Positions 1-64,000 of a DNA stretch of 64,000 nt are shown here, in pieces (the stretch's first letter is position 1; every line of letters starts with the position of its first letter). A program made the position numbers and the translations under genes. The notes under the pieces were generated by a model. That model saw only the letters and a program-made list of their open reading frames with translations, searched no databases and was not told the origin of the DNA. Source of the DNA: a virus; the IMG/VR virus record IMGVR_UViG_3300033153_013649, positions 32,001-96,000 of that record. One strand, 5' to 3'.

Positions 1-2
1 TT

Positions 3-2531
3 GGTCAATTATTAGGATACAATAATACAACAAATACTTGGGATGTTTGGATCTATCAAGGGAAAACAATTTCTGTATCTGATAATTTATCTGTTGTAGA
101 CGGAATCGGAGAAGGAACAGTATCTTCAATTTCTGGGGTAGTTTATAATATTAGAAGAACTGGAATAGAAGACAATCTTACCAGAGTAATTATTAATGAA
201 ACTTATGGAAATTTCAAAGGACAGTTAGCTGATTCTACAAAATTAGATTATCTTAAAAAATATCGTTTTAGAGTAAGACAACAAAACGACAAAGGATGGT
301 CGCTTTGGTCAAATTCTATAACCCCTGATCAGGGAACTAATTTTTATGAATTAACAACTACGTTTGCTCCCCCAATTAGACCAGTTCCCTTAAGTCCTGG
401 AATAAGCAATAGAGATGAACAAAGTCAACTCCCTGATGTTGATGAAAATAATATATCCTTACCAGAATGGTATAAAGATTTATATGGAAATACTATAAAG
501 GTTAGAAGAATTAATCCTAATCCAATATTAATTGGATCCAAATATCAAGGTGATGGAGAATCTAAATTATTATTTGCTCATTTTCAAATAGCATCTGATA
601 ATTTATTTGAGAATCTTGCTTGGGAAGGACAAAGGGTATATGGCAAAGATAAAAATCTTTATCAAATAGCAGTTAATACTGCTAATGGAACATTTTTTAC
701 TTCTACTCTTGATGATCAAGAACGATTGAATTATGAAGGAATATATTATTGGAGGGTTCGCCATTATAATGAAGCTGGATGGTCTGATTGGTCAGAAAGC
801 GCTAAATTTCAAGTTTCAAAATACAGAAAAGAAATAAAATTTACTGCCAATATAAGTAAAGAACTTACTCATTTGATAGATAGATTTGTTCATCCAAGAA
901 TACAGAATAAAAGCGAAACTTTTACAGCTTTTATTAATACTTGGCTTAAATTTTTGGATCAATATTCTCATCAATTTATTTTCAATATTTCTGATTTCCA
1001 TAATTTAGGTAAATTTTCTAGAATGACAGAAAATTATTTTGATTGGGATGAATCTATAAAGGATGCTAATTTTAGAAATTATATGTCTGAAGAAGCTCTC
1101 GAAAAATTCAAAACTATATTCGATGGAGAAATCAATCCTGAAATTCTTAGATATTTTCGAGAACTTAATTCTAGAAAAGGTTCAGGATTTTCAATTCAAT
1201 TACTTCTTAAACTTTTAGGATTTGATGTTATAGTTGAACCTATATCTCAATTAACATATAAAATAACTTCTACTGAAGGCAAATTTAGCTCAAAAGAAAA
1301 TATTGAAAAGGTAAATCAAGTAATAGATCTTTTTCATCCTTCGGGAATGAGAAGAATAATGTTTAATGATTTACTATTACCTATTTTTAAATTGAGACAT
1401 AAATTCTATGAAGCTCATCTTACTTATTTTCATTATCAATTAAATGCTGGGTGGGATTATGTAATAATTGAAGTTGATGATATTATTTCTCCTGACTCGA
1501 ATTTTCTTGAAATAGGAGATACAGTAACAGCTCAAAACGGAGCAACAGGTACAGTAATTAATGTTGATTCTCAAAGAAGACCAATTATACAATATGCAGC
1601 TGGAAGTAAATTATTTTCTGCTTTTAAAGAAACTACCTTAACTCTTGGCGGAGCATTTACTGGAGCTTCAAGAGGAGATTATGTAGTGCAAGAAACATCT
1701 GGAGCAATCGGTCAAATTATATATGGAGAAAGTACAACAAGCCTCAAAGTAAGATATGTTGGAACAGATTTCAACGGATCAGATAATATCAGTTTGAGCA
1801 AGATTTATAATGAGAATGTTGAATATAAAACAGTTTCAGATTCTTCGATTTCTGTAAATGCTAAAATCGATCAAGGTTCTTCTTATTCTTCTGGGCATGC
1901 AGAAATAATTGCCATAAGAGGAGGGGGAACGGTTGGAGCAATCGGATTCAAGAATCAAACTGCACCTGGAGCATCAGAATATCAATTTTCTGTAGTACCA
2001 AAATTCTTCTGGAATAAGAAAACTTATGAATTATATGATCTTCATAAAGATATTAATGAAGGATGGCATGGATTTAGTACTCCTGAAGATCTTGCTCATG
2101 TTCCAATTGAAGATTTTGAAAATCTTTGGCCAGAAGATAAAAAAATGATGGTAACTCTTGTTTTAGATGATGATATTTCCGGATTATCTGAAGGAGAAAC
2201 AGTAGTTCATGCTAATATACAATCCTTAGATGATCCAAACGATTTTGATTTTGAAAAAACCGGATATGTAAATAAAATTTATACAGAAAACGGCGAGTCT
2301 TTAATAGATGTATATTATCCAAATAATAATTCTTATAATTATCATGATTGGACTGTCGCTTATGAAGATGAAGAAACATCTACTAAGATTCCTAATATTC
2401 ATGAAGGAACAACGTTTGATGCAGAAGATCCAAATATTCAGTCTATTTTAGAAGTAAGATTTCCTCATGAAAGGATAGATAAAAAGGTTTCTTTTCACAT
2501 TCAAAGACCAAGTTACAACTTACAAGAGTAA
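3..2531 (+). CDS. Baseplate wedge protein, gp7-like, 5'-truncated by the window edge
   Basis: The frame is open from position 3, so the track start at 726 is internal. It has two FN3-like motifs (YRFRVRQQNDKGWSLWS, YYWRVRHYNEAGWSDWS) and a gp7-like 'NSRKGS...FHPSGM' segment, and it precedes a gp8-like gene. Confidence 0.65.
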   Translation, partial: GQLLGYNNTTNTWDVWIYQGKTISVSDNLSVVDGIGEGTVSSISGVVYNIRRTGIEDNLTRVIINETYGNFKGQLADSTKLDYLKKYRFRVRQQNDKGWSLWSNSITPDQGTNFYELTTTFAPPIRPVPLSPGISNRDEQSQLPDVDENNISLPEWYKDLYGNTIKVRRINPNPILIGSKYQGDGESKLLFAHFQIASDNLFENLAWEGQRVYGKDKNLYQIAVNTANGTFFTSTLDDQERLNYEGIYYWRVRHYNEAGWSDWSESAKFQVSKYRKEIKFTANISKELTHLIDRFVHPRIQNKSETFTAFINTWLKFLDQYSHQFIFNISDFHNLGKFSRMTENYFDWDESIKDANFRNYMSEEALEKFKTIFDGEINPEILRYFRELNSRKGSGFSIQLLLKLLGFDVIVEPISQLTYKITSTEGKFSSKENIEKVNQVIDLFHPSGMRRIMFNDLLLPIFKLRHKFYEAHLTYFHYQLNAGWDYVIIEVDDIISPDSNFLEIGDTVTAQNGATGTVINVDSQRRPIIQYAAGSKLFSAFKETTLTLGGAFTGASRGDYVVQETSGAIGQIIYGESTTSLKVRYVGTDFNGSDNISLSKIYNENVEYKTVSDSSISVNAKIDQGSSYSSGHAEIIAIRGGGTVGAIGFKNQTAPGASEYQFSVVPKFFWNKKTYELYDLHKDINEGWHGFSTPEDLAHVPIEDFENLWPEDKKMMVTLVLDDDISGLSEGETVVHANIQSLDDPNDFDFEKTGYVNKIYTENGESLIDVYYPNNNSYNYHDWTVAYEDEETSTKIPNIHEGTTFDAEDPNIQSILEVRFPHERIDKKVSFHIQRPSYNLQE

Positions 2532-2548
2532 ATTTTATATTATAAATC

Positions 2549-2556
2549 TATAAATA
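2549..2556 (+). promoter_or_regulatory. T4-type late promoter TATAAATA
   Basis: Exact gp55 consensus upstream of structural gene 2608. The octamer can occur by chance in AT-rich DNA. Confidence 0.5.
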
Positions 2557-2607
2557 TTAATACAAAAAGAGAGTTTAAAACTAAAAAAAAACATAAGGAT
2601 TTAAAAT

Positions 2608-3360
2608 ATGGCTTCAAATTCATTGAATACTGTACAGCTGAACAATGCTCTTGCTAAAAGATTTTATGAAGATTATAAGAGTGTAGATGGAGTAGGGCAA
2701 ACAACTCTTATTTATATGGGATTTTTTCAAAACGTTCAAGCTGTTACTGATCTTAATAATTGGAACACCTGGGCAAATTCAAGTAATCCAGCTGGAGTAG
2801 TACCATCTATAACAGATGCTGAATATAAAACATATTTTAACACAAATTCTGATTCATGGAGAAATAAACTTCTTTATATTGCAGGATGTACTGGAATAAA
2901 AATGGTTGAAAAAGATGCTGCTGGATCTATTATTTACGGCGGTCAAAAATGGGAAGAAATATCCTCTTTTGATGAAAATGAAAATACTGTTGGAGATGAG
3001 CCAAGATACATTTGGTTTGAATGTGATCTTAAATTTTTTGATGATCAACTTGCTGTAAATGCAAATATTGGGTCAGGGGAAGAAAGTATTATTACGGGAC
3101 TAGTTCTTTATAAATGCAAAGTTGATTCAGGAGGGGCACCTGTAGCGGCTTCTTTTACTGGATGGACGGATGTTAATTATGATTCAGGAGGTACTGATTT
3201 TAAATATAAGACCATCGATTCTGTACAAGAATCTGATGTTGCTTATGACCCAGTTGATATATCTGATGCTAATCTAGTGCCAATTTATCAAAATACTTTT
3301 TCTGCTTTAGAAAGAAGTGATATATTGAATACTCGTTTTTCTATTATAATAGAGTTCTAA
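2608..3360 (+). CDS. Baseplate wedge protein, gp8-like
   Basis: C-terminus IYQNTFSALERSDILNTRFSIIIEF resembles the gp8 family end; it follows the gp7-like gene. Confidence 0.5.
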   Translation: MASNSLNTVQLNNALAKRFYEDYKSVDGVGQTTLIYMGFFQNVQAVTDLNNWNTWANSSNPAGVVPSITDAEYKTYFNTNSDSWRNKLLYIAGCTGIKMVEKDAAGSIIYGGQKWEEISSFDENENTVGDEPRYIWFECDLKFFDDQLAVNANIGSGEESIITGLVLYKCKVDSGGAPVAASFTGWTDVNYDSGGTDFKYKTIDSVQESDVAYDPVDISDANLVPIYQNTFSALERSDILNTRFSIIIEF

Positions 3361-3384
3361 TAGTTTAAATACAGATAAAGGAAA

Positions 3385-3489
3385 ATGTCTATAATTGCCC
3401 AACAAAGACCGAAGACATATTATTTAGGTAAAAATTATTCTTCAGAAATTCGTTCAAATAAAATTTCTGAAACAATGAAAAATAAATAG
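3385..3489 (+). pseudogene. 34-aa NUMOD3-like homing endonuclease remnant
   Basis: Translates to MSIIAQQRPKTYYLGKNYSSEIRSNKISETMKNK, resembling the NUMOD3 motif GKxHSEETKxKIS. It has an AAGGA RBS. Confidence 0.3.
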
Positions 3490-3499
3490 GAAAAAATAA

Positions 3500-6196
3500 A
3501 TGGGAACTTATTCAATTCAAATAACCGATTCGTTTAGTGATTGGGTTACAGCTTATAATAATTTAACAGATCAAGTAGATACTATTAGTTCAGATCTTAG
3601 CTGGAGACCTGCTGTTAGATGTCAAGATAGTGTAAATACGTCTAAACCAACAAATAATCCTACAATAGACGGAGTTACAATTGCACTTAGTGATAGAGTA
3701 TTATTTACTAATTTATCTGGAGGGGAATCAGGGGATAATAATAAAGTTTGGTTAGCAACAAGTAGTTTATCTTCTATTGTTTGGACTTTAGAAACCGACG
3801 GACAAGCTGGAAATGGTGATCCAACTGACGGCGATACTATAGCAATAATCGAAGGAACTGTTTATGGAGATCACACTTTCAAATATACTGGTTCAGAGTG
3901 GGTAGATATTGGTACCTTACTTCCCGGAGCAACTACTTCAAGTCCTGGTGTTGTACAATTATACGATGGTACAGATTCTACTTCCGTAACTAAAGCTCCG
4001 ACTGCTAATATTTTAAAATCCGTAAACGATTCTCTTACTTCCCATACAGAAGCAAGTTCAGGGGTACACGGACTCACAGGAACAGTTGTAGGTACATCTG
4101 ATTCTCAGACATTAACAAATAAAACTTTAACTACCCCTACTATCGGAGATTTTACAAATGCGGGACATACCCACGCAGATACAGCAAATGGCGGAGAAAT
4201 AGATCATGTAAATTTGTTAAATAAAGGATCTAATACTCATTCTGATATTGATACTCATATATCAGGATCAAGTGTACATGGAGTAGCAGGAGTAGTAGTA
4301 GGAACTACTAGCTCTCAGACATTAACAAATAAAACTTTAACTACCCCTACTATCGGAGATTTTACAAATGCGGGACATGATCATTCTAATGCTGCTGGGG
4401 GAGGAACAATATCTTATAATGACTTAGATAATGTTCCAAGTACTTTTACCCCTTCTTCTCATGGAAATTCAGCACATACAAGTACATTTATTACTTCTAG
4501 TAGTGTAACTTTCGAAACTTTAGATGGAAATAATGATGTCGGTACAGGTTCAAGTCAAGTTGCACAAGGAAATCATTCGCATAGTCAATTACATAATAGA
4601 TCTCATTTAATGACTTCAACTTCAGATCATTCAGCAACTAATTGGAGGATGTTTTATTCTGATGGATCGGGAGAGATTCAAGAATTATCATTTGGAACTA
4701 ACGGTTATCGTTTAACTTCTAACGGCCCTAGTGCTGCTCCTACTTGGGAATCTGTTGCAGGTGGACATACTCAATTACATGCAATGACTTCAACTTCAGA
4801 TCATTCAGCAAATAATTGGAAATTATTTTATTCTGATGGATCCGGGGACGTCCAAGAATTATCACTTGGAGCTAATAATACCTTTTTAAAAGGGGAAGGA
4901 ACTACTACTTCTCCAAGTTTTGGAGCTATAACTGCAGCTGAATTACCTTCTCATGCACATACCTCATCTTCAACAGGAGGAGATTTTGCATGGGCTGATA
5001 TAACTGGATTCGGTACAGAACCAGGAGCAGTCAGTAGTTCTACATCTGGACAAGCAGGAACTGCTACTACAGTATCTCGTTCAGACCATAATCATGATTT
5101 AGGAACACATGCTCATACTGGAGCTACTAATGGAGGACAATTAGTTGCTACTACAGCAATAACTGCTGGTAATTGGAAAATTTTATATACAAATGATAGT
5201 GGAGCTATAAATGAACTTGCGTTAGGGGCTAATAATACCGTTTTAAAAGGTGAAGGAACTTCTGTCGCGCCAAGCTTCGGACAAATAGATTTTTCAGAAA
5301 TTTCAGGCAGTGTTCCCTCTCATTATCATTCGGGGGGTGATATTACTTCTGGAAATCTTGGATATACTTATATGCCTACCGGTACAGGGACTTGGAATTT
5401 AGGATCCGGACAAACAACTATTCAATCAACAACTTCTGCTCCTGTATTAATACATAGAAATGATACTTCTGCTGATTCTGTTGTCGGAGGATTAATTATT
5501 AGAAAATCAAGATCCAATGGGGTTCATACAGCTGGAGCCGGAGTAGCTTTAAGCTTTTCTTTAGAATCAGGATCTGAAGGTTTTTATAGATCAGCAGGAA
5601 AAATTAGTGCTGTATCTACAAATATATCAAGCACAAGTGTAACTTCTAAACTTGTATTTTCGGTTAATGATACTGCTACAGAAATAGATGTAGTTGAATT
5701 TACTAGAGTTGGAGATATTAATCTTCTAAAAAATCCTGCTACAATCCATTTTGAAGGAGAGGGAATAATTAATAATGGATCTTCAAGTAATCTAACTTTA
5801 GATCCCGGTGGAGGAAGGGTTACTCTTGCCGTTGGAGTAGACCTCTATATAAGTAATGCCGGATCTTTAATGTTTGAAGGAATAAATTATCTAAAAAAAG
5901 GATCGGGAAACGAAATCGAAGTTTATACTAATAGTGCATTAGCAGCAACAATAACAGGAACAGGAATTGATCTACCCTCTAGTGACGATCATATTAAATC
6001 ATCCGGAGGAAACTTAAAACTTATAGCGAACACCCAAACTTTAACTATTAATTCAACAGGATCTATAGGATTACCAGTACTTTCAAGTGCTCCGGGTACC
6101 CCTTCAGAAGGGGACATGTATTATGATTCAACAGACGAAACAGTTTATGTAAGAGGATCTTCTTCTTGGATTAATTTAGGGGGTGAACCAGCATAA
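3500..6196 (+). CDS. Tail fibre / receptor-binding protein
   Basis: 898 aa, Ser/Thr/Gly-rich, with many HxH motifs, repeated [11 protein letters not shown] blocks and the fibre repeat [11 protein letters not shown]. Confidence 0.8.
4103..4378 (+). repeat. 66-bp identical direct repeat inside the tail fibre gene (4103-4168 and 4313-4378)
   Basis: tctcagacattaacaaataaaactttaactacccctactatcggagattttacaaatgcgggacat occurs twice, 210 bp apart. Confidence 0.9.
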
Positions 6197-6255
6197 GCAT
6201 AATCTTAAAAGGTAAATTTAATAAATATATAAAAAACAATAAAGGATAATTTTAA

Positions 6256-6963
6256 ATGAATACAAGAAGATTTTATATAACGGTTGATAGACAAAATGGA
6301 TTTGAACAGTATGCAGATATTAATAATCCAAGAACTACAGCTGTAAAATTCAGAAAAGATCAAATATATTATCTAGCAAAAGAATATGTAAATAGGTTAC
6401 AGGGATATCCTCTTGAAGTTTTTGGATCCGAAAATTTTAATTTATTTAATGATAGTATAAGTATTACAGCATTACATGAATATCCCCCTCTTACACCTCC
6501 TGCGAATCAAACATGGCATATAATTTCTAATAAAGACGAAGAAGTATATAACAATACAGTAGAGATTACTTTAGATGCAAATACTCAAAACATTGAAATA
6601 GGGGACTGGGTTACAGCTGAAAACGGAGCAACTGGAAAAGTAAAAGCCGTTTCAATTTTAAATTTTACAATTGCTTATAATAGCATTGATTTTTCAGAAT
6701 CAGCTGGATCAAATAAATTAACTAAAGGAAGAGTATATGATTCAGGAACTTATGATACAATTACAGATGAAGACGGAACCCCCCCTGTTAAAACTAGATT
6801 TTCAGAATTTGCTGCTGAATTAGCATATTATGATGGAAACGATACAGATAATCCTTGGAGATATTTTCATCCGTTTAGAGGATTTAAAATTGACTGGAAT
6901 TCAAATACTTATATTTGGGGACATGATCTTTCTGATGACTTTAGATGGAGAAAAGAAGTATAA
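6256..6963 (+). CDS. Putative virion structural protein
   Basis: Shares the motif EIGDWVTAENGATGKV with EIGDTVTAQNGATGTV of the gp7-like protein. A late-like AATAAATA lies at 6220. Confidence 0.45.
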   Translation: MNTRRFYITVDRQNGFEQYADINNPRTTAVKFRKDQIYYLAKEYVNRLQGYPLEVFGSENFNLFNDSISITALHEYPPLTPPANQTWHIISNKDEEVYNNTVEITLDANTQNIEIGDWVTAENGATGKVKAVSILNFTIAYNSIDFSESAGSNKLTKGRVYDSGTYDTITDEDGTPPVKTRFSEFAAELAYYDGNDTDNPWRYFHPFRGFKIDWNSNTYIWGHDLSDDFRWRKEV

Positions 6964-8000
6964 AAATGTGTAATATTACGGATAAACTTTCAGATTTAGA
7001 GCAACAATTTGATTTTGCTTCGTTGATTAATCTAATTACGATTGAATTTATAAACACTACTAACATAAGAGATATAAACGACAAAATCAATTTTGCTTTG
7101 GAATTAATAGGAAATCATACTGAAGTTGACCATACTTATATTTTTAAAGTTGAAGACGAAAACGAATATATTCAAAATTTAGATTTATATGAATGGAGAG
7201 CTCGAGGTATCGAATCTTTTACAAAAAAATTACAATATATTTCTAAAGAAGAATGGAAAACCCTCTGGGGGAAAAGAGTTATAAGAAATCCAATATCTAT
7301 AGATGACATAGACGAAGAACTTTCAAAAAGAAAAAAAAATAAAGCAATATGTTCTCTTTTTAAAAAACAAGGAATAAAATCGTTGCTTATAATTCCTTTG
7401 TTTATTAATAATAAATTTTTTGGTTTTTTTAGATTAGATTCTTATAGAAAAAAAAGAATTTGGACAAAAAAAGAAATATCTAGATTATCTGTTATTGCTA
7501 AAATATTTACTGAAGCATTAACTAAAAGGATGAAAATAAAAATAACTGAACAAAAATATAAAAAAGCGAAAGAATTCAATGATTCTATTATCAAAGCGTT
7601 TCCTGACGATATGTTTATTTTAGATAAACACAAAAAGATACTTTGGTCAAACAAAAAAACTCTTTTAGAAAATGATAAAAATAATTTTTTTGAAGGAAGA
7701 TTTGAATTAATAAGAGCAAATTATAATCTAACAACAACAGAAAATAAACAGATTTGTCCTATAACCTTTGTTTTAAAAACAAAAAAAACCTTAGAACTTG
7801 AAATAAAAGCAAAAGATAAACATTTCTGGTATGCTATAACCCCTTGTAATATGAACGAAGAGGTTAAAACCGTATTAGTTATAAGGAGAGACTTTACTAA
7901 TAGAAAAGAATTTTTGGAATTAGAAAAAATGATTTCTCTAATAGAAGAAATAACTAGCACACGAAACAAACTCAATATAACTTTAAGAGAGATAAATTAA
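6945..8000 (+). CDS. GAF + PAS sensory-domain protein with no output domain
   Basis: GAF hallmarks (YEWRARGI, QGIKSLLIIPL...FFGFFRLD...WTKKEI) are followed by a PAS domain (IIKAFPDDMFILD...CP...RRDFTNRK). Confidence 0.75.
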   Translation: MEKRSIKMCNITDKLSDLEQQFDFASLINLITIEFINTTNIRDINDKINFALELIGNHTEVDHTYIFKVEDENEYIQNLDLYEWRARGIESFTKKLQYISKEEWKTLWGKRVIRNPISIDDIDEELSKRKKNKAICSLFKKQGIKSLLIIPLFINNKFFGFFRLDSYRKKRIWTKKEISRLSVIAKIFTEALTKRMKIKITEQKYKKAKEFNDSIIKAFPDDMFILDKHKKILWSNKKTLLENDKNNFFEGRFELIRANYNLTTTENKQICPITFVLKTKKTLELEIKAKDKHFWYAITPCNMNEEVKTVLVIRRDFTNRKEFLELEKMISLIEEITSTRNKLNITLREIN

Positions 8001-8440
8001 TGAAAAACATTACTACTATTCCAGAAGAAGCCCCTCAAAAATATAAAGAACTTATTGAATCTCTTCTTAAAAGTTATAGTGATAACACCGGGGTACTTCA
8101 ATTCATTTTAGAAATGAATAATACTATTAAAGAAATTCTTATCGGAAAACAAGAAAATCTTGATAAGGGAGAACCTGTTGGAGGAATGAAAGCAGATATT
8201 TTAACAATTAAAAAAGCTGTTAAACTTTCCCCTGCAGCAGAAGAAGATAGAATATATACGTATGAAGATCTAGTAAAAGAAGTAAACAAAAATTTAAAAG
8301 ATTTAATTACAGAAAAAATTTCTGAAATTCTCAAAGAATTAAAAAGAAAAACCCCCTGGAAGGACAAAATGACTTTATTAAAAGATATAATAATATCTAT
8401 AGGAATTATTATATCTATAATATTTAATTGGATTAAATAA
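8000..8440 (+). CDS. Coiled-coil protein with a C-terminal transmembrane helix (holin-like candidate)
   Basis: Hydrophobic C-terminus IIISIGIIISIIFNW; lies near the endolysin. Confidence 0.35.
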   Translation: MKNITTIPEEAPQKYKELIESLLKSYSDNTGVLQFILEMNNTIKEILIGKQENLDKGEPVGGMKADILTIKKAVKLSPAAEEDRIYTYEDLVKEVNKNLKDLITEKISEILKELKRKTPWKDKMTLLKDIIISIGIIISIIFNWIK

Positions 8441-9249
8441 TGAATTTTTTTAAAAACTTAAAAAATCTTGCTATTACCTCATTGATAATTATAATAACAA
8501 TAACAATTTGGCAATGGAATAATTCAAATAATAAAAAAGATGAACAATTATTCGAAGCTAACTTAAAAACATCCCAGATCTTAGCAGAAAACGATACTTT
8601 AAAATTAAATAACAATAAATTATTCGAACAGCTTATTTTCATTGAAAATGATAAAAATCGTTTAGACGAAGATTTAGGTAAACTAAAGGGGAAAATTGAA
8701 GGGCAAATTCGACAAATTACTAAATTAAAATTTGAAGTATTAAAAGCTAATGGTACAATTAGTGGATTAATAATATCAAGAGATTCTCTCAGAGAATTTT
8801 ATGATCGTCAAGGTAACTTATTAACAATGTTTAGAGAAACTTTTGATATTTCTGATTCAACAGAATTTTATAATTTAATACAAAAACTAACTATTACTGG
8901 AACTAATAATGAAATAGATCATATAGATAATGAATATAGTCTTAAAATGAAGCCTTTTGATTTAGTCTTAGTTACTTCAAAAATTGATAAATATATATAT
9001 AAAATAACTGCATCAGCTCATGATTTTTATAAATTAAGAGACGCAAGTACGATAATTACAATTGAGAATCCTTATGAACCAACTTCTTTCTGGAAAAGAT
9101 GGAATATCGGATTAGGAATTGGAATTTCAGGATTTAATCAAAACGCGTATGGAATCGGGGGCCTTAAATATCAAAAACATTATTTCGGTATAACATACGA
9201 CGGAAAAAACAAAGGAATACAATATATGTATTTTTTGAAAAAGGAATAA
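8440..9249 (+). CDS. Membrane-anchored coiled-coil protein (spanin-like candidate)
   Basis: N-terminal TM, a coiled coil, and C-terminal Gly/aromatic amphipathic beta-strands. Confidence 0.4.
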   Translation: MNFFKNLKNLAITSLIIIITITIWQWNNSNNKKDEQLFEANLKTSQILAENDTLKLNNNKLFEQLIFIENDKNRLDEDLGKLKGKIEGQIRQITKLKFEVLKANGTISGLIISRDSLREFYDRQGNLLTMFRETFDISDSTEFYNLIQKLTITGTNNEIDHIDNEYSLKMKPFDLVLVTSKIDKYIYKITASAHDFYKLRDASTIITIENPYEPTSFWKRWNIGLGIGISGFNQNAYGIGGLKYQKHYFGITYDGKNKGIQYMYFLKKE

Positions 9250-9256
9250 CAAAAAA

Positions 9257-9832
9257 ATGAAATCATTTAAAGAAACATTAAGTATTTTAGAAAATACTGA
9301 TAATTCTGATATTCTTTGGGAATGGACATCAAAAGCTAAAGATGTTTGGCTAAAAAAGAACAAGGATGCTTCATTTACAACAACTAAGGTAAGGGATACT
9401 TTTCTAATTTCTTGTGGGCCTCTTGAATATTATTATGATGGTATATGGAAAGGAAAACACGGAGCTTTTAAATTAGCAGCAATCGATGCTACTAAACCGA
9501 AAGATCTGCCAAAGGATTTTAATACCTTCTTTTCAATGCTTCAAAAAAAATATAATGATATACGAAGAGAAATGGAAAAGGGAACAGATTTAGCATTTAA
9601 TAAAATCTCTAAATATATAAAGAAAATGGAAAATAATGAAGATTTAAGAATAATTAAAGAAAAGGGACCGAGGGAATATCCTCAGGTAGTAGTATTTCTA
9701 AATAATAAATCAATATATGCAACAAATGGAACAAATTATATACAAACATTAGGAAGAGGCATTCCTAGTTTTAAAGAATTTTCTGATATTATAAAGATAA
9801 AAAGATTTAAAAGTGAATTCGGAAGAGTATAG
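9257..9832 (+). CDS. Hypothetical protein, possible internal head protein
   Basis: N-terminus MKSFKETLSILE resembles T4 capsid-targeting sequences. Confidence 0.4.
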   Translation: MKSFKETLSILENTDNSDILWEWTSKAKDVWLKKNKDASFTTTKVRDTFLISCGPLEYYYDGIWKGKHGAFKLAAIDATKPKDLPKDFNTFFSMLQKKYNDIRREMEKGTDLAFNKISKYIKKMENNEDLRIIKEKGPREYPQVVVFLNNKSIYATNGTNYIQTLGRGIPSFKEFSDIIKIKRFKSEFGRV

Positions 9833-9843
9833 AAAGAAAATTT

Positions 9844-10470
9844 ATGGAAAAATTTACCTCTAATTTTTTTGGAAATCCCTTAAGCTCAGTTTTTCATGAA
9901 TTAAATCTTTATGATTATAGCAAAATTGATGAAAAAAAGCCACCTCTATTTTATACCCCAGATGACCCCGAATATGAAATTTCTTATGCTTTTCATAAAG
10001 AAAATAATCCGGATTATATAAGTGAAAATTTTGATCTTAAAGAATTTTCGGTTTCAGCAGATTTTCCAGAATTAGCTAAAAAACAAAAGTTTACTCCAGA
10101 ACAAGAAGCTACAATAAGAAAATTAGTTATCGAATTAATTCAACCTATTAGAACTTTTTTTAATGAATGGGTATCAGTCCTTTCTGGACTAAGGCAAGAT
10201 GACTTAAATACAGCAGTAAAAGGTTCAAAAACATCAGATCATAGACTTGGGGCAGCTGCCGATATTACTTCTCTTAAAATACAATATGACCCAGAATCAA
10301 CTGCTTGGGATTTATGGAAAAATCTAGGATTGAAAGACAATATGCATTTAAAGCAATTAATATTTTACAAAAAGAAAAGATTTTTACATGTTTCAATTAA
10401 TAATCCTAATAGTAGAACCAGACATGAATTAATAGATTGGGATGGAAATAGAAAGGTAGTTGCAACATAA
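9844..10470 (+). CDS. Peptidase M15A (D-Ala-D-Ala type), probable endolysin
   Basis: Motifs SGLR...N.AVKGSKTSDHRLGAAADI and FLHVS. Confidence 0.8.
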   Translation: MEKFTSNFFGNPLSSVFHELNLYDYSKIDEKKPPLFYTPDDPEYEISYAFHKENNPDYISENFDLKEFSVSADFPELAKKQKFTPEQEATIRKLVIELIQPIRTFFNEWVSVLSGLRQDDLNTAVKGSKTSDHRLGAAADITSLKIQYDPESTAWDLWKNLGLKDNMHLKQLIFYKKKRFLHVSINNPNSRTRHELIDWDGNRKVVAT

Positions 10471-10966
10471 AATGCCAGCAACAATAATTGTTCCAAATAT
10501 AAATAGTATTTTCGAAATAGCTTTCGAAAAATATCCAGAATTAGCCAATCAAATTATTGAAGTAGCTATGCCGGGAATTAGCATAGATCCTACCGATTTT
10601 AGAGTAAAAGAATTTAGAATCCGACAATTACCAACTCAAAATGAACCAACGAAAGAAGAAATGACAATTACCTTTAATGCTGATGAAAATTTTGATAACT
10701 ATTATACCATTTATACATGGATACGCTCAGGTACGCGTGGGGGTATGGGAATACATGCAAGAGATCTAGATTCGGATATTATTCTTACATTAACAGATTT
10801 AAATAAACGTCCTATAATGAAGCTTGTTTATAAACATTGTTTCCCAACTAATCTTTCTGAAATGCCTTTAAATACTCAAGACGAAGGAAACACCCCGTTA
10901 AACTTTACAGCAACCTTTGTAGTAAATGATATTTTAATAACTAGATTAGACCCCAGTTTAAAATAA
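10460..10966 (+). CDS. Tail completion / tube-fold protein, gp3-like
   Basis: VAMPGISI...MTITFNADENFDNYYTIYTWI...YKHCFPTNLSEM matches the T4 gp3/gp19 fold pattern. Confidence 0.65.
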   Translation: MQHKMPATIIVPNINSIFEIAFEKYPELANQIIEVAMPGISIDPTDFRVKEFRIRQLPTQNEPTKEEMTITFNADENFDNYYTIYTWIRSGTRGGMGIHARDLDSDIILTLTDLNKRPIMKLVYKHCFPTNLSEMPLNTQDEGNTPLNFTATFVVNDILITRLDPSLK

Positions 10967-10975
10967 AAATAATTG

Positions 10976-11005
10976 TTGACAAAGTATAATTAAATTTGGT
11001 ATATT
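10976..11005 (+). promoter_or_regulatory. Sigma70-type promoter
   Basis: TTGACA-N18-TATATT. Confidence 0.65.
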
Positions 11006-12567
11006 ATTATATGATGCAAATCAAGTGCTATCTAAAAGATATGTTCAACCTTAAGCTTTCGATAATTGAAATTGATAGGATTGAAATTCAAAGAAATCTT
11101 TCTTCTTATATGAGTGTATATGCGCCAGCATACCGATTCGATTGGAGATTTAAAAAGAAACTTTGGGATGGTAAACTCTATTTTTATAAAATATCTACTC
11201 AAACTCTTCCTCGAGGACTACTTTATGAACTAAAAAAATTTTGTAAAATCTTTAATTATTCTCTTTGGATCGATGAAGGAATTGAAATAAATAATTTTTC
11301 AGGACTATCTAAAAGAGAAGTTGAAGATTTCATTTTAAATCTTGTTAATAATATGAATATTCCTAAGGAATATTATCCGAGATCATATCAATTAAAATAT
11401 TTTACTAAATTTATACAAAAAAATGTATTATTATTAGAATCCCCTACCGCATCTGGAAAATCCTTAATTATTTATATGTGTTTATTGTATACCTTGAATT
11501 TACTTCCTAAGGAAAAACAAATACTTATTATTGTTCCAACTATACAATTAGTAGAACAAATGTTTCATGATTTTAAAGATTATGGTTTTCCATCTTATAA
11601 ATATTGTTCAAGAATATATTCAGAAAGAAAAAAAGAATCATTAGAAAAACTTCGAACTAAAAAAAGAGTAATAATTTCTACTTGGCAATCTTTGAAAAGT
11701 CTTCCCCCATCAGAATTTCAAAATATAGGATTTGTAGTTGGAGACGAAGCTCATGAATTTAAAGCTCATCATGCTAAAAAAATAGTTGAATCTTGTAAGA
11801 ACGTTGATTTCAAACTTGGAACTACTGGGACTCTTCATACTAGAGATAAAGCATCAAAAATGACAATCGAAGGAATATTCGATAAAGCAATAAAATATAT
11901 AGATATTAATCAATTGATTCGCAAAAAACATATATCTGATTTTAAAATACAAATTTTAAATTTAATATATCCAGATAATATCTGTAAAATGGCAAAGACC
12001 TTTAATTTTCAAGCTGAAATGGATTTTATTGCACTTCAACCATATAAAAAAATAGTAATTAATAAAATTTGTGAGAAGATTGTATCAAAAGGGGAGAACG
12101 TTCTTATTCTTTTTAAAACTAGGTCTTACGGAAAACAATTAATAGAAGAACAACTCAAAAAATTTAAGCCCTTATATGTAGACGGTACAATAAAAATGAA
12201 AGATCGAAAAAAGGTAGTTTTTGATTGTGAAAACAAAAAAGGAATAATAGCAGTTTGTTCTTTTGGTACTTTCAAAAGAGGAATCAATATAAAAAATCTT
12301 CATCATATAATATTCTCACAATCAATTAAGACTGAAATTGGATTATTACAATCTATCGGAAGAGCATTAAGAATCCATGAATCTAAAGGTTTTGCTACGA
12401 TTTGGGATTTAGTAGATAATTTAGCAATTAAAAAACATATAAATTTTTCATTAAGACATTTTAATGAGCGTAAAGAAATATACGAAACCCAGGGATTTAA
12501 AAATATAAAATTCAAGGATATAATATGTCAAAAATTGGAAAAAAGCGAATCAATATCGAAGCAATGA
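10996..12567 (+). CDS. uvsW: UvsW SF2 DNA helicase
   Basis: WDGK, PRSYQ, SPTASGKS, STWQS, DEAH, GTTGT and QSIGRALR motifs. The true start is probably the ATG at 11011 or 11014. Confidence 0.9.
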   Translation: MVYYYMMQIKCYLKDMFNLKLSIIEIDRIEIQRNLSSYMSVYAPAYRFDWRFKKKLWDGKLYFYKISTQTLPRGLLYELKKFCKIFNYSLWIDEGIEINNFSGLSKREVEDFILNLVNNMNIPKEYYPRSYQLKYFTKFIQKNVLLLESPTASGKSLIIYMCLLYTLNLLPKEKQILIIVPTIQLVEQMFHDFKDYGFPSYKYCSRIYSERKKESLEKLRTKKRVIISTWQSLKSLPPSEFQNIGFVVGDEAHEFKAHHAKKIVESCKNVDFKLGTTGTLHTRDKASKMTIEGIFDKAIKYIDINQLIRKKHISDFKIQILNLIYPDNICKMAKTFNFQAEMDFIALQPYKKIVINKICEKIVSKGENVLILFKTRSYGKQLIEEQLKKFKPLYVDGTIKMKDRKKVVFDCENKKGIIAVCSFGTFKRGINIKNLHHIIFSQSIKTEIGLLQSIGRALRIHESKGFATIWDLVDNLAIKKHINFSLRHFNERKEIYETQGFKNIKFKDIICQKLEKSESISKQ

Positions 12568-12995
12568 AAAAAGAATTAAGCTTCCTTTCTATAAATTTAG
12601 AGGGGTCTTTAATAAGAAAATTATGTAAACATTTAGAAGATTTACAACCAAAAAAGATAATTGAAATTGGTACATTACAGGGGGTGATAACTATATTTCT
12701 AGCTAAAATTGCTGATAGAGTAGAAACCTTTGATAATATTGAAAATCCAATTTGTTTTAAACTTTGGGGTCATTTTAGAGTAAAAGATAAAATTTCTTAT
12801 AATATTGTAAAAAGTAATAAAGAAAAAGCTGATGCAATAGATAGATTCGAATCTTCAGATTATCAACTAGTTTGTATAAATCAAGTTCCTACGCCAGGAT
12901 CGCCGAGATTCTTTGATTATGATATTACTAGCAGATTCAAAAATCATTTTCTTACTCCAGCAGGACTAGAGTACTCCAATCCTTATTTTTTTTGA
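12525..12995 (+). CDS. Class I SAM-dependent methyltransferase-like protein
   Basis: KKIIEIGTLQGVITIFLA motif I followed by VETFD. Confidence 0.55.
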   Translation: MSKIGKKRINIEAMKKELSFLSINLEGSLIRKLCKHLEDLQPKKIIEIGTLQGVITIFLAKIADRVETFDNIENPICFKLWGHFRVKDKISYNIVKSNKEKADAIDRFESSDYQLVCINQVPTPGSPRFFDYDITSRFKNHFLTPAGLEYSNPYFF

Positions 12996-13003
12996 AATAA
13001 AAG

Positions 13004-13032
13004 TTGACAAATAAGAATTAATTTTGTATATT
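13004..13032 (+). promoter_or_regulatory. Sigma70-type promoter
   Basis: TTGACA-N17-TATATT. Confidence 0.75.
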
Positions 13033-13055
13033 ATAATTAGATAATAAAATCTATA

Positions 13056-13268
13056 ATGGGAGGAAAAATTATGAAACCCAGCGATTTGAAAAAAAAGCTA
13101 GTAAAAGATCTCAATGAATCTCATGTAATGTTACTCAAAGGTTTTTATGACTATGATCTTGCTGATTTGCCAAATCTTTTGGAAGCTAAAGAAATAACTA
13201 TTAAAATAAAAAAAGCAGCAGATAAGATGCTCAAAACATTATCTAAAGAGATAAGTAAACTTCAATAA
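13056..13268 (+). CDS. Hypothetical protein
   Basis: ORF downstream of a promoter; a GGAGG RBS precedes the second ATG. Confidence 0.6.
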   Translation: MGGKIMKPSDLKKKLVKDLNESHVMLLKGFYDYDLADLPNLLEAKEITIKIKKAADKMLKTLSKEISKLQ

Positions 13269-13403
13269 AAAAGACTTATTTAATAATAAATGGTTGTTCA
13301 GAAAATATGATACTACCTCGAAGGGATTTAAGGAATATAAAAAAGGAAATAAATAACTAACAGATCAAAAAAGATTTCTCTTCAATTTTATACATTTAAA
13401 ATA

Positions 13404-14468
13404 ATGAAAAATGCATTAATAGTAGATTTTTCAAATCTTGCTGCTCGCGCATTTTGGGCTGTGAACTTAAAAACCTCTGATGGAAGGCATTCTGGCTTAG
13501 TATACGGCATGCTACGTATGTTATTCAATAAAATACAAGGCCTTAACATTACATCTGTATATATTTGTATGGACAGAAAGCCATATTGGAGAAATCTTGT
13601 ATTTCCAGAATATAAAAAAGGACGCAGAAAATCACAAGATCTAATGGGGGATTATTACGATGATTATATCGAGCAATTAGAAGATATGAATCGTCTTTTA
13701 CCTGCCTTAGGATTCTATTGTCTTGCTTATAAAGGAATGGAAGCTGATGATATTGCTGCAGCTTTTGTTTTTAAATTTAAAGATCAATATGATAATTTAT
13801 ATACTTATTCCGGCGATCATGATTGGTTTCAATTAGTTGGAGGAAAGGTTAAACATATCCAACCGAAAATAAAATCTGATGATATTATTATATCAGAAAA
13901 TAACTTTTCTGAAATAGTTGGAGTAAAAGATACAAATACCTTTCTTGATATTCTTTGTTTTGCGGGAGATCACGGTGATGCTATACCTTCAATATTTGCA
14001 ACCAGAAATGGAACAGAAGAAGAAGGATATTATTGGGAAGAACCAGCAAGAGTAATTTCAGAATCTAAAATAAAAAAGATTCTTGCCTCCCCTTATAATG
14101 AAACTAAAAACCTTCTTGAAGGAAAAATTAATCCTGTTAAAGGAATTGGTCCTAAAACTGAAATCTTATTTTCTAAAATTTCTGATATTCAAAGAGAAAG
14201 ATTTAAAATAAATAAAAAACTTATAAATCTTCAAAATGGAAAAGAAAAGTTAGAAGCCCTCAGAGAACTTAAAAATGAATTTGAAATTCCAAAACATAAT
14301 GAGAATATGCTTGCTCATATAATTCAAAAATATGAATTATCTTCAGTTCGTATAACCAAAGACTTTCCTTATTATTATATAAATATTGGAAAATATAAAG
14401 AAAAACCTGTAATAAATAAAAGTAAATTTATGAATTTATTAAAAGAAAGCAGAGAATGGCGACTGTAG
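13404..14468 (+). CDS. rnh: T4-type RNase H / 5'-3' exonuclease
   Basis: LIVDFSN, WRNLVFPEYK..R, MEADDIAA, SGDHDWFQL and GDHGDAIP motifs. Confidence 0.9.
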   Translation: MKNALIVDFSNLAARAFWAVNLKTSDGRHSGLVYGMLRMLFNKIQGLNITSVYICMDRKPYWRNLVFPEYKKGRRKSQDLMGDYYDDYIEQLEDMNRLLPALGFYCLAYKGMEADDIAAAFVFKFKDQYDNLYTYSGDHDWFQLVGGKVKHIQPKIKSDDIIISENNFSEIVGVKDTNTFLDILCFAGDHGDAIPSIFATRNGTEEEGYYWEEPARVISESKIKKILASPYNETKNLLEGKINPVKGIGPKTEILFSKISDIQRERFKINKKLINLQNGKEKLEALRELKNEFEIPKHNENMLAHIIQKYELSSVRITKDFPYYYINIGKYKEKPVINKSKFMNLLKESREWRL

Positions 14469-14848
14469 ATATAAAGAAAAAATTAGAAGAAGATCTAATA
14501 ATAGACGAAGCAAATCTTGTTGGAGAATTAAAAAAACAAAAAGATTTGTTACTTACTTGGAGTAATCGATTAAACAGTGTACAAAACGAACTTACTAAAA
14601 CTATTATTTTATTAGATAGAATCTATTACGAAAAATATAAATTTTATAAAGACGAATTTGAAAGAGCTCTTAAAGATAGAGAAATAAAAATATATGTTGA
14701 AGGACATGCAGATATTATTAAGCTAAAAGAAAAAAAGAGAGAATTTGAACTTTTAAGATCAACTATTAAAGGCGGAATTGTTGCTCTTCGAACAAAAGGA
14801 AAAACAATAAATACCCTTATATCTCTTCAAGAAAAAGAAATGATATGA
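14456..14848 (+). CDS. uvsY: Recombination mediator UvsY
   Basis: Helical 130-aa protein with the EEDLIIDEANL...KYKFY...YVEG pattern. Confidence 0.65.
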   Translation: MATVDIKKKLEEDLIIDEANLVGELKKQKDLLLTWSNRLNSVQNELTKTIILLDRIYYEKYKFYKDEFERALKDREIKIYVEGHADIIKLKEKKREFELLRSTIKGGIVALRTKGKTINTLISLQEKEMI

Positions 14849-15549
14849 AACCCCCCTTAAATATAATTTTTTGCGGAAATTTTAAATCTTCTTTAATAAA
14901 ACAAATAAATAGTCATTTATTTAATAATGAAGGAATAATTACTTCTATAGAAGATGCTCTATATGAAATTGTTGATAATCCTACACTTTTACAAGAATTA
15001 AAATATCAAGAAATAAAAAAAGAAGCTAGAAGTATCTATAAAAAACTTGAAATTCCTGCAAAGTTAGTTCCTGATAGTGTAATTACAGTAGATAAATCTG
15101 TATTTGAAGATGAAGAATTTATGGAAGTATTTAATTCGTCTTCTCGAGAAGAAAAATTAAAATTATTAAAAGCAGTAATAGAAATTTTATATCCAAATCA
15201 AAAATGGATAATAAATCGATTTTTATATAATCTTATATTTTTTCAAAAAATCAAAGCTACTATAGTTAATAATAATCTCATAAACAATATATATATTTTT
15301 GAAGTAAATAATTTTGAGGATCTCGTTGAAATTCTTTCTAACAAATATTTTGATTCAATTGTAATTTCTACAGGTTCAACTGATACTGAAATAGTAGAAA
15401 AAATAACAAAAGGATATATCGAACCCTTTTATTTTATTAGAAATGATGAATTTTTATTTTTTACTATAAATAAATCGAAATCTCATAATTATAATTTTTA
15501 TAAGATATACAAAAATTTACAAAAATATTTAATCGAAAATTTTTCGTGA
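14845..15549 (+). CDS. Hypothetical protein, possibly a degenerate NMP-kinase fold
   Basis: N-terminal IIFCGNFKSS resembles an eroded P-loop. Confidence 0.4.
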   Translation: MKPPLNIIFCGNFKSSLIKQINSHLFNNEGIITSIEDALYEIVDNPTLLQELKYQEIKKEARSIYKKLEIPAKLVPDSVITVDKSVFEDEEFMEVFNSSSREEKLKLLKAVIEILYPNQKWIINRFLYNLIFFQKIKATIVNNNLINNIYIFEVNNFEDLVEILSNKYFDSIVISTGSTDTEIVEKITKGYIEPFYFIRNDEFLFFTINKSKSHNYNFYKIYKNLQKYLIENFS

Positions 15550-15553
15550 CCGA

Positions 15554-15937
15554 TTATTCGTTTGGATTAACTTTAATCTTTACTATTTTTTCAATTCCTG
15601 AATCCTTTTCAGAATAAACAACAGAAATTATTATAACAGTACCAAGATAACTCTCTGCAGTTATATCTTTTATGTCTATACGAGGCTCTTGATTTAAAAG
15701 GTCTCGCTTTAAAATTCTAACTAAAGAATCTCGAGAAATTTCATCATTTGGATCCCAGACAAAATTATGAATTTCTGTTCCTAAATCTGGATCCATTAAA
15801 GCTGATCCCTTCGGGGTAAGAACAATATTTATAATAGATTCTTTTATAGCATCAGAATCAATAAAAAGAGGAATACTTTTATTTTTTGTTGGAGAAGACC
15901 AATCAAGATTTAAATCTACATATTTATAATTTGACAT
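15554..15937 (-). CDS. Baseplate wedge subunit gp25
   Basis: YVDLNL...AIKESIINIVLTPKG...DPDLGT...EPRI matches the GPW/gp25 signature. Confidence 0.9.
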   Translation of the reverse strand: MSNYKYVDLNLDWSSPTKNKSIPLFIDSDAIKESIINIVLTPKGSALMDPDLGTEIHNFVWDPNDEISRDSLVRILKRDLLNQEPRIDIKDITAESYLGTVIIISVVYSEKDSGIEKIVKIKVNPNE

Positions 15938-15952
15938 TTTATTACCTTAATT

Positions 15953-16549
15953 TTACATTATATAGCTTTTAATCTGAACCCCTTGCCAAATCCATTCTTT
16001 ATCCTTAAAACTTTTAAAATATTGATTTAAAATATTATTATATTTAGTATTTACTATTTTAAAACTAGAAGAATTATTATAATTATCAACATTCTGGTCA
16101 AATATAACTTTAAGGTATCTTTCCATTTTTTTATAAGATTCACTTCTTAAATTAAATAAAATCGGATAATCCGAAATCGGAACTTGAGGTGCAGGGGGAA
16201 CTGGTAAATAAGTAGCTGTTATAATTCCAATATTTATTGAGTCTAAAAACCAATCATCTATTATTCTAGCAAATTCTACAGCAACTTGTCTTCTTTTTTC
16301 TGAATCTGTATATAATATACTTTTTCTAAAAAGAGTTTCAAAATTTATTTCTAATTTTGAAGAAATATTCCAATTAGAAGCAACAATAACAGGTTGATGA
16401 AATGATTCTGGAGATATAACTTCCCCTGTTTGAATGAACAATTTAGTCTTGGCCGAAATTTCTTGAGCTATAAATTTTGCAGCTCGACGAGGGGTTATTT
16501 CCTCTAATTTCTCATCTTTTGGAATCAAATAATAAAAAAATTTAGACAT
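15953..16549 (-). CDS. Hypothetical protein in the baseplate block
   Basis: 198-aa ORF co-oriented with the gp5 and gp25 genes. Confidence 0.55.
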   Translation of the reverse strand: MSKFFYYLIPKDEKLEEITPRRAAKFIAQEISAKTKLFIQTGEVISPESFHQPVIVASNWNISSKLEINFETLFRKSILYTDSEKRRQVAVEFARIIDDWFLDSINIGIITATYLPVPPAPQVPISDYPILFNLRSESYKKMERYLKVIFDQNVDNYNNSSSFKIVNTKYNNILNQYFKSFKDKEWIWQGVQIKSYIM

Positions 16550-16557
16550 CTAAAAAT

Positions 16558-16983
16558 TTATTCATCCTTTAAAGGCTGAATTTTATCCTCCTTTTTAGGT
16601 TTTACTTTTACCTCTGGATCTTCAATTATTCCAAATCTTTGGAAAGCAGAAATTTCTCGAGGCTTTATTTTTATTCCTGTTGAAACAAGAACCTCTTTTT
16701 TAATAGGAACAAAAGCAATTTCTATATTATAATTAAAAAGATCGTTTAATTTTTCATTTAATTCCTGAATTTTTTCTTTCGGAACTTCTATTTCTCCTTT
16801 ACCGTTATCTTTACCAAGTTTTTTCCAAATTGCTATTCTTCTTTCTTCGTAAATTTGAAGTTCCTCCCCTAATTTTTTATCTAAACGAGACAATTCCCAT
16901 GACATTTCAATAGGTAGATCTTTATCAAAAAACTCTTGAAAAGGAACACGAAAATTAATTAATTCACCGATTGTAATTTTCAT
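16558..16983 (-). CDS. Phage protein, DUF1617-like
   Basis: Pattern LPIEMSWELSRLDKKL..E...YEERR...GK. Confidence 0.45.
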   Translation of the reverse strand: MKITIGELINFRVPFQEFFDKDLPIEMSWELSRLDKKLGEELQIYEERRIAIWKKLGKDNGKGEIEVPKEKIQELNEKLNDLFNYNIEIAFVPIKKEVLVSTGIKIKPREISAFQRFGIIEDPEVKVKPKKEDKIQPLKDE

Positions 16984-17057
16984 ATTTTGAATCTCCTTTT
17001 ATTAATTTATTTATTTTATAACTAAATATACTGAATCTAATTATACTTTGTCAATAT

Positions 17058-17753
17058 CTATTTTTTAGTAATACGAACTGTTTCTGTATGCCAATCATCG
17101 TTTATTTGAAACCCATGAGTAATTACAGGGGGGGATGACGGTCCGACCCCTGTTGAATGTATATGATTATTAAAATACTCTAAAAATTTCTCTGAATTTA
17201 TAATTAAATCCCCATTGTTAGTAGAATCTTGAAAATTAATATTTTTTGCCTCAATATTAACAGTTCCCTTAGCAGAAAGATTTATTCCTGACCCTTCTGA
17301 ATTAATATTTATTTGACCGTTTTTTATTTCTATTCTTGTTGAGTTATCATCCTGGGTTATAATTATTTTTCCCTCATCAATTTCTATAGTATGACCGGTC
17401 TTAGTTTTTATTATTCTTCTCCCTGTTTGATAATCAACAGGATTTTCGAAGTCTGAACCCCCTGGAATAACCCCTGTATAAATTCCTTGAGAGATATTTC
17501 CATTGATAAATTGAACAGTAACTATAGAGCCAATTTGAGGAATTCCTGAATCAGATTGAGAATTATGTTGAGCCGTTTGAATAGGATATACTGGTAAAAA
17601 CCAAGGCAATTTTATAGCTGATATATTATTATCATGAATTCCAAACACACGAACTCGAATTCTCCCCTGACGTTCTGGGTCATTTATTTTTTCAACTCGA
17701 CCTAAATATATAGAATTAAATTCATTATTGATCTTGTTTTTTATCTTCTTCAT
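17058..17753 (-). CDS. Baseplate central spike (gp5 OB-fold / gpV-like)
   Basis: GRVEKINDPERQGRIRVRVFGIH OB-fold, KTKTGHTIEID beta-helix repeats and a C-terminal HIH. Confidence 0.85.
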   Translation of the reverse strand: MKKIKNKINNEFNSIYLGRVEKINDPERQGRIRVRVFGIHDNNISAIKLPWFLPVYPIQTAQHNSQSDSGIPQIGSIVTVQFINGNISQGIYTGVIPGGSDFENPVDYQTGRRIIKTKTGHTIEIDEGKIIITQDDNSTRIEIKNGQININSEGSGINLSAKGTVNIEAKNINFQDSTNNGDLIINSEKFLEYFNNHIHSTGVGPSSPPVITHGFQINDDWHTETVRITKK

Positions 17754-17775
17754 TATGAGGTCTTTCTTTTTTAAT

Positions 17776-17783
17776 TATTTATA
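17776..17783 (-). promoter_or_regulatory. T4-type late promoter TATAAATA for the minus-strand baseplate block
   Basis: tatttata on the + strand, about 22 nt upstream of the gp5-like start. Confidence 0.55.
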
Positions 17784-17811
17784 TATTTTTTACAAAAATA
17801 TCAAAAAAATG

Positions 17812-17841
17812 TTGACATACTAGAAGGTCTTTTAGTATATT
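17812..17841 (+). promoter_or_regulatory. Sigma70-type promoter
   Basis: TTGACA-N18-TATATT. Confidence 0.7.
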
Positions 17842-17878
17842 ATATTATAAATATTTACAGAAAGGAAATGTATATTTA

Positions 17879-18418
17879 ATGAAGAAAAAAATGAACTATT
17901 ATATAGATAATAATGAATTACTCGAATTAATAATTAAATATAAAAAATCAGAAAGTACTAGAGATAAAATTATTAATAAACTCGAATCCGAAAGATTAAA
18001 GCCTTTATCTGAAGAAGAAAAGGATTCATTAGATTATCCAGAAAAAATGTCCGGGATCGATTTAAATCGTTTAGGATCTCTTATTCTATTACTAGTAGAA
18101 AGAATCGCAACAAGATCAAATTTTATTAATTATACTTATAAAGAAGACATGAAATCTCATGCTTGTTTTTCGATTTGGAAGGGATTAAAAACATTTGATC
18201 CAAAAAGAAGTAATAGTCCTTTTTCTTATTTCACTCAAACTACTTTTAATGCTTTCCTATATATTATTAATAAACAAAAATTAACTAGAGAAAGACAAAA
18301 AATATATCAAGAACATGAAATGGAAAAAATAAAAGAAATGGAAGGAAATGAATCTTTAAAGTTAGCAAGAAAAAAATTTACGAGAGAATTTACTTCGAAT
18401 AAACTTTTCTATGAATAA
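17879..18418 (+). CDS. Late transcription sigma factor gp55
   Basis: YYIDNNELL...NFINYTYKEDM...FDP..S.SPFSYFTQ..FNAF matches gp55. Confidence 0.9.
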   Translation: MKKKMNYYIDNNELLELIIKYKKSESTRDKIINKLESERLKPLSEEEKDSLDYPEKMSGIDLNRLGSLILLLVERIATRSNFINYTYKEDMKSHACFSIWKGLKTFDPKRSNSPFSYFTQTTFNAFLYIINKQKLTRERQKIYQEHEMEKIKEMEGNESLKLARKKFTREFTSNKLFYE

Positions 18419-18447
18419 ACAATCATCTAATTCTAAGGGAGAATTAA

Positions 18448-18837
18448 ATGTCAAAGAGTAATATTTCAAAAGTTATAAATAATAATAAAATAGAGAAAGT
18501 AGATAAAAAGGAAGAAAGTTTTAATCCTCTAAAGAATTTTAGAATACCTCAGCATAATAGTAATTGTAAAGTTTGTCATGGAACAGGAAGAATAGGATAC
18601 GAAGTTTATATTCCAAGTGATCATGATAATCAACCACTTAAGTATAAAGAAAAAAAGCCAGATAGAAAAAATAGAAAAAAAGGACCTATCATTGAATGCC
18701 CAGTTTTTAAAAAGGAAATTGATACAGCTCTAAAATCCCATATTAAAAGAGAAAAAGAAATATTTGATAAAAAGAAAGAAATAAAGATTGACAAACTAGA
18801 AAAAAATTCAGTAAGTTCTATAAATGAAAAGATTTGA
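18448..18837 (+). CDS. Hypothetical Zn-binding protein
   Basis: CKVCHGTG...ECP; GGGAG RBS. Confidence 0.55.
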   Translation: MSKSNISKVINNNKIEKVDKKEESFNPLKNFRIPQHNSNCKVCHGTGRIGYEVYIPSDHDNQPLKYKEKKPDRKNRKKGPIIECPVFKKEIDTALKSHIKREKEIFDKKKEIKIDKLEKNSVSSINEKI

Positions 18838-19021
18838 ATTAAAAACCAATAAAAACTTTAGGTTTATAGAAATTATTGATAATTGGAAAAGTAAACCAAT
18901 CAATATAAAAGATATTAATATATTAAAACCTATAATTAATATTCTAAACGAATATTATTCGGATATAGAAGATGGAGAATTTATAGATCTAAAAGAAGAA
19001 GAGAAAAAGGAGAAGTCATGA
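18824..19021 (+). CDS. Hypothetical protein
   Basis: Small ORF coupled to both neighbours. Confidence 0.5.
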   Translation: MKRFELKTNKNFRFIEIIDNWKSKPINIKDINILKPIINILNEYYSDIEDGEFIDLKEEEKKEKS

Positions 19022-19746
19022 ATTTAATTGGGATTGGCTTTAGAGCAAGAGCAGGAAAAGATACTATTGGAAATCATTTAGTAAATAAACATGGATATAC
19101 CAAATTATCATTTGCTAAAGCTCTTTATGAAGAATGTGAAAATTTAATATTAACCCATAAATTTGGAGATCCTTGGTTTTATTGGTATGATAATAGAAAA
19201 TGGTTTAATACAATATCAAATTCAGAAAATCTCAATAGACATTCTATAGAATATTTAAAAGACTGGTTATATTCTCAAAAGATTTTAGCTCTTTATTCAG
19301 AAGAAGGGTATTTAAATTACTATGGAATGAAGAAAAAAGATCCTCAATTGCTTCAAGCTTGGGGAACTGATTTTAGAAGGGAAAGATTTTCTAAAACCTA
19401 TTGGATTGATCAAGTAAAGAAAGAAATTAAAGAATTAAGAAGAAAAGGTTACGAAAATATAGTTATTACAGATGTTAGATTCAATAATGAATTCGAATTC
19501 ATTAAAAAGATGAAGGGAGAGATTTGGAGAGTAGATAGATATGATGCAAAAGGAAATTTAATAATCGATCTATCTAGAGATTCGAACCATTTATCGGAAA
19601 CCGAATTAAAGAACCGTAAATTTGATTTAACAATAAAAAACGATGGAACAATTGAAACCCTATATTCGAAAATAGATGAAATTCTCATTAAAAAACGCAA
19701 AAGAGAGAACCAATATTCCAATAGAAGTTTTGTTATACATTCATAA
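19018..19746 (+). CDS. Deoxynucleoside monophosphate kinase, gp1-like
   Basis: GFRARAGKDT P-loop, SFAKAL, LQAWGTD, ITDVRF.NE and H.SE motifs. Confidence 0.9.
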   Translation: MNLIGIGFRARAGKDTIGNHLVNKHGYTKLSFAKALYEECENLILTHKFGDPWFYWYDNRKWFNTISNSENLNRHSIEYLKDWLYSQKILALYSEEGYLNYYGMKKKDPQLLQAWGTDFRRERFSKTYWIDQVKKEIKELRRKGYENIVITDVRFNNEFEFIKKMKGEIWRVDRYDAKGNLIIDLSRDSNHLSETELKNRKFDLTIKNDGTIETLYSKIDEILIKKRKRENQYSNRSFVIHS

Positions 19747-20674
19747 TAAAACTAATAAAATCTCTACTGCTATAGCATGTTATATTAATTATGCCCTTAA
19801 ACATTTGATAAAAGGGAAATACGAACCTGTTCCTATATCAAATAAAAAAATTGCAGAATTGTTTAATATTTCGGAAAGATATGCTCATAAAATTCTAAAG
19901 AAGCTAGTTTCTTTAAATTATATTTCATGTAAAGAAATAGGAGAATTTCCAGAAGAAATAAAGAAAATATATAAACAAAAAGTTGATTCTTCTTCTTTGG
20001 TTTATTATCGCTCAGAATATTTACAAGAAATAGAAAAACATATTTTTAAATCGAAGAGTCAAAAAATATTAGAAACCCTTCAATGTAAGGGAGAATTTTT
20101 ATTAAAATATAATGAACTCTTTGATTATATTTATCTTAATCTAATTAATGTATATGGTTCAGATCTCTTTATATTAGATAAAGATTTTAAAAGGGTCTTT
20201 AATATTAGTCTAAAAAATATGATGAGATTCAAAAAAGAATATGTAGAATCTTCTTTCAAGATAGTTAATATAAAAAATAGTTTTACACAACATCCAATTT
20301 TAGAAGAATATAAGGATTTTAGTCATTTTAAGATTCGAACAAAGAATAAATTAAAATTAACAAAAGAAGGAATGGATCAGCTTGTTTCATTAAATAGATA
20401 TGCAACTTTTCTAACGAATAAAAGAGCAATAATTCAAAGAAAAAGCCAATTATTAGATTTAAAATCTGATCCAGATAAATTTTTTAGGTTAGGAGCTGCT
20501 TTCTCTGAAAATGAGATTTCAAAAAAAGCTATGAGTTTATTACTCACTAAAGATTTCTTCGTTATTCAGAGAAAACAGCAGCAACTAACTTCAAACTGTA
20601 ATAGCTATATTAAATATTTCGAAAACCCAAAAATTTATTCAGGAAATCTACGACACCTTAAATTTTTGGCTTAA
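19676..20674 (+). CDS. HTH DNA-binding protein, possible replication initiator
   Basis: SNKKIAELFNISERYAHKILKKLVSLNYI is a winged HTH; the gene is immediately upstream of a repeat-rich intergenic region. Confidence 0.5.
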   Translation: MKFSLKNAKERTNIPIEVLLYIHNKTNKISTAIACYINYALKHLIKGKYEPVPISNKKIAELFNISERYAHKILKKLVSLNYISCKEIGEFPEEIKKIYKQKVDSSSLVYYRSEYLQEIEKHIFKSKSQKILETLQCKGEFLLKYNELFDYIYLNLINVYGSDLFILDKDFKRVFNISLKNMMRFKKEYVESSFKIVNIKNSFTQHPILEEYKDFSHFKIRTKNKLKLTKEGMDQLVSLNRYATFLTNKRAIIQRKSQLLDLKSDPDKFFRLGAAFSENEISKKAMSLLLTKDFFVIQRKQQQLTSNCNSYIKYFENPKIYSGNLRHLKFLA

Positions 20675-20983
20675 AATAATTTCGAACAAAAGGAATGGGT
20701 ATAGGAAAGCTGTGAGAATATTAGGAAATATGAGATAGTTTTTATTAATAAATTAAAATACTTTAAATAAATAAAAGAATAAAGGAAGTAAATAAAGTAG
20801 TTAATATTAAATAAATAATTTTAATCTTTTATTTTTTAAATCCAGTAATCAATTTTAAATATCTATACTCTTCTTTCTAAATATAAATTAACCTTGAAAA
20901 ATTTTTTGAAAAAAAACAATTTTTTGAAAAAAAATTGATTCTCAAAGGTTAATTATCGAATAATAGTGTTTATTAGTTAATAT

Positions 20984-21090
20984 ACTAAAATCTATCCAAT
21001 GAAATACATTTAAATAAAAACTAAAATCTATCCAATGAAATACATTTAAATAAAAACTAAAATCTATCCAATGAAATACATTTAAATAAA
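20984..21090 (+). repeat. 3 x 36-bp tandem direct repeat (iteron-like)
   Basis: actaaaatctatccaatgaaatacatttaaataaaa at 20984, 21020 and 21056; the third copy is 35 bp. There are no spacers. Confidence 0.95.
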
Positions 21091-21113
21091 GTATAAAAAT
21101 TTAAAAAAAAGTG

Positions 21114-21142
21114 TTGACTTTTAATTTCTTTATTAGTATATT
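21114..21142 (+). promoter_or_regulatory. Sigma70-type promoter
   Basis: TTGACT-N17-TATATT. Confidence 0.7.
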
Positions 21143-21166
21143 AGTTATAAGGGATTGGAAAATTAA

Positions 21167-22759
21167 ATGAGCCAAATGAAACAAAATAACTTTAAAGTTT
21201 TAAATGAAGTAGAAGCAGTACACCTAAGACCCGAAATTCTACTTGGTACTACAGAAGTCATAAAAAAGTCTTTCCTGATTTATAACCCTAAAACTGAAGA
21301 ATATGATTCTATTGAATTTGATTATTCGGAGGGATTTTTTCGCTTATTCGAAGAGGCGGTAACTAATTCAATAGATGAGTTTGATAGAAATAAATCCGTC
21401 TCCTCAATACGAATTGAGATCGGGGATGACTTTATTAAAATTCGAGATAATGGTGGGGGATATCCTCTTCATAAATATAAATTTGAGGGGAAAGAAAAAT
21501 ATGCTCCTGAATGGATATTAACTAAATTGAATTCAGGGGTAAATTTTGAGGATATAGATCGTAATACTGTTGGTATGAACGGAGTTGGAATTTCCCTTGT
21601 TAATTTTCTTTCAAAGAAATTTATTCTTCGAACAAAAAACAAAAAATCTCTTAGATATGTCCAAATATTTCGTGACTATTCTAAGAAGAAAACTGAACCA
21701 AAATTTAATGGGAAGGTTTCAGACCATCAATTCGATGGAACAGAAATTATTTTTTATCCTGATTTTGAATTATTTAGATTAGATAAATCTATTCTTAAAG
21801 ATTATATTCCTTTGATGGAAGAATATTTTAGAAAACTTTCTATGGTTTATCCTAAAATCAAATTTTATTTTAATAAAAAAAGGATTAAAACAAGTCAGAA
21901 ACAGACTATTAAAGCTCTTATTAATGGAAATATAATTTATAAAGAAATTACAGATAGCGCTACTATTGCCTTCGGTCTTAGAAGAGATGAGTCAGGGCAA
22001 GATTTCTTTATGATAAATTCGAAACCTATTGAGAGCTGGACGTCTTTTGATATGCCTTTTACATATAACTTATTTAATAATATTAGGGAAAAATTAAATA
22101 AGAAATATAAGCTTAAGATTTCGAGGAATACCTGGTTAAATGAGAATATTACGAGAGTTGGAATATTCAAAGGCCTAAATGTTAAATTTAAAAATCAAAC
22201 AAAGGATATTCTTGCTAGATTTGATTCCTCTGATTATCTCTCGTTTGCTTCGAAAGAAAATATTGAAAGAATAGCTCGAGCCTTTATTAATAATCAAAAA
22301 TTTGTTGAAGCTTATCTTGAATTTCATGCTTCTAAAGATAATCTTGAAGCTAAGAAAAAATTAAAGAAGATAAAAAAACAATTTATTGATAAATTAATAG
22401 AGGCTACCTCAAAAGATCCAGAGGAAAAAATCTTGATAATAACAGAAGGAAATTGTTTAGAAGAAAATACTGAAGTATTAGTTTTAAATCATAATAAATT
22501 ATTTAATAAAAAGATAAAAGAAATTAATATTGGGGATATAGTTTTAACACATAAGAAAAGATTTAAAAAAGTTATTAATAAAGTAGCTAGGAAAAAAAGA
22601 GGTTTTTTAGTAAAATTAAAAAACGGGGAACAATTTATAGCTTCTTCTGATCATAAAATGTATGTTTTTAACAGTTTAAAGAAGGAATTCGAATTTAAAA
22701 AAATAAAGGATCTAAATTTAGATTATGATAAATTGGTTAAACATAATGAATTATTATAA
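21167..22759 (+). CDS. DNA topoisomerase II large subunit, N-part (gp39-like), fused to a split N-intein
   Basis: GHKL motifs (EAVTNSIDE, DNGGG, GMNGVG) and FKNQTK. TOPRIM IITEGN is followed by intein block A CLEENTEV at Cys430 and block B ASSDHKM. Confidence 0.92.
   Translation: MSQMKQNNFKVLNEVEAVHLRPEILLGTTEVIKKSFLIYNPKTEEYDSIEFDYSEGFFRLFEEAVTNSIDEFDRNKSVSSIRIEIGDDFIKIRDNGGGYPLHKYKFEGKEKYAPEWILTKLNSGVNFEDIDRNTVGMNGVGISLVNFLSKKFILRTKNKKSLRYVQIFRDYSKKKTEPKFNGKVSDHQFDGTEIIFYPDFELFRLDKSILKDYIPLMEEYFRKLSMVYPKIKFYFNKKRIKTSQKQTIKALINGNIIYKEITDSATIAFGLRRDESGQDFFMINSKPIESWTSFDMPFTYNLFNNIREKLNKKYKLKISRNTWLNENITRVGIFKGLNVKFKNQTKDILARFDSSDYLSFASKENIERIARAFINNQKFVEAYLEFHASKDNLEAKKKLKKIKKQFIDKLIEATSKDPEEKILIITEGNCLEENTEVLVLNHNKLFNKKIKEINIGDIVLTHKKRFKKVINKVARKKRGFLVKLKNGEQFIASSDHKMYVFNSLKKEFEFKKIKDLNLDYDKLVKHNELL
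22454..22759 (+). mobile_element. Split intein N-fragment (101 aa) of topoisomerase II
   Basis: CLEENTEVLV...IKEINIGDIVLTH...FIASSDHKMYV, then a stop codon. Confidence 0.9.
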
Positions 22760-22766
22760 CGTTGCC

Positions 22767-22831
22767 TCCCTCAGCTCATATTAAAAAACTTAGATTTAAT
22801 AAATAATATTAAGAATATGAAGATCGAGGGA
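22767..22831 (+). promoter_or_regulatory. RBS-sequestering hairpin with an internal late-type promoter controlling the endonuclease
   Basis: TCCCTC/GAGGGA and TCATATT/AATATGA are complementary arms; AATAAATA lies in the loop. Confidence 0.6.
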
Positions 22832-24013
22832 ATTAAAATGAAGGATAAATTTAAAATAGTAATTAAAACTGATAAAATGAAAAAGTATATTCATGAATAT
22901 ATGAAATATGAAATGATAAATAACAACCATTTTTCAATTATAGGTTTACTTAAAAATCATATTCATAAAACTAAAGGAATTTCTTTGGAAGAGTATTTAT
23001 CTAAGCAAAATAAAATTCGCAAGTGTAATTTCTGTAATAATTTTAGTAAAATTGTTGGATTTTCTTTCGATTCTTTTAAATCAGGAACATTATTTATTTC
23101 AAATATAAAATATAAAAAAAATTTTTATTATTGCTATAGTAAGGATTGTCCCGGAAAGAAATTAAATCCTAATAGTGTTGAATTTGTTTCTAAATCTAGA
23201 AATATTTCAAACGAAGAAGCTTTGAAATATATTCATAGGAGAAATAAATCCCCCTTTTATAGAGAAAACCATAATTCTTTAAAAGAATATAAATCTTATC
23301 AAAGACGAGATGAAAAATGGTTTATTGAAAATAATAAATCTTTTGATAAATTCAAAAAGAGATTAAGATATATTAATACTTTAGATTATTTTATTGAAAA
23401 ATTAGGTAGTAAAGAATTAGGATTAGCGAAATATTTAGAAATAAATAAAAGAAAAGATTCAATGTCATTTAATCATTATTTGAAGAAATATAATAATAAT
23501 TATATTGTAGCGAGAAAAGAATATAATAAAAGAATAAAAAAATGCTGTTCTAATTTATCTCCTTTTATTTGTAACGGGGTTTCAAAAGAATCTATTAAGG
23601 TATTATTAAAATATTATAAATTTTTTAGAAGACAGAATATTGATAAGGATAAAATATTTATAGGATTAAAGGGGAGTTCAGAATATAATATTTTATATAA
23701 AACCAAGGAGGGAAATAAAAGATTTTTTTATGACTTTACAATACCTGAAATAAAATTAATAATAGAATATCACGGAGAGAAATTTCACCCAAATCCTAAA
23801 TGGAGATTTGAAAATATAAACAAGTGGAATAAATGGAGGGGGATATTTGATAATTTAAATGTCGAGAAAAGGTATAAATTAGATTTACTAAAGAAAAAAG
23901 AAGCTGAAAAATCTGGCTTTAAAGTTTTTGAAATATATTCTTCTGATAATAAAGAAGAAAAATATGAGGAAATTATTAATTGGTGGTATTTAAAGGAAAA
24001 CAAAAATGAATAA
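22817..24013 (+). CDS. Free-standing homing endonuclease (Vsr/EDxHD-like C-terminal domain) between the intein halves
   Basis: FFYDF...LIIEYHGEKFH...D..K...A...GFKVFEI C-terminal nuclease motif plus Zn-finger-like N-terminal motifs. The likely start is the ATG at 22838. Confidence 0.8.
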   Translation: MKIEGIKMKDKFKIVIKTDKMKKYIHEYMKYEMINNNHFSIIGLLKNHIHKTKGISLEEYLSKQNKIRKCNFCNNFSKIVGFSFDSFKSGTLFISNIKYKKNFYYCYSKDCPGKKLNPNSVEFVSKSRNISNEEALKYIHRRNKSPFYRENHNSLKEYKSYQRRDEKWFIENNKSFDKFKKRLRYINTLDYFIEKLGSKELGLAKYLEINKRKDSMSFNHYLKKYNNNYIVARKEYNKRIKKCCSNLSPFICNGVSKESIKVLLKYYKFFRRQNIDKDKIFIGLKGSSEYNILYKTKEGNKRFFYDFTIPEIKLIIEYHGEKFHPNPKWRFENINKWNKWRGIFDNLNVEKRYKLDLLKKKEAEKSGFKVFEIYSSDNKEEKYEEIINWWYLKENKNE

Positions 24014-24641
24014 TAATTTTAAATTATTAGAAATCGACTCAATAGAAGAGATAGAAGAAGTTGAAATGATAGATCTATCTGTTCAAAAAGATGAAAGTTT
24101 TACTTTATCGAATGGTTTAATTTCTCATAATTCGGCGGCTGGAGCATTTAGAAATGTTCGTAATAGTAAAATTCATTCTATATTACCTCTTAAAGGTAAA
24201 GTTCCAAATGTTAAGAAATTAACTCTAAAAGAAGTTTTAAAAAATCCTTCCTATCAAAATATTATCGGGTCACTCAGATTAACAGGTGATAATTCAGATT
24301 TAAGACACGGTAAAGTTTATATCGCAACAGATACAGATCCAGACGGGAAACATATTCGAATTCTTTTAATTCAATTTTTTGCAAAATTCTTTCCTGAATT
24401 TATTGATGAAGGTAGATTGTTTATTTTAAATTCTCCTTTGTATGAATATAAATTAAACAAAACTTTGAAATATTCTTATGGGGAGAAACCCCCTCCAGAA
24501 GCTACTGATATTAGTTATTTTAAAGGATTAGGTTCGAATACTAAAACTGCTAATAAAGAGATTATGGAAAATCCTAAGCTCTTATTAATAAAAGATTCCA
24601 AAGAATTAAAGAAAATATATAGAGAACTTTATGATTATTAA
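24006..24641 (+). CDS. Split C-intein (42 aa) fused to the topoisomerase II TOPRIM C-part (gp60-like)
   Basis: MIDLSVQKDESFTLSNGLISHN|SAAG, then LPLKGKVPN, TDTDPDGKHI and YFKGLGS. Confidence 0.92.
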   Translation: MNNNFKLLEIDSIEEIEEVEMIDLSVQKDESFTLSNGLISHNSAAGAFRNVRNSKIHSILPLKGKVPNVKKLTLKEVLKNPSYQNIIGSLRLTGDNSDLRHGKVYIATDTDPDGKHIRILLIQFFAKFFPEFIDEGRLFILNSPLYEYKLNKTLKYSYGEKPPPEATDISYFKGLGSNTKTANKEIMENPKLLLIKDSKELKKIYRELYDY

Positions 24642-24664
24642 TTGGGAAATAATCAAAAAATATA

Positions 24665-24694
24665 TTGACAAACAAGAATAAAAATTTGTATATT
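24665..24694 (+). promoter_or_regulatory. Sigma70-type promoter
   Basis: TTGACA-N18-TATATT. Confidence 0.7.
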
Positions 24695-24721
24695 ATAATA
24701 ATATAAATTTTAGAGAAAAAA

Positions 24722-25999
24722 ATGGAAGAAATAAAAAGGTGGTATAAAGAATACGAAATTAAAACTGTATTTGATCGAGCTGTACCTTCGATTATGGATG
24801 GTTTTAAACCGGTTCAAAGAAAGATTTTTTATACTGCTCTTAGTAGGCTTAAAAGTAAAATGAATACAAACGCCTTTAGTGGGGCAGTAAAAGAATATTC
24901 TAATTATCATCACGGTGATATGTCGATTGTTGCTACAGTTAATAATATGGTAGCTGAATTTAGAAATAATTTTCCTATATTTTTAGGGTATGGGAATTTT
25001 GGAGATAAATTAGAACATACTCCCGCAGCCGCACGATATACAGAAATTTCTTTGAATCCAGAATATTTGAAATATATGGTAATGAATGAAATATTGGAAT
25101 ATGAAATTCAAGACGATAATAAAATACATGAACCAAATTATTATCTTTTTACTCTTCCAATGGTTCTTATAAATGGAACCAGAGGTATAGCAGTTGGAAT
25201 GAAAACGGATATTCTTCCATATAAACTTTCTGATATTAAAAGAAACGTAAAACAGGTAATTAATAATAAGAAACAAACCCCTCTTATTCCTTTCTTTCCT
25301 CAATTTAAAGGTAAGGTAAAAAGAGAAAATTCTAAATGGGTTCAATATGGAAATATTGAACTAGAAAATTCTACTACTATTAAAATAACTGAATTAACAA
25401 CTAATTATGAAAGTGTTAAATATCTTCAAGTATTAGAAGAGTTAAAAGAAAATAAAGTCATTTATGATTATGAAGATAATTCTTCAGATAAAGTAGAGAT
25501 CGTTGCTAAAGTTACTAAAGAAGTATCTAAAAAAATTAGAAACAAGCTTCATAAAACTTTCAAATTAGTTTATAATCTTCAAGAAAATATTAAAGTACTT
25601 GATCCTTCCGGAACTAAGGTTTTAGAATTTAATACCCCAGAAGAATTAATTGAAACTTTTGTTCTAGAAGTTCTTAAAAAATGTGATAGATATAGAATTG
25701 AAAAAATGAAGGAATATGAAAAAACAATTGATAAATTAATTCAGAAGATTAAATTTATTAAATTCGTTTCTTGTATTAATAATATTACAGATCTTTCTAG
25801 AAAAGAATTAAAGAGGTTAGTTCTGGAAAAAATAAAGATCGATAGGAAATATCTTGATGAATTTTTACAAATTTCTATATTCGGTTTAACCAAAGATTCA
25901 GTAAAGAAATACGAAAAAGAAATTAAAGAATTCAAAATTAAATTAAATAAATTTAAAAGAATGAATAAAAACGATATATATTTAGGGATGATTATATGA
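24722..25999 (+). CDS. DNA topoisomerase II medium subunit, gp52-like
   Basis: RAVPSIMDGFKPVQRK, YHHGD, GNFG and the catalytic AAARYT. Confidence 0.95.
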   Translation: MEEIKRWYKEYEIKTVFDRAVPSIMDGFKPVQRKIFYTALSRLKSKMNTNAFSGAVKEYSNYHHGDMSIVATVNNMVAEFRNNFPIFLGYGNFGDKLEHTPAAARYTEISLNPEYLKYMVMNEILEYEIQDDNKIHEPNYYLFTLPMVLINGTRGIAVGMKTDILPYKLSDIKRNVKQVINNKKQTPLIPFFPQFKGKVKRENSKWVQYGNIELENSTTIKITELTTNYESVKYLQVLEELKENKVIYDYEDNSSDKVEIVAKVTKEVSKKIRNKLHKTFKLVYNLQENIKVLDPSGTKVLEFNTPEELIETFVLEVLKKCDRYRIEKMKEYEKTIDKLIQKIKFIKFVSCINNITDLSRKELKRLVLEKIKIDRKYLDEFLQISIFGLTKDSVKKYEKEIKEFKIKLNKFKRMNKNDIYLGMII

Positions 26000-26220
26000 T
26001 AAGTTATAATTTATTAATGGAGTATTATATAGCTTCAGATTCTGAATCTTATATAGGGGCCACTCTTCAATATATTGATAAATGTTTAGATATTGATATA
26101 AGTGAATTCAAAAAATCTGATCTTCCTCCGGAATGGCTTCAGTTAATTGAAAAAGAAGCTCGAGAAATGAATCTTATTAAAGACAACGATAATAAGCATA
26201 ATTTTTTGGAATTGAGTTAA
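25996..26220 (+). CDS. Late promoter transcription co-activator gp33
   Basis: SYIGAT...IEKEAREMNLIK pattern; gp33-gp59-gp32 synteny as in T4. Confidence 0.6.
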   Translation: MISYNLLMEYYIASDSESYIGATLQYIDKCLDIDISEFKKSDLPPEWLQLIEKEAREMNLIKDNDNKHNFLELS

Positions 26221-26233
26221 TTAATGAGAAAAT

Positions 26234-26869
26234 ATGCCAGAATATCATAATTATACAGCTGAAGAGATTCATTCAAAGATCTTTTATACATCAAAATATT
26301 TTAAGCCCTTTAATTGGGATTCTAGATCTCCAATTGATTATAAAAGGTATATTTTAAGAAATATTACAAATAATAAAGTATTTAAGAGAAACAAAAACTT
26401 TTATAAATTACTTGGAGAAAAATATCCTCTTAAAGAAAATCTAGATTCGATAATTTATGGAATATTTTTGAGTAGTAGTACTCCAGATATATATAGTTTT
26501 GATATTAAGGAATTTCCGAAATTTCATCGCAGATGGGTATCGTTCAAGACTCAATTAAAATCAAAAACTAGAGAAGATTTAAGAGTAATTAAAGAATATA
26601 TGAGGATCTACCAACTTTCTTTTTGGGGATTAATAAAATATATCCCGAATATAAGTGATCATGTTTCTCATATTTTTTATTTATATAAAGACTCTAGAAT
26701 AACTGCGTCTACCTTTGGAGTTGTTTATTTAAAGGCTTTTGAAAATCCAAAGGCTCTAGAAAGATTTAAAGAATGGCAAAAAAAATATGAGCGTAGCTTA
26801 AATTCTCAAGAATTTTTTAGAGAAGTATTTCGTTGGTATCGATTAGTAAAATTAGCAAAAAGTTGTTGA
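26234..26869 (+). CDS. Helicase loader gp59-like protein
   Basis: Size and position between gp33 and gp32; weak similarity (FKRNKNFYKLLGEKY). Confidence 0.45.
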   Translation: MPEYHNYTAEEIHSKIFYTSKYFKPFNWDSRSPIDYKRYILRNITNNKVFKRNKNFYKLLGEKYPLKENLDSIIYGIFLSSSTPDIYSFDIKEFPKFHRRWVSFKTQLKSKTREDLRVIKEYMRIYQLSFWGLIKYIPNISDHVSHIFYLYKDSRITASTFGVVYLKAFENPKALERFKEWQKKYERSLNSQEFFREVFRWYRLVKLAKSC

Positions 26870-26895
26870 CAAACTATCTTTGATTTTTGTAAATT
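26866..26895 (+). promoter_or_regulatory. Sigma70-type promoter
   Basis: TTGACA-N18-TAAATT. Confidence 0.6.
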
Positions 26896-26961
26896 AAGTA
26901 TAAAGAAATAAGAATAATAGAATAAAAAGAAAAAAAAGACAAAAGACAAGGAGAAAATAGA

Positions 26962-27957
26962 ATGAATAGAACAGATATTTTAAAACAAATAGCAGAAAAT
27001 AAGAAAAAAATTAAGGACAGTGTAAAAAAAGGATTCGAAGATAATAGAGATAAAACTTTTTGGCTTCCCCCCTGGGATCAAAATACCCAAACTGGATCTG
27101 CAGTAATTGCTTTCCTTCCTTTTTCTAATATGTTTCTCGATGAAGCAGATAAAAATTTCGAAATAGCTCCATACGTGTTTGTTCCGGAACATTCAAATAT
27201 GACTGGAACTCGAGGAAAAAAATATTGGGGGATTTTATGCAGAAGTATTTTCGGTCGGGGAGAATGTCCTATATGTAATAAATTTTGGGAATATTGGAAT
27301 TCTAGTGAAGAAGATAAAAATTTTGCAAAGGGGATGGGAATATCTCGAAAAAGATCTTTTGTTGGTAATATTATTGTAATTGATAATAAAAATAATCCTA
27401 GTGAAAACGGAACAGTTTTTAAATGGAAGTTTGGTATAAGAATTAAAGAAAGAATTGATGCAAAGATTAGTCCTAGAGATCCGAATGAACCTTCTCAATT
27501 TGTTTATAATCCTTCAAGAATTGTTCCCTTTAAAGTAAATATTATTGAATCTGGAGGATTTCGTGATTATGGTCAATCTGAATGGCTTACTGATGGTAAA
27601 TCTATAGCCGACTGGATAATGCCAGAAGCAACAAAAGCAGAAAAAACAGATTTCATTGATAATCTTCCCCTTTATTCTGTTCAAGATATTATTAAAAAGG
27701 AATATTATAAATCGTATGAAGAAGTAGAGATTATCCTTAATGATGTTTTAAGAGCTAATGGAGTTAAAGTAAGTGAAACAGTAAAAAAACCAAAAGAACT
27801 AAAAACTGTTTCTGATGAAGCTCCAGAGGATGAACTTTTTGGGGGAGAAATTGAAGTAGAAGAAGATAAGATTCAAGATGAAGATCTTTTAGAAACAGAA
27901 GAAGAAGATAGTTTTGTAGATGGATTATTTGATGATGAAAGAACCGAAGGAGAATAA
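26962..27957 (+). CDS. Single-stranded DNA-binding protein gp32
   Basis: D..FW...G.AVIAFLP, C...CPIC, NPSENGTVFKWKFG and an acidic tail. Confidence 0.9.
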   Translation: MNRTDILKQIAENKKKIKDSVKKGFEDNRDKTFWLPPWDQNTQTGSAVIAFLPFSNMFLDEADKNFEIAPYVFVPEHSNMTGTRGKKYWGILCRSIFGRGECPICNKFWEYWNSSEEDKNFAKGMGISRKRSFVGNIIVIDNKNNPSENGTVFKWKFGIRIKERIDAKISPRDPNEPSQFVYNPSRIVPFKVNIIESGGFRDYGQSEWLTDGKSIADWIMPEATKAEKTDFIDNLPLYSVQDIIKKEYYKSYEEVEIILNDVLRANGVKVSETVKKPKELKTVSDEAPEDELFGGEIEVEEDKIQDEDLLETEEEDSFVDGLFDDERTEGE

Positions 27958-27961
27958 TTAA

Positions 27962-28675
27962 ATGGAGAAATGGAAAATTACAGAAGAGCAAATTGTTACT
28001 TTACAAGATGCATGTAAGATTAATGAACTTCTTCTTATAAAGCCTGAATCTAAAGAACTTATTTCCACTGATTCTATAGATGAATCATTTAATGTTTTAT
28101 TTCTTAATACAAGTTTTGGTTATTCATTTGAAAAAGCATTTATTGTTCATAATCTTTCTGAAATTGTTAAAGTAATAAAAAATATCGGATCCGGAGCAGT
28201 GATATTATTAGCAGAGGATAAACTTTCTGTTATGGATCCAAAAGGTGATATTAAATGTAATTATCTTTATGCTTCAGAAGATATAGTTGATAATATTAAC
28301 AAAGTATATGGATTATATCAAGATTATATATCATCGATTAAAAATAATGAACAAACAAAGAGGTTCAAATTTGCTGATATATTTTTTAAAAGAATTAAGA
28401 CCTTTAGTTCTTTTAATTTTAATACTCTTTCCTTTCAAAAGGATCAAATTATAATTTATGATAATACTGGTTCAACTGAAATTAATCAGAAAGATAATGT
28501 AATTCTTAAAACTGAATCTGAATTTGATAAAAATTTCCGACTTGATTTGGACCTTCAGGACTTTCGTAAATTAAAGGAAGGAAATTATATATGTTATGGT
28601 TCTCCTCAAGGCTTTATTCTTTTTGAAGATGAAGAAAATAAAAATGTTTATCTTCTTGCTTGTAATAATCTATAA
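27962..28675 (+). CDS. Sliding clamp gp45
   Basis: Size, position before gp44, and the YLYASEDIV and KLKEGNY patterns. Confidence 0.65.
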   Translation: MEKWKITEEQIVTLQDACKINELLLIKPESKELISTDSIDESFNVLFLNTSFGYSFEKAFIVHNLSEIVKVIKNIGSGAVILLAEDKLSVMDPKGDIKCNYLYASEDIVDNINKVYGLYQDYISSIKNNEQTKRFKFADIFFKRIKTFSSFNFNTLSFQKDQIIIYDNTGSTEINQKDNVILKTESEFDKNFRLDLDLQDFRKLKEGNYICYGSPQGFILFEDEENKNVYLLACNNL

Positions 28676-28699
28676 ATCTTTTTAAATTAAAGGCATGAA

Positions 28700-29662
28700 A
28701 TGGATTTATCACAATCTATGTGGGAGTTTAAGTATGCTCCCAGAAGTGTTGATGAATTAATTCTTCCAAATCGTTATATTGATTTGTTTAAAAGATGGAT
28801 ATCAAATCAAATGGTAGACAATTCTCTATTTGTCTCTCACGAACCCGGTTCGGGTAAAACTTCCGTTGCAAAAATCATAATTAATTCTAAAATATTTTCT
28901 ACATTATTTATTAATGCTTCAAGAGAAACATCTATAGATAATGTTAGAAATAATATTAAAAATTTTGTTAAAACTGTATCCATATCAAATAGGAATTCTC
29001 CGAAGGTAGTTATATTGGATGAAGCAGATAGATTATCAGCACAAGCTTTAGATGCACTAAAGGGGGAAATCGAAGCTGCATCTAAAAACGCTAGGTTTAT
29101 TTTTACTGCTAATCGTAAATCTGCTTTTCCAAAACCAATTAAATCAAGATTAAATGAATTTGATTTCGACCAGATGTTTTCTGAAAATAAAAGAGAGATG
29201 TGGACAAAAGGTTACGAAAGGATGAAATTTATTCTTGAATCAGAGGGAATTGAATTTGATTATAAAACTGTTGGAAATATAATAAAGAGATTCGCTCCTG
29301 ATTGGAGAAATATAATACGAATTTTACAATTAATGTCTGCGTTTAATAATGAAATCACGAAGGAAGATTTTTCAAGTTTGGATGTAACTACAAACCTTAC
29401 AGAATTAATTGATCTCTGTAAAGAAAACGAATTTCAGAAAATTCGAGAGTTCTGTGTTAAAAATATCGGAAACGAAATGAATTTAGTTCGAGGATTATTT
29501 ACTCTTACAAAGTCTGTAGAAATGTTTAAATCTCAAGAAGATGCAGCGATGCTTATTATTAATCTTGCTGATTTTGAAGAAAAAATACTTAATGTTCCAG
29601 ATCTAGATATTTACTTTACTGGATTAATTCTTAAAATTTCTAAGGAAGTAAAATTTAGATGA
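28700..29662 (+). CDS. Clamp loader large subunit gp44
   Basis: WEFKYAP, PGSGKT, INAS, ILDEAD and IKSR motifs (RFC AAA+). Confidence 0.92.
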   Translation: MDLSQSMWEFKYAPRSVDELILPNRYIDLFKRWISNQMVDNSLFVSHEPGSGKTSVAKIIINSKIFSTLFINASRETSIDNVRNNIKNFVKTVSISNRNSPKVVILDEADRLSAQALDALKGEIEAASKNARFIFTANRKSAFPKPIKSRLNEFDFDQMFSENKREMWTKGYERMKFILESEGIEFDYKTVGNIIKRFAPDWRNIIRILQLMSAFNNEITKEDFSSLDVTTNLTELIDLCKENEFQKIREFCVKNIGNEMNLVRGLFTLTKSVEMFKSQEDAAMLIINLADFEEKILNVPDLDIYFTGLILKISKEVKFR

Positions 29663-30081
29663 AAAAATTAGAAGAACCTTTATCTTCAAGGATAATTGAT
29701 TTTATTAATATAAATTTGCCTTTTGGAATAAAGATTCGGTGGGGGGTATCTCGTTGGTGTCTTTTGATTGGTAAATTTGCTATTAAATTTCCTATGGTAG
29801 TTCGATTAAAATATTTTTATTATGGTTTATTTGCAAATTTAGTTGAAGGAGAATTTAAAGGCCACGAGGAAAGGTATAAAATACCTAAGATTTATTTCAA
29901 GGGTATTTTAGGATTTGGAATAATATCTGAAAGATGTTCTTTACTAACTGATGATGAATATTATTCGATTGATAAGGAATTTTTCCCTATAAATCGAGAT
30001 TTTCAATATAGAAATATAGGGAAAACAAAAGATGGTAGAATTGTAATGGTAGATTTTGCAGAAGTATATAAAGAGAATTAA
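29659..30081 (+). CDS. Minimal protein-kinase-fold protein
   Basis: FAIKFP (VAIK-like) and DFQYRNIG...IVMVDF (catalytic loop and DFG-like). Confidence 0.5.
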   Translation: MKKLEEPLSSRIIDFININLPFGIKIRWGVSRWCLLIGKFAIKFPMVVRLKYFYYGLFANLVEGEFKGHEERYKIPKIYFKGILGFGIISERCSLLTDDEYYSIDKEFFPINRDFQYRNIGKTKDGRIVMVDFAEVYKEN

Positions 30082-30085
30082 TTTG

Positions 30086-30115
30086 TTGACAAACTATGAA
30101 GGGATTTAGTATAAT
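30086..30115 (+). promoter_or_regulatory. Sigma70-type promoter
   Basis: TTGACA-N18-TATAAT. Confidence 0.6.
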
Positions 30116-30117
30116 AA

Positions 30118-30480
30118 ATGATTAATAATTTTTTTGATGTACTTAAAAATATTACTTATTCCAAAAACCCTAATGATCTTGGAACAAGTGAATATAAGCC
30201 TTATATGGTAAATAGATATTTATCTATGCATAAGAATTATTTTTTCTTTGCAGAATTAATGAATAATAATCTCTATCTTCTTTTAAAAGAATATCAAGAA
30301 CTTTTATTGTTTTATATTATTCCGAAAAAATGGGTTTTTTTTAAATATATAAAATCCGATAAAAGAAAAAAAGTTAATGGATTTGAAGAGATTCAAAATA
30401 AATTTAATTTATCTAATCAAAAAACAAACGAAGTTATAGCATTTCTTAATCGTTTAAATAATGCAAGAGATGGATTTTGA
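30118..30480 (+). CDS. Clamp loader small subunit gp62
   Basis: FFDVLKNI...YKPYMVNRYLS...IPKK..F.KY. Confidence 0.85.
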   Translation: MINNFFDVLKNITYSKNPNDLGTSEYKPYMVNRYLSMHKNYFFFAELMNNNLYLLLKEYQELLLFYIIPKKWVFFKYIKSDKRKKVNGFEEIQNKFNLSNQKTNEVIAFLNRLNNARDGF

Positions 30481-31517
30481 TTGAACATTATATTTTGAAT
30501 TCTGGATTAATAGGAGTTACGAAAGTTAGTGAAAATATTTGGAAAGCTCGCTGTCCTGTTTGTGGGGATTCTAAAAAATCATTAACTAAAAAAAGATTTA
30601 TTATAATGTTTAAAGAAAAAAGGGTGTTCTGCCATAACTGTAATTATTCTGCTACATTTGAATGGTTTTTGAAAAAAGAAAAACCCGAAATATATGATTC
30701 GTATATTAAAGATATATTATCGAAGTCTAAAAAGAGGGAAAAAATTGAATTCAAATTAGATAAAGAACTTATTCAAAGAAGAAAAAAATCATTTAATGAA
30801 ATTATAAAGGTTTTTATAAAGCACGGAGGACAGAAAAATATATCTCATATAAAATTTGTATCAGATTATCTGAATTCTAGAGGATTAAACCAATTTAAAC
30901 ATAAGTTTTGGTATATTTCAAATTATACAGCATTTGTAAATGATTTAGAAAAAGCAGATAATAAATGTAATCCAAAATCAGATGAACGTCTTGTTATTCC
31001 TTTCGTTATTAATGAAACAAAAGAAATATATGCTATGCAAGGACGAGCTTTGAGAGGTCAAAATCCTAGGTATCTTACTTCAATTTTTACTGAATCAAAA
31101 GGAAAAATCTATAATTATTATAATTTGGATAAAGAATCCTCAGTTTTTATTACAGAGGGGCCAATTGATTCTTTATTTCTTCCTAATGCGTGTGCTCTCG
31201 CAGGGAGTGCGATAACCCGAGATATTCTCGAAAAGTTTAAAGAATTTCAGAAAGAAGTAATTTTTATATTTGATACTGATTTTGTGTATAACAAATCTAT
31301 TAGGAAATCTGTGAATATAATTTTAGATAATGGATTTAATATATTTTTTCCTCCTAAAAAATGGATGAAATATAAAGATATAAATGATATTGTAATAGGT
31401 GAAAGGATAACTACTAAAGATGATCTTAGAATGATTATTTTAGAAAATTCTCATAAAGGGATATTAGGAAAAACTTTATTATCAAAATATCCAATAAAGA
31501 AGGATATATTAAGATGA
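30477..31517 (+). CDS. DNA primase gp61
   Basis: RCPVCGDS...CHNC Zn finger, RLVIPF, QGRAL, TEGPIDSLFL and KDIND motifs. Confidence 0.93.
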   Translation: MIEHYILNSGLIGVTKVSENIWKARCPVCGDSKKSLTKKRFIIMFKEKRVFCHNCNYSATFEWFLKKEKPEIYDSYIKDILSKSKKREKIEFKLDKELIQRRKKSFNEIIKVFIKHGGQKNISHIKFVSDYLNSRGLNQFKHKFWYISNYTAFVNDLEKADNKCNPKSDERLVIPFVINETKEIYAMQGRALRGQNPRYLTSIFTESKGKIYNYYNLDKESSVFITEGPIDSLFLPNACALAGSAITRDILEKFKEFQKEVIFIFDTDFVYNKSIRKSVNIILDNGFNIFFPPKKWMKYKDINDIVIGERITTKDDLRMIILENSHKGILGKTLLSKYPIKKDILR

Positions 31518-32410
31518 AAAAACTCGTGAAACTTTTTTCATATCCTGGTGCAAAATATCATATAGTTCCAATTGTTAATAAATTAATAAGTAGATTGGAT
31601 CTAGATATTTATATAGAACCTTTTTTAGGGAGTGGGGATATTTTCTTGAATCTTAATAAGGATTTTAAATTTTATACGTTGAATGATATTAGTTTTGATT
31701 TGATGAATATATGGAATACTTTTAAAGAGATAGATTACGAATTATATAAAAAAGAAATAATGTTTATAAGAAATAAATTTGGAGATATTGGAAAAGATAA
31801 AGAGGCTTATTATACTTTTAGAGATTTTTTTAATGAAAAATTTTATAAGATTTGTGGTAAAGAATATAATAGAAGAGGAATATATCTTCATATTTTAATT
31901 TCCTCTTGTATTAATCATTTAGTGAGATTTGGACCGAAAGGCTTTTCTCAATCGTATGGCAAGAGATGGAATATTCTTTCTGAATTAGATTTTAAGAATT
32001 TCAAAAGAGTTTTAGAAGACGAAACTTTTACTAAACAATTCTTTTTTTGTAATTATAATTGGATTCATATTCCTAATCTTTATAATTATTTAAATCAGGG
32101 GAACGTTCTATTTTTTATGGATCCTCCTTATTATAATTCTCAGATACAAACGTATGGTAAAAATAATTTTAATAGAAACGATTTAATTAAATTTCTTAAA
32201 TTGATTAGTAATGCTAAAAGTAGAATTATATACACAGATATTCTAAATGAATATAATAAAGAATATTTAAAAAATTGGAATAGAATTTCTATTCAAAAAA
32301 ATATGAAAAATGTAGGTCCAAATAAAATTAAAAGAAGTGGGAAGGAAGAATATTTATTTTATAATTTTAATTCTAATAAATTCAGGGAATTAATAAATGA
32401 AAGAATGTAA
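31514..32410 (+). CDS. dam: DNA adenine methyltransferase (Dam/D12 class)
   Basis: YPGAK, YIEPFLGSG, LND and FMDPPY motifs. Confidence 0.85.
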   Translation: MKKLVKLFSYPGAKYHIVPIVNKLISRLDLDIYIEPFLGSGDIFLNLNKDFKFYTLNDISFDLMNIWNTFKEIDYELYKKEIMFIRNKFGDIGKDKEAYYTFRDFFNEKFYKICGKEYNRRGIYLHILISSCINHLVRFGPKGFSQSYGKRWNILSELDFKNFKRVLEDETFTKQFFFCNYNWIHIPNLYNYLNQGNVLFFMDPPYYNSQIQTYGKNNFNRNDLIKFLKLISNAKSRIIYTDILNEYNKEYLKNWNRISIQKNMKNVGPNKIKRSGKEEYLFYNFNSNKFRELINERM

Positions 32411-32576
32411 ACATTTATCTATAAGATTTGAAGAATGGGCTACTGTAAAAACATGGGTTCATAAACCTGGTTCTAAAACGGATTTAAAATCAAATAAAAA
32501 CGGTTTTTATAGGATTAGAACATATCCTTTGCATCGATGTGAAACATGTGGGCAATTATTACTTATCAAACGTTGA
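32397..32576 (+). CDS. Small Cys/His protein (59 aa, not in the ORF track)
   Basis: MKECKH...HRCETCG fills the gap between dam and gp47. Confidence 0.45.
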   Translation: MKECKHLSIRFEEWATVKTWVHKPGSKTDLKSNKNGFYRIRTYPLHRCETCGQLLLIKR

Positions 32577-32601
32577 GGAATTTCTAAAAAATAATTTAAA
32601 T

Positions 32602-33684
32602 ATGAGAATAGTAATTGGAGATGTACATTGGGGCGTTAGAAATGCGTCTGAATATTATTTAAATAAGCAATTAGAATTCTTTAAGAAGCTTTTTAAAGAT
32701 ATAGATAATAAGTATATTGATGAACTTGAAATGATTATTTTTCTTGGCGATTGGTTAGAAAACCGTCGTTCCTTGAATATTTTAATTCAAAATCATGTTA
32801 TTAAAATTCTAGATAAGTTCGAATCTTATGGAGTTCCTGTTATTCATATATTAGGAAATCACGATGTTTATTTTAAAAATACTAATAAGATAAACGGTCT
32901 AAGACCATTATTAAAGAAATATAAAAATCATATCTTAGTTGATAATGATTTATATATTCATAAATTTGATAACGAATATTATTTATTTGTTCCCTGGATT
33001 AATAAATCGAATGTTCAAGATTTTGCAAGAAAAATAAGAGGATTAAAAAATAAAAGAAGAACAATCGTTTTTGGGCATTTTAACTTTTCAGAATTTACTA
33101 AATTTTCAAGACAAGAAGAAGAAAATATAATTTGCTTTTCTAGTTTTAATCAATTTGCTCATGTATATTCCGGTCATTTTCATTTATACATTAATAAAGG
33201 AAAGGTAACTTATATTGGCTCGATTCTTGATTATAGATGGGGGGAGGAATTAACCCCTCATGGATATATGATAATTGAACCTAATTCAATATCTGACAGG
33301 GGGAATATTATAGATGAAAAAGTAAAAATGGTTTTAAATGAAGAAAATATCCATAGAAAATATATTATTGGATCAAAAGAAGATCGAAAGGAAGTTTTAA
33401 AAACCTGTAAAGATAAAGAAGTAAAAATAGTTCTCCTTAAAAATTTTGAAATGACAAATAATGAATATGATAATTTTATATTTGAAGTTGATAAAAAAGC
33501 TCATTATATACAAGTTCTTTTAGCAAATGACATATACGAAGATGGTAAAGGGGAATTAGTTAATATGGAGTCCTTTGAAGATTTTATTGTTGAGTATTTT
33601 AAAGACAAAAAATACGAAGGAAATATTAATACTAAATTATTAATTAAGATCTTTTTAAATCTATATAAATCAGTGAAGGAATAA
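32602..33684 (+). CDS. Recombination endonuclease subunit gp47 (Mre11/SbcD-like)
   Basis: GDVHWG, LGD, GNHD, VPWI, FGH and SGHFH motifs. The ATG at 32602 is preferred over the track's GTG at 32539. Confidence 0.9.
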   Translation: MRIVIGDVHWGVRNASEYYLNKQLEFFKKLFKDIDNKYIDELEMIIFLGDWLENRRSLNILIQNHVIKILDKFESYGVPVIHILGNHDVYFKNTNKINGLRPLLKKYKNHILVDNDLYIHKFDNEYYLFVPWINKSNVQDFARKIRGLKNKRRTIVFGHFNFSEFTKFSRQEEENIICFSSFNQFAHVYSGHFHLYINKGKVTYIGSILDYRWGEELTPHGYMIIEPNSISDRGNIIDEKVKMVLNEENIHRKYIIGSKEDRKEVLKTCKDKEVKIVLLKNFEMTNNEYDNFIFEVDKKAHYIQVLLANDIYEDGKGELVNMESFEDFIVEYFKDKKYEGNINTKLLIKIFLNLYKSVKE

Positions 33685-33938
33685 TGAAAAATAAATTATC
33701 AAATCAAAGCGTCAAAGAAATTCCTGGAATTAATAAAGCAAATTATAATTCTAGAGAAAAGAAATTCAAGACCCCTATTTCAACCGAAAACGGATTAAAT
33801 TATAATCAAACTTGGCAGACTAGAAAATTAGTTGCTATTGGTCTTTCAGAATTGCCAGAAGATCGATGGCCATTTAAACACAAGGGAGAAACAGACGAAG
33901 AATTCAAAAAGAGAATAGAAAAATTAAAAAGAGGTTGA
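33684..33938 (+). CDS. Hypothetical protein
   Basis: Translationally coupled ORF. Confidence 0.55.
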   Translation: MKNKLSNQSVKEIPGINKANYNSREKKFKTPISTENGLNYNQTWQTRKLVAIGLSELPEDRWPFKHKGETDEEFKKRIEKLKRG

Positions 33939-33963
33939 CAAATTCGGTTTTATTTAGTATATT
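33935..33963 (+). promoter_or_regulatory. Sigma70-type promoter
   Basis: TTGACA-N17-TATATT. Confidence 0.75.
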
Positions 33964-33982
33964 ATAATAAAAAGAGGTAAAG

Positions 33983-34723
33983 ATGTTTTTATTAAATAAA
34001 GAAATAGTAATTTTAGGAGACGTCCATGGGAATTTTAAAGAACTTAAATATATTCTTGAAGACTGGATTCAACCGAAACCTAAATTAGCAATACTTTGTG
34101 GAGATATTGGATTATTTTGGCCGAGAAGTCTTCCGGAGCATAATAAAATATTTTCTGATATTGATATGAAAATATTATTTATTGATGGAAATCATGACCG
34201 ACATGATATTTGGCAGACAGAAAACAGTCCAATTATAGATTCGCTTAAAGCTTCCGGGAAATATTATATGCCAAGAGGTTCTATAGAAAGAATAATGAAT
34301 CAAAATTTTTTATTCCTCGGTGGAGCTCTTTCGATAGATAAATTATTTCGTCTTCCTTATATTTCTTGGTGGCCCGAAGAAGAATTATCTCAAAAGGATT
34401 ATGAAAAAATTGATAAGAATGTTCCAATTGATGTTGTAATTTCTCATGATATTCCAAATTCGTTTAAATTTAAACAATTAGATAGATTTGAAAAACAAGA
34501 TGAACAAACAAGACGGATTCTTGATATTATTCTTCATGAAAAGAAACCGAAAGAGTGGTTTTTTGGCCATCATCATATACAAACTTCAGGAAGATTTGAG
34601 CATGATAATGGTTTGATTACTGATTGGGTTGGATTAACAGATATTCCTAGTTTTCGTCCTGGAGAAGATTATCTTAAAAATTTTAAAAGAGAATATTCTG
34701 AAAAACAAATGTGGCAAGAATGA
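33983..34723 (+). CDS. Calcineurin-like metallophosphoesterase
   Basis: GDVHG, CGDIG, DGNHD, GGALSID, ISHD and FGHHH motifs. Confidence 0.9.
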   Translation: MFLLNKEIVILGDVHGNFKELKYILEDWIQPKPKLAILCGDIGLFWPRSLPEHNKIFSDIDMKILFIDGNHDRHDIWQTENSPIIDSLKASGKYYMPRGSIERIMNQNFLFLGGALSIDKLFRLPYISWWPEEELSQKDYEKIDKNVPIDVVISHDIPNSFKFKQLDRFEKQDEQTRRILDIILHEKKPKEWFFGHHHIQTSGRFEHDNGLITDWVGLTDIPSFRPGEDYLKNFKREYSEKQMWQE

Positions 34724-34724
34724 A

Positions 34725-35834
34725 ATGGAAAAAAATTCCGATATATCTTTAAAAATAGATAAATTAAAACGAGAAATTTCAATTTTAAATCAAAAACAGC
34801 ATGCTTTTAAAATCTTGCTCAATGCAGGATACGGTGCTTTAGGAAGTGTATATTTTTCTCATTTTGATATTAGATTAGCAGAAGCTGTTACTTATACTTC
34901 TCAACTAGTAATTAGATATATGATTCAATATCTAGAAAAAAATCTTGGAATAGAAATTATATATTCTGACACTGACTCCCTTTACCTTTCTGTAGAACCT
35001 CAAGTTAGAAAATATTGTAAAAAGACAGGTAAGAATTATGAAGATCTGACTTATGAACAAAAGCGAGAAATATATGATTTATTAGATAAGAAGATTTCTA
35101 AAGTTATTAAAAGAGGATATGAATTATTAAGTAAAAGATTAAATGTTCGAGAAAATGATTTTAAAATGGTACGGGAAATTTATGGAAATAAAGCAATTTG
35201 GCTAGGTAAGAAAAATTATTTAATAAAGATGATAGATAAAGATGGAAATTTAAAATCCCCTGAAACTCCTCCTTATGTAAAAGGATTTGATATTGTAAAA
35301 TCAGGAGCTACTACAAAATGGATAATAGAAGCTTTAAAGGAATATGCTGAACTTATATTTACAGAAGATAAAGAAGGGGTAGTTAAGTTCGAAAAAGAAA
35401 AATTCCAAGAATATAAAAAGCAAAATCCATTTTCTCTTTTTAAACCAAAATCTTTATCTTCTATGAATAAATATACTTTCAATTCGAAAGGATGTCCGAT
35501 TCATATTAAAGCGGCTTTAGTTTATAATATGGTAGTAAAAGAACATAATCTTCAAGCGGATTTTCCTGAAGTTTCAGAAGGAAATAAAATTTTATTTGCA
35601 TATATTCAAAAACCTAATAGATTTAATTCTCATGTTATTGGATATTCAGATCAGATAAATGAAGAAAAATTTTGGGAATTCGTGATTAAACATTATACTA
35701 TAAAACTTGATTATCAAAAAATGTGGGACACTGATTTTATTTCTCCAGCAAGAAGATTAACGGATGCTTTAAAATGGGATATATCTAATTTTAATAAATC
35801 AAATTTTGCTAATTTACTAAAGGAAAAGAAATGA
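34725..35834 (+). CDS. Family B DNA polymerase, C-terminal subunit (split gp43B-like)
   Basis: Motif B KILLNAGYGALG, motif C YSDTDS and KKNY. There is no exonuclease domain or motif A. Confidence 0.9.
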   Translation: MEKNSDISLKIDKLKREISILNQKQHAFKILLNAGYGALGSVYFSHFDIRLAEAVTYTSQLVIRYMIQYLEKNLGIEIIYSDTDSLYLSVEPQVRKYCKKTGKNYEDLTYEQKREIYDLLDKKISKVIKRGYELLSKRLNVRENDFKMVREIYGNKAIWLGKKNYLIKMIDKDGNLKSPETPPYVKGFDIVKSGATTKWIIEALKEYAELIFTEDKEGVVKFEKEKFQEYKKQNPFSLFKPKSLSSMNKYTFNSKGCPIHIKAALVYNMVVKEHNLQADFPEVSEGNKILFAYIQKPNRFNSHVIGYSDQINEEKFWEFVIKHYTIKLDYQKMWDTDFISPARRLTDALKWDISNFNKSNFANLLKEKK

Positions 35835-35835
35835 A

Positions 35836-36039
35836 ATGAATTTGAAATATAATTATATTGATTTGAATGAATTTAGTATTTTTTTGACTAAAACTATAGA
35901 TGAATCAGAAAAACTTAAAGAAATAGTTGAACAGATTAATTGGAGATATGCAGATGAAAATAAGCTGCAATTAATAATAAAAATCTCTTGCCTTGAACAA
36001 AGACTTGCAGAATTGAGAAATAAAATCCAAAGGAGTTAA
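35836..36039 (+). CDS. Hypothetical protein
   Basis: Coupled small ORF. Confidence 0.5.
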   Translation: MNLKYNYIDLNEFSIFLTKTIDESEKLKEIVEQINWRYADENKLQLIIKISCLEQRLAELRNKIQRS

Positions 36040-36040
36040 T

Positions 36041-36304
36041 ATGTGGATGGAAATTATAGGAATATCTACCCCTCTGATAGTTATACCTCAAATAATACGA
36101 ATATTAAGAAGAAAATCGGCTGAAGATATAAGTAAATGGTTTTATGTTTTGCTTTTATTTTTTCAAGCAAATTGGTTTAGATATGGAATAATAATAAAGG
36201 ATGTACCTTTAATTCTCAGTGGAGGTATTTCTTGTATTTCTTGTTTAATTGTATTATTCTTTTGTTTTAAATATACTCTCTATAAAAAACGGACATATTT
36301 TTGA
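36041..36304 (+). CDS. SemiSWEET / PQ-loop 3-TM protein
   Basis: IPQIIRILRRKSAEDIS...W..YG...D.PLI. Confidence 0.85.
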   Translation: MWMEIIGISTPLIVIPQIIRILRRKSAEDISKWFYVLLLFFQANWFRYGIIIKDVPLILSGGISCISCLIVLFFCFKYTLYKKRTYF

Positions 36305-36332
36305 TTTTAAATTATTATAAAGGGGATAAATT

Positions 36333-36668
36333 ATGTACGAAGAAATGATATCAAATCCTTCCTGGGAATGTAAACGATTACTTATTGAAATATTTGAGAA
36401 GGGACTTAGAAATTTAGTTGCAAAGGGAGATACTAATTGGGATACTTTAAGTGCTAGAAGTCATGTTATTAATGCAGTAATACGTTTTAGAGATTTTGAA
36501 AATCTCATTTATTGGGAAGAGAATATGTGTAAAGATATAGAAGGAAATTCCTCTTTAGTTAATTTTTCAGATGAAGAATTGGATCTATTAGTAGACGGTA
36601 TAACATCAGCAGTGTTTGCATATTATCAATTAATAAAACAAAAAGGGAAAATAGATGAACAATGCTAA
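36333..36668 (+). CDS. Hypothetical protein
   Basis: AGGGG RBS, 111 aa. Confidence 0.55.
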   Translation: MYEEMISNPSWECKRLLIEIFEKGLRNLVAKGDTNWDTLSARSHVINAVIRFRDFENLIYWEENMCKDIEGNSSLVNFSDEELDLLVDGITSAVFAYYQLIKQKGKIDEQC

Positions 36669-37143
36669 TTTCGAAACTTTCTTTTTAGGAGAAAAAGAGA
36701 AAAAATATCAAATTATGGGGGCTAGTGTTGTAGATACTTTAATTGATGAAATTCCAAACGACGGAAAATTTTATGCTCTTTCGTATGAAGATAGAGCTTG
36801 GAGATTGTCGAAAAGAGTTCATGGAAGTATTGAAAAAAAAGAAGAAATTAAACTCACAACAGGTTTTACTTTTCGCCATTTTTCAATGTCAAAAAACGAT
36901 AAGAAATTTAAAATTTATTTTCCAGGAACTTTAATACTATGCCCTTCTGGATTTAATTTAGAAGGGGGAACAAATTATTCAGATGGTTCTTCGAAAGTAT
37001 TATGGTTGGGCCAGAATTCTGAAATTCAAACTGTATCTTATTCTGGAGATATTAATCAGGGGGTTTATCATCCGCTTGGTTGTATAATTCAATCGGGGAT
37101 TATGTTATTTCGTCCTTCTCTTCCGACCTTTGAATTTATATAA
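36655..37143 (+). CDS. Hypothetical protein
   Basis: Coupled 162-aa ORF. Confidence 0.55.
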   Translation: MNNANFETFFLGEKEKKYQIMGASVVDTLIDEIPNDGKFYALSYEDRAWRLSKRVHGSIEKKEEIKLTTGFTFRHFSMSKNDKKFKIYFPGTLILCPSGFNLEGGTNYSDGSSKVLWLGQNSEIQTVSYSGDINQGVYHPLGCIIQSGIMLFRPSLPTFEFI

Positions 37144-37151
37144 AAATAATG

Positions 37152-37181
37152 TTGACAAACTATTATAAGATTTAGTATATT
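37152..37181 (+). promoter_or_regulatory. Sigma70-type promoter
   Basis: TTGACA-N18-TATATT. Confidence 0.7.
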
Positions 37182-37201
37182 ATATTTTAAAGGAGAAAAG
37201 A

Positions 37202-37789
37202 ATGTCTAATATATATGCGTTTACAGATTTTGAAACAACAGGGGTTAACCCTCTTGTTGATCTTCCGATTGAGATAGGAATAATTTTTACAGATTATAAT
37301 TTTAATATTCTTACTTCGTACGAAGCGCTTATTCGTCAAAAAAAGGTTTTAGTTAGAATTAACGGAATTCCGAAATGGAAACCAGAATTCAGAGAAGCTT
37401 TCGAAGTTCATAATATTTCCCCAGAAGAATATATCAAAAAAGCAAAACCTCCTCAAGCTGTTTGTACTGAAATAAGAATGTTTTGTCAATCTTTATCGAA
37501 AAATCCTTCTAAAGAAATATATATAGTTTCAGATAATCCGTATTTTGAACAAACTTTTATACGTAAACTTTTTGGTCAATCTCAAACTCCTTTTCCTTTT
37601 CATTATAATGCAAGAGGAACTTTGATGATTACTGATCTCGCGGGCGTACGCTCGCACGCGCATACACATAGAGGATTAGAAGACATCAAGGGAACTTATA
37701 TGGATTTTATTGAAGCGTGTAAAAAATTAAATCTGCTTAAAGAAGAAAAAGAAATTTTCAAATTAACGAAAGGAGAAATACTTGGCTAA
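37202..37789 (+). CDS. DEDDh 3'-5' exonuclease
   Basis: DFETTG, EIG, A.EVHNI and HRGLED motifs. Confidence 0.85.
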   Translation: MSNIYAFTDFETTGVNPLVDLPIEIGIIFTDYNFNILTSYEALIRQKKVLVRINGIPKWKPEFREAFEVHNISPEEYIKKAKPPQAVCTEIRMFCQSLSKNPSKEIYIVSDNPYFEQTFIRKLFGQSQTPFPFHYNARGTLMITDLAGVRSHAHTHRGLEDIKGTYMDFIEACKKLNLLKEEKEIFKLTKGEILG

Positions 37790-38315
37790 GAAAAACAAAT
37801 GTAAAGATTTAGAGATAAAAGACGTATATAAGGATATCCATCTTAATAATTTACTGCATGCGGGAGATTTAGATGATATAAAAGATCCTCTTCAAGAAAT
37901 GCTTAATCTTCAAAAGAAACTTCAGAAACATATAGCAAAGTCAAAACCAGAATATCAAAAATTATTCGGGAAAGATCTTGGTCCGAAAATGACAGTTACT
38001 AATATGGCTTTATTTTTTATGTTTCAGAATCAATCTATGCTAGATGAGCAACAAGAAGAATTAGAAGCTATCGGTGGGGAAAGATTTGGAAATGCTTCTT
38101 GGAAATATTGGAAGAAAGATCATAAAAATGCTCAGTCTCTAAGATTCATTGACCTTTCTCCGGAAGAGATTCTTGAAGCTAAATATGAATGGATTGATTC
38201 TTGGCATTTTATGATGAATAAAGCAATAGCTCTTGGTTTAACTTCTCAAGAAATAACTAATTTATATTTCGCAAAAAACGCTGAAAATATAAGAAGACAG
38301 AACGAAAATTATTAA
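37782..38315 (+). CDS. dCTPase/dUTPase, gp56-like (all-alpha dimeric)
   Basis: MLNLQKKLQ, DEQQE, WKYWK, E.ID.WHF.MN and KNAENIRRQ..Y motifs. Confidence 0.88.
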   Translation: MAKKNKCKDLEIKDVYKDIHLNNLLHAGDLDDIKDPLQEMLNLQKKLQKHIAKSKPEYQKLFGKDLGPKMTVTNMALFFMFQNQSMLDEQQEELEAIGGERFGNASWKYWKKDHKNAQSLRFIDLSPEEILEAKYEWIDSWHFMMNKAIALGLTSQEITNLYFAKNAENIRRQNENY

Positions 38316-38328
38316 TTAAGGAAAAAAT

Positions 38329-38520
38329 ATGAGTTCTATTAGAATATATTCTCCAATAGGAGAGGAACTTTTTTCTTCTGAAAAAGTAATAGAGATTGAA
38401 TATAAAGTTGATGCTGAATTATTCACGATTCAATTTGTTGATATAACAGAGGAGAAACGTCAGGAATATATTTTTAAAGGAAGAAATCTTATAATTCAGG
38501 AAAAGAGAAATGTCAAATAA
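38329..38520 (+). CDS. Hypothetical protein
   Basis: AAGGA RBS; small ORF. Confidence 0.5.
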   Translation: MSSIRIYSPIGEELFSSEKVIEIEYKVDAELFTIQFVDITEEKRQEYIFKGRNLIIQEKRNVK

Positions 38521-39037
38521 TAAATATAAAACCCGAATATTAGCAGGGGAAACGTTTCTTAATAATTGTTATTCCCAGTTTTATATGAGAGAAACAGAAG
38601 AAGAGAGTCGTAGAAAAGCAAGGGGTTTTAAAGAATTAAAAGAGCATATTGAAAAAAACGGAATGATTCATCCACTTATTTGTTATTATGGTGATACAAA
38701 ACATCCATTTCTCGTTCATATAGGAATGAGGCGATTAGTAATATTAAGAGATTTAAAATATGAAAAAGCAAAAATAATTTTAATGGACTCCCCTAAAATT
38801 ATAGCAGAAGGAAAAAAGATTCCTGACTATGATTGTAAAAATTTAATTTATCATTCTATATTTGAAGGATTATTTCCAATTAGAACAGAAAAAGAACTTT
38901 TTAAATTTCATGGAATGGAATCTGATTTATATTTTCCAGCAAAAGATTGGAAGAAATTACCGGATGGACTTGTATTTATTAGAAATCATATTATATCTTA
39001 TGGATTAGAAAGTAATCTTAATTTTAAAAAGAAATAA
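38510..39037 (+). CDS. ParB/Srx-like N-terminal domain protein
   Basis: LKEHIEKNGMIHPL...IGMRRL matches the ParB box GxRR. Confidence 0.65.
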   Translation: MSNNKYKTRILAGETFLNNCYSQFYMRETEEESRRKARGFKELKEHIEKNGMIHPLICYYGDTKHPFLVHIGMRRLVILRDLKYEKAKIILMDSPKIIAEGKKIPDYDCKNLIYHSIFEGLFPIRTEKELFKFHGMESDLYFPAKDWKKLPDGLVFIRNHIISYGLESNLNFKKK

Positions 39038-39072
39038 TAATAAGTATGGACTTAAATTAGGATTAATGTTTA

Positions 39073-39600
39073 TTGGAAACGAAAAAAAGTAATATAATTG
39101 GAATTACTGGTACTCATGGGGTAGGAAAATCTTATTTTGCTTTTGAAGAAGCTTTAAGACAGAAAGATTTAAATCCTATAGCAAAGATTACTTTAATAGA
39201 AGAACAGGGGATACTTGATAATCCATTTCCAATTAATAAAAGAGCACAAAATGAATCTCAGATGTGGGTAATGTGCGCAGAGATGATGCAACATTTTTTG
39301 AATTATGCAAACAAAAAAATCGATTTAATAATTACAGATAGAACTATATTCGATTGTATTCCTTATTCAATGGTAAACGGTTTACCATTTGCAAAAGCTT
39401 TATATGATATTACTAAGCATTTTGGATATATGTATAAAAAGATTTATATTTTAGATCCACGAAAAAGAAAATATGTTTTTGATAACGGAATAAGGTCAGT
39501 TGATAAAAATTACCGATCTGAAGTACATGAAAAATTTATAGAATTATTCAAAAGATTAAAAAATAACAATTATATAAAACATTATGAGGTAGTAGGATGA
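39073..39600 (+). CDS. P-loop nucleotide kinase (AAA_28/NadR-like)
   Basis: ITGTHGVGKS, ITDRTIFD and DNGIRS motifs. Confidence 0.75.
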   Translation: METKKSNIIGITGTHGVGKSYFAFEEALRQKDLNPIAKITLIEEQGILDNPFPINKRAQNESQMWVMCAEMMQHFLNYANKKIDLIITDRTIFDCIPYSMVNGLPFAKALYDITKHFGYMYKKIYILDPRKRKYVFDNGIRSVDKNYRSEVHEKFIELFKRLKNNNYIKHYEVVG

Positions 39601-40277
39601 GATTTATAAATCCGAGTTTTTCAATCGAAGATGAGAAATATCTTGATCCTATTAGAATAATGAAACTTATTGAACGAGCAGGAAGAAATTGTTATAAATC
39701 AGAGAAAAAGATAACAAAGGATTCTTATATCAATTTTATTAAAATGCTCGTTCAGAATTATAAGCATCTTTCTGTAATTGAGCATGGGAATATAACAGTA
39801 AGATTTATATGTAATCGAGGATTTACTCATGAACTAGTTCGTCATAGATTAGCAGCTTATTCTCAAGAATCAACAAGATATTGTAATTATTCTAAAGGAA
39901 AATCCCCTCATATTACTTTTATAATTCCTTCAATATATCAGGATATTCTAAAACCTGGAGAATATGATTTTGATTGTTGGTTTAGTAATGAATTTTCTGA
40001 AACCCCTGGGTTAATTGATTGGATATTAGCGATGGCGTCAGCAGAAGAAAGTTATTTTACTTTAATTAATAACGGTTTAAAACCTCAAATTGCTCGAGGG
40101 GTATTACCAATTGATTTGAAAACTGAAATTGTAATGACTTGTAATCTTCGTGAATGGAGGCATATTTTTAGTTTAAGAACTTCAGAAGCAGCTCATCCTT
40201 CAATGCATCAACTTATGAGGCCGCTTCTTAAAAAGTTTAAAGAAATGTTTCCTCCAATTTATGAAGATATAATATAG
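39597..40277 (+). CDS. thyX: Flavin-dependent thymidylate synthase
   Basis: H.SVIEH, ELVRHRLAAYSQESTRY, ARGVLP and NLREWRH motifs. Confidence 0.95.
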   Translation: MRFINPSFSIEDEKYLDPIRIMKLIERAGRNCYKSEKKITKDSYINFIKMLVQNYKHLSVIEHGNITVRFICNRGFTHELVRHRLAAYSQESTRYCNYSKGKSPHITFIIPSIYQDILKPGEYDFDCWFSNEFSETPGLIDWILAMASAEESYFTLINNGLKPQIARGVLPIDLKTEIVMTCNLREWRHIFSLRTSEAAHPSMHQLMRPLLKKFKEMFPPIYEDII

Positions 40278-40396
40278 GAAAGTAAAAAAATTTTTAAATT
40301 TAAAATTATATATAATTATGAATAACAACTATTCGACTGTAAATAAAAATTACACAGGGATTAGTCGGTTCCTGGTTAAAAAATAGGAGGTTAAAA

Positions 40397-41320
40397 ATGA
40401 CATTTGCAAACAACTTCGTAGTAGTCATCAAATTTGATGGCAAATTCCATAGACCTGATGAAAACGGAAATGTTAAAATTCCTTTCGGAAAACCTTATTC
40501 AATTTACCTCAAAAATTTCGATTCAAGAGATGCTTGTGTTGATATTCTTATCGACGGAATTCCAATTGTAAAAGACACCGATATTTTTATTAAAGGAAAT
40601 TCTTCTGCTGATATAAAAGGATTTATTAATAAAAATGGAAAGGTTGAACATGAATTTGTTTTTGTTAAAAAAACAAAAGATAATATAAAAGTTGTAGGAG
40701 ACAGAGTAGAAGATGGAATTATTTCAGTTAATATTAGACACATGAAAAGGATTTCTGAAAAAATCGAAAAGATTCATAAAGTAATTGATTATGATTGGGA
40801 TGATATATTTGTCTGGCCGAGAAGATATTATCGAATATATTATCCTCATCCCTGGTGGCCTTCTTGGTGGAAATCACCTTATTTTACAACATATAGCGCT
40901 ACCTCTGAAATTGATTCTTCGTTTGTTTTAAATGATTCAGGTTCCCAAAAAGAGGATCCTTCTATTTTATATTCTTCTTCTTATTCTTCTTATAAAGATT
41001 CTAATGGGAATACTTTAAAAACTAAAGACGGAGAAATCACAGAGATGAAAGATGGAAATCCAACAAAGGGAGAAGGAATTACAGTTCGTGGAGACAAAAT
41101 AAACGAACAATTAGATAAAATTCGAATTGATGAAAACGATTTTGAGAATATTAGTACTACTATTAATATCAAATTGGTTGGGTTCGAACCTAAAGAACAG
41201 GAAAAGAAACCTAAAACAGTAAGACCGGAAAAAACACATAAAAAGATGTTTTGTCCTAATTGTGGTTTAAAAATTCGAACATATTATAAATTCTGTCCTG
41301 AATGTGGTTTAGATTTATAA
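40397..41320 (+). CDS. Hypothetical protein with a C-terminal zinc ribbon
   Basis: AGGAGG RBS; CPNCG...FCPECG. Confidence 0.7.
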   Translation: MTFANNFVVVIKFDGKFHRPDENGNVKIPFGKPYSIYLKNFDSRDACVDILIDGIPIVKDTDIFIKGNSSADIKGFINKNGKVEHEFVFVKKTKDNIKVVGDRVEDGIISVNIRHMKRISEKIEKIHKVIDYDWDDIFVWPRRYYRIYYPHPWWPSWWKSPYFTTYSATSEIDSSFVLNDSGSQKEDPSILYSSSYSSYKDSNGNTLKTKDGEITEMKDGNPTKGEGITVRGDKINEQLDKIRIDENDFENISTTINIKLVGFEPKEQEKKPKTVRPEKTHKKMFCPNCGLKIRTYYKFCPECGLDL

Positions 41321-41769
41321 ATACTTATGAAATGGAAAGCTTCGAAAGAAAAGATATGGGTGATTTAAATAATAATCAGTTTCAAAATCATAATCATCCA
41401 AAACATAAAAAAGAAGAATGTTTAATTTGTTCCTTAAAATGGGGTTTTCCCGAAGGAAAGGATCCTCTTAAACAATGTGATATTCTTTTTAATCTTCAAA
41501 AATTTGATAGAAGCTTTCCATTTAATATTCTTCGATGGACTGAATTAACCCCTATTAGAGTATTATGTATAGATATTATTTGGTATCCTAATTCTTTTAA
41601 AGCTGTGGGAATTTTTCCGATGTATTTTATTTTGAATTCGAAATTACCTGGTTATATTTCAGGGGAAGGAGATAGATTTCTTGGATTTCCTATGGGGGGT
41701 AGAAAAAAAGGATCAAATAATCTTGATAGATTTGATCCTTCTGATGATGGTGAAGATTGGAAAAAATAA
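41302..41769 (+). CDS. Hypothetical protein
   Basis: TATAAATA at 41316; the real start is likely a downstream ATG. Confidence 0.5.
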   Translation: MWFRFINTYEMESFERKDMGDLNNNQFQNHNHPKHKKEECLICSLKWGFPEGKDPLKQCDILFNLQKFDRSFPFNILRWTELTPIRVLCIDIIWYPNSFKAVGIFPMYFILNSKLPGYISGEGDRFLGFPMGGRKKGSNNLDRFDPSDDGEDWKK

Positions 41770-41774
41770 AGATG

Positions 41775-41803
41775 TTGACAAATACGAAATAATTTAGTAT
41801 ATT
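41775..41803 (+). promoter_or_regulatory. Sigma70-type promoter
   Basis: TTGACA-N17-TATATT; the spacer is identical to that of the promoter at 54243. Confidence 0.75.
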
Positions 41804-41838
41804 AAAATAAGAAAAATTAATTAAAGGGGATATTTTTT

Positions 41839-42054
41839 GTGAAAAAAGAAATAATCCGAATTCCTCGTAGACTTTACAAACCTCGTACTAAATTTAGACC
41901 TACTTTAGTACATCAAAGTGCAAAACAAAAAAAGTATAGAGAAATTGAACATATTCATTTAAAAGAAATAAGAAATGCTGAAGAGGAAAGATTAAGAGAA
42001 ACAGCTGAACTTGCAAGTCTATTAGATGATTATGATAGAGATTATAACGTTTAA
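41839..42054 (+). CDS. Hypothetical basic protein
   Basis: GTG start with an AGGGG RBS, downstream of a promoter. Confidence 0.5.
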   Translation: MKKEIIRIPRRLYKPRTKFRPTLVHQSAKQKKYREIEHIHLKEIRNAEEERLRETAELASLLDDYDRDYNV

Positions 42055-42073
42055 TATATAAGAAAAATAGATA

Positions 42074-42622
42074 ATGAAAATTCTTGTAAATAGCCTATTA
42101 TTTTATGGTATAATATTTGATGAAAATGTTATTTTTGAAGATGCTTTTGTATCTGAAGAGTCTTATCTTGATTATGAAGATTTCGTAGAGAAATGCCGAA
42201 AAAATGATGAATTTATTTATGAAAATTCTGATTTTCTAAAGATATATTGGTATCATAAATTAGGTTATAAATTCGAACGTTATTCGGAAATTTCTATTCC
42301 AGAGGATAAAGGAAAAATTACTTATGAATGTAAAAGAAAAATTGCAGAGAAATTTCTTAAAGAAACAGGGATTGCTTTTGATGTGTTTCGTATGAGTTTT
42401 GGCCCTGAAGGTTTAATTATTGGAATAAAAGATACCTTTCTTAGAGTAGATTCTGGTGATTCACCTATTGATATATTTAAAGAATTCAAAAAGAAAGAAA
42501 TTAATTTTCCGGGGGATCAAAAGAAAAAAACCTTTTGGAACAGTCAAATTAGGGACTTTTGTAATGTTATTGGTCTGAAATTTGTTCAACCGAAATGGTT
42601 ACTTACTTTATATTGTTATTAA
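42074..42622 (+). CDS. Hypothetical protein
   Basis: 182-aa ORF. Confidence 0.55.
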   Translation: MKILVNSLLFYGIIFDENVIFEDAFVSEESYLDYEDFVEKCRKNDEFIYENSDFLKIYWYHKLGYKFERYSEISIPEDKGKITYECKRKIAEKFLKETGIAFDVFRMSFGPEGLIIGIKDTFLRVDSGDSPIDIFKEFKKKEINFPGDQKKKTFWNSQIRDFCNVIGLKFVQPKWLLTLYCY

Positions 42623-42641
42623 AAGGAGAAAAATAGAAATT

Positions 42642-43103
42642 ATGTTAAAGGAGAAAGATTTAAACACTTATAGAGAAATTCTTAAAGTGTTTCAGAAAAG
42701 AAGTACTTGTAAATCTCTAAAAGTATCAGCAATAATTATTAAAGACGGTCGTATTATTTCAACTGGATGGAACGGAGTACCTTCTGGATTTAAACATTGT
42801 GAAGATAGAGATTGGTCTGATTGTAAAAATCATGATGAATGGAGAAGGAAGCATTTAGAATTCCAAAAGAAATATGAAACCCATGCCGAAATGAACGCGA
42901 TTGCGTTTGCTGCAAAAAATGGAATTAAAACCGAAGGATCTGTAATTTTTTCATCAATTTCTCCCTGTAATGATTGTGCAAAATTAATTCTTCAATCGGG
43001 TATTAAAGAGGTTTATTATATAAAAAAATATGATCGACCTGATTTTGATGGATTATCTTTGCTTAAAAAAGCGAAGATAAGATGTTATAAAATAGAAGAA
43101 TAA
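42642..43103 (+). CDS. cd: dCMP deaminase
   Basis: RSTC, ISTGWNG, HAEMNAI and SPCNDC motifs; ATG at 42642 with an AGGAG RBS. Confidence 0.93.
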   Translation: MLKEKDLNTYREILKVFQKRSTCKSLKVSAIIIKDGRIISTGWNGVPSGFKHCEDRDWSDCKNHDEWRRKHLEFQKKYETHAEMNAIAFAAKNGIKTEGSVIFSSISPCNDCAKLILQSGIKEVYYIKKYDRPDFDGLSLLKKAKIRCYKIEE

Positions 43104-43119
43104 TATTATTAAATTTATG

Positions 43120-43149
43120 TTGACAAACTATTTTTAAATTTAGTATATT
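43120..43149 (+). promoter_or_regulatory. Sigma70-type promoter heading the DNA-modification operon
   Basis: TTGACA-N18-TATATT. Confidence 0.7.
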
Positions 43150-43152
43150 TTA

Positions 43153-43425
43153 TTGAAGAGAAAAAATGGGAAATTCAGAATGAAACAATATCTTAAAAAT
43201 CTCATAAAAGAACAACAACAAAATTTTCTTTTTATTATAGGTCTTTGGATCGGTATAATTGTAGCAAGTATTATATTTAGAACTAGTTGGGAATATGTAG
43301 TAGTTTGCTTGATTGGATTTGTTTGTAATATTATGGCTATATTTGTTATTGCGTTTATTATAAAGGTTGTTGTATGGTTTTTGCAATGTATCTTTTTAAG
43401 GAAAAGAGGAAAAAATGAGTATTAG
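43153..43425 (+). CDS. Small 2-TM membrane protein
   Basis: Two hydrophobic segments. Confidence 0.55.
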   Translation: MKRKNGKFRMKQYLKNLIKEQQQNFLFIIGLWIGIIVASIIFRTSWEYVVVCLIGFVCNIMAIFVIAFIIKVVVWFLQCIFLRKRGKNEY

Positions 43426-44041
43426 TTGCTTTCTTTCTAATAATGTAATTATTTCTGTAATGGGGCCAAGAAATACAGGAAAATCAACTTTAGTAGAAGC
43501 TTTACGATTAAATACAGGTATTAAAGTTAGAAAATTTCCCTTTAAAGATTATGTTACAAAAATTTTAGACAGAAAATCAGCAGAAACCGGAGGATTTTCA
43601 CTAGGAAAAGATTTACAGCTTTATTCTTTAATTAGTGATGGTTTGATTAAAACCCCTCTTATTCTTGATCGAGGAGATTTTTTTACTTCTTCTGTATATG
43701 GACTTTTAGATCAACGAATTTCTAGAAAAGTAGCCATAGAACATATTGAATATATGACAGAAAAATTTTTTCTTAGAGGGGATCCGATACCCGTTTATTT
43801 TATTTATTGTGAAATAGATGAATGTGTACCAGGAAACGAAATTCCAGAGAGGATGAGGAAAGATTCTTGGGATGATATGAAAAATTGGAAAGAAGAATCA
43901 GATTTATATAAAGAGATGGTTGAGATTTTTGAAAATAAAGTTCAAGATAGAATAATTAGATATAAAAACAATTTCGAATTTGATGCTCTTCTAAATATAG
44001 TAGAAACTCTTAAAATGATCTTACCAAAAAATGAATACTAA
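43415..44041 (+). CDS. Nucleotide (dNMP/thymidylate-type) kinase
   Basis: MGPRNTGKST P-loop and ILDRG motif. Confidence 0.75.
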   Translation: MSISCFLSNNVIISVMGPRNTGKSTLVEALRLNTGIKVRKFPFKDYVTKILDRKSAETGGFSLGKDLQLYSLISDGLIKTPLILDRGDFFTSSVYGLLDQRISRKVAIEHIEYMTEKFFLRGDPIPVYFIYCEIDECVPGNEIPERMRKDSWDDMKNWKEESDLYKEMVEIFENKVQDRIIRYKNNFEFDALLNIVETLKMILPKNEY

Positions 44042-44708
44042 TGATTTTATTCCATACAAATATTTTGGATTAAAAGAAGCTTTTGAAGAAATATTTGAAA
44101 AACAGGGGAAATTGTTTTGGAAATATATAGCTTCAGAAACTTCTTATGAAATAAACTCTCCGAAAGATTTGGATTTTGATATTAATATTTATCAAGATCA
44201 ACAATTATTTAAAGATATGCTTCAAATTAGATTCACAGAAGAATTAACTGAAGCTACAGAAGATTTAAAACATTATGATCATTTTGAAGAAGAAATAATA
44301 GATGCTTTTAATTTTTTAGTTTCGACCTATATTCTTTATGGCTGGGGAATCAAAGATCTTAAAAAATGGAATTCTAATAAGAAAATATTATATACTAATC
44401 TTCGATATATTTCTTCTTATTCAGAAATTAAGTCTAAAGAATTTTTAATCAAATTAGAAAATGAATTAAAAATCAAGATGTATGAAATAATAAAAGCAGT
44501 AGGGGAAACGTGTAATCTTCTTAAAAATAGGCCTTGGCGGGGAACTCAATATCTTGTAGATTTATATAAATTCGAACCCAGATTTAGAAAAATATGGATA
44601 GAATTTAATGATTTATGTAATGAATTATTAATAAGTCCTAAACGATTATTTGAATTATGGTCTTTGAAATTTCAATGTAACTTGTATAGGATAGATACAA
44701 ACTATTAG
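44031..44708 (+). CDS. All-alpha NTP pyrophosphatase (dUTPase/dCTPase/MazG-like)
   Basis: EELTEA...EEIIDAFNF, LKNRPW and K...N..RI..NY motifs. Confidence 0.75.
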   Translation: MNTNDFIPYKYFGLKEAFEEIFEKQGKLFWKYIASETSYEINSPKDLDFDINIYQDQQLFKDMLQIRFTEELTEATEDLKHYDHFEEEIIDAFNFLVSTYILYGWGIKDLKKWNSNKKILYTNLRYISSYSEIKSKEFLIKLENELKIKMYEIIKAVGETCNLLKNRPWRGTQYLVDLYKFEPRFRKIWIEFNDLCNELLISPKRLFELWSLKFQCNLYRIDTNY

Positions 44709-44774
44709 TTTTACTTGTTTTTTAATCTATATTTAAAGTAAGATATTAATCCGAATTTACAAAGGAGAAATAAA

Positions 44775-46208
44775 ATGTGTGGTTTTGCTTTAATAAAAGC
44801 AAATATAGAAAAAGGAAATCTTATTCGTCATAGAGGCATAGAAAAATCTTCGGTTCCAATGAATTCAATTTGTGATAGCGATAAATTCATAGGATTAAGA
44901 GATTATTATATTGCTGTTCATCATCGTCTTCCTATTCAAACTATTGAAGGGGATGAATGGAAACAACCAATTGAAGTAGATGATAATGTTTGGATGATGT
45001 ATAATGGAGAAATATTTAATTATGATACTAATTATTATGAAAACGACGTACATTATTTAGTCGAATTTTTTAAAAATATTAATTGGCTAAAATTTTTTCT
45101 TGATAGTTATTACAGGAGAAGATTTCTTTTAGAGATAAATTCATGGGATGGATTTTGGTCTATTTTCTTAATTGATAGTAAAAATGGAATAACTGTAACT
45201 TTTACTGATCCTCTTGGAAAGAAACAACTTTATTATAATGATGATTTTGAATTTGCTTCTGAATTGAAACCTCTTATTATAGAAGACAGATGTAATTATG
45301 ATTTAATATTTAAATCTCAAATTGCAAAATGGGGTTATAATACAAACGAGAGAACCCCTTATAAAAATATTAAAAGGATATTACCAAATACGATTTATTT
45401 ATTTTTTTCAGGAAGAACAGATTTAATTACTACGATTCCGAATTATTATTCTTTTGAATCTAATAATATTACACCTTTTAGATTGAAAGCTCTTCTTGAA
45501 AAATCAGTAGAAAGAAGATTACTTTCTAAAAAATATAAAATAGGGGTTTTACTTTCTGGAGGATTAGATTCTTCTATAATAGCTACTATTCTAGAAAAAC
45601 GATTTGAAAAAACTGATGTTATATATTATTCTGTTGATAACGAAGAAAGAAAATATGTTGAAATTCTTCAAAAAGAATTAGGAATAAAGGTTAATTTCTT
45701 TGAATATAAAATAGAAGATTATGATCTTTATAATGTATATGTTAATGATTACGAATTTCCTATTGATCTTGGGTCTTGTATTCCTCAATTAAAATTATTT
45801 GAAAATATTAAAGAAAAAATTGTACTTTCTGGTGATGGAGCAGATGAATTATTTGGAGGTTATAGAAGAATTGATGAATATGATTCTCAAAGATCAGATA
45901 TATTTGATGAATTATCTTATTTTCATCTTCCTAGATTAGATCGAGCTTCAATGAAATATACTATTGAACTTAGGAATCCTTATCTTGGACATGATATAAT
46001 TCGCAAAGCTTTGAAATTACCGATAGAAGAAAGAAAAAATAAAGCAATTCTTAAAAAGGAATTTTCTAATGACCTTCCACCTGAAATAATTTTTAGAAAA
46101 AAACATCCTCTTAAAAATCCTGAAATTGTTAAGGATAAAATAGCTTATAGATTCAAAGTTTTAGAAGCCTTTTATGGAGAAAATAACGGAAGATATTTCA
46201 ATGTCTAA
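44775..46208 (+). CDS. Asparagine synthetase-like glutamine amidotransferase / amide ligase
   Basis: N-terminal MCG (Ntn Cys2), HRG, H.RLPI, YNGEIFN, D.LGKKQLY, LSGGLDSS, SGDGADELFGGY and E.RNPYL motifs. Confidence 0.92.
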   Translation: MCGFALIKANIEKGNLIRHRGIEKSSVPMNSICDSDKFIGLRDYYIAVHHRLPIQTIEGDEWKQPIEVDDNVWMMYNGEIFNYDTNYYENDVHYLVEFFKNINWLKFFLDSYYRRRFLLEINSWDGFWSIFLIDSKNGITVTFTDPLGKKQLYYNDDFEFASELKPLIIEDRCNYDLIFKSQIAKWGYNTNERTPYKNIKRILPNTIYLFFSGRTDLITTIPNYYSFESNNITPFRLKALLEKSVERRLLSKKYKIGVLLSGGLDSSIIATILEKRFEKTDVIYYSVDNEERKYVEILQKELGIKVNFFEYKIEDYDLYNVYVNDYEFPIDLGSCIPQLKLFENIKEKIVLSGDGADELFGGYRRIDEYDSQRSDIFDELSYFHLPRLDRASMKYTIELRNPYLGHDIIRKALKLPIEERKNKAILKKEFSNDLPPEIIFRKKHPLKNPEIVKDKIAYRFKVLEAFYGENNGRYFNV

Positions 46209-47205
46209 ATTTCGAAATGAAATAGGTATTACTGAAAAATTGAGAATGATTTCAGACGAAATTCCAAAGGATTATCATTGTACTTGTAAATATTGTTCTT
46301 CTGATAATTTTATTGGTGAAATATATGATTGGTCTATTAATAAGTATTATTCTCAATTAGCTAGAAATAAATATTACTTTCCTCTTTCAAAGGATATAAA
46401 AAAACATCTTTGTCCTGGACAGTGGCAAGGTTATCGTTGGGCAGTTCAAAATTTTACTGATTCCGGAGACTGGACTTTCGATCCAACTGTAGGAACAGGA
46501 ACCTCTATGATTGAATCGTTGATTCATAGAAGAAACGCAGTTGGAATAGAATTAGAATATTCTTCTATTACTAGAATGAATTTAAATCATATTTATAATA
46601 CAATTGGAAAATCTGTATCTTATAAAACAAATCCTCTTGGGGTTAGTCATCTTATTAATGGAAATGCTCGAGATTTGAAAAAGTTATTAATCGATCTTGA
46701 AAAAAGAATATTCGGAACTTTTAATTTTCGATTAATTATGAATGGACCTCCTTATCCAATATTATCAGGGAAAAATGTTTCTTCGGATGCGCCAGAGCGT
46801 AAGATTTTTAAAGATAAAAATGGCAAGAAAGTAACTAAAATATCAAATGCAAAATTAGAAAAAGATCAATCCTTTGATTATCAAAATCCAGATAATTTTG
46901 GATCTAAAAGGGGAGAAGAATATTGGAATTTTATTACTAAAATGTATCTTGATTGTATTCCATTTATGGTCAAAAAGGGGAAGATGGTAATAATTATTAA
47001 AGATCTAGTTAATAAGAAAAAACCTTATCTTCTTCATAAAAAGGTTATAGATAATATTTTAAATCAGACAGATTTACTTAAATATTATGGATGGTATATT
47101 CATAAGCATATTCCAAGAACTATGTTTATGAATACTTATCCAAAAAGATTCCCTGAAGTAAAAATTCCTTTATATCAAACGGCAATAGTATTGGAAAAAA
47201 TATGA
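46174..47205 (+). CDS. Amino (N4C/N6A) DNA methyltransferase-like protein
   Basis: FDPTVGTGT (motif I), GIELE, GNAR and NGPPY (motif IV variant). The alternative start at 46201 overlaps the asparagine synthetase stop. Confidence 0.7.
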   Translation: MEKITEDISMSKFRNEIGITEKLRMISDEIPKDYHCTCKYCSSDNFIGEIYDWSINKYYSQLARNKYYFPLSKDIKKHLCPGQWQGYRWAVQNFTDSGDWTFDPTVGTGTSMIESLIHRRNAVGIELEYSSITRMNLNHIYNTIGKSVSYKTNPLGVSHLINGNARDLKKLLIDLEKRIFGTFNFRLIMNGPPYPILSGKNVSSDAPERKIFKDKNGKKVTKISNAKLEKDQSFDYQNPDNFGSKRGEEYWNFITKMYLDCIPFMVKKGKMVIIIKDLVNKKKPYLLHKKVIDNILNQTDLLKYYGWYIHKHIPRTMFMNTYPKRFPEVKIPLYQTAIVLEKI

Positions 47206-48413
47206 AGATATTAGGAATTCATGCTGGTGTAGGATCGATGATAATTCCAGCTAAAGAATTAAGATTGAATATAGTAGGAAATATTGAACCTCGCCGAATA
47301 TTTCATTATGGAGAACCCTTTCAAAGGTATTTTAATGCCCCAATGTATAAGAACTTTGATGATGTTTTTGCATTTCAAAATCAAGATATTCATATTGTAA
47401 TTGGTCATCCGGAATGCGGAGACTTTTCTAATTTAAAAATTAAGAAAAGTAATACGTATACCGTAAATGATATACGTCAATGGATGAAGATGACGCAAAT
47501 TATTAACCCTTTATATTTTGTTATGGATAATCTTCCTGGGGCAATGGATAAAATTACAGCAAAAGAATGGAACAAAATGTTTCCCGATTATGATATTTTC
47601 TTTGAATATATTTCAAATTATGATTATGGAAACGTTCAAAGGAACAGAAATCGATTATTTGTTATTGGAGCAAAAAGATTTTTAAAATTCACTTTTATCC
47701 CAGGAGGAAATCTTAATAATCTTACAACTAAAGAGGTAATATCGGGTCTTACAGAAAAAGACAAAAATCACGTTTTTCTGAAACCTGACGATGATATTCG
47801 TGGTTGGTCAACTTATAATATTCCATTACCGAAATTTCGTAATATAATTTCTAGGAGGATTAAATTTAAGGAATTCCAAAAATATTTGAATAGTATTCCA
47901 AGTAGTGAATACAATAAGAAATTATGGTACATAAACAAAAAAAATGAAAAGAAGAAAAGACCTATTTTATTAGTTACTTTAGATAAACCTTCTTATCTTT
48001 TAACTGGATCTAGTGGATTTGATAATATTTGGATTGCTGTAGAAAATAGACCGTTTACGATTAGAGAAAAATTGAGGATTCAAGGAGCTCCGGATGATTT
48101 TGTTCTTTATCCAACTGAATATGATTCAGGGGGAATTGTTCGGATGAAACATAATATACAAGTTGGTAAATTTATGCCAGTTCAAGCTTGTAGATATATT
48201 TTAAATCAGATTATGATTAATTGGTATAAAGATTCTCCGATAGAAGAAAAAAAGCAAACTGAATTAGAAAAAAATTATTTCAGGAGAACTATTTTTTCTT
48301 CTTCAATTAACAAGGCGAAAAGAGAATATTGTAATATAACTAATTATACTGATCAAGATAAAGCTTGTAAGTTTTGTTGGCTTAAAAAAGGATGTGTAAT
48401 TAAATTACATTAA
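47202..48413 (+). CDS. Divergent DNA cytosine-C5 methyltransferase homolog, candidate carboxymethyltransferase
   Basis: Motif I HAGVG, IV GHPEC (Cys72), VI MDNL, VIII QRNRNRLF, IX FTIREKLRIQG.PDDF and X QVGKFMP (Lys323 where Asn is canonical). Confidence 0.8.
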   Translation: MKILGIHAGVGSMIIPAKELRLNIVGNIEPRRIFHYGEPFQRYFNAPMYKNFDDVFAFQNQDIHIVIGHPECGDFSNLKIKKSNTYTVNDIRQWMKMTQIINPLYFVMDNLPGAMDKITAKEWNKMFPDYDIFFEYISNYDYGNVQRNRNRLFVIGAKRFLKFTFIPGGNLNNLTTKEVISGLTEKDKNHVFLKPDDDIRGWSTYNIPLPKFRNIISRRIKFKEFQKYLNSIPSSEYNKKLWYINKKNEKKKRPILLVTLDKPSYLLTGSSGFDNIWIAVENRPFTIREKLRIQGAPDDFVLYPTEYDSGGIVRMKHNIQVGKFMPVQACRYILNQIMINWYKDSPIEEKKQTELEKNYFRRTIFSSSINKAKREYCNITNYTDQDKACKFCWLKKGCVIKLH

Positions 48414-48427
48414 AAGATATTTTTATA

Positions 48428-48456
48428 TTGACAAAATACATTTAATTTTGTATATT
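48428..48456 (+). promoter_or_regulatory. Sigma70-type promoter
   Basis: TTGACA-N17-TATATT. Confidence 0.75.
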
Positions 48457-48511
48457 ATAATTGATGAATAATAAACAAAAGAAGATGAAAAATTAATTTA
48501 GGGGAAAGATT

Positions 48512-48700
48512 ATGAATGAAAATATTATGAGAAAAGTTGGCTTTGGTGATGAAATGGATCTTATTAAAAAAGGTCAATGTCCGCTTTGTCATGAAAAAGT
48601 TGATGTGAAAAATTTCCGGGATGAACTTTCAGTACGAGAGTTTAAAATTTCGGGTCTATGCCAGAAATGTCAAGATGATATATTCGAAATAGGTGAATAA
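48512..48700 (+). CDS. Small Zn-finger protein
   Basis: CPLC...FRDELSVREFKISGLCQKCQD. Confidence 0.7.
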   Translation: MNENIMRKVGFGDEMDLIKKGQCPLCHEKVDVKNFRDELSVREFKISGLCQKCQDDIFEIGE

Positions 48701-48724
48701 TAAATAATTGGAGAATTTAAATAT

Positions 48725-49456
48725 ATGAGAATATTTCGTGATTGTGAAGAAATGATAAAAGAAATAGATCGAGAATTACTTGTTTGTGGTATATCTTGTC
48801 CCGTGAAACATTATCAGAATAAAAAACTTCATGGCGAAGATCAAATTACTAAAGAATTAATTGGTTTAGGGTTTGTGATTGGGAAGCCTTTAAAAAAACG
48901 AGATGAAATGATTAAATTCGTTTTTGGGGACGAATGGGAAAAAATTAAAGCTTATTGTGAACAAGAACATTTAGATCGAGTTTGTGGTAAGCCATTAAAT
49001 CCAGGGCATTCATATAAAATCCGTCAGGATATGTGGCAAAAGTTTATGATTAATGACGAAACAGCTTTTGATTATACTTATTCCGAGCGTATATATTGGC
49101 AGATAGAAAATGTTTTGGAAGCTTTAAAAGAAGATAAACATACCCGTCAAGCTGTTATTCAAGTTTTTCAAGCTCAGATTGATAATAAGAAATTCGGTGG
49201 AGACACTCGAATTCCTTGTTCAGTAGATTGGCAATTTTTAATTAGAAATAATCGTTTAAATGTTATTTATCACATGAGATCGAATGATTATTATGGTCAC
49301 TTTCCTATTGATATATATTTATCAGCTTCTTTGATGCAATATTTTCGATCAAGATTGTTGGATTTTTATCCAGATCTTAAAACAGGGGCTCTAACTTATT
49401 TTGCTGGCAGCTTACACGCATATAGTTGGGATTTAAAAGAACACGTTGTGTTTTAA
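48725..49456 (+). CDS. Thymidylate synthase-fold enzyme, probable dCMP hydroxymethylase/methylase
   Basis: YTYSER, TRQA, catalytic IPCS, MRSNDYYGHFPID (Asp at the TS Asn177 position) and GSLHAY. Confidence 0.8.
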   Translation: MRIFRDCEEMIKEIDRELLVCGISCPVKHYQNKKLHGEDQITKELIGLGFVIGKPLKKRDEMIKFVFGDEWEKIKAYCEQEHLDRVCGKPLNPGHSYKIRQDMWQKFMINDETAFDYTYSERIYWQIENVLEALKEDKHTRQAVIQVFQAQIDNKKFGGDTRIPCSVDWQFLIRNNRLNVIYHMRSNDYYGHFPIDIYLSASLMQYFRSRLLDFYPDLKTGALTYFAGSLHAYSWDLKEHVVF

Positions 49457-49850
49457 GAGGAGGAAATTTATAGTGAGAGTAATAATTGCTGGGAGTGAGT
49501 ATTATTTAGATGGAAGAGAATTTGACGATTATTTTTTCGTATCTAAAACTATAACTAAATCTCCATTTCGTCCTTATATTAAGGAAATAATAGTAGGAGG
49601 AGCAAAAGGAGTTGATTCTCTTGGTGAAAGATATGCTAGAGAACATTCTTTTAAACTTCGAATTATTGCAGCTGATTGGAATAAATATGGGAATAGTGCT
49701 GGGATGATAAGAAACAGAGAAATGGCTGAAAATGCTGATGCTTTAATTGCTATAAAATTACCCGATTCTAAAGAGATAGTTAATATGATTAAGGTTGCAG
49801 TAGATCATAATTTGCATATACTATCAATAACTTATAGGCTAGAAAAATAA
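49446..49850 (+). CDS. SLOG family (DUF2493/YspA-like) protein
   Basis: IIAGS, GGAKGVDSLGE.YA and ADWNKYG.SAGMIRN.EM motifs. Confidence 0.85.
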   Translation: MCFKRRKFIVRVIIAGSEYYLDGREFDDYFFVSKTITKSPFRPYIKEIIVGGAKGVDSLGERYAREHSFKLRIIAADWNKYGNSAGMIRNREMAENADALIAIKLPDSKEIVNMIKVAVDHNLHILSITYRLEK

Positions 49851-49851
49851 T

Positions 49852-50055
49852 ATGCCAACCTATGATTTTAAATGTACAAAATGTAAAAACGAATGGGAAG
49901 AATTTTTTAAATCAATGAATTTTAAAGTGCCAAAATGTCCAATATGCGGAGCTTTAGCAAAAGAAATAATTTCTGCACCCGTTGGATTTAAATTTATTGG
50001 TCCCGGGTTTTATGAAACAGATTATAAAGAAAAAAAGAAAAAGGATGACCTATAG
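49852..50055 (+). CDS. FmdB family zinc-ribbon protein
   Basis: MPTYDFKC..C...CPICG...F.G.GFYETDY. Confidence 0.88.
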   Translation: MPTYDFKCTKCKNEWEEFFKSMNFKVPKCPICGALAKEIISAPVGFKFIGPGFYETDYKEKKKKDDL

Positions 50056-50087
50056 AGATGGGGTAAAAATTAAATTTGAATATCTTT

Positions 50088-50147
50088 GAGCGAATGGCGC
50101 AAATGGTATACGCAGTGGATTACGCAGACAGTTCTAGACCTCTGGCG
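50088..50147 (+). pseudogene. Degenerate tRNA 5'-half-like sequence
   Basis: GAGCGAA-TG-GCG-CAAATGGTATA-CGC gives an acceptor 5' strand and a Leu/Tyr-like D-arm. No T-arm or 3' acceptor strand was found. Confidence 0.5.
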
Positions 50148-50237
50148 TGTTGATTATTAAACGAAAAACAAGTAATAATTAATAGATAATATGAGAAGCT
50201 TGATAAATTATTAAAAACAAAAGAAAGGAAATAACTA

Positions 50238-50498
50238 ATGTTAGAAAAAGAAAGTGTAGAAGAGTTAAATCTTTTTAAGCTTGTTGAAAGGGGTGATGCG
50301 GTATGCAGCAAAGCCAAAGAGCTTACAAACCGCGTAGATCATGTGGTTTCTAGACTAATAGGTAGTAGTCAAAAAACAAATAAAAAAGAGGAGGCAAAAC
50401 CAACGTGTCCTAATAATTTGTTTGATTTATTAGATGACCATTTTAATAGAATCATGGAAAGTTTAGTTAAAGCTATAAATGGGCTTGATAAATTATAA
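50238..50498 (+). CDS. Small helical protein, paralog 1
   Basis: Shares VS.LIG, P.NL.D, ESL and LD.L with the 50607 ORF; leader aaacaaaagaaaggaa. Confidence 0.75.
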   Translation: MLEKESVEELNLFKLVERGDAVCSKAKELTNRVDHVVSRLIGSSQKTNKKEEAKPTCPNNLFDLLDDHFNRIMESLVKAINGLDKL

Positions 50499-50606
50499 TA
50501 TTAGTTGAGAGAGTAGCGAAAGATTATAGGGGATGCTTGGTGGATGTGTTAAGTTACGTTAAATAGTTAAGGAAATGTTCTTACAAACAAAGAAAGGAAT
50601 TAAACA

Positions 50607-50870
50607 ATGTTATCATCAGATGAAAAAACAAAGGATACTATGAAGATTATAGAACTTGTTGAGCAGGCTAGGATTGTATTGAATTGTTCGTGTTCTCTTA
50701 GTGAAATCGCAAGAACTAAAGTATCTACATTGATAGGTCGTGGACCAGAAGCTCCAGAGGAGAATAAAAAAGAAGAGAATCCTGATAATCTATATGATAA
50801 TGTCATGCATTTACTTAAAAGAACCCTTGAGAGTTTACACGAGATCGAATATGAGCTTGATAGATTGTAA
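50607..50870 (+). CDS. Small helical protein, paralog 2
   Basis: Paralog of the 50238 ORF; leader aaacaaagaaaggaa. Confidence 0.75.
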   Translation: MLSSDEKTKDTMKIIELVEQARIVLNCSCSLSEIARTKVSTLIGRGPEAPEENKKEENPDNLYDNVMHLLKRTLESLHEIEYELDRL

Positions 50871-50878
50871 ACTTTATT

Positions 50879-51016
50879 GAACGAGTGGCGGAATAGGTAG
50901 ACGTTACCATCTGGACTTGGTTAGAGCTTTGGCTTGGGGTGACCGTGGTAAGAGGGGTTCGACTCCCCTTTTAAACAGATAGTTTAACCATGCAGGCTCG
51001 AGTCCTGCCTCGTTCT
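50879..51016 (+). ncRNA. 138-nt tRNA-like RNA with a large insertion and two T-arms
   Basis: Acceptor GAACGAG/CTCGTTC, D-arm GCG-GAATAGGTAGA-CGT, T-arm GCAGG-CTCGAGT-CCTGC and an internal second T-arm AGGGG-TTCGACT-CCCCT. There is no canonical anticodon arm and no encoded CCA. Confidence 0.8.
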
Positions 51017-51224
51017 TTAAGGTAATAATTGGTAGTGAGAAGGAAGTCAATTAAACAATTAAAATTATTGAATAACAAATGTATCATCTGGGAGTAAGTT
51101 GATTTTTGGTCAGGTTGTATTTATTGTAACGGTCAGATCTATGAATATGTTCAGATTGATATTTTATAGGATGAAAATTGGAAAGAAGAGTTTAGATTCA
51201 AATATATTATAGGAATAAAAAAAG

Positions 51225-52346
51225 ATGAGCACATTAATTTCTGAAGTAACAACTATTAATTCTATTCGTTCTCATCCAAACGCGGACAGACTTGAAATTG
51301 CTACAGTAAAGGGCTGGGATTGTATTGTTCCAAAAAACAAATATGAGACCGGGGATAAAATCATTTATATTCCTATTGATGCAGTATTAACTCAAGAATT
51401 TGCGGAGTTAATAGGGGTAGATAATTATCTTTCTAAAGGAAGAGTTCGAACCATAAAACTTCGAGGTGAATATTCCCAGGGATTAATAATCGATGTTGTT
51501 CATTATTGTAATAAATTTATGGAAAAAAATCCGAACGCTACTCCAGTATTTCCAGATCAGATTGCGCTTGGAACAAATGTAACAGAAATGCTCGATATTA
51601 CAAAATATGAACCTCCGCTCCCTCCAGTTGAATTCCGTGGAAAAATGAGAAATAGAAATCCATTTTTCAGTAAATATATAAGCATTGAAAATATTAAGAA
51701 TTTTCCAGATATATTTAAAGAGGGAGAAGAAGTATTAATTAGTGAAAAGTTACATGGAACAAATAGTAGATTCGGGATTGTTAGAAATGAAAATGATCCA
51801 GAAGTTTTAGAATTTCGTGTTGGTTCTCATAATATAGATTTATGTGAAACAGAATCTAATATATATTGGAAGATCGCTAGAAAATTTGATATAAAGAAAA
51901 GATTAATTTCTTGGGTTGATTCTTATAATAAACGGTTAGATATATTTCCTCTTCCCGGAGTTGAAAAGATAAAACAATTTATTTTTTATGGTGAAATCTA
52001 TGGTCCTGGAATTCAGAAAGGAATGCATTATGGTCTTTCTGAACCCGGTATAAGATTTTTTGACATTGAATTTAATGGTAAATATCTCGAAACAGATCAA
52101 ACTAGATTAATTCTTGATTCTCTTAATTTAGATTATGTACCAGTACTTTATGAAGGACCTTGGAAAAAGGAATTAATGGATCTTGCAAATGGCTTATCTA
52201 CTATTTGTAAAGATCATATTCGAGAAGGAATTGTTATTCGTCCTAAGATTCAGAATAAAAGCTGGGAACATATAAAATTAAAGAAGAAGATTTTAAAACA
52301 TATTTCTGAAAAATACCTACTTAAAGATTATGGAGATAATCATTAA
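51225..52346 (+). CDS. RNA ligase, Rnl2/DRB0094 family
   Basis: N-terminal OB domain HPNADRLE, motif I SEKLHGTN, YGEIYGPGIQ, FFDI, REGIVIRP and K.IS..YL. Confidence 0.92.
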   Translation: MSTLISEVTTINSIRSHPNADRLEIATVKGWDCIVPKNKYETGDKIIYIPIDAVLTQEFAELIGVDNYLSKGRVRTIKLRGEYSQGLIIDVVHYCNKFMEKNPNATPVFPDQIALGTNVTEMLDITKYEPPLPPVEFRGKMRNRNPFFSKYISIENIKNFPDIFKEGEEVLISEKLHGTNSRFGIVRNENDPEVLEFRVGSHNIDLCETESNIYWKIARKFDIKKRLISWVDSYNKRLDIFPLPGVEKIKQFIFYGEIYGPGIQKGMHYGLSEPGIRFFDIEFNGKYLETDQTRLILDSLNLDYVPVLYEGPWKKELMDLANGLSTICKDHIREGIVIRPKIQNKSWEHIKLKKKILKHISEKYLLKDYGDNH

Positions 52347-52386
52347 ATACTTTTTCTATAGAAAATCTTAATTAATAAATATTAAT

Positions 52387-53235
52387 ATGAAAAAGTTTAG
52401 TAAAATTCTTTTAGAAAAAGAAACTACCGATCGAAAAATTCGCAAAGAAGCCGAAACTATTTACAACAAAATTATTCGGATTATAAACTCCAAAAAGGAA
52501 AAAATTCAACAATATCAAGAAGGATTTAGTTTAGAATTAGGAAAAATTGATCCTAAATATAAAAAAACGGGGTTAATATTTCAAGTTGGTAGAATTTCAG
52601 ATAAGCCAGGGGAGCTTGCTGTTTTTGCTAGTCCTGGTGCACTAGCTGGACCAGTAAATAATATTCCTTCTATTAATATGTTTATTCTTCCGGACAAATG
52701 GGATTATCTTATAGCATTAAAAGAAATAAAATCTGATCGATCTAAAGTAGCTTTTATTCATGAGTATATTCATTATTATGATTGGTCAAATCATCCAGAT
52801 GCTTTTGAAAAGGAATCTAGAATATCTGCAATGTCGTACATGAAAAGCTCTGAAAAACTCAATTATTATAATTCAAATCCAGAATTTAATGCTTATTATC
52901 AAACAGGTATCAAATGTATAGAATTACAACTAAAAGAACTTCTTAAATCAAAATATAAAGAGTATGGTATTGAACTTGCTTATAAAGTGTTTCCTATAGA
53001 TATTAATGATTTCCTTCATAATAATATTGATAAATATTTTCATGTTCCATGGCTTAAAGCTTTGAATTTTAAGAATCAAAAGAAGTTTTTAAAGAGATTA
53101 GCAGATTATTATATTGATCTTCACGAAAGACTTTCTAGAACTTATAATGAAGGTCAGAAAAAACTTCCTAAGATTAAAAAATTTGCTAAAAACGCAGATC
53201 CAAAAAAATTCAAAAATAATCAAAAAAAGTGTTGA
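52387..53235 (+). CDS. Zincin-like (HExxH) protein, possible internal head protein
   Basis: FIHEYIH...YYNSNPEFNAY; N-terminus MKKFSKILLE; late-like AATAAATA at 52374. Confidence 0.55.
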   Translation: MKKFSKILLEKETTDRKIRKEAETIYNKIIRIINSKKEKIQQYQEGFSLELGKIDPKYKKTGLIFQVGRISDKPGELAVFASPGALAGPVNNIPSINMFILPDKWDYLIALKEIKSDRSKVAFIHEYIHYYDWSNHPDAFEKESRISAMSYMKSSEKLNYYNSNPEFNAYYQTGIKCIELQLKELLKSKYKEYGIELAYKVFPIDINDFLHNNIDKYFHVPWLKALNFKNQKKFLKRLADYYIDLHERLSRTYNEGQKKLPKIKKFAKNADPKKFKNNQKKC

Positions 53236-53260
53236 CAAGTACAGGATTTTTTAGTATATT
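53232..53260 (+). promoter_or_regulatory. Sigma70-type promoter
   Basis: TTGACA-N17-TATATT. Confidence 0.75.
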
Positions 53261-53268
53261 ATATACGA

Positions 53269-53769
53269 TTGATTAAGAGAGAAGAAAAATCCAACAAGAG
53301 GAGAAGAAAAATGGCTGGTAAAATAACCAAACTTACTCGTAATAATGTTGACAAGATTTATGATGAACTTCAGGCCGAATTGGATAAAGTTGGCAATAGG
53401 ATGGGTGTTAGTTTAAAACTTGGAAATTGTACTATTGATCTCGATGAAGGTTCAATAGTTTTTAAGAAATTCCGGCTTCAGGTTGATGATCAGATCGATG
53501 AATCAGTTCCTGAAAATTGGCGCGATAATCCAAAAATGGTCAGTCATTGGAACGAGTATAGAGATACAGCTTCTCGTAAAGGTCTCCCGGCGACAGCTCA
53601 GGGAAAAACTTTCGAGCATAGAGGTGACGTAGTTATGGTAGCTGGTTATAATAGAAAAGCTTATAAAAGACCGGTTATGCTTCTGATCGTTGGTGATAGA
53701 AATGGCGCATATTACTCATTACCGCTGGAATACGCAAAGAAAATTTTTAAAGAAAAAGGTCTTTGTTAA
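53269..53769 (+). CDS. Hypothetical early protein
   Basis: The likely start is the ATG at 53311 after GAGGAG. Confidence 0.65.
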   Translation: MIKREEKSNKRRRKMAGKITKLTRNNVDKIYDELQAELDKVGNRMGVSLKLGNCTIDLDEGSIVFKKFRLQVDDQIDESVPENWRDNPKMVSHWNEYRDTASRKGLPATAQGKTFEHRGDVVMVAGYNRKAYKRPVMLLIVGDRNGAYYSLPLEYAKKIFKEKGLC

Positions 53770-53975
53770 TGACTCGTTATAATAAAAAGTTTGAAAAGAA
53801 TTCATCGGTCGTCGCAGTTAACGAAATTGATTGCGGCGGCTACACTGTTCCGAAAGGATCAGTAGGTCGTTTTATCTGGGAAAGAGATTTCGATCCCGGA
53901 AAGGGTGGACAAGACGTAGCTATATTTTTTCCTTGTATTGAAAAAAAGGTTATAGTTGATAAATTGACAAATTGA
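53763..53975 (+). CDS. Hypothetical protein
   Basis: Small coupled ORF. Confidence 0.5.
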   Translation: MLMTRYNKKFEKNSSVVAVNEIDCGGYTVPKGSVGRFIWERDFDPGKGGQDVAIFFPCIEKKVIVDKLTN

Positions 53976-53988
53976 TAATCATATTTAG

Positions 53989-54223
53989 GAGAATATTCTC
54001 CGCGCGACTTCTCAGTATGGAATCCTGAAGTTGACAATTAAGAGATCACGCCTGGGAGTAGTGTTAGTAGGAATTGGGAAGTTCCGAAATCATCGCGAGA
54101 TGAGCGTACTGATTTCCACCATAGGCCTGGTGTTTGACCAGCGTCCTATGCGGTTAGAATCATCTTTATCTGGAGAGAGCATGGTACCTACTCGAATCCA
54201 GGGTCTGCGCGGAGAATATTCTC
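53989..54223. ncRNA. 235-nt GC-rich structured element bounded by a perfect 17-bp inverted repeat
   Basis: GAGAATATTCTCCGCGC (53989-54005) pairs with GCGCGGAGAATATTCTC (54207-54223). Internal stems are CCTGG-GAGTAG/CTACTC-CCAGG, GAAATCA/TGATTTC and CATAGG-CTGGT/ACCAG-CCTATG. Confidence 0.7.
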
Positions 54224-54242
54224 ATTTTTTTGCAAAAAAGTA

Positions 54243-54271
54243 TTGACAAATACGAAATAATTTAGTATATT
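54243..54271 (+). promoter_or_regulatory. Sigma70-type promoter
   Basis: TTGACA-N17-TATATT. Confidence 0.75.
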
Positions 54272-54299
54272 ATATAGAAGATAATAAAACGAGAAGAAA

Positions 54300-54476
54300 A
54301 TGGAAATCAAATATTTCAAAAATGATCGGAAAACATCGATCATTAAAGATATTGGATTAAAAGATGCACGATCTTTAATAGAAAAGCGCTCCCTTAATTC
54401 CAGAAACTTTACTTCCTATTTTCGTTCGAAAGTAAAATCAATAGTTTATAAAGAATATATTGGTAATATTAACTAA
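54300..54476 (+). CDS. Hypothetical 58-aa protein (not in the ORF track)
   Basis: MEIKYFKNDRK... follows directly after the promoter. Confidence 0.45.
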   Translation: MEIKYFKNDRKTSIIKDIGLKDARSLIEKRSLNSRNFTSYFRSKVKSIVYKEYIGNIN

Positions 54477-54545
54477 TTAAAGAGAAAAAAAGTTCCGAAT
54501 TCTCTTCGAACCGGGAAAGAAAAAGAATATTAAATAATTAATTAT

Positions 54546-55940
54546 ATGAAGAAATCAACTACAGAAAAAGAAACTAAACTTCTTGATCTTATTAGAAGAG
54601 AAATTAAAGGAACTAAATTTGAAGATAAAGTATTCCTCGTAGGGGGAGCTGTAAGAGACGAAATTATGGGAAGTAAAAATTTTAAAGATCTTGATTTTAT
54701 AGTAAATCTTGAAAACGGAGGAATTCTTTTTGCTGAATGGATTACTAAAAGATTCAATTCTTTTAAAGATAGATCAAATCCAATAATTTTTCCGAAATTC
54801 GGAACAGCTAAATTTAATCTTTATATCTGCGGATATGAAGATATTGAAATTGAAGCTGTTATGCCTCGTCAAGAGAATTATGCAAATTCAAGAAAACCAG
54901 AAGTTCAATTTGCTAGTCTTCGCGTGGACGCGCTTAGACGGGATTTTAGTATGAATACTCTTATGAAAAACATTTCTACTAGAAAAATTATTGATCCTCT
55001 TGGAAAAGGATTTAATGATATACATGATCAAATAATCGATACTTCTTCCGATCCAGATATTATTTTTAAAGATGATCCTCTTAGAATGCTTAGAGCTATT
55101 AGATTTTATGCTAAACTCGGTTTTAGAATTTCTGATAGACTTCTTAATGGAATCAAAAGAAATTCTCATTTTCTTGAAAGTATTTCTCAAGAAAGAATTC
55201 AAGAGGAATTTAATCAAATTCTTCTTACTAATAGAACTTCTGAAGCATTAAGAATCATGCTTTCAACTGGACTTATGAATTATATAATTCCTGAATTACT
55301 CGAATTAGATGGTCTAGAGCAAACTTATCACCATCAATGGGATGCTTTAGAACATACTCTTAGAACTGTTGAAAATACTTCTCCCAAATTGATGAGAAGA
55401 ATGGGAGCTCTTCTTCATGATATTGCTAAGGCAAGAGTTAGATCTATTACTGAAGACGGTAAATTTCATTTTTTTGATCATCAAACAGAAGGAGAAAAAC
55501 TTGCTGAAGAAATTCTTATTAGATTGAAATATTCTAGTAATTTTATTAAAGGAATAAAAACGATTGTTAAGAATCACATGAGATTTAAAATGAGTAAGAC
55601 TCATTCTGATAAATTACTTAGAAAATTTAGAACGGATGTTGGAGAATATTTTGAAGCAGTTCTTGATGTTATTCATGCAGATAATATTTCTCATGGAAAC
55701 GGGTTTAATTTGCCAAATCAAATTCCTGAAATCAGGAAAAGATTTATTAATCTTGATGATCAAAAATCTGAACCTAATCTTCCGATCAATGGTAATGATA
55801 TAATGGAGATTCTTAGAATTTCTCCTGGTCCTGAAGTTGGGAAAGTTCTTAATCTTGTAAAAGAAGCTTGGTTTGAAAATCCTGATATAACGAAAAAAGA
55901 GGCAATTGAAATAATTAAAAGAGTCGTAAAGAAGACATAA
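54546..55940 (+). CDS. cca: CCA-adding tRNA nucleotidyltransferase with an HD domain
   Basis: VGGAVRD, DLD, FGTA, DALRRDFSMN, DDPLRMLRAIRF, SQERI and the HD motif LLHDIAK. Confidence 0.92.
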   Translation: MKKSTTEKETKLLDLIRREIKGTKFEDKVFLVGGAVRDEIMGSKNFKDLDFIVNLENGGILFAEWITKRFNSFKDRSNPIIFPKFGTAKFNLYICGYEDIEIEAVMPRQENYANSRKPEVQFASLRVDALRRDFSMNTLMKNISTRKIIDPLGKGFNDIHDQIIDTSSDPDIIFKDDPLRMLRAIRFYAKLGFRISDRLLNGIKRNSHFLESISQERIQEEFNQILLTNRTSEALRIMLSTGLMNYIIPELLELDGLEQTYHHQWDALEHTLRTVENTSPKLMRRMGALLHDIAKARVRSITEDGKFHFFDHQTEGEKLAEEILIRLKYSSNFIKGIKTIVKNHMRFKMSKTHSDKLLRKFRTDVGEYFEAVLDVIHADNISHGNGFNLPNQIPEIRKRFINLDDQKSEPNLPINGNDIMEILRISPGPEVGKVLNLVKEAWFENPDITKKEAIEIIKRVVKKT

Positions 55941-55962
55941 TATTCTTTTTATAGTAATAAGA

Positions 55963-56496
55963 ATGGCTAAAATATTTTTTTCAAAAGATGGTAAATATCG
56001 ATATTTTATTATTAAAACTTGGGATAAAAGTAAGCCTAGAATTATGTTTATTATGCTTAATCCCTCAACAAAGCACGATTTAGATTCGCCTAATGCTCTT
56101 TCAAAGTGTATTGAATATGCTAAAATTTGGGATTATGGGTCGATTTGTATTGTTAATATATTTGCCTTTCGATCAAATACCCCTACTGGATTATATTCTG
56201 AAAGGGATCCAATCGGTCCGGAAAATGATAAATTTATAAAAATATTTGCAAAACATGTTGATATGATTTTACTTGGTTGGGGAAATCATGGAATCTATAA
56301 GAATAGAGGAAAAGAAATATTAAAATTATTAAAACCTTTTGAAAATAAATTATATTGTCTAGATTTGAATAAAAGCGGGGAACCTCGTCATCCTTTATAT
56401 CTTTCCGAAAGTTTAATTCCTAGAAAATATGAATTAGAAAATAAACTTCATGTTAAATCAAAATTTTCAAAATTATTAAAAAAGGAGAAATTATGA
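55963..56496 (+). CDS. DUF1643 family protein
   Basis: S.DGKYRY, FIMLNPS, N.FAFRS, WGNHG and G.PRHPLY motifs. Confidence 0.88.
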   Translation: MAKIFFSKDGKYRYFIIKTWDKSKPRIMFIMLNPSTKHDLDSPNALSKCIEYAKIWDYGSICIVNIFAFRSNTPTGLYSERDPIGPENDKFIKIFAKHVDMILLGWGNHGIYKNRGKEILKLLKPFENKLYCLDLNKSGEPRHPLYLSESLIPRKYELENKLHVKSKFSKLLKKEKL

Positions 56497-56750
56497 AAGT
56501 GATTGGTAAAACCTTGATTCTAGAAGACACTGATATTTGTAAAGCTTCTAAAGATAAGAGTTTAGGGGAACTTTTGTTGGAAGATTTTAAAGTTTCAGTA
56601 AATTCTATTTATGATTATGATACGATTCTTCTTCAATATGGAAGGATGATTGTATTTTTCAAATTCCGGAACGATAAAAATATTATGAAAATGGGAGAGG
56701 TTTTCGCTAATATTTCAGATCTTAAATTAATCGATCGCGAATATGTCTAA
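56493..56750 (+). CDS. Hypothetical protein
   Basis: AGGAG RBS; coupled ORF. Confidence 0.55.
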   Translation: MKVIGKTLILEDTDICKASKDKSLGELLLEDFKVSVNSIYDYDTILLQYGRMIVFFKFRNDKNIMKMGEVFANISDLKLIDREYV

Positions 56751-56757
56751 AAAAAGG

Positions 56758-56787
56758 TTGACAAACTAGACTAAATTAAAGTATATT
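56758..56787 (+). promoter_or_regulatory. Sigma70-type promoter
   Basis: TTGACA-N18-TATATT. Confidence 0.7.
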
Positions 56788-56813
56788 ATTATATTATAAT
56801 ATAGAGGATAATT

Positions 56814-58016
56814 ATGCTTGAAAGTAAATTTTTAAAAGATTTAAAAAAATCTCAAGGGGAAAGAACAATAATAGGATTCAATATGGCGCCAGAAGTAGCT
56901 GACGATAATTGGTTTTCTACTGGTTCTAAGATGCTTGATATGCAAATGAACGGGGGGAAATTAAATTTAGGAGGAGTTCCCGGAGGAAAGATTTCAGTTT
57001 TTGCTGGTCCAAAAACTTGTGGAAAGACTTATTTTGCTTCTCAAGTAATAAAGGATTTTTTGGAAAAAGAACCCCTCGGAATAGCTTTGTATTATGATAC
57101 AGAGGAAGCAATGACTCCAGCGAGACTTTTTAATTCTGGAATTTCGAAAGAAAACATCGAAAGATGTATTATTGTTCCGATTGTTACTCAAGAAGAATTA
57201 TGGTTAAAAGTTGCAGAAGCTTATAGAAATATTGAAACAGAAAACGTAAGGATCATGATTGTTGTAGATTCAGTTGGTGGGTTATCTTCTCAAGCTGCTT
57301 TTAATGATATTGAAATAGGGAATATTCCAAAAGCTTCTATGGGTAGAGAACAAAAAATGAACAAAGAAATCGCAAAATATATTATGCATAAAGCAAATTC
57401 TGGAAATCATGGTCCTTGTATTCTTATTTCTCATGTTTATAAAGATCTTAATGCTCCAAATCCAAAATATGCTACGAATGTTATTTCAGGGGGAGAAGGG
57501 ATTGGATATTTTAATTCGAACACTGTAATTTTTACTAGATCAAAATATAAAGAAGAAAAAGATTCATCAATACATGAAGTAAATGGAATTTTAGTAAGAT
57601 CAATTATTACTAAATCTAGACTTGCTCGAGAAGAAACGATTACTCAATCTCTTATTCATTTTAACAGAGGTGTTATTCCATATTTCGGATTCGTTTCAAT
57701 GTTAGAACAAGCCGGATTTTTATGGAAAGCCGGAAATAAATATCAGCTCGATGGTCCGAATCCAGATTATGTAAAAAATTCTAAGAAACCAAATGAAAGA
57801 TACCCGGGTCTTGGACCAACATATTGGGCAAAAGAATTAAACGCGAATGCTTCTCTTATCCAAGAGCCTCTCAAAAAACTTGAACCTTGGACAATTAAAC
57901 AATTTGCAATTGGAAAATTAAGTATGTCTACAAATGACGAATCTCTCGAAGTTCCTGAAAGTACTTTGGATTTTAGTAGAGTTGATGAAGATGAAATTTC
58001 AAGTACAGGGAAATAA
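56814..58016 (+). CDS. uvsX: RecA-like recombinase UvsX
   Basis: STGS..LD, GPKTCGKT, YYDTE, VVDSVG, SGG.G and KSR motifs. Confidence 0.92.
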   Translation: MLESKFLKDLKKSQGERTIIGFNMAPEVADDNWFSTGSKMLDMQMNGGKLNLGGVPGGKISVFAGPKTCGKTYFASQVIKDFLEKEPLGIALYYDTEEAMTPARLFNSGISKENIERCIIVPIVTQEELWLKVAEAYRNIETENVRIMIVVDSVGGLSSQAAFNDIEIGNIPKASMGREQKMNKEIAKYIMHKANSGNHGPCILISHVYKDLNAPNPKYATNVISGGEGIGYFNSNTVIFTRSKYKEEKDSSIHEVNGILVRSIITKSRLAREETITQSLIHFNRGVIPYFGFVSMLEQAGFLWKAGNKYQLDGPNPDYVKNSKKPNERYPGLGPTYWAKELNANASLIQEPLKKLEPWTIKQFAIGKLSMSTNDESLEVPESTLDFSRVDEDEISSTGK

Positions 58017-59398
58017 TGATAGAATTAAACGGTATTATAATAAGTAAGTTGCTTTCTGATAAGGAATATGCTAAAGATGTAATTCCTTATCTTAAAGAGG
58101 AATATTTTGATGAACCAAATGATAAAAGAATAGTTAAACTTATTCTCGAACATTATCATCAATTTAAAACTTCTCCTTCTTCTGATGATATTGAACTTGA
58201 TCTTAGAAAATTACCAGAAAATTTAGTTGAAGATGCAATAAGTAGACTATTAGAAATTAAAGAAATTCATAATACTGAATTAAATAAAGAAAAACTTCTT
58301 AAAAATACAGAAAGATGGATTCAAGAAACTTCTGTTCAGAATGCTATTATAAAATGTGCAAGAGAAATTCAAGAAGGAAATGTTAAATCTTTTGATCATT
58401 TTCCAAAAGTTCTAAAAGAAGCTTTATCAGTAGCTTTTGATAAATCGATCGGTCTAGATTTCAAAGATCCGAATTGTATAAGGGAAAGATATAAAAAATA
58501 TGTAATAAAACCAGAAAAAATAAAATTAGGAATTGATAGATTCAATTTTATAACTGATGGTGGATATGAATATTCGACTCTTAATCTTTATATAGCTCCA
58601 ACAAATGTTGGGAAAACCTGGAAATTAATTGATGATTCAGCTTCTTTAATTAAACTTGGATATAATGTATTATACGTAACCCTTGAGATGTCAGAAGATA
58701 ATATAATGCAAAGAATAGAAGCTAATCTATTCGAATTACCAACTTCTGAATTTAAGAATTTAACACTTAAGGAATATGCTAACTATTTAAGATCAATTAA
58801 AGCAAAAGCAGGGAAAAAGTTGGGAAGATTATTTGTAAAAGAATATCCTACTGGATATGCTACAGTAGCAAATTTAAGTCTTCTTTTAGATGAACTTGAG
58901 CTGAAGAAAAATTTTATTCCTCATGTTTTAATAGTTGATTATATGGGAATTATGAAACCCTTAGAACCTCGATGGGCGAATTCGTATGAAAAACAAAAAA
59001 TTATATCAGAAGAACTTAGAGGATTAATGGTAGAAAGAAAAATTTGTTGTATTTCTGCTATTCAAACAAATAGAGAGGGATATAATGTTTCTGATTTTAA
59101 TCTTACAGCTACTTCTGAATGCCTTGACTTTTCGACATTAGTAAAAAAGAAAGTTAATAATAAATATGAAAATATTAAAATAATTGATTTAAAAGAAGGA
59201 GATATAATAAAGGGAAATAATAAAGATGTTAAGGTTAAAAGAATTTTCCCTATAAAAATTAAGAAAGCTTATAGGATTAAATTAAAATCAGGAAAAGAAA
59301 TTATTTGTTCAGCAGATCATAAATTTCCAACATCTGAAGGTATTGGAACAATTAATAATGGGAAAATAAAAATAGGAACAAAACTTAATTCCCAATAA
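58016..59398 (+). CDS. Replicative helicase gp41, N-part, fused to a split N-intein (92 aa from Cys369)
   Basis: APTNVGKT, TLEMSE, KEYPT, IVDY, SEELRG and QTNR motifs, then TSE|CLDFST...ICSADHKFPT and a stop. Confidence 0.93.
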   Translation: MIELNGIIISKLLSDKEYAKDVIPYLKEEYFDEPNDKRIVKLILEHYHQFKTSPSSDDIELDLRKLPENLVEDAISRLLEIKEIHNTELNKEKLLKNTERWIQETSVQNAIIKCAREIQEGNVKSFDHFPKVLKEALSVAFDKSIGLDFKDPNCIRERYKKYVIKPEKIKLGIDRFNFITDGGYEYSTLNLYIAPTNVGKTWKLIDDSASLIKLGYNVLYVTLEMSEDNIMQRIEANLFELPTSEFKNLTLKEYANYLRSIKAKAGKKLGRLFVKEYPTGYATVANLSLLLDELELKKNFIPHVLIVDYMGIMKPLEPRWANSYEKQKIISEELRGLMVERKICCISAIQTNREGYNVSDFNLTATSECLDFSTLVKKKVNNKYENIKIIDLKEGDIIKGNNKDVKVKRIFPIKIKKAYRIKLKSGKEIICSADHKFPTSEGIGTINNGKIKIGTKLNSQ

Positions 59399-59458
59399 TT
59401 GCTCGTTTAAAAATCTTAATATTGATTATTATTAATAAAGGTAAGGGGTTTATTTTAA

Positions 59459-59854
59459 ATGCAATGGAATGATGAAATAGTTTCGATTGAAGAATTAGAT
59501 GAAAGAGAATTAATTGACATTGAAGTATCAGGTGATCATTTATTTTATGCAAATGGAATCTTAACAAAAAATAGTATCGGAACTCCCATGATCGCTGATT
59601 TTATTGCAGCAATGATTAGAAGTGAAGAACTTGACGAAGTAAATGAAATATTTATAAAAGTTTTAAAAAATCGTTATTCCCCTTTTGTAAATAGAAAATT
59701 TATTCTTGGAACAAATCTAGTACTTCAAAAATTTTTCGATATAGATCAAGATCCAAGTTCAGATTTATCAGAAGAAGCTATAAAGAAATTTAAAAATAAT
59801 ATAAAAGAAAAGGTTTCAAAAAAGAAATTTGAAATTGAAAAACCAGGAAGATAA
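59459..59854 (+). CDS. Split C-intein (38 aa) fused to the gp41 helicase C-part
   Basis: EELDERELIDIEVSGDHLFYANGILTKN|SIGTPMIADF...LKNRY. Confidence 0.93.
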   Translation: MQWNDEIVSIEELDERELIDIEVSGDHLFYANGILTKNSIGTPMIADFIAAMIRSEELDEVNEIFIKVLKNRYSPFVNRKFILGTNLVLQKFFDIDQDPSSDLSEEAIKKFKNNIKEKVSKKKFEIEKPGR

Positions 59855-59923
59855 CGTATAGAGAAATTTTAAATAGAATTTTAATAAGTCGATAAATTAA
59901 ATAGTTAAATAAGAGGGGATATT

Positions 59924-60382
59924 ATGAATATTGGATTTTGTTTCTATCGTTTTGGTATCGATTTTGGTATCGGTATAGGGACTAGTAAAGACGACTACTT
60001 TTTTAGATTATCGATTGGTCGTTGGGATTTCTATAAATGGTCTTTGTTTAAAAGAAGTTTCGTACATTTTTGGCAAAGAATAAGATGGGGATTCGATGAT
60101 TCAGATCTCTGGAGTTTATGTGATACCTTTACTAAATTTATTCTTCCTCGTTTAAAAAGATTTGTAGATTCTGGACCGGGTGGATATCCAGGAGGGCCTG
60201 GATTCGAAGATCCAGGAGGATATGAAAAATGGGTAGTTATTCTTAATAAAATGGTTAGAGCTTTTGAATTAATGGAAGCAGATGAATTTCTTGATACTCG
60301 GGAGGAAAGAAATAAAAGAAATGAAGAAATTCAACTAGGCTTAAAATATTTTGCAAAATATTATCAACAACTTTGGGATTAA
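59924..60382 (+). CDS. Hypothetical phage protein
   Basis: QR..WGFDDSDLWSL...ILPRLK.F...W...LNKM..AF...F.KYY..LWD. Confidence 0.65.
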   Translation: MNIGFCFYRFGIDFGIGIGTSKDDYFFRLSIGRWDFYKWSLFKRSFVHFWQRIRWGFDDSDLWSLCDTFTKFILPRLKRFVDSGPGGYPGGPGFEDPGGYEKWVVILNKMVRAFELMEADEFLDTREERNKRNEEIQLGLKYFAKYYQQLWD

Positions 60383-60395
60383 TGAAATCAAAATT

Positions 60396-60403
60396 TATAA
60401 ATA
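60396..60403 (+). promoter_or_regulatory. T4-type late promoter TATAAATA
   Basis: Consensus upstream of the 60427 ORF. Confidence 0.5.
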
Positions 60404-60426
60404 AATAATATAAAAGAAGAAAAGTA

Positions 60427-60804
60427 ATGATGTATAATATTCTGGAATATTCTCATAAGAAAATTGTTCCGAAATCGCTTAATAATTTTAAAGATTCTGA
60501 TTTTAGAAAACAAGTAGTTTTAAATTTTAGAGGAGAAGTTTTTTCAGAATATAATATGAATATGTTTTACAAGCATATTCGTAATATAAATTTATGTTTG
60601 AATAAGTTAGCAAAACAATTTAAAGCTTCAACGTTTGAGAGTTTAAAAAATTCTGTAACGTTTCTTTATTTAAATTATCTAGAGAGTTTCATAGATTCTA
60701 TTTTAGGACATTATTTTCATACTACTTCTAAAGATCCGGAAAAACAGAAAATATTAGATAAAATAATAAAAGACATTTTTAATGAAGGTTGTTTAGATGG
60801 ATGA
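60427..60804 (+). CDS. Hypothetical protein
   Basis: 125-aa ORF after a late promoter. Confidence 0.55.
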   Translation: MMYNILEYSHKKIVPKSLNNFKDSDFRKQVVLNFRGEVFSEYNMNMFYKHIRNINLCLNKLAKQFKASTFESLKNSVTFLYLNYLESFIDSILGHYFHTTSKDPEKQKILDKIIKDIFNEGCLDG

Positions 60805-61210
60805 AGGGGAAAAAATAAGAATAACTAGTAATTTAACTTTTAAACAAGTTTATGATCTATCTAGGTTAATGTATGCTGATTTTAAAGATTGGAATGCGTA
60901 TGCTCAAGGGATAATCGACGAGGAAGGTAAACTTTTAATAAAAGGTCGACTTAATTGGGCAGAAATCTGGGTTAGAAATTTAAAATTACTTCTTCTGAAG
61001 TCGACCATCGTTAAGGGACGTTGGGGCCAGCGTATTTTCGATGCTAATACTTGGAGATTTATCAGATTCCTGAAGGAATCTAAGAAGATTGATCCATTTT
61101 TAGCAACTACTTCTTTAACTGAAGCTGAAGCGCAGAAATTTATTTTTACTGAAAAAGGAAAGAAATTGAATCAGTTATTAGAAGATATAAAATACGATAG
61201 ATATAGGTAG
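60797..61210 (+). CDS. Conserved T4-like phage hypothetical protein
   Basis: F.DW.AY..GIIDE.GK motif, recalled from T4-like phages. Confidence 0.55.
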   Translation: MDEGEKIRITSNLTFKQVYDLSRLMYADFKDWNAYAQGIIDEEGKLLIKGRLNWAEIWVRNLKLLLLKSTIVKGRWGQRIFDANTWRFIRFLKESKKIDPFLATTSLTEAEAQKFIFTEKGKKLNQLLEDIKYDRYR

Positions 61211-61235
61211 CTAAAAATACAGATTTCATAAATAG

Positions 61236-62669
61236 TTGTATAGAAAGAAATTTTATATGATTATTTATGAGGCTTTTAATAAAGTTACTTGTATGTCTTA
61301 TGTGGGCAAAACCGTTCAAGTAATAGAGGATCGAATTGTACAACACCTTCGATCTGCTAATAAGGGTAAGAAAGGTTATTTTTATAATGCGATAAGAAAG
61401 TATAATAAAGAATGTTGGATCTGGAGTATTGTTGAAGTAATCAACCCTTTGGATAAAAAGAAAATATTAGAAAATAAAGAATATTGGAAACAAAAATTAA
61501 ATGATCGAGAGATATACTGGATCGCCACAAAAAATTCCATGGTTCCAAACGGATATAACTTAACTAAGGGGGGAGATGGTGGTCATACTGGTCCATTATC
61601 AGAAGAAAAGATTGAGTATTTGAGAAAAATAAATATCGGCAAGAAGCTTTCCGAGAGGCATAAAAGAAAAATAAGTGAAAGTAATAAAGGAAAATATCCA
61701 TCTAAAGAAATAAAAGATAAAATATCCAAATCCCTTAAAGAATTTTATAATACTGAAGAAGGAATTAAAAATAGAAAAAAATTATCGAATATTAAAACTG
61801 GTAAAAAATTTACTGAAGAACATAAAGAGAAAATAAGTAAAGGTAGTAAGGGGAGAGTAGTATCCCAGGAAACCAGAAGAAAAATTAGTCTTGCTCAAAA
61901 AGGAAAAAAACTTACTGAAGAACATAAAGCTAAACTTAGAAAACCAAAAAGGAAAAAAATTAAACGAATTATTGGAGAATATATAATGGCCTATGATATT
62001 ATTGAAGATTTATTACAAAGTCAAATAAATGAAGAGGAATTTCCGGATGAAGTATTACTTTCTTGTCCGTTTTGTTTAGCAGATTCTTCTTATATCGATA
62101 CGTATGAAATTGAAGAAGATGACGAGGGAGAACTAGATCCAATCGAACAACCGTTTGTTGCTGCTGATCCTATACATTATTCTCATGATGATTCTTCCTT
62201 TCTTCCTGCTGATCAAGGGATAGGATTATATCCGAATACTGAATTTTATTGTAATAAATGCAAAAGAACTTTCATTTTTTCAAAAGACGGGGAAGCGCTT
62301 GAATTAGCAGATGAAATTGATGACGGAGATCTAGTAAGAACAGGAGATCTTACTTATTTGCTTCCAAATTGGCTTCAACATGAAATCAAGACAAAGAAAT
62401 CTAATATTGCTAGAGAAGAAGTAGAAGTTACTGAAGTAGTTGGTAAGCGCATGCGTAGACGCGCGCGAAAGAAATCTAATCCTAAACAACGAAGAGCTAA
62501 TCTTAAAATGGCTCGAATAAAACGCAAAAAAGAAAGTCAAGGAGAGAGATTACGAGCTAAAGTTTCAGGATCTAAGAATAAGAAAGTCGTGTTTAGAGAA
62601 GGAAAATATAAGATTGTTAAAAAGGATTTCCGAGGTCGTGTAAAGAAAACAGGGGCTAAGAAAAAATAA
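61236..62669 (+). CDS. GIY-YIG/NUMOD3 homing endonuclease in frame with a downstream head-associated (prohead core-like) protein
   Basis: IIY...YVGKT...R...H, E..WI, GYNLTKGG and several NUMOD3 repeats. An internal GGAG + ATG at 61986 starts an acidic, Zn-binding protein with an Arg/Lys-rich tail. The likely endonuclease start is 61257. Confidence 0.8.
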   Translation: MYRKKFYMIIYEAFNKVTCMSYVGKTVQVIEDRIVQHLRSANKGKKGYFYNAIRKYNKECWIWSIVEVINPLDKKKILENKEYWKQKLNDREIYWIATKNSMVPNGYNLTKGGDGGHTGPLSEEKIEYLRKINIGKKLSERHKRKISESNKGKYPSKEIKDKISKSLKEFYNTEEGIKNRKKLSNIKTGKKFTEEHKEKISKGSKGRVVSQETRRKISLAQKGKKLTEEHKAKLRKPKRKKIKRIIGEYIMAYDIIEDLLQSQINEEEFPDEVLLSCPFCLADSSYIDTYEIEEDDEGELDPIEQPFVAADPIHYSHDDSSFLPADQGIGLYPNTEFYCNKCKRTFIFSKDGEALELADEIDDGDLVRTGDLTYLLPNWLQHEIKTKKSNIAREEVEVTEVVGKRMRRRARKKSNPKQRRANLKMARIKRKKESQGERLRAKVSGSKNKKVVFREGKYKIVKKDFRGRVKKTGAKKK

Positions 62670-62695
62670 GAAAGAATTTAATAAAAGGTTTTTCT

Positions 62696-62965
62696 ATGGT
62701 TAAATTCAAATATGTTTTCAATAGAGAAAAAGCAAAAGAAAATATAACAGAGGTTAGACGTATTCTTAAAGAATCAAAATTTGATTATTATAAGATTACT
62801 TCTAATAAATTTACTGGAAATATTATTGTAGCTTCTAATGAAAAATATCGATCTGAAGAATTTTTATTAGAAAGATCTAAATTCAATTCTCTGAAATTTA
62901 ATCAACCATTAAAAGAAATTCTTTTTTTTATATCTCAAGAGGAATTAAACGAGGCTTTAGAATAA
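62696..62965 (+). CDS. Hypothetical protein
   Basis: AAGG RBS, 89 aa. Confidence 0.5.
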   Translation: MVKFKYVFNREKAKENITEVRRILKESKFDYYKITSNKFTGNIIVASNEKYRSEEFLLERSKFNSLKFNQPLKEILFFISQEELNEALE

Positions 62966-63095
62966 AAATGGAATTATGGATTATAATATTAATAATCTTT
63001 TTAGCTGTTATTGGAATTAGTGGATTTGCCACATTTCGTGATAGAAAAAAAGAAAAAGAAAGAAAAATAAGAAGAGAAAATTCTCTTCTAAGAAA

Positions 63096-63413
63096 ATGAA
63101 ATTTAAAGAAATATATGAACAGATAAATTACAAAGAAATCCACGGTCATGACCGAGTTGAATCAAATACTGTTGAATGGTACTTTCATAATTATGAACAT
63201 GGATATAAACACTGCATTGGTAGTGAAAAGAATCCTTATAAAATAAAACATATTAACGGAAAGCATGGTATTAATAAAAAATATGCTCGGGGGCACGGAA
63301 TTAATAGTAATCCTCAATGGTTTAAATTTACTAAAAAATTAGATGATCGTTGGTGGGATTTATCAACAGGTAAAAGAATTGAGATTTCAGAAGTACCCAA
63401 GGAATTAAAATGA
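63096..63413 (+). CDS. Hypothetical protein
   Basis: N-terminus MKFKEIYE resembles a capsid-targeting sequence. Confidence 0.5.
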   Translation: MKFKEIYEQINYKEIHGHDRVESNTVEWYFHNYEHGYKHCIGSEKNPYKIKHINGKHGINKKYARGHGINSNPQWFKFTKKLDDRWWDLSTGKRIEISEVPKELK

Positions 63414-64000
63414 TAATTTTCCCTAGACGATGGAATATAGATTATTTTTCATTTACATTATTAGAATCTCTTTTTATTGAAGAAGGGGTAATTCAGAAAT
63501 TTATTGATATTCTTCGAAATATTTTAGAAGAATTAAAAATTAAAAATCTTGCGTATAGTGGAGGTATAGATTCTACAATAATACTTGCTTTATTAACTGA
63601 ATTATTTGGGAAGGGACATATAACAACTTATGTAATAGCTTCAAGGAAAAATCATCCTGACGTTTTATATTCTAAAATCGGTAGTAATTATTATGGTTCT
63701 AATCATGTAAAATTTATAGGGGAACAAATATATAATTCTATATATAAGCAATTTTTTAATATATTGTCTATTGATGAAATTATTTGTTGTGACGGCATTG
63801 ATGAATTTATGTGTGGTTATTATTCTCATCAGAAAGATCATAGGAAAACGTATGAGTTATCTATTAGAGATCTTGTTATAAATCATTTAATATCTCTTAA
63901 TTTGAATTCTGGTGTAGCTAAAGTTTTTTTACCTTATTTAGATGAAAAACTCATTAGATTAATGGCTAAGATTCCATTAAAATGTAAAGTGGATACTAAG
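63410..64000 (+). CDS. Second asparagine synthetase-like protein (synthetase domain only), 3'-truncated and not in the ORF track
   Basis: Starts at an ATGA overlap and translates to ...LAYSGGIDS...CDGIDEFMCGY...LPYLD. It has no N-terminal glutaminase domain and is open to the window end. Confidence 0.8.
   Translation, partial: MIIFPRRWNIDYFSFTLLESLFIEEGVIQKFIDILRNILEELKIKNLAYSGGIDSTIILALLTELFGKGHITTYVIASRKNHPDVLYSKIGSNYYGSNHVKFIGEQIYNSIYKQFFNILSIDEIICCDGIDEFMCGYYSHQKDHRKTYELSIRDLVINHLISLNLNSGVAKVFLPYLDEKLIRLMAKIPLKCKVDTK

Follow-up and report, generated by a model that had tools for sequence, protein, structure and literature searches.

A homolog of cytosine-C5 DNA methyltransferases (C5-MTases) with a lysine in place of the near-invariant asparagine of motif X is encoded, together with an amide ligase and an amino-methyltransferase homolog, in the window analysed here (64,000 nucleotides, positions 32,001 to 96,000 of IMG/VR virus record IMGVR_UViG_3300033153_013649). 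Judged from sequence comparisons, this Lys-type family appears to be a second, purely viral lineage beside CmoX that is related to M.HaeIII and occurs widely in metagenomes, and it would have reached its cationic motif X by a route separate from that of CmoX. The explanation that we prefer, tentatively and with less than even confidence, is the transfer of a carboxymethyl group from host carboxy-SAM followed by amidation, as an add-on to a thymidylate-synthase (TS) cassette.

The C5-MTase homolog and its family

The sequence-only reading had coupled the C5-MTase homolog in one operon with a ligase gene and an amino-MTase-like gene, which lie upstream of it. The three ORFs are all on the + strand and overlap at 46174-46208 and in an ATGA at 47202-47205:

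44775..46208, + strand: glutamine-dependent asparagine-synthetase-like amide ligase P0001, 477 aa (Pfam GATase_7 and Asn_synthase)
46174..47205, + strand: DNA amino-methyltransferase homolog P0002, 343 aa (PF01555 motif I region; permuted beta-class profile)
47202..48413, + strand: C5-MTase homolog P0003, 403 aa (PF00145, fold model, residue alignments)

P0003 matches PF00145 with 52 bits (Pfam gathering cut-off 22), and the motifs first read from it (Cys72, PEC, DNL and QVGKFMP) are all present. Motif IV is GHPECGDFS, with Cys72 at codon 47415-47417, motif VI is DNLPG, motif VIII is QRNRNR, and motif X is IQVGKFMP, in which Lys323 is encoded by AAA at 48168-48170. The catalytic elements of PF00145 are complete (motif IV Cys, motif VI acid, motif VIII RxR) and motif X has GK instead of Gly-Asn. 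With respect to CmoX, P0003 is cationic where HhaI has N304 and SpCmoX has R350, and it reads HPEC where the CmoX-defining SPPC motif would be.

The replacement of the motif-X Asn by Lys323 was upheld by two alignments. A profile search pairs Lys323 with the Asn of M.HaeIII 'GNAVP', and hhalign pairs it with Arg350 of SpCmoX in PDB 8YF3 (QTGKFMP on RVGRMVP). The AlphaFold model of P0003 (pLDDT 93, pTM 0.92) matches M.HaeIII, M.HhaI and 8YF3, has a two-domain fold that includes the target-recognition domain, and finds its best fold match in M.HaeIII (Foldseek, E 2e-16). M.HaeIII (PDB 1DCT) is thus the closest solved relative by fold and also by profile over the full length (4e-29, versus 1e-10 to 8YF3), and CmoX is not close kin. 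M.HaeIII has GPPCQ, ENV and GN, whereas P0003 has HPECG, DNL and GK, and a C-terminal extension that bears a four-Cys cluster.

Clustering of the viral homologs at 50% identity left 60 for the family statistics. The Lys323 position is occupied by K in 47, by R in 10 and by another residue in 3 (N in 1). Cys72, R149 and R151 never vary, and the motif I glycines vary little or not at all. Position 109 holds D in 56 homologs and E in 4, and the motif II acid, which binds the ribose of the cofactor, is E in 52 and D in 8. The Pro preceding the catalytic Cys has become a variable residue, the motif IV consensus being H-P/T-x-C-G. The Lys323 substitution is therefore family-wide and not a chance change of a single sequence; the change of a near-invariant Asn to K/R in 57 of 60 diverse homologs indicates selection for a positive charge. 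Members of the family are exclusively viral and restricted to the TS-homolog cassette described below. A blastn search with 44000-49000 matched nothing among the GenBank phages, and tblastn with P0003 and P0001 gave distant matches alone, with no cultured carrier of the family. The scan of genome contigs for a host gave one 4.3-kb MAG contig, from which no host could be inferred. In the literature, no description of carbamoylmethylcytosine or of this gene combination was found.

The amide ligase and the amino-methyltransferase homolog

P0001 had been read as a complete glutamine-dependent asparagine synthetase. Its machinery is indeed intact: it matches GATase_7 and Asn_synthase (PF00733) with E 8e-35, it carries the N-terminal MCGF nucleophile, NGEIFN and the PP-loop SGGLDSS, and neither the Ntn-Cys glutaminase nor the PP-loop is disrupted. 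The N-terminal Cys is kept in at least 29 of 34 homologs. However, P0001 scores 184 bits against the NCBIfam AsnB equivalog TIGR01536, under the curated cut-off of 267, and it is AsnB-like, not a bona fide asparagine synthetase. It matches gp124 of phage TurkishDelight over its full length (E 3e-19) and SpCmoY with E 2e-7.

P0002 matches Pfam N6_N4_Mtase (PF01555) in the motif I region only (E 9e-7). It has an N-terminal DYHCxCxxC and a motif I, DPTVGTGTS, that is followed by NGPPY; its family profile fits beta-class N6A/N4C methyltransferases in permuted order. P0002 is an NPPY-type DNA amino-MTase homolog. In other phages a domain of this kind forms the C-terminal part of a fusion with the C5 domain (P0026, P0030, P0035, P0049, P0064 and P0094).

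Of 49 loci, about 32 have no more than 10 kb between ligase and transferase. In raw counts its frequency is about 71% with the transferase versus 15-33%, a link that is not significant under correction for relatedness; the independent pairs that the TS tree offered for such tests were too few. The amino-MTase is present in only about one-third of the loci, and the ligase accompanies it in every one of them. The P0001 ligase family and the TS core are also found in phages without any C5-MTase, including a 49-kb record rated 100% complete, so the carboxylate amidated by the ligase need not derive from a C5-MTase. Because such homologs exist, the context for a P0001-type ligase acting on 5-carboxymethylcytosine (5cxmC) in DNA appears ambiguous.

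The TS homolog and the pre-replicative cassette

The C5-MTase homolog is embedded in a group of genes of nucleotide metabolism, which includes the following features:

39597..40277, + strand: ThyX flavin-dependent thymidylate synthase (PF02511, E 2e-44)
42582..43103, + strand: dCMP deaminase (PF00383, E 1e-21)
43120..43149, + strand: promoter-like site TTGACA-18-TATATT, 11/12 consensus, ahead of the 43153-48413 gene block
43415..44041, + strand: dNMP/thymidylate-kinase-like P-loop protein p208 (phrog_761, E 6e-12)
44031..44708, + strand: all-alpha NTP pyrophosphohydrolase p225 (dUTPase_2/MazG-like), candidate dCTPase (phrog_12184)
48428..48456, + strand: promoter-like site TTGACA-17-TATATT, 11/12 consensus, just past the stop of the C5 homolog and ahead of a 62-aa ORF and the TS homolog
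48725..49456, + strand: cytosine-specific thymidylate-synthase homolog, 243 aa (RIPCS catalytic Cys, RSND, Asp at TS N177)

Promoter-like sites are in total no more numerous than in shuffles, and both 11/12 sites are weak evidence.

Of the 39 informative loci, about 37 have the TS homolog and the C5 homolog side by side, and the former is the near-constant neighbour of the latter across unrelated phage backbones. Since ThyX supplies dTMP, the TS homolog need not do so and can serve a different function. Its best PDB matches are the CMP hydroxymethylase MilA and the T4 dCMP hydroxymethylase. By the residue diagnostics for dCMP hydroxymethylases (PMC13326640), it has the features of the T4 gp42 type: the catalytic Cys, an Asp at N177 and a retained Asp169 (RIPCS, RSND, PID). 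At the position of TS L143, where an acid would activate water, T4 gp42 and MilA have Asp and 9IQU, a 5-hydroxy-dCMP synthase, has Glu; this homolog has an invariant Arg. More than 90 relatives were compared, and every one of them shows the signature R(-3)/D169/D177. An Asn at the Asp169 position marks 5-hydroxy-dCMP synthases (PMC13326640), and this activity was ruled out for the TS homolog, in which Asp169 is retained. Arg(-3) was likewise discarded as a marker of ligase-bearing cassettes, since it is universal among the relatives and occurs even in 34 whose surroundings hold no further cassette gene.

Beside the transferase, an NTP pyrophosphohydrolase (in 29 related loci) and a dCMP deaminase (in 32) are usual and a dNMP kinase is found sometimes; for instance, a p208 homolog occupies the same place in L001/L041. 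p225 gives a weak profile match to the dimeric dUTPase 1w2y, and dUTPase_2 is enriched in cytosine-modified contigs (PMC8670742). Besides the canonical set, the cassette holds one further pyrophosphohydrolase and one further kinase. We predict from these gene contents that the cassette makes a C5-substituted dCTP in the manner of T4; the product of the pyrophosphohydrolase, dNMP kinase, TS homolog and dCMP deaminase is probably 5-hydroxymethyl-dCTP. PHROG searches with the small ORFs of cassettes without C5-MTase gave nothing useful.

The T4 hydroxymethylcytosine pathway (gp56 dCTPase, gp42 dCMP hydroxymethylase, gp1 kinase, cd deaminase, glucosyltransferases) has the same set of pre-replicative functions that surrounds P0003. 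T4 gp42 and the TS homolog share RSND and Asp177, but the latter has Arg, not Asp, three residues before the catalytic Cys. The decorating enzymes also differ: a T4-type glucosyltransferase was not found in the genome, in a weak search whose controls barely matched, and the C5-MTase homolog, the amide ligase and the amino-MTase appear in that place.

CmoA and the supply of carboxy-SAM

The sequence-only reading had noticed no obvious CmoA. This stands for the complete 159.8-kb genome, in which TIGR00740 and SpCmoA searches found none, and for 128 related loci (2.1 Mb), in which Sp and Td CmoA queries gave no match at E<=0.05. For comparison, the CmoX survey counted 4257 CmoA genes per 5615 CmoX contigs (Yang et al. 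2025, PMC12783734). Another MTase-fold ORF of the phage had been considered as a supplier of the cofactor, and two candidates were rejected. The 238-aa class I MTase at genome positions 113150-113866 matches only generic BioC/UbiE-type profiles, far under cut-offs; it gives E 0.77 against SpCmoA, its PDB matches do not include CmoA, and it is not conserved in related loci. P0002, an NPPY amino-MTase present in only about one-third of the loci, was ruled out as the synthase as well. The host may be the source: the CmoA of E. coli itself sufficed for DNA modification by SpCmoX in vivo (PMC12783734).

Comparison with carboxymethyltransferase systems

Natural 5-carboxymethylcytosine was first reported in December 2025, in a study whose survey required SPPC and Arg and which already proposed a carbamoylmethyl end product for Gln-type ligases (Yang et al. 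2025, PMC12783734). The P0003 family could therefore not be found by that survey. In 8YF3, Arg350 of SpCmoX contacts the carboxylate of carboxy-SAM, and R350N abolishes CmoX activity (PMC12783734). The engineered substitutions N374K in M.MpeI and Y205K/R in M.CviPI convert these enzymes into carboxymethyltransferases (Kohli laboratory; PMC13288465), the Lys or Arg allowing the use of carboxy-SAM through a salt bridge, and the mutants retain SAM-dependent methylation (PMC13288465). Lys323 thus occupies the very position at which Lys or Arg confers carboxy-SAM use in M.CviPI, CmoX and, as had been proposed, M.MpeI. Of the engineered precedents adduced at that point, M.MpeI N374K is documented and Dcm N436K found no confirmation. 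While the engineered enzymes are single laboratory mutations of true methylases, the change in P0003 is natural, family-wide and accompanied by changes in motifs IV and VI.

The CmoA-CmoX-CmoY system of Synechococcus phage S-B43 (PMC12783734; PDB 8YF3) resembles the P0003 locus in having a C5-MTase homolog that is cationic at the motif-X Asn, an adjoining ligase of the asparagine-synthetase family, and a post-replicative logic in which the carboxyl group is a handle for amide formation. However, SpCmoX has Arg and SPPC-S where P0003 has Lys and HPEC-G, and the genome that encodes P0003 has neither CmoA nor ParB. P0001 carries a glutaminase domain, whereas SpCmoY lacks one and uses glycine; a TS homolog stands beside the P0003 family, whereas S-B43 has CmoA and no TS homolog. 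Closer to P0001 is the ligase of the ParB-CmoX-CmoY(Gln type)-CmoA cluster of Streptomyces phage TurkishDelight (NC_073473 gp121-125), which has an N-terminal Cys glutaminase and belongs to the class predicted by Yang et al. to form a primary amide. Unlike the window, TurkishDelight encodes a CmoA (E 2e-22 to SpCmoA), a CmoX of the Arg/SPPC type and two ParB genes.

Proposed pathway and alternative explanations

For the P0003 pathway we infer the following cofactor, products and sequence of reactions. P0003 would be a post-replicative DNA cytosine-C5 transferase, with the covalent-catalysis residues (Cys72, Asp109, Arg149, Arg151) and the adenosyl-binding motifs kept and the pocket beside C5 altered so that Lys323 could hold a carboxylate. 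Most likely it would move the carboxymethyl group of carboxy-SAM onto cytosine in a CmoX-like manner, and because the phage has no CmoA the cofactor would come from that of the host. P0001 would then adenylate the carboxylate and amidate it with glutamine-derived ammonia, giving 5-carbamoylmethylcytosine, and P0002 may add a methyl group to the nitrogen of the newly formed amide or to an exocyclic amine close by. The carboxymethyl-then-amide order had been anticipated from the sequence; the position of Lys323 and the ligase homology agree with it, but the TS cassette and the occurrence of ligase plus TS core in phages without C5-MTase do not. In particular, the TS homolog (Asp177), the pyrophosphohydrolase and the kinase predict C5 substitution before replication, which would remove the substrate of P0003. 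We regard the three genes as optional additions to the conserved pre-replicative cassette; P0003 would then act on cytosines that escape replacement, in which case a small host cofactor pool would be enough. Carboxymethylation on host cofactor alone would then coexist with base replacement.

Alternatively, P0003 might attack C6 of TS-derived 5-hydroxymethylcytosine (5hmC) and either swap the hydroxymethyl for a carboxyl-bearing group or substitute its hydroxyl, Lys323 holding the anion, with the ligase and the amino-MTase completing the hypermodification in place of the glucosylation of T4. This is possible, although we consider it rather unlikely. The near-constant TS neighbour, the consistent lack of CmoA, the reverse situation in the CmoA-bearing S-B43, the extra pyrophosphohydrolase and kinase and, weakly, the glucosyltransferase search (with its barely matched controls) all fit it, and the Klimasauskas laboratory reportedly observed in vitro that C5-MTases can take the hydroxymethyl off 5hmC or substitute it. 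However, we know of no natural C5-MTase that re-works 5hmC, carboxy-SAM use on plain cytosine fully explains both the kept adenosyl-binding residues and the K/R switch, the putative hydroxymethylase has Arg where hydroxymethylases have Asp or Glu, and ligase and TS core exist without the transferase. With the same low probability, the Lys/Arg homologs as a whole might be a new post-replicative class acting on 5hmC which, with the ligase and the NPPY methylase, would lead from carboxyl to amide to N-methylamide without CmoA; if true, a C5-MTase fold would have been turned to re-working hydroxymethylcytosine, as a viral alternative to hmC glucosylation. This outcome and the preferred one would each extend the range of cytosine hypermodifications and might yield natural Lys-type carboxymethyltransferases of use in sequencing chemistry.

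It is unlikely, in our opinion, that P0003 is an ordinary 5-methylcytosine methyltransferase that tolerates Lys, the ligase serving the TS pathway or amino-acid metabolism and being a mere neighbour, and P0002 being a separate N6A/N4C anti-restriction methylase. C5/amino-MTase domain fusions are common in phage methylases, the engineered Lys/Arg mutants stay active with SAM, ligase and TS core occur without C5-MTase, and the ligase-transferase link loses significance when relatedness is considered. Nevertheless, the K/R conservation points to a selected positive charge, the family is purely viral and cassette-confined, and a methylase would be redundant where genome cytosines are pre-modified. 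It is very improbable that P0003 transfers the 3-amino-3-carboxypropyl group of ordinary SAM to C5, with Lys323 binding the alpha-carboxylate and amidation and N-methylation following in a diphthamide-like manner. This rests on analogy, meets the same clash with pre-replicative C5 substitution as the preferred pathway, and to our knowledge no enzyme of the C5-MTase fold transfers that group; it would, however, make CmoA unneeded and so account for its absence, and it would offer an amine to the amino-MTase and a carboxylate to the ligase, in keeping with the presence of the ligase wherever the amino-MTase is found.

Organization of the locus

The source viral record is complete (159,837 bp, with direct terminal repeats), has a G+C content of about 27%, and carries nearly all its genes on the + strand. 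Three of these genes are tightly packed:

44775-46208, +: P0001, Gln-dependent asparagine-synthetase-like ligase, with a class II glutaminase domain beginning Met-Cys-Gly and an Asn_synthase PP-loop domain
46174-47205, +: P0002, matching DNA amino-methyltransferases
47202-48413, +: P0003, C5 cytosine methyltransferase homolog (PF00145, 52 bits), hereafter the transferase

The sequence-only reading had proposed that this stretch encodes a natural pathway from carboxymethyl- to carbamoylmethylcytosine, and its description of the transferase motifs is correct in every detail, including the Lys323 codon (AAA, 48168-48170). Two conserved cysteine-rich motifs look like putative metal-binding sites: a four-Cys cluster, C-x12-C-x2-C-x6-C, at the C-terminus of P0003 (window 48314-48413, residues ~372-403) and DYHCxCxxC near the N-terminus of P0002 (window 46270-46300, residues ~33-43). 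Several members of the P0003 family carry a fused C-terminal domain homologous to P0002, and in fused homologs the two motifs adjoin.

The three genes are neighbored by those for a dCMP deaminase, ThyX, a thymidylate synthase (TS) homolog, a thymidylate-kinase-like protein and an NTP pyrophosphohydrolase. Farther upstream, beside ThyX, another dUTPase_2-like pyrophosphohydrolase and another P-loop kinase (AAA_28) are encoded (window 37782-38315, 39073-39600, 39597-40277); therefore, the phage has two parallel nucleotide-pool sets. The TS homolog (window 48725-49456) is closest to MilA and T4 dCMP hydroxymethylase and carries Asp in place of TS N177, an established switch of specificity from dUMP to dCMP (PMC13326640). 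A role as 5-hydroxy-dCMP synthase is ruled out by its retained Asp169, a published diagnostic residue (PMC13326640). The L143 position is Arg, where hydroxymethylases carry Asp or Glu. At this position, three residues ahead of the catalytic Cys, Arg is invariant throughout a large viral subfamily of cytosine-specific TS homologs (more than 90 relatives, loci L001-L135), against Asp in T4 gp42 and MilA and Glu in 5-hydroxy-dCMP synthases.

Directly 3' of the TS homolog lies a YspA/SLOG-family protein (PF10686, window 49446-49850), a homolog of which turned up close to the cassette in a single further locus (L050). In a 303-aa protein of a related cassette (L063:5839-6750), a kinase P-loop at the N-terminus is joined to a domain of the uracil-DNA-glycosylase superfamily.

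The transferase family

The sequence-only reading equated Lys323 with the motif X Asn of C5 methyltransferases. Judged from alignments with M.HaeIII and SpCmoX, the carboxymethyltransferase of Synechococcus phage S-B43 (MN018232), this equivalence holds. A profile built from 15 homologs gives a full-length alignment with M.HaeIII (E 4e-29) in which the family Lys falls on the Asn of GNAVP, and hhalign pairs the Lys323 position with Arg350 of SpCmoX. An AlphaFold model built from 60 sequences (pLDDT 93) matches M.HaeIII, M.HhaI and the SpCmoX structure (PDB 8YF3). In that crystal structure the carboxymethyl group of carboxy-SAM lies in contact with Arg350, and activity is lost in the R350N variant (PMC12783734). 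M.MpeI and M.CviPI likewise become carboxymethyltransferases when Lys or Arg occupies the equivalent position (PMC13288465).

An exhaustive search recovered 316 related cluster representatives; for 77 the E-value was below 1e-30.

Residues at key positions in 60 full-length members of the family
Position 323 (motif X): K 47, R 10, other 3
Cys72: invariant
Residue after Cys72: Gly, invariant (Gln in canonical enzymes)
Motif II acid, which binds the cofactor ribose: E 52, D 8
Motif I glycines: invariant
Motif VIII arginines: invariant

This conservation suggests that the family still binds an adenosyl cofactor and still uses covalent catalysis, and that a positive charge beside C5 is under selection. 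The family has viral members only, is closer to M.HaeIII than to CmoX, and fails the SPPC criterion of the published CmoX survey (PMC12783734); thus, it is an independent lineage. Ten homologs (P0032, P0046, P0048, P0063, P0070, P0082, P0085, P0092, P0094 and P0095) contain inteins, composed of HINT plus a DUF559/MTES_1575 endonuclease, directly before the motif IV catalytic Cys, so that this Cys occupies position +1 of the extein, within the sequence VHNCG.

Associated genes and the absence of CmoA

Genes within 10 kb of the transferase in 49 loci from at least four unrelated phage backbones
TS homolog: about 37 of 39 informative loci
Ligase: about 32 loci
dCMP deaminase: about 30 loci
Pyrophosphohydrolase: about 29 loci
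Amino-methyltransferase: about 16 loci
CmoA: 0 loci

The lack of a carboxy-SAM synthase, already suspected in the earlier reading, is borne out: CmoA was not detected in the complete genome, and 128 loci totaling 2.1 Mb gave no match at E<=0.05 to CmoA of the S-B43 or TurkishDelight type. The published CmoX set, by comparison, contained 4257 CmoA genes for 5615 contigs (PMC12783734). S-B43, which possesses CmoA, lacks a TS homolog. A 238-aa class I SAM methyltransferase encoded outside the window (G000:C1:113150-113866; L054:1291-2007) was considered as a hidden CmoA but is not CmoA-like; its specificity is not assignable and it is not conserved in related loci.

A search seeded with the TS homolog added 77 loci; the Arg/Asp/Asp signature is common to all the TS homologs. 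Many of these TS homologs are accompanied by the pyrophosphohydrolase alone, and at least five loci combine pyrophosphohydrolase, TS homolog and Gln-type ligase without a C5 methyltransferase. For one of them, the full record (48,966 bp, rated 100% complete) is devoid of PF00145 matches. The transferase is not the only gene that the ligase accompanies. Raw counts favor co-occurrence of both ligase and amino-methyltransferase with the transferase, and the ligase is present in every amino-methyltransferase locus; in underpowered independent-pair tests on the TS tree, the ligase/transferase association was not significant.

Possible functions of the transferase

Judging from the linked cassette, C5 of most cytosines should already carry a substituent. 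This would leave the transferase either to act on residual cytosines or to re-work the pre-installed base, and the former would fit the missing phage CmoA. Our leading, although tentative, explanation is that the host supplies carboxy-SAM, with which P0003 would transfer a carboxymethyl group to cytosines left unsubstituted by the cassette; glutamine-dependent amidation of this group would follow, possibly with N-methylation as the last step. Methylation of amide nitrogens has precedent in NPPY enzymes such as PrmC. Host-supplied carboxymethyl transfer is the simplest mechanism, because a cationic motif X has strong, repeated carboxy-SAM precedent and because E. coli's own CmoA was sufficient for CmoX in vivo (PMC12783734).

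Re-working of a pre-installed C5-substituted base is the second, less probable reading. C5 methyltransferases can re-work 5-hydroxymethylcytosine in vitro, but to our knowledge this has never been observed in nature. Still lower probabilities are given to P0003 being a plain methylase or an aminocarboxypropyl transferase.

Relation to known systems

The idea that carboxymethylcytosine occurs naturally and serves as a handle for amides has been published, together with the prediction of a class of ammonia-using ligases (PMC12783734). A cultured representative of this class is found in Streptomyces phage TurkishDelight, which also encodes CmoA, ParB and a CmoX of the Arg type. Its gene row (L136, NC_073473.1 88490-93518) reads ParB, ParB, Arg/SPPC CmoX homolog, Gln-type ligase and CmoA homolog, and is annotated merely as methyltransferases and glutamine amidotransferase. 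In the literature we found no published description of a Lys-type transferase together with a cytosine-specific TS homolog and an amino-methyltransferase, without CmoA. Several features are new here: the Lys-type transferases form a lineage of their own, changed in motifs IV and VI; CmoA is consistently lacking; the transferase is linked to a cytosine-specific TS homolog of the Arg type (about 37/39 informative loci); and an amino-methyltransferase is associated with the transferase.
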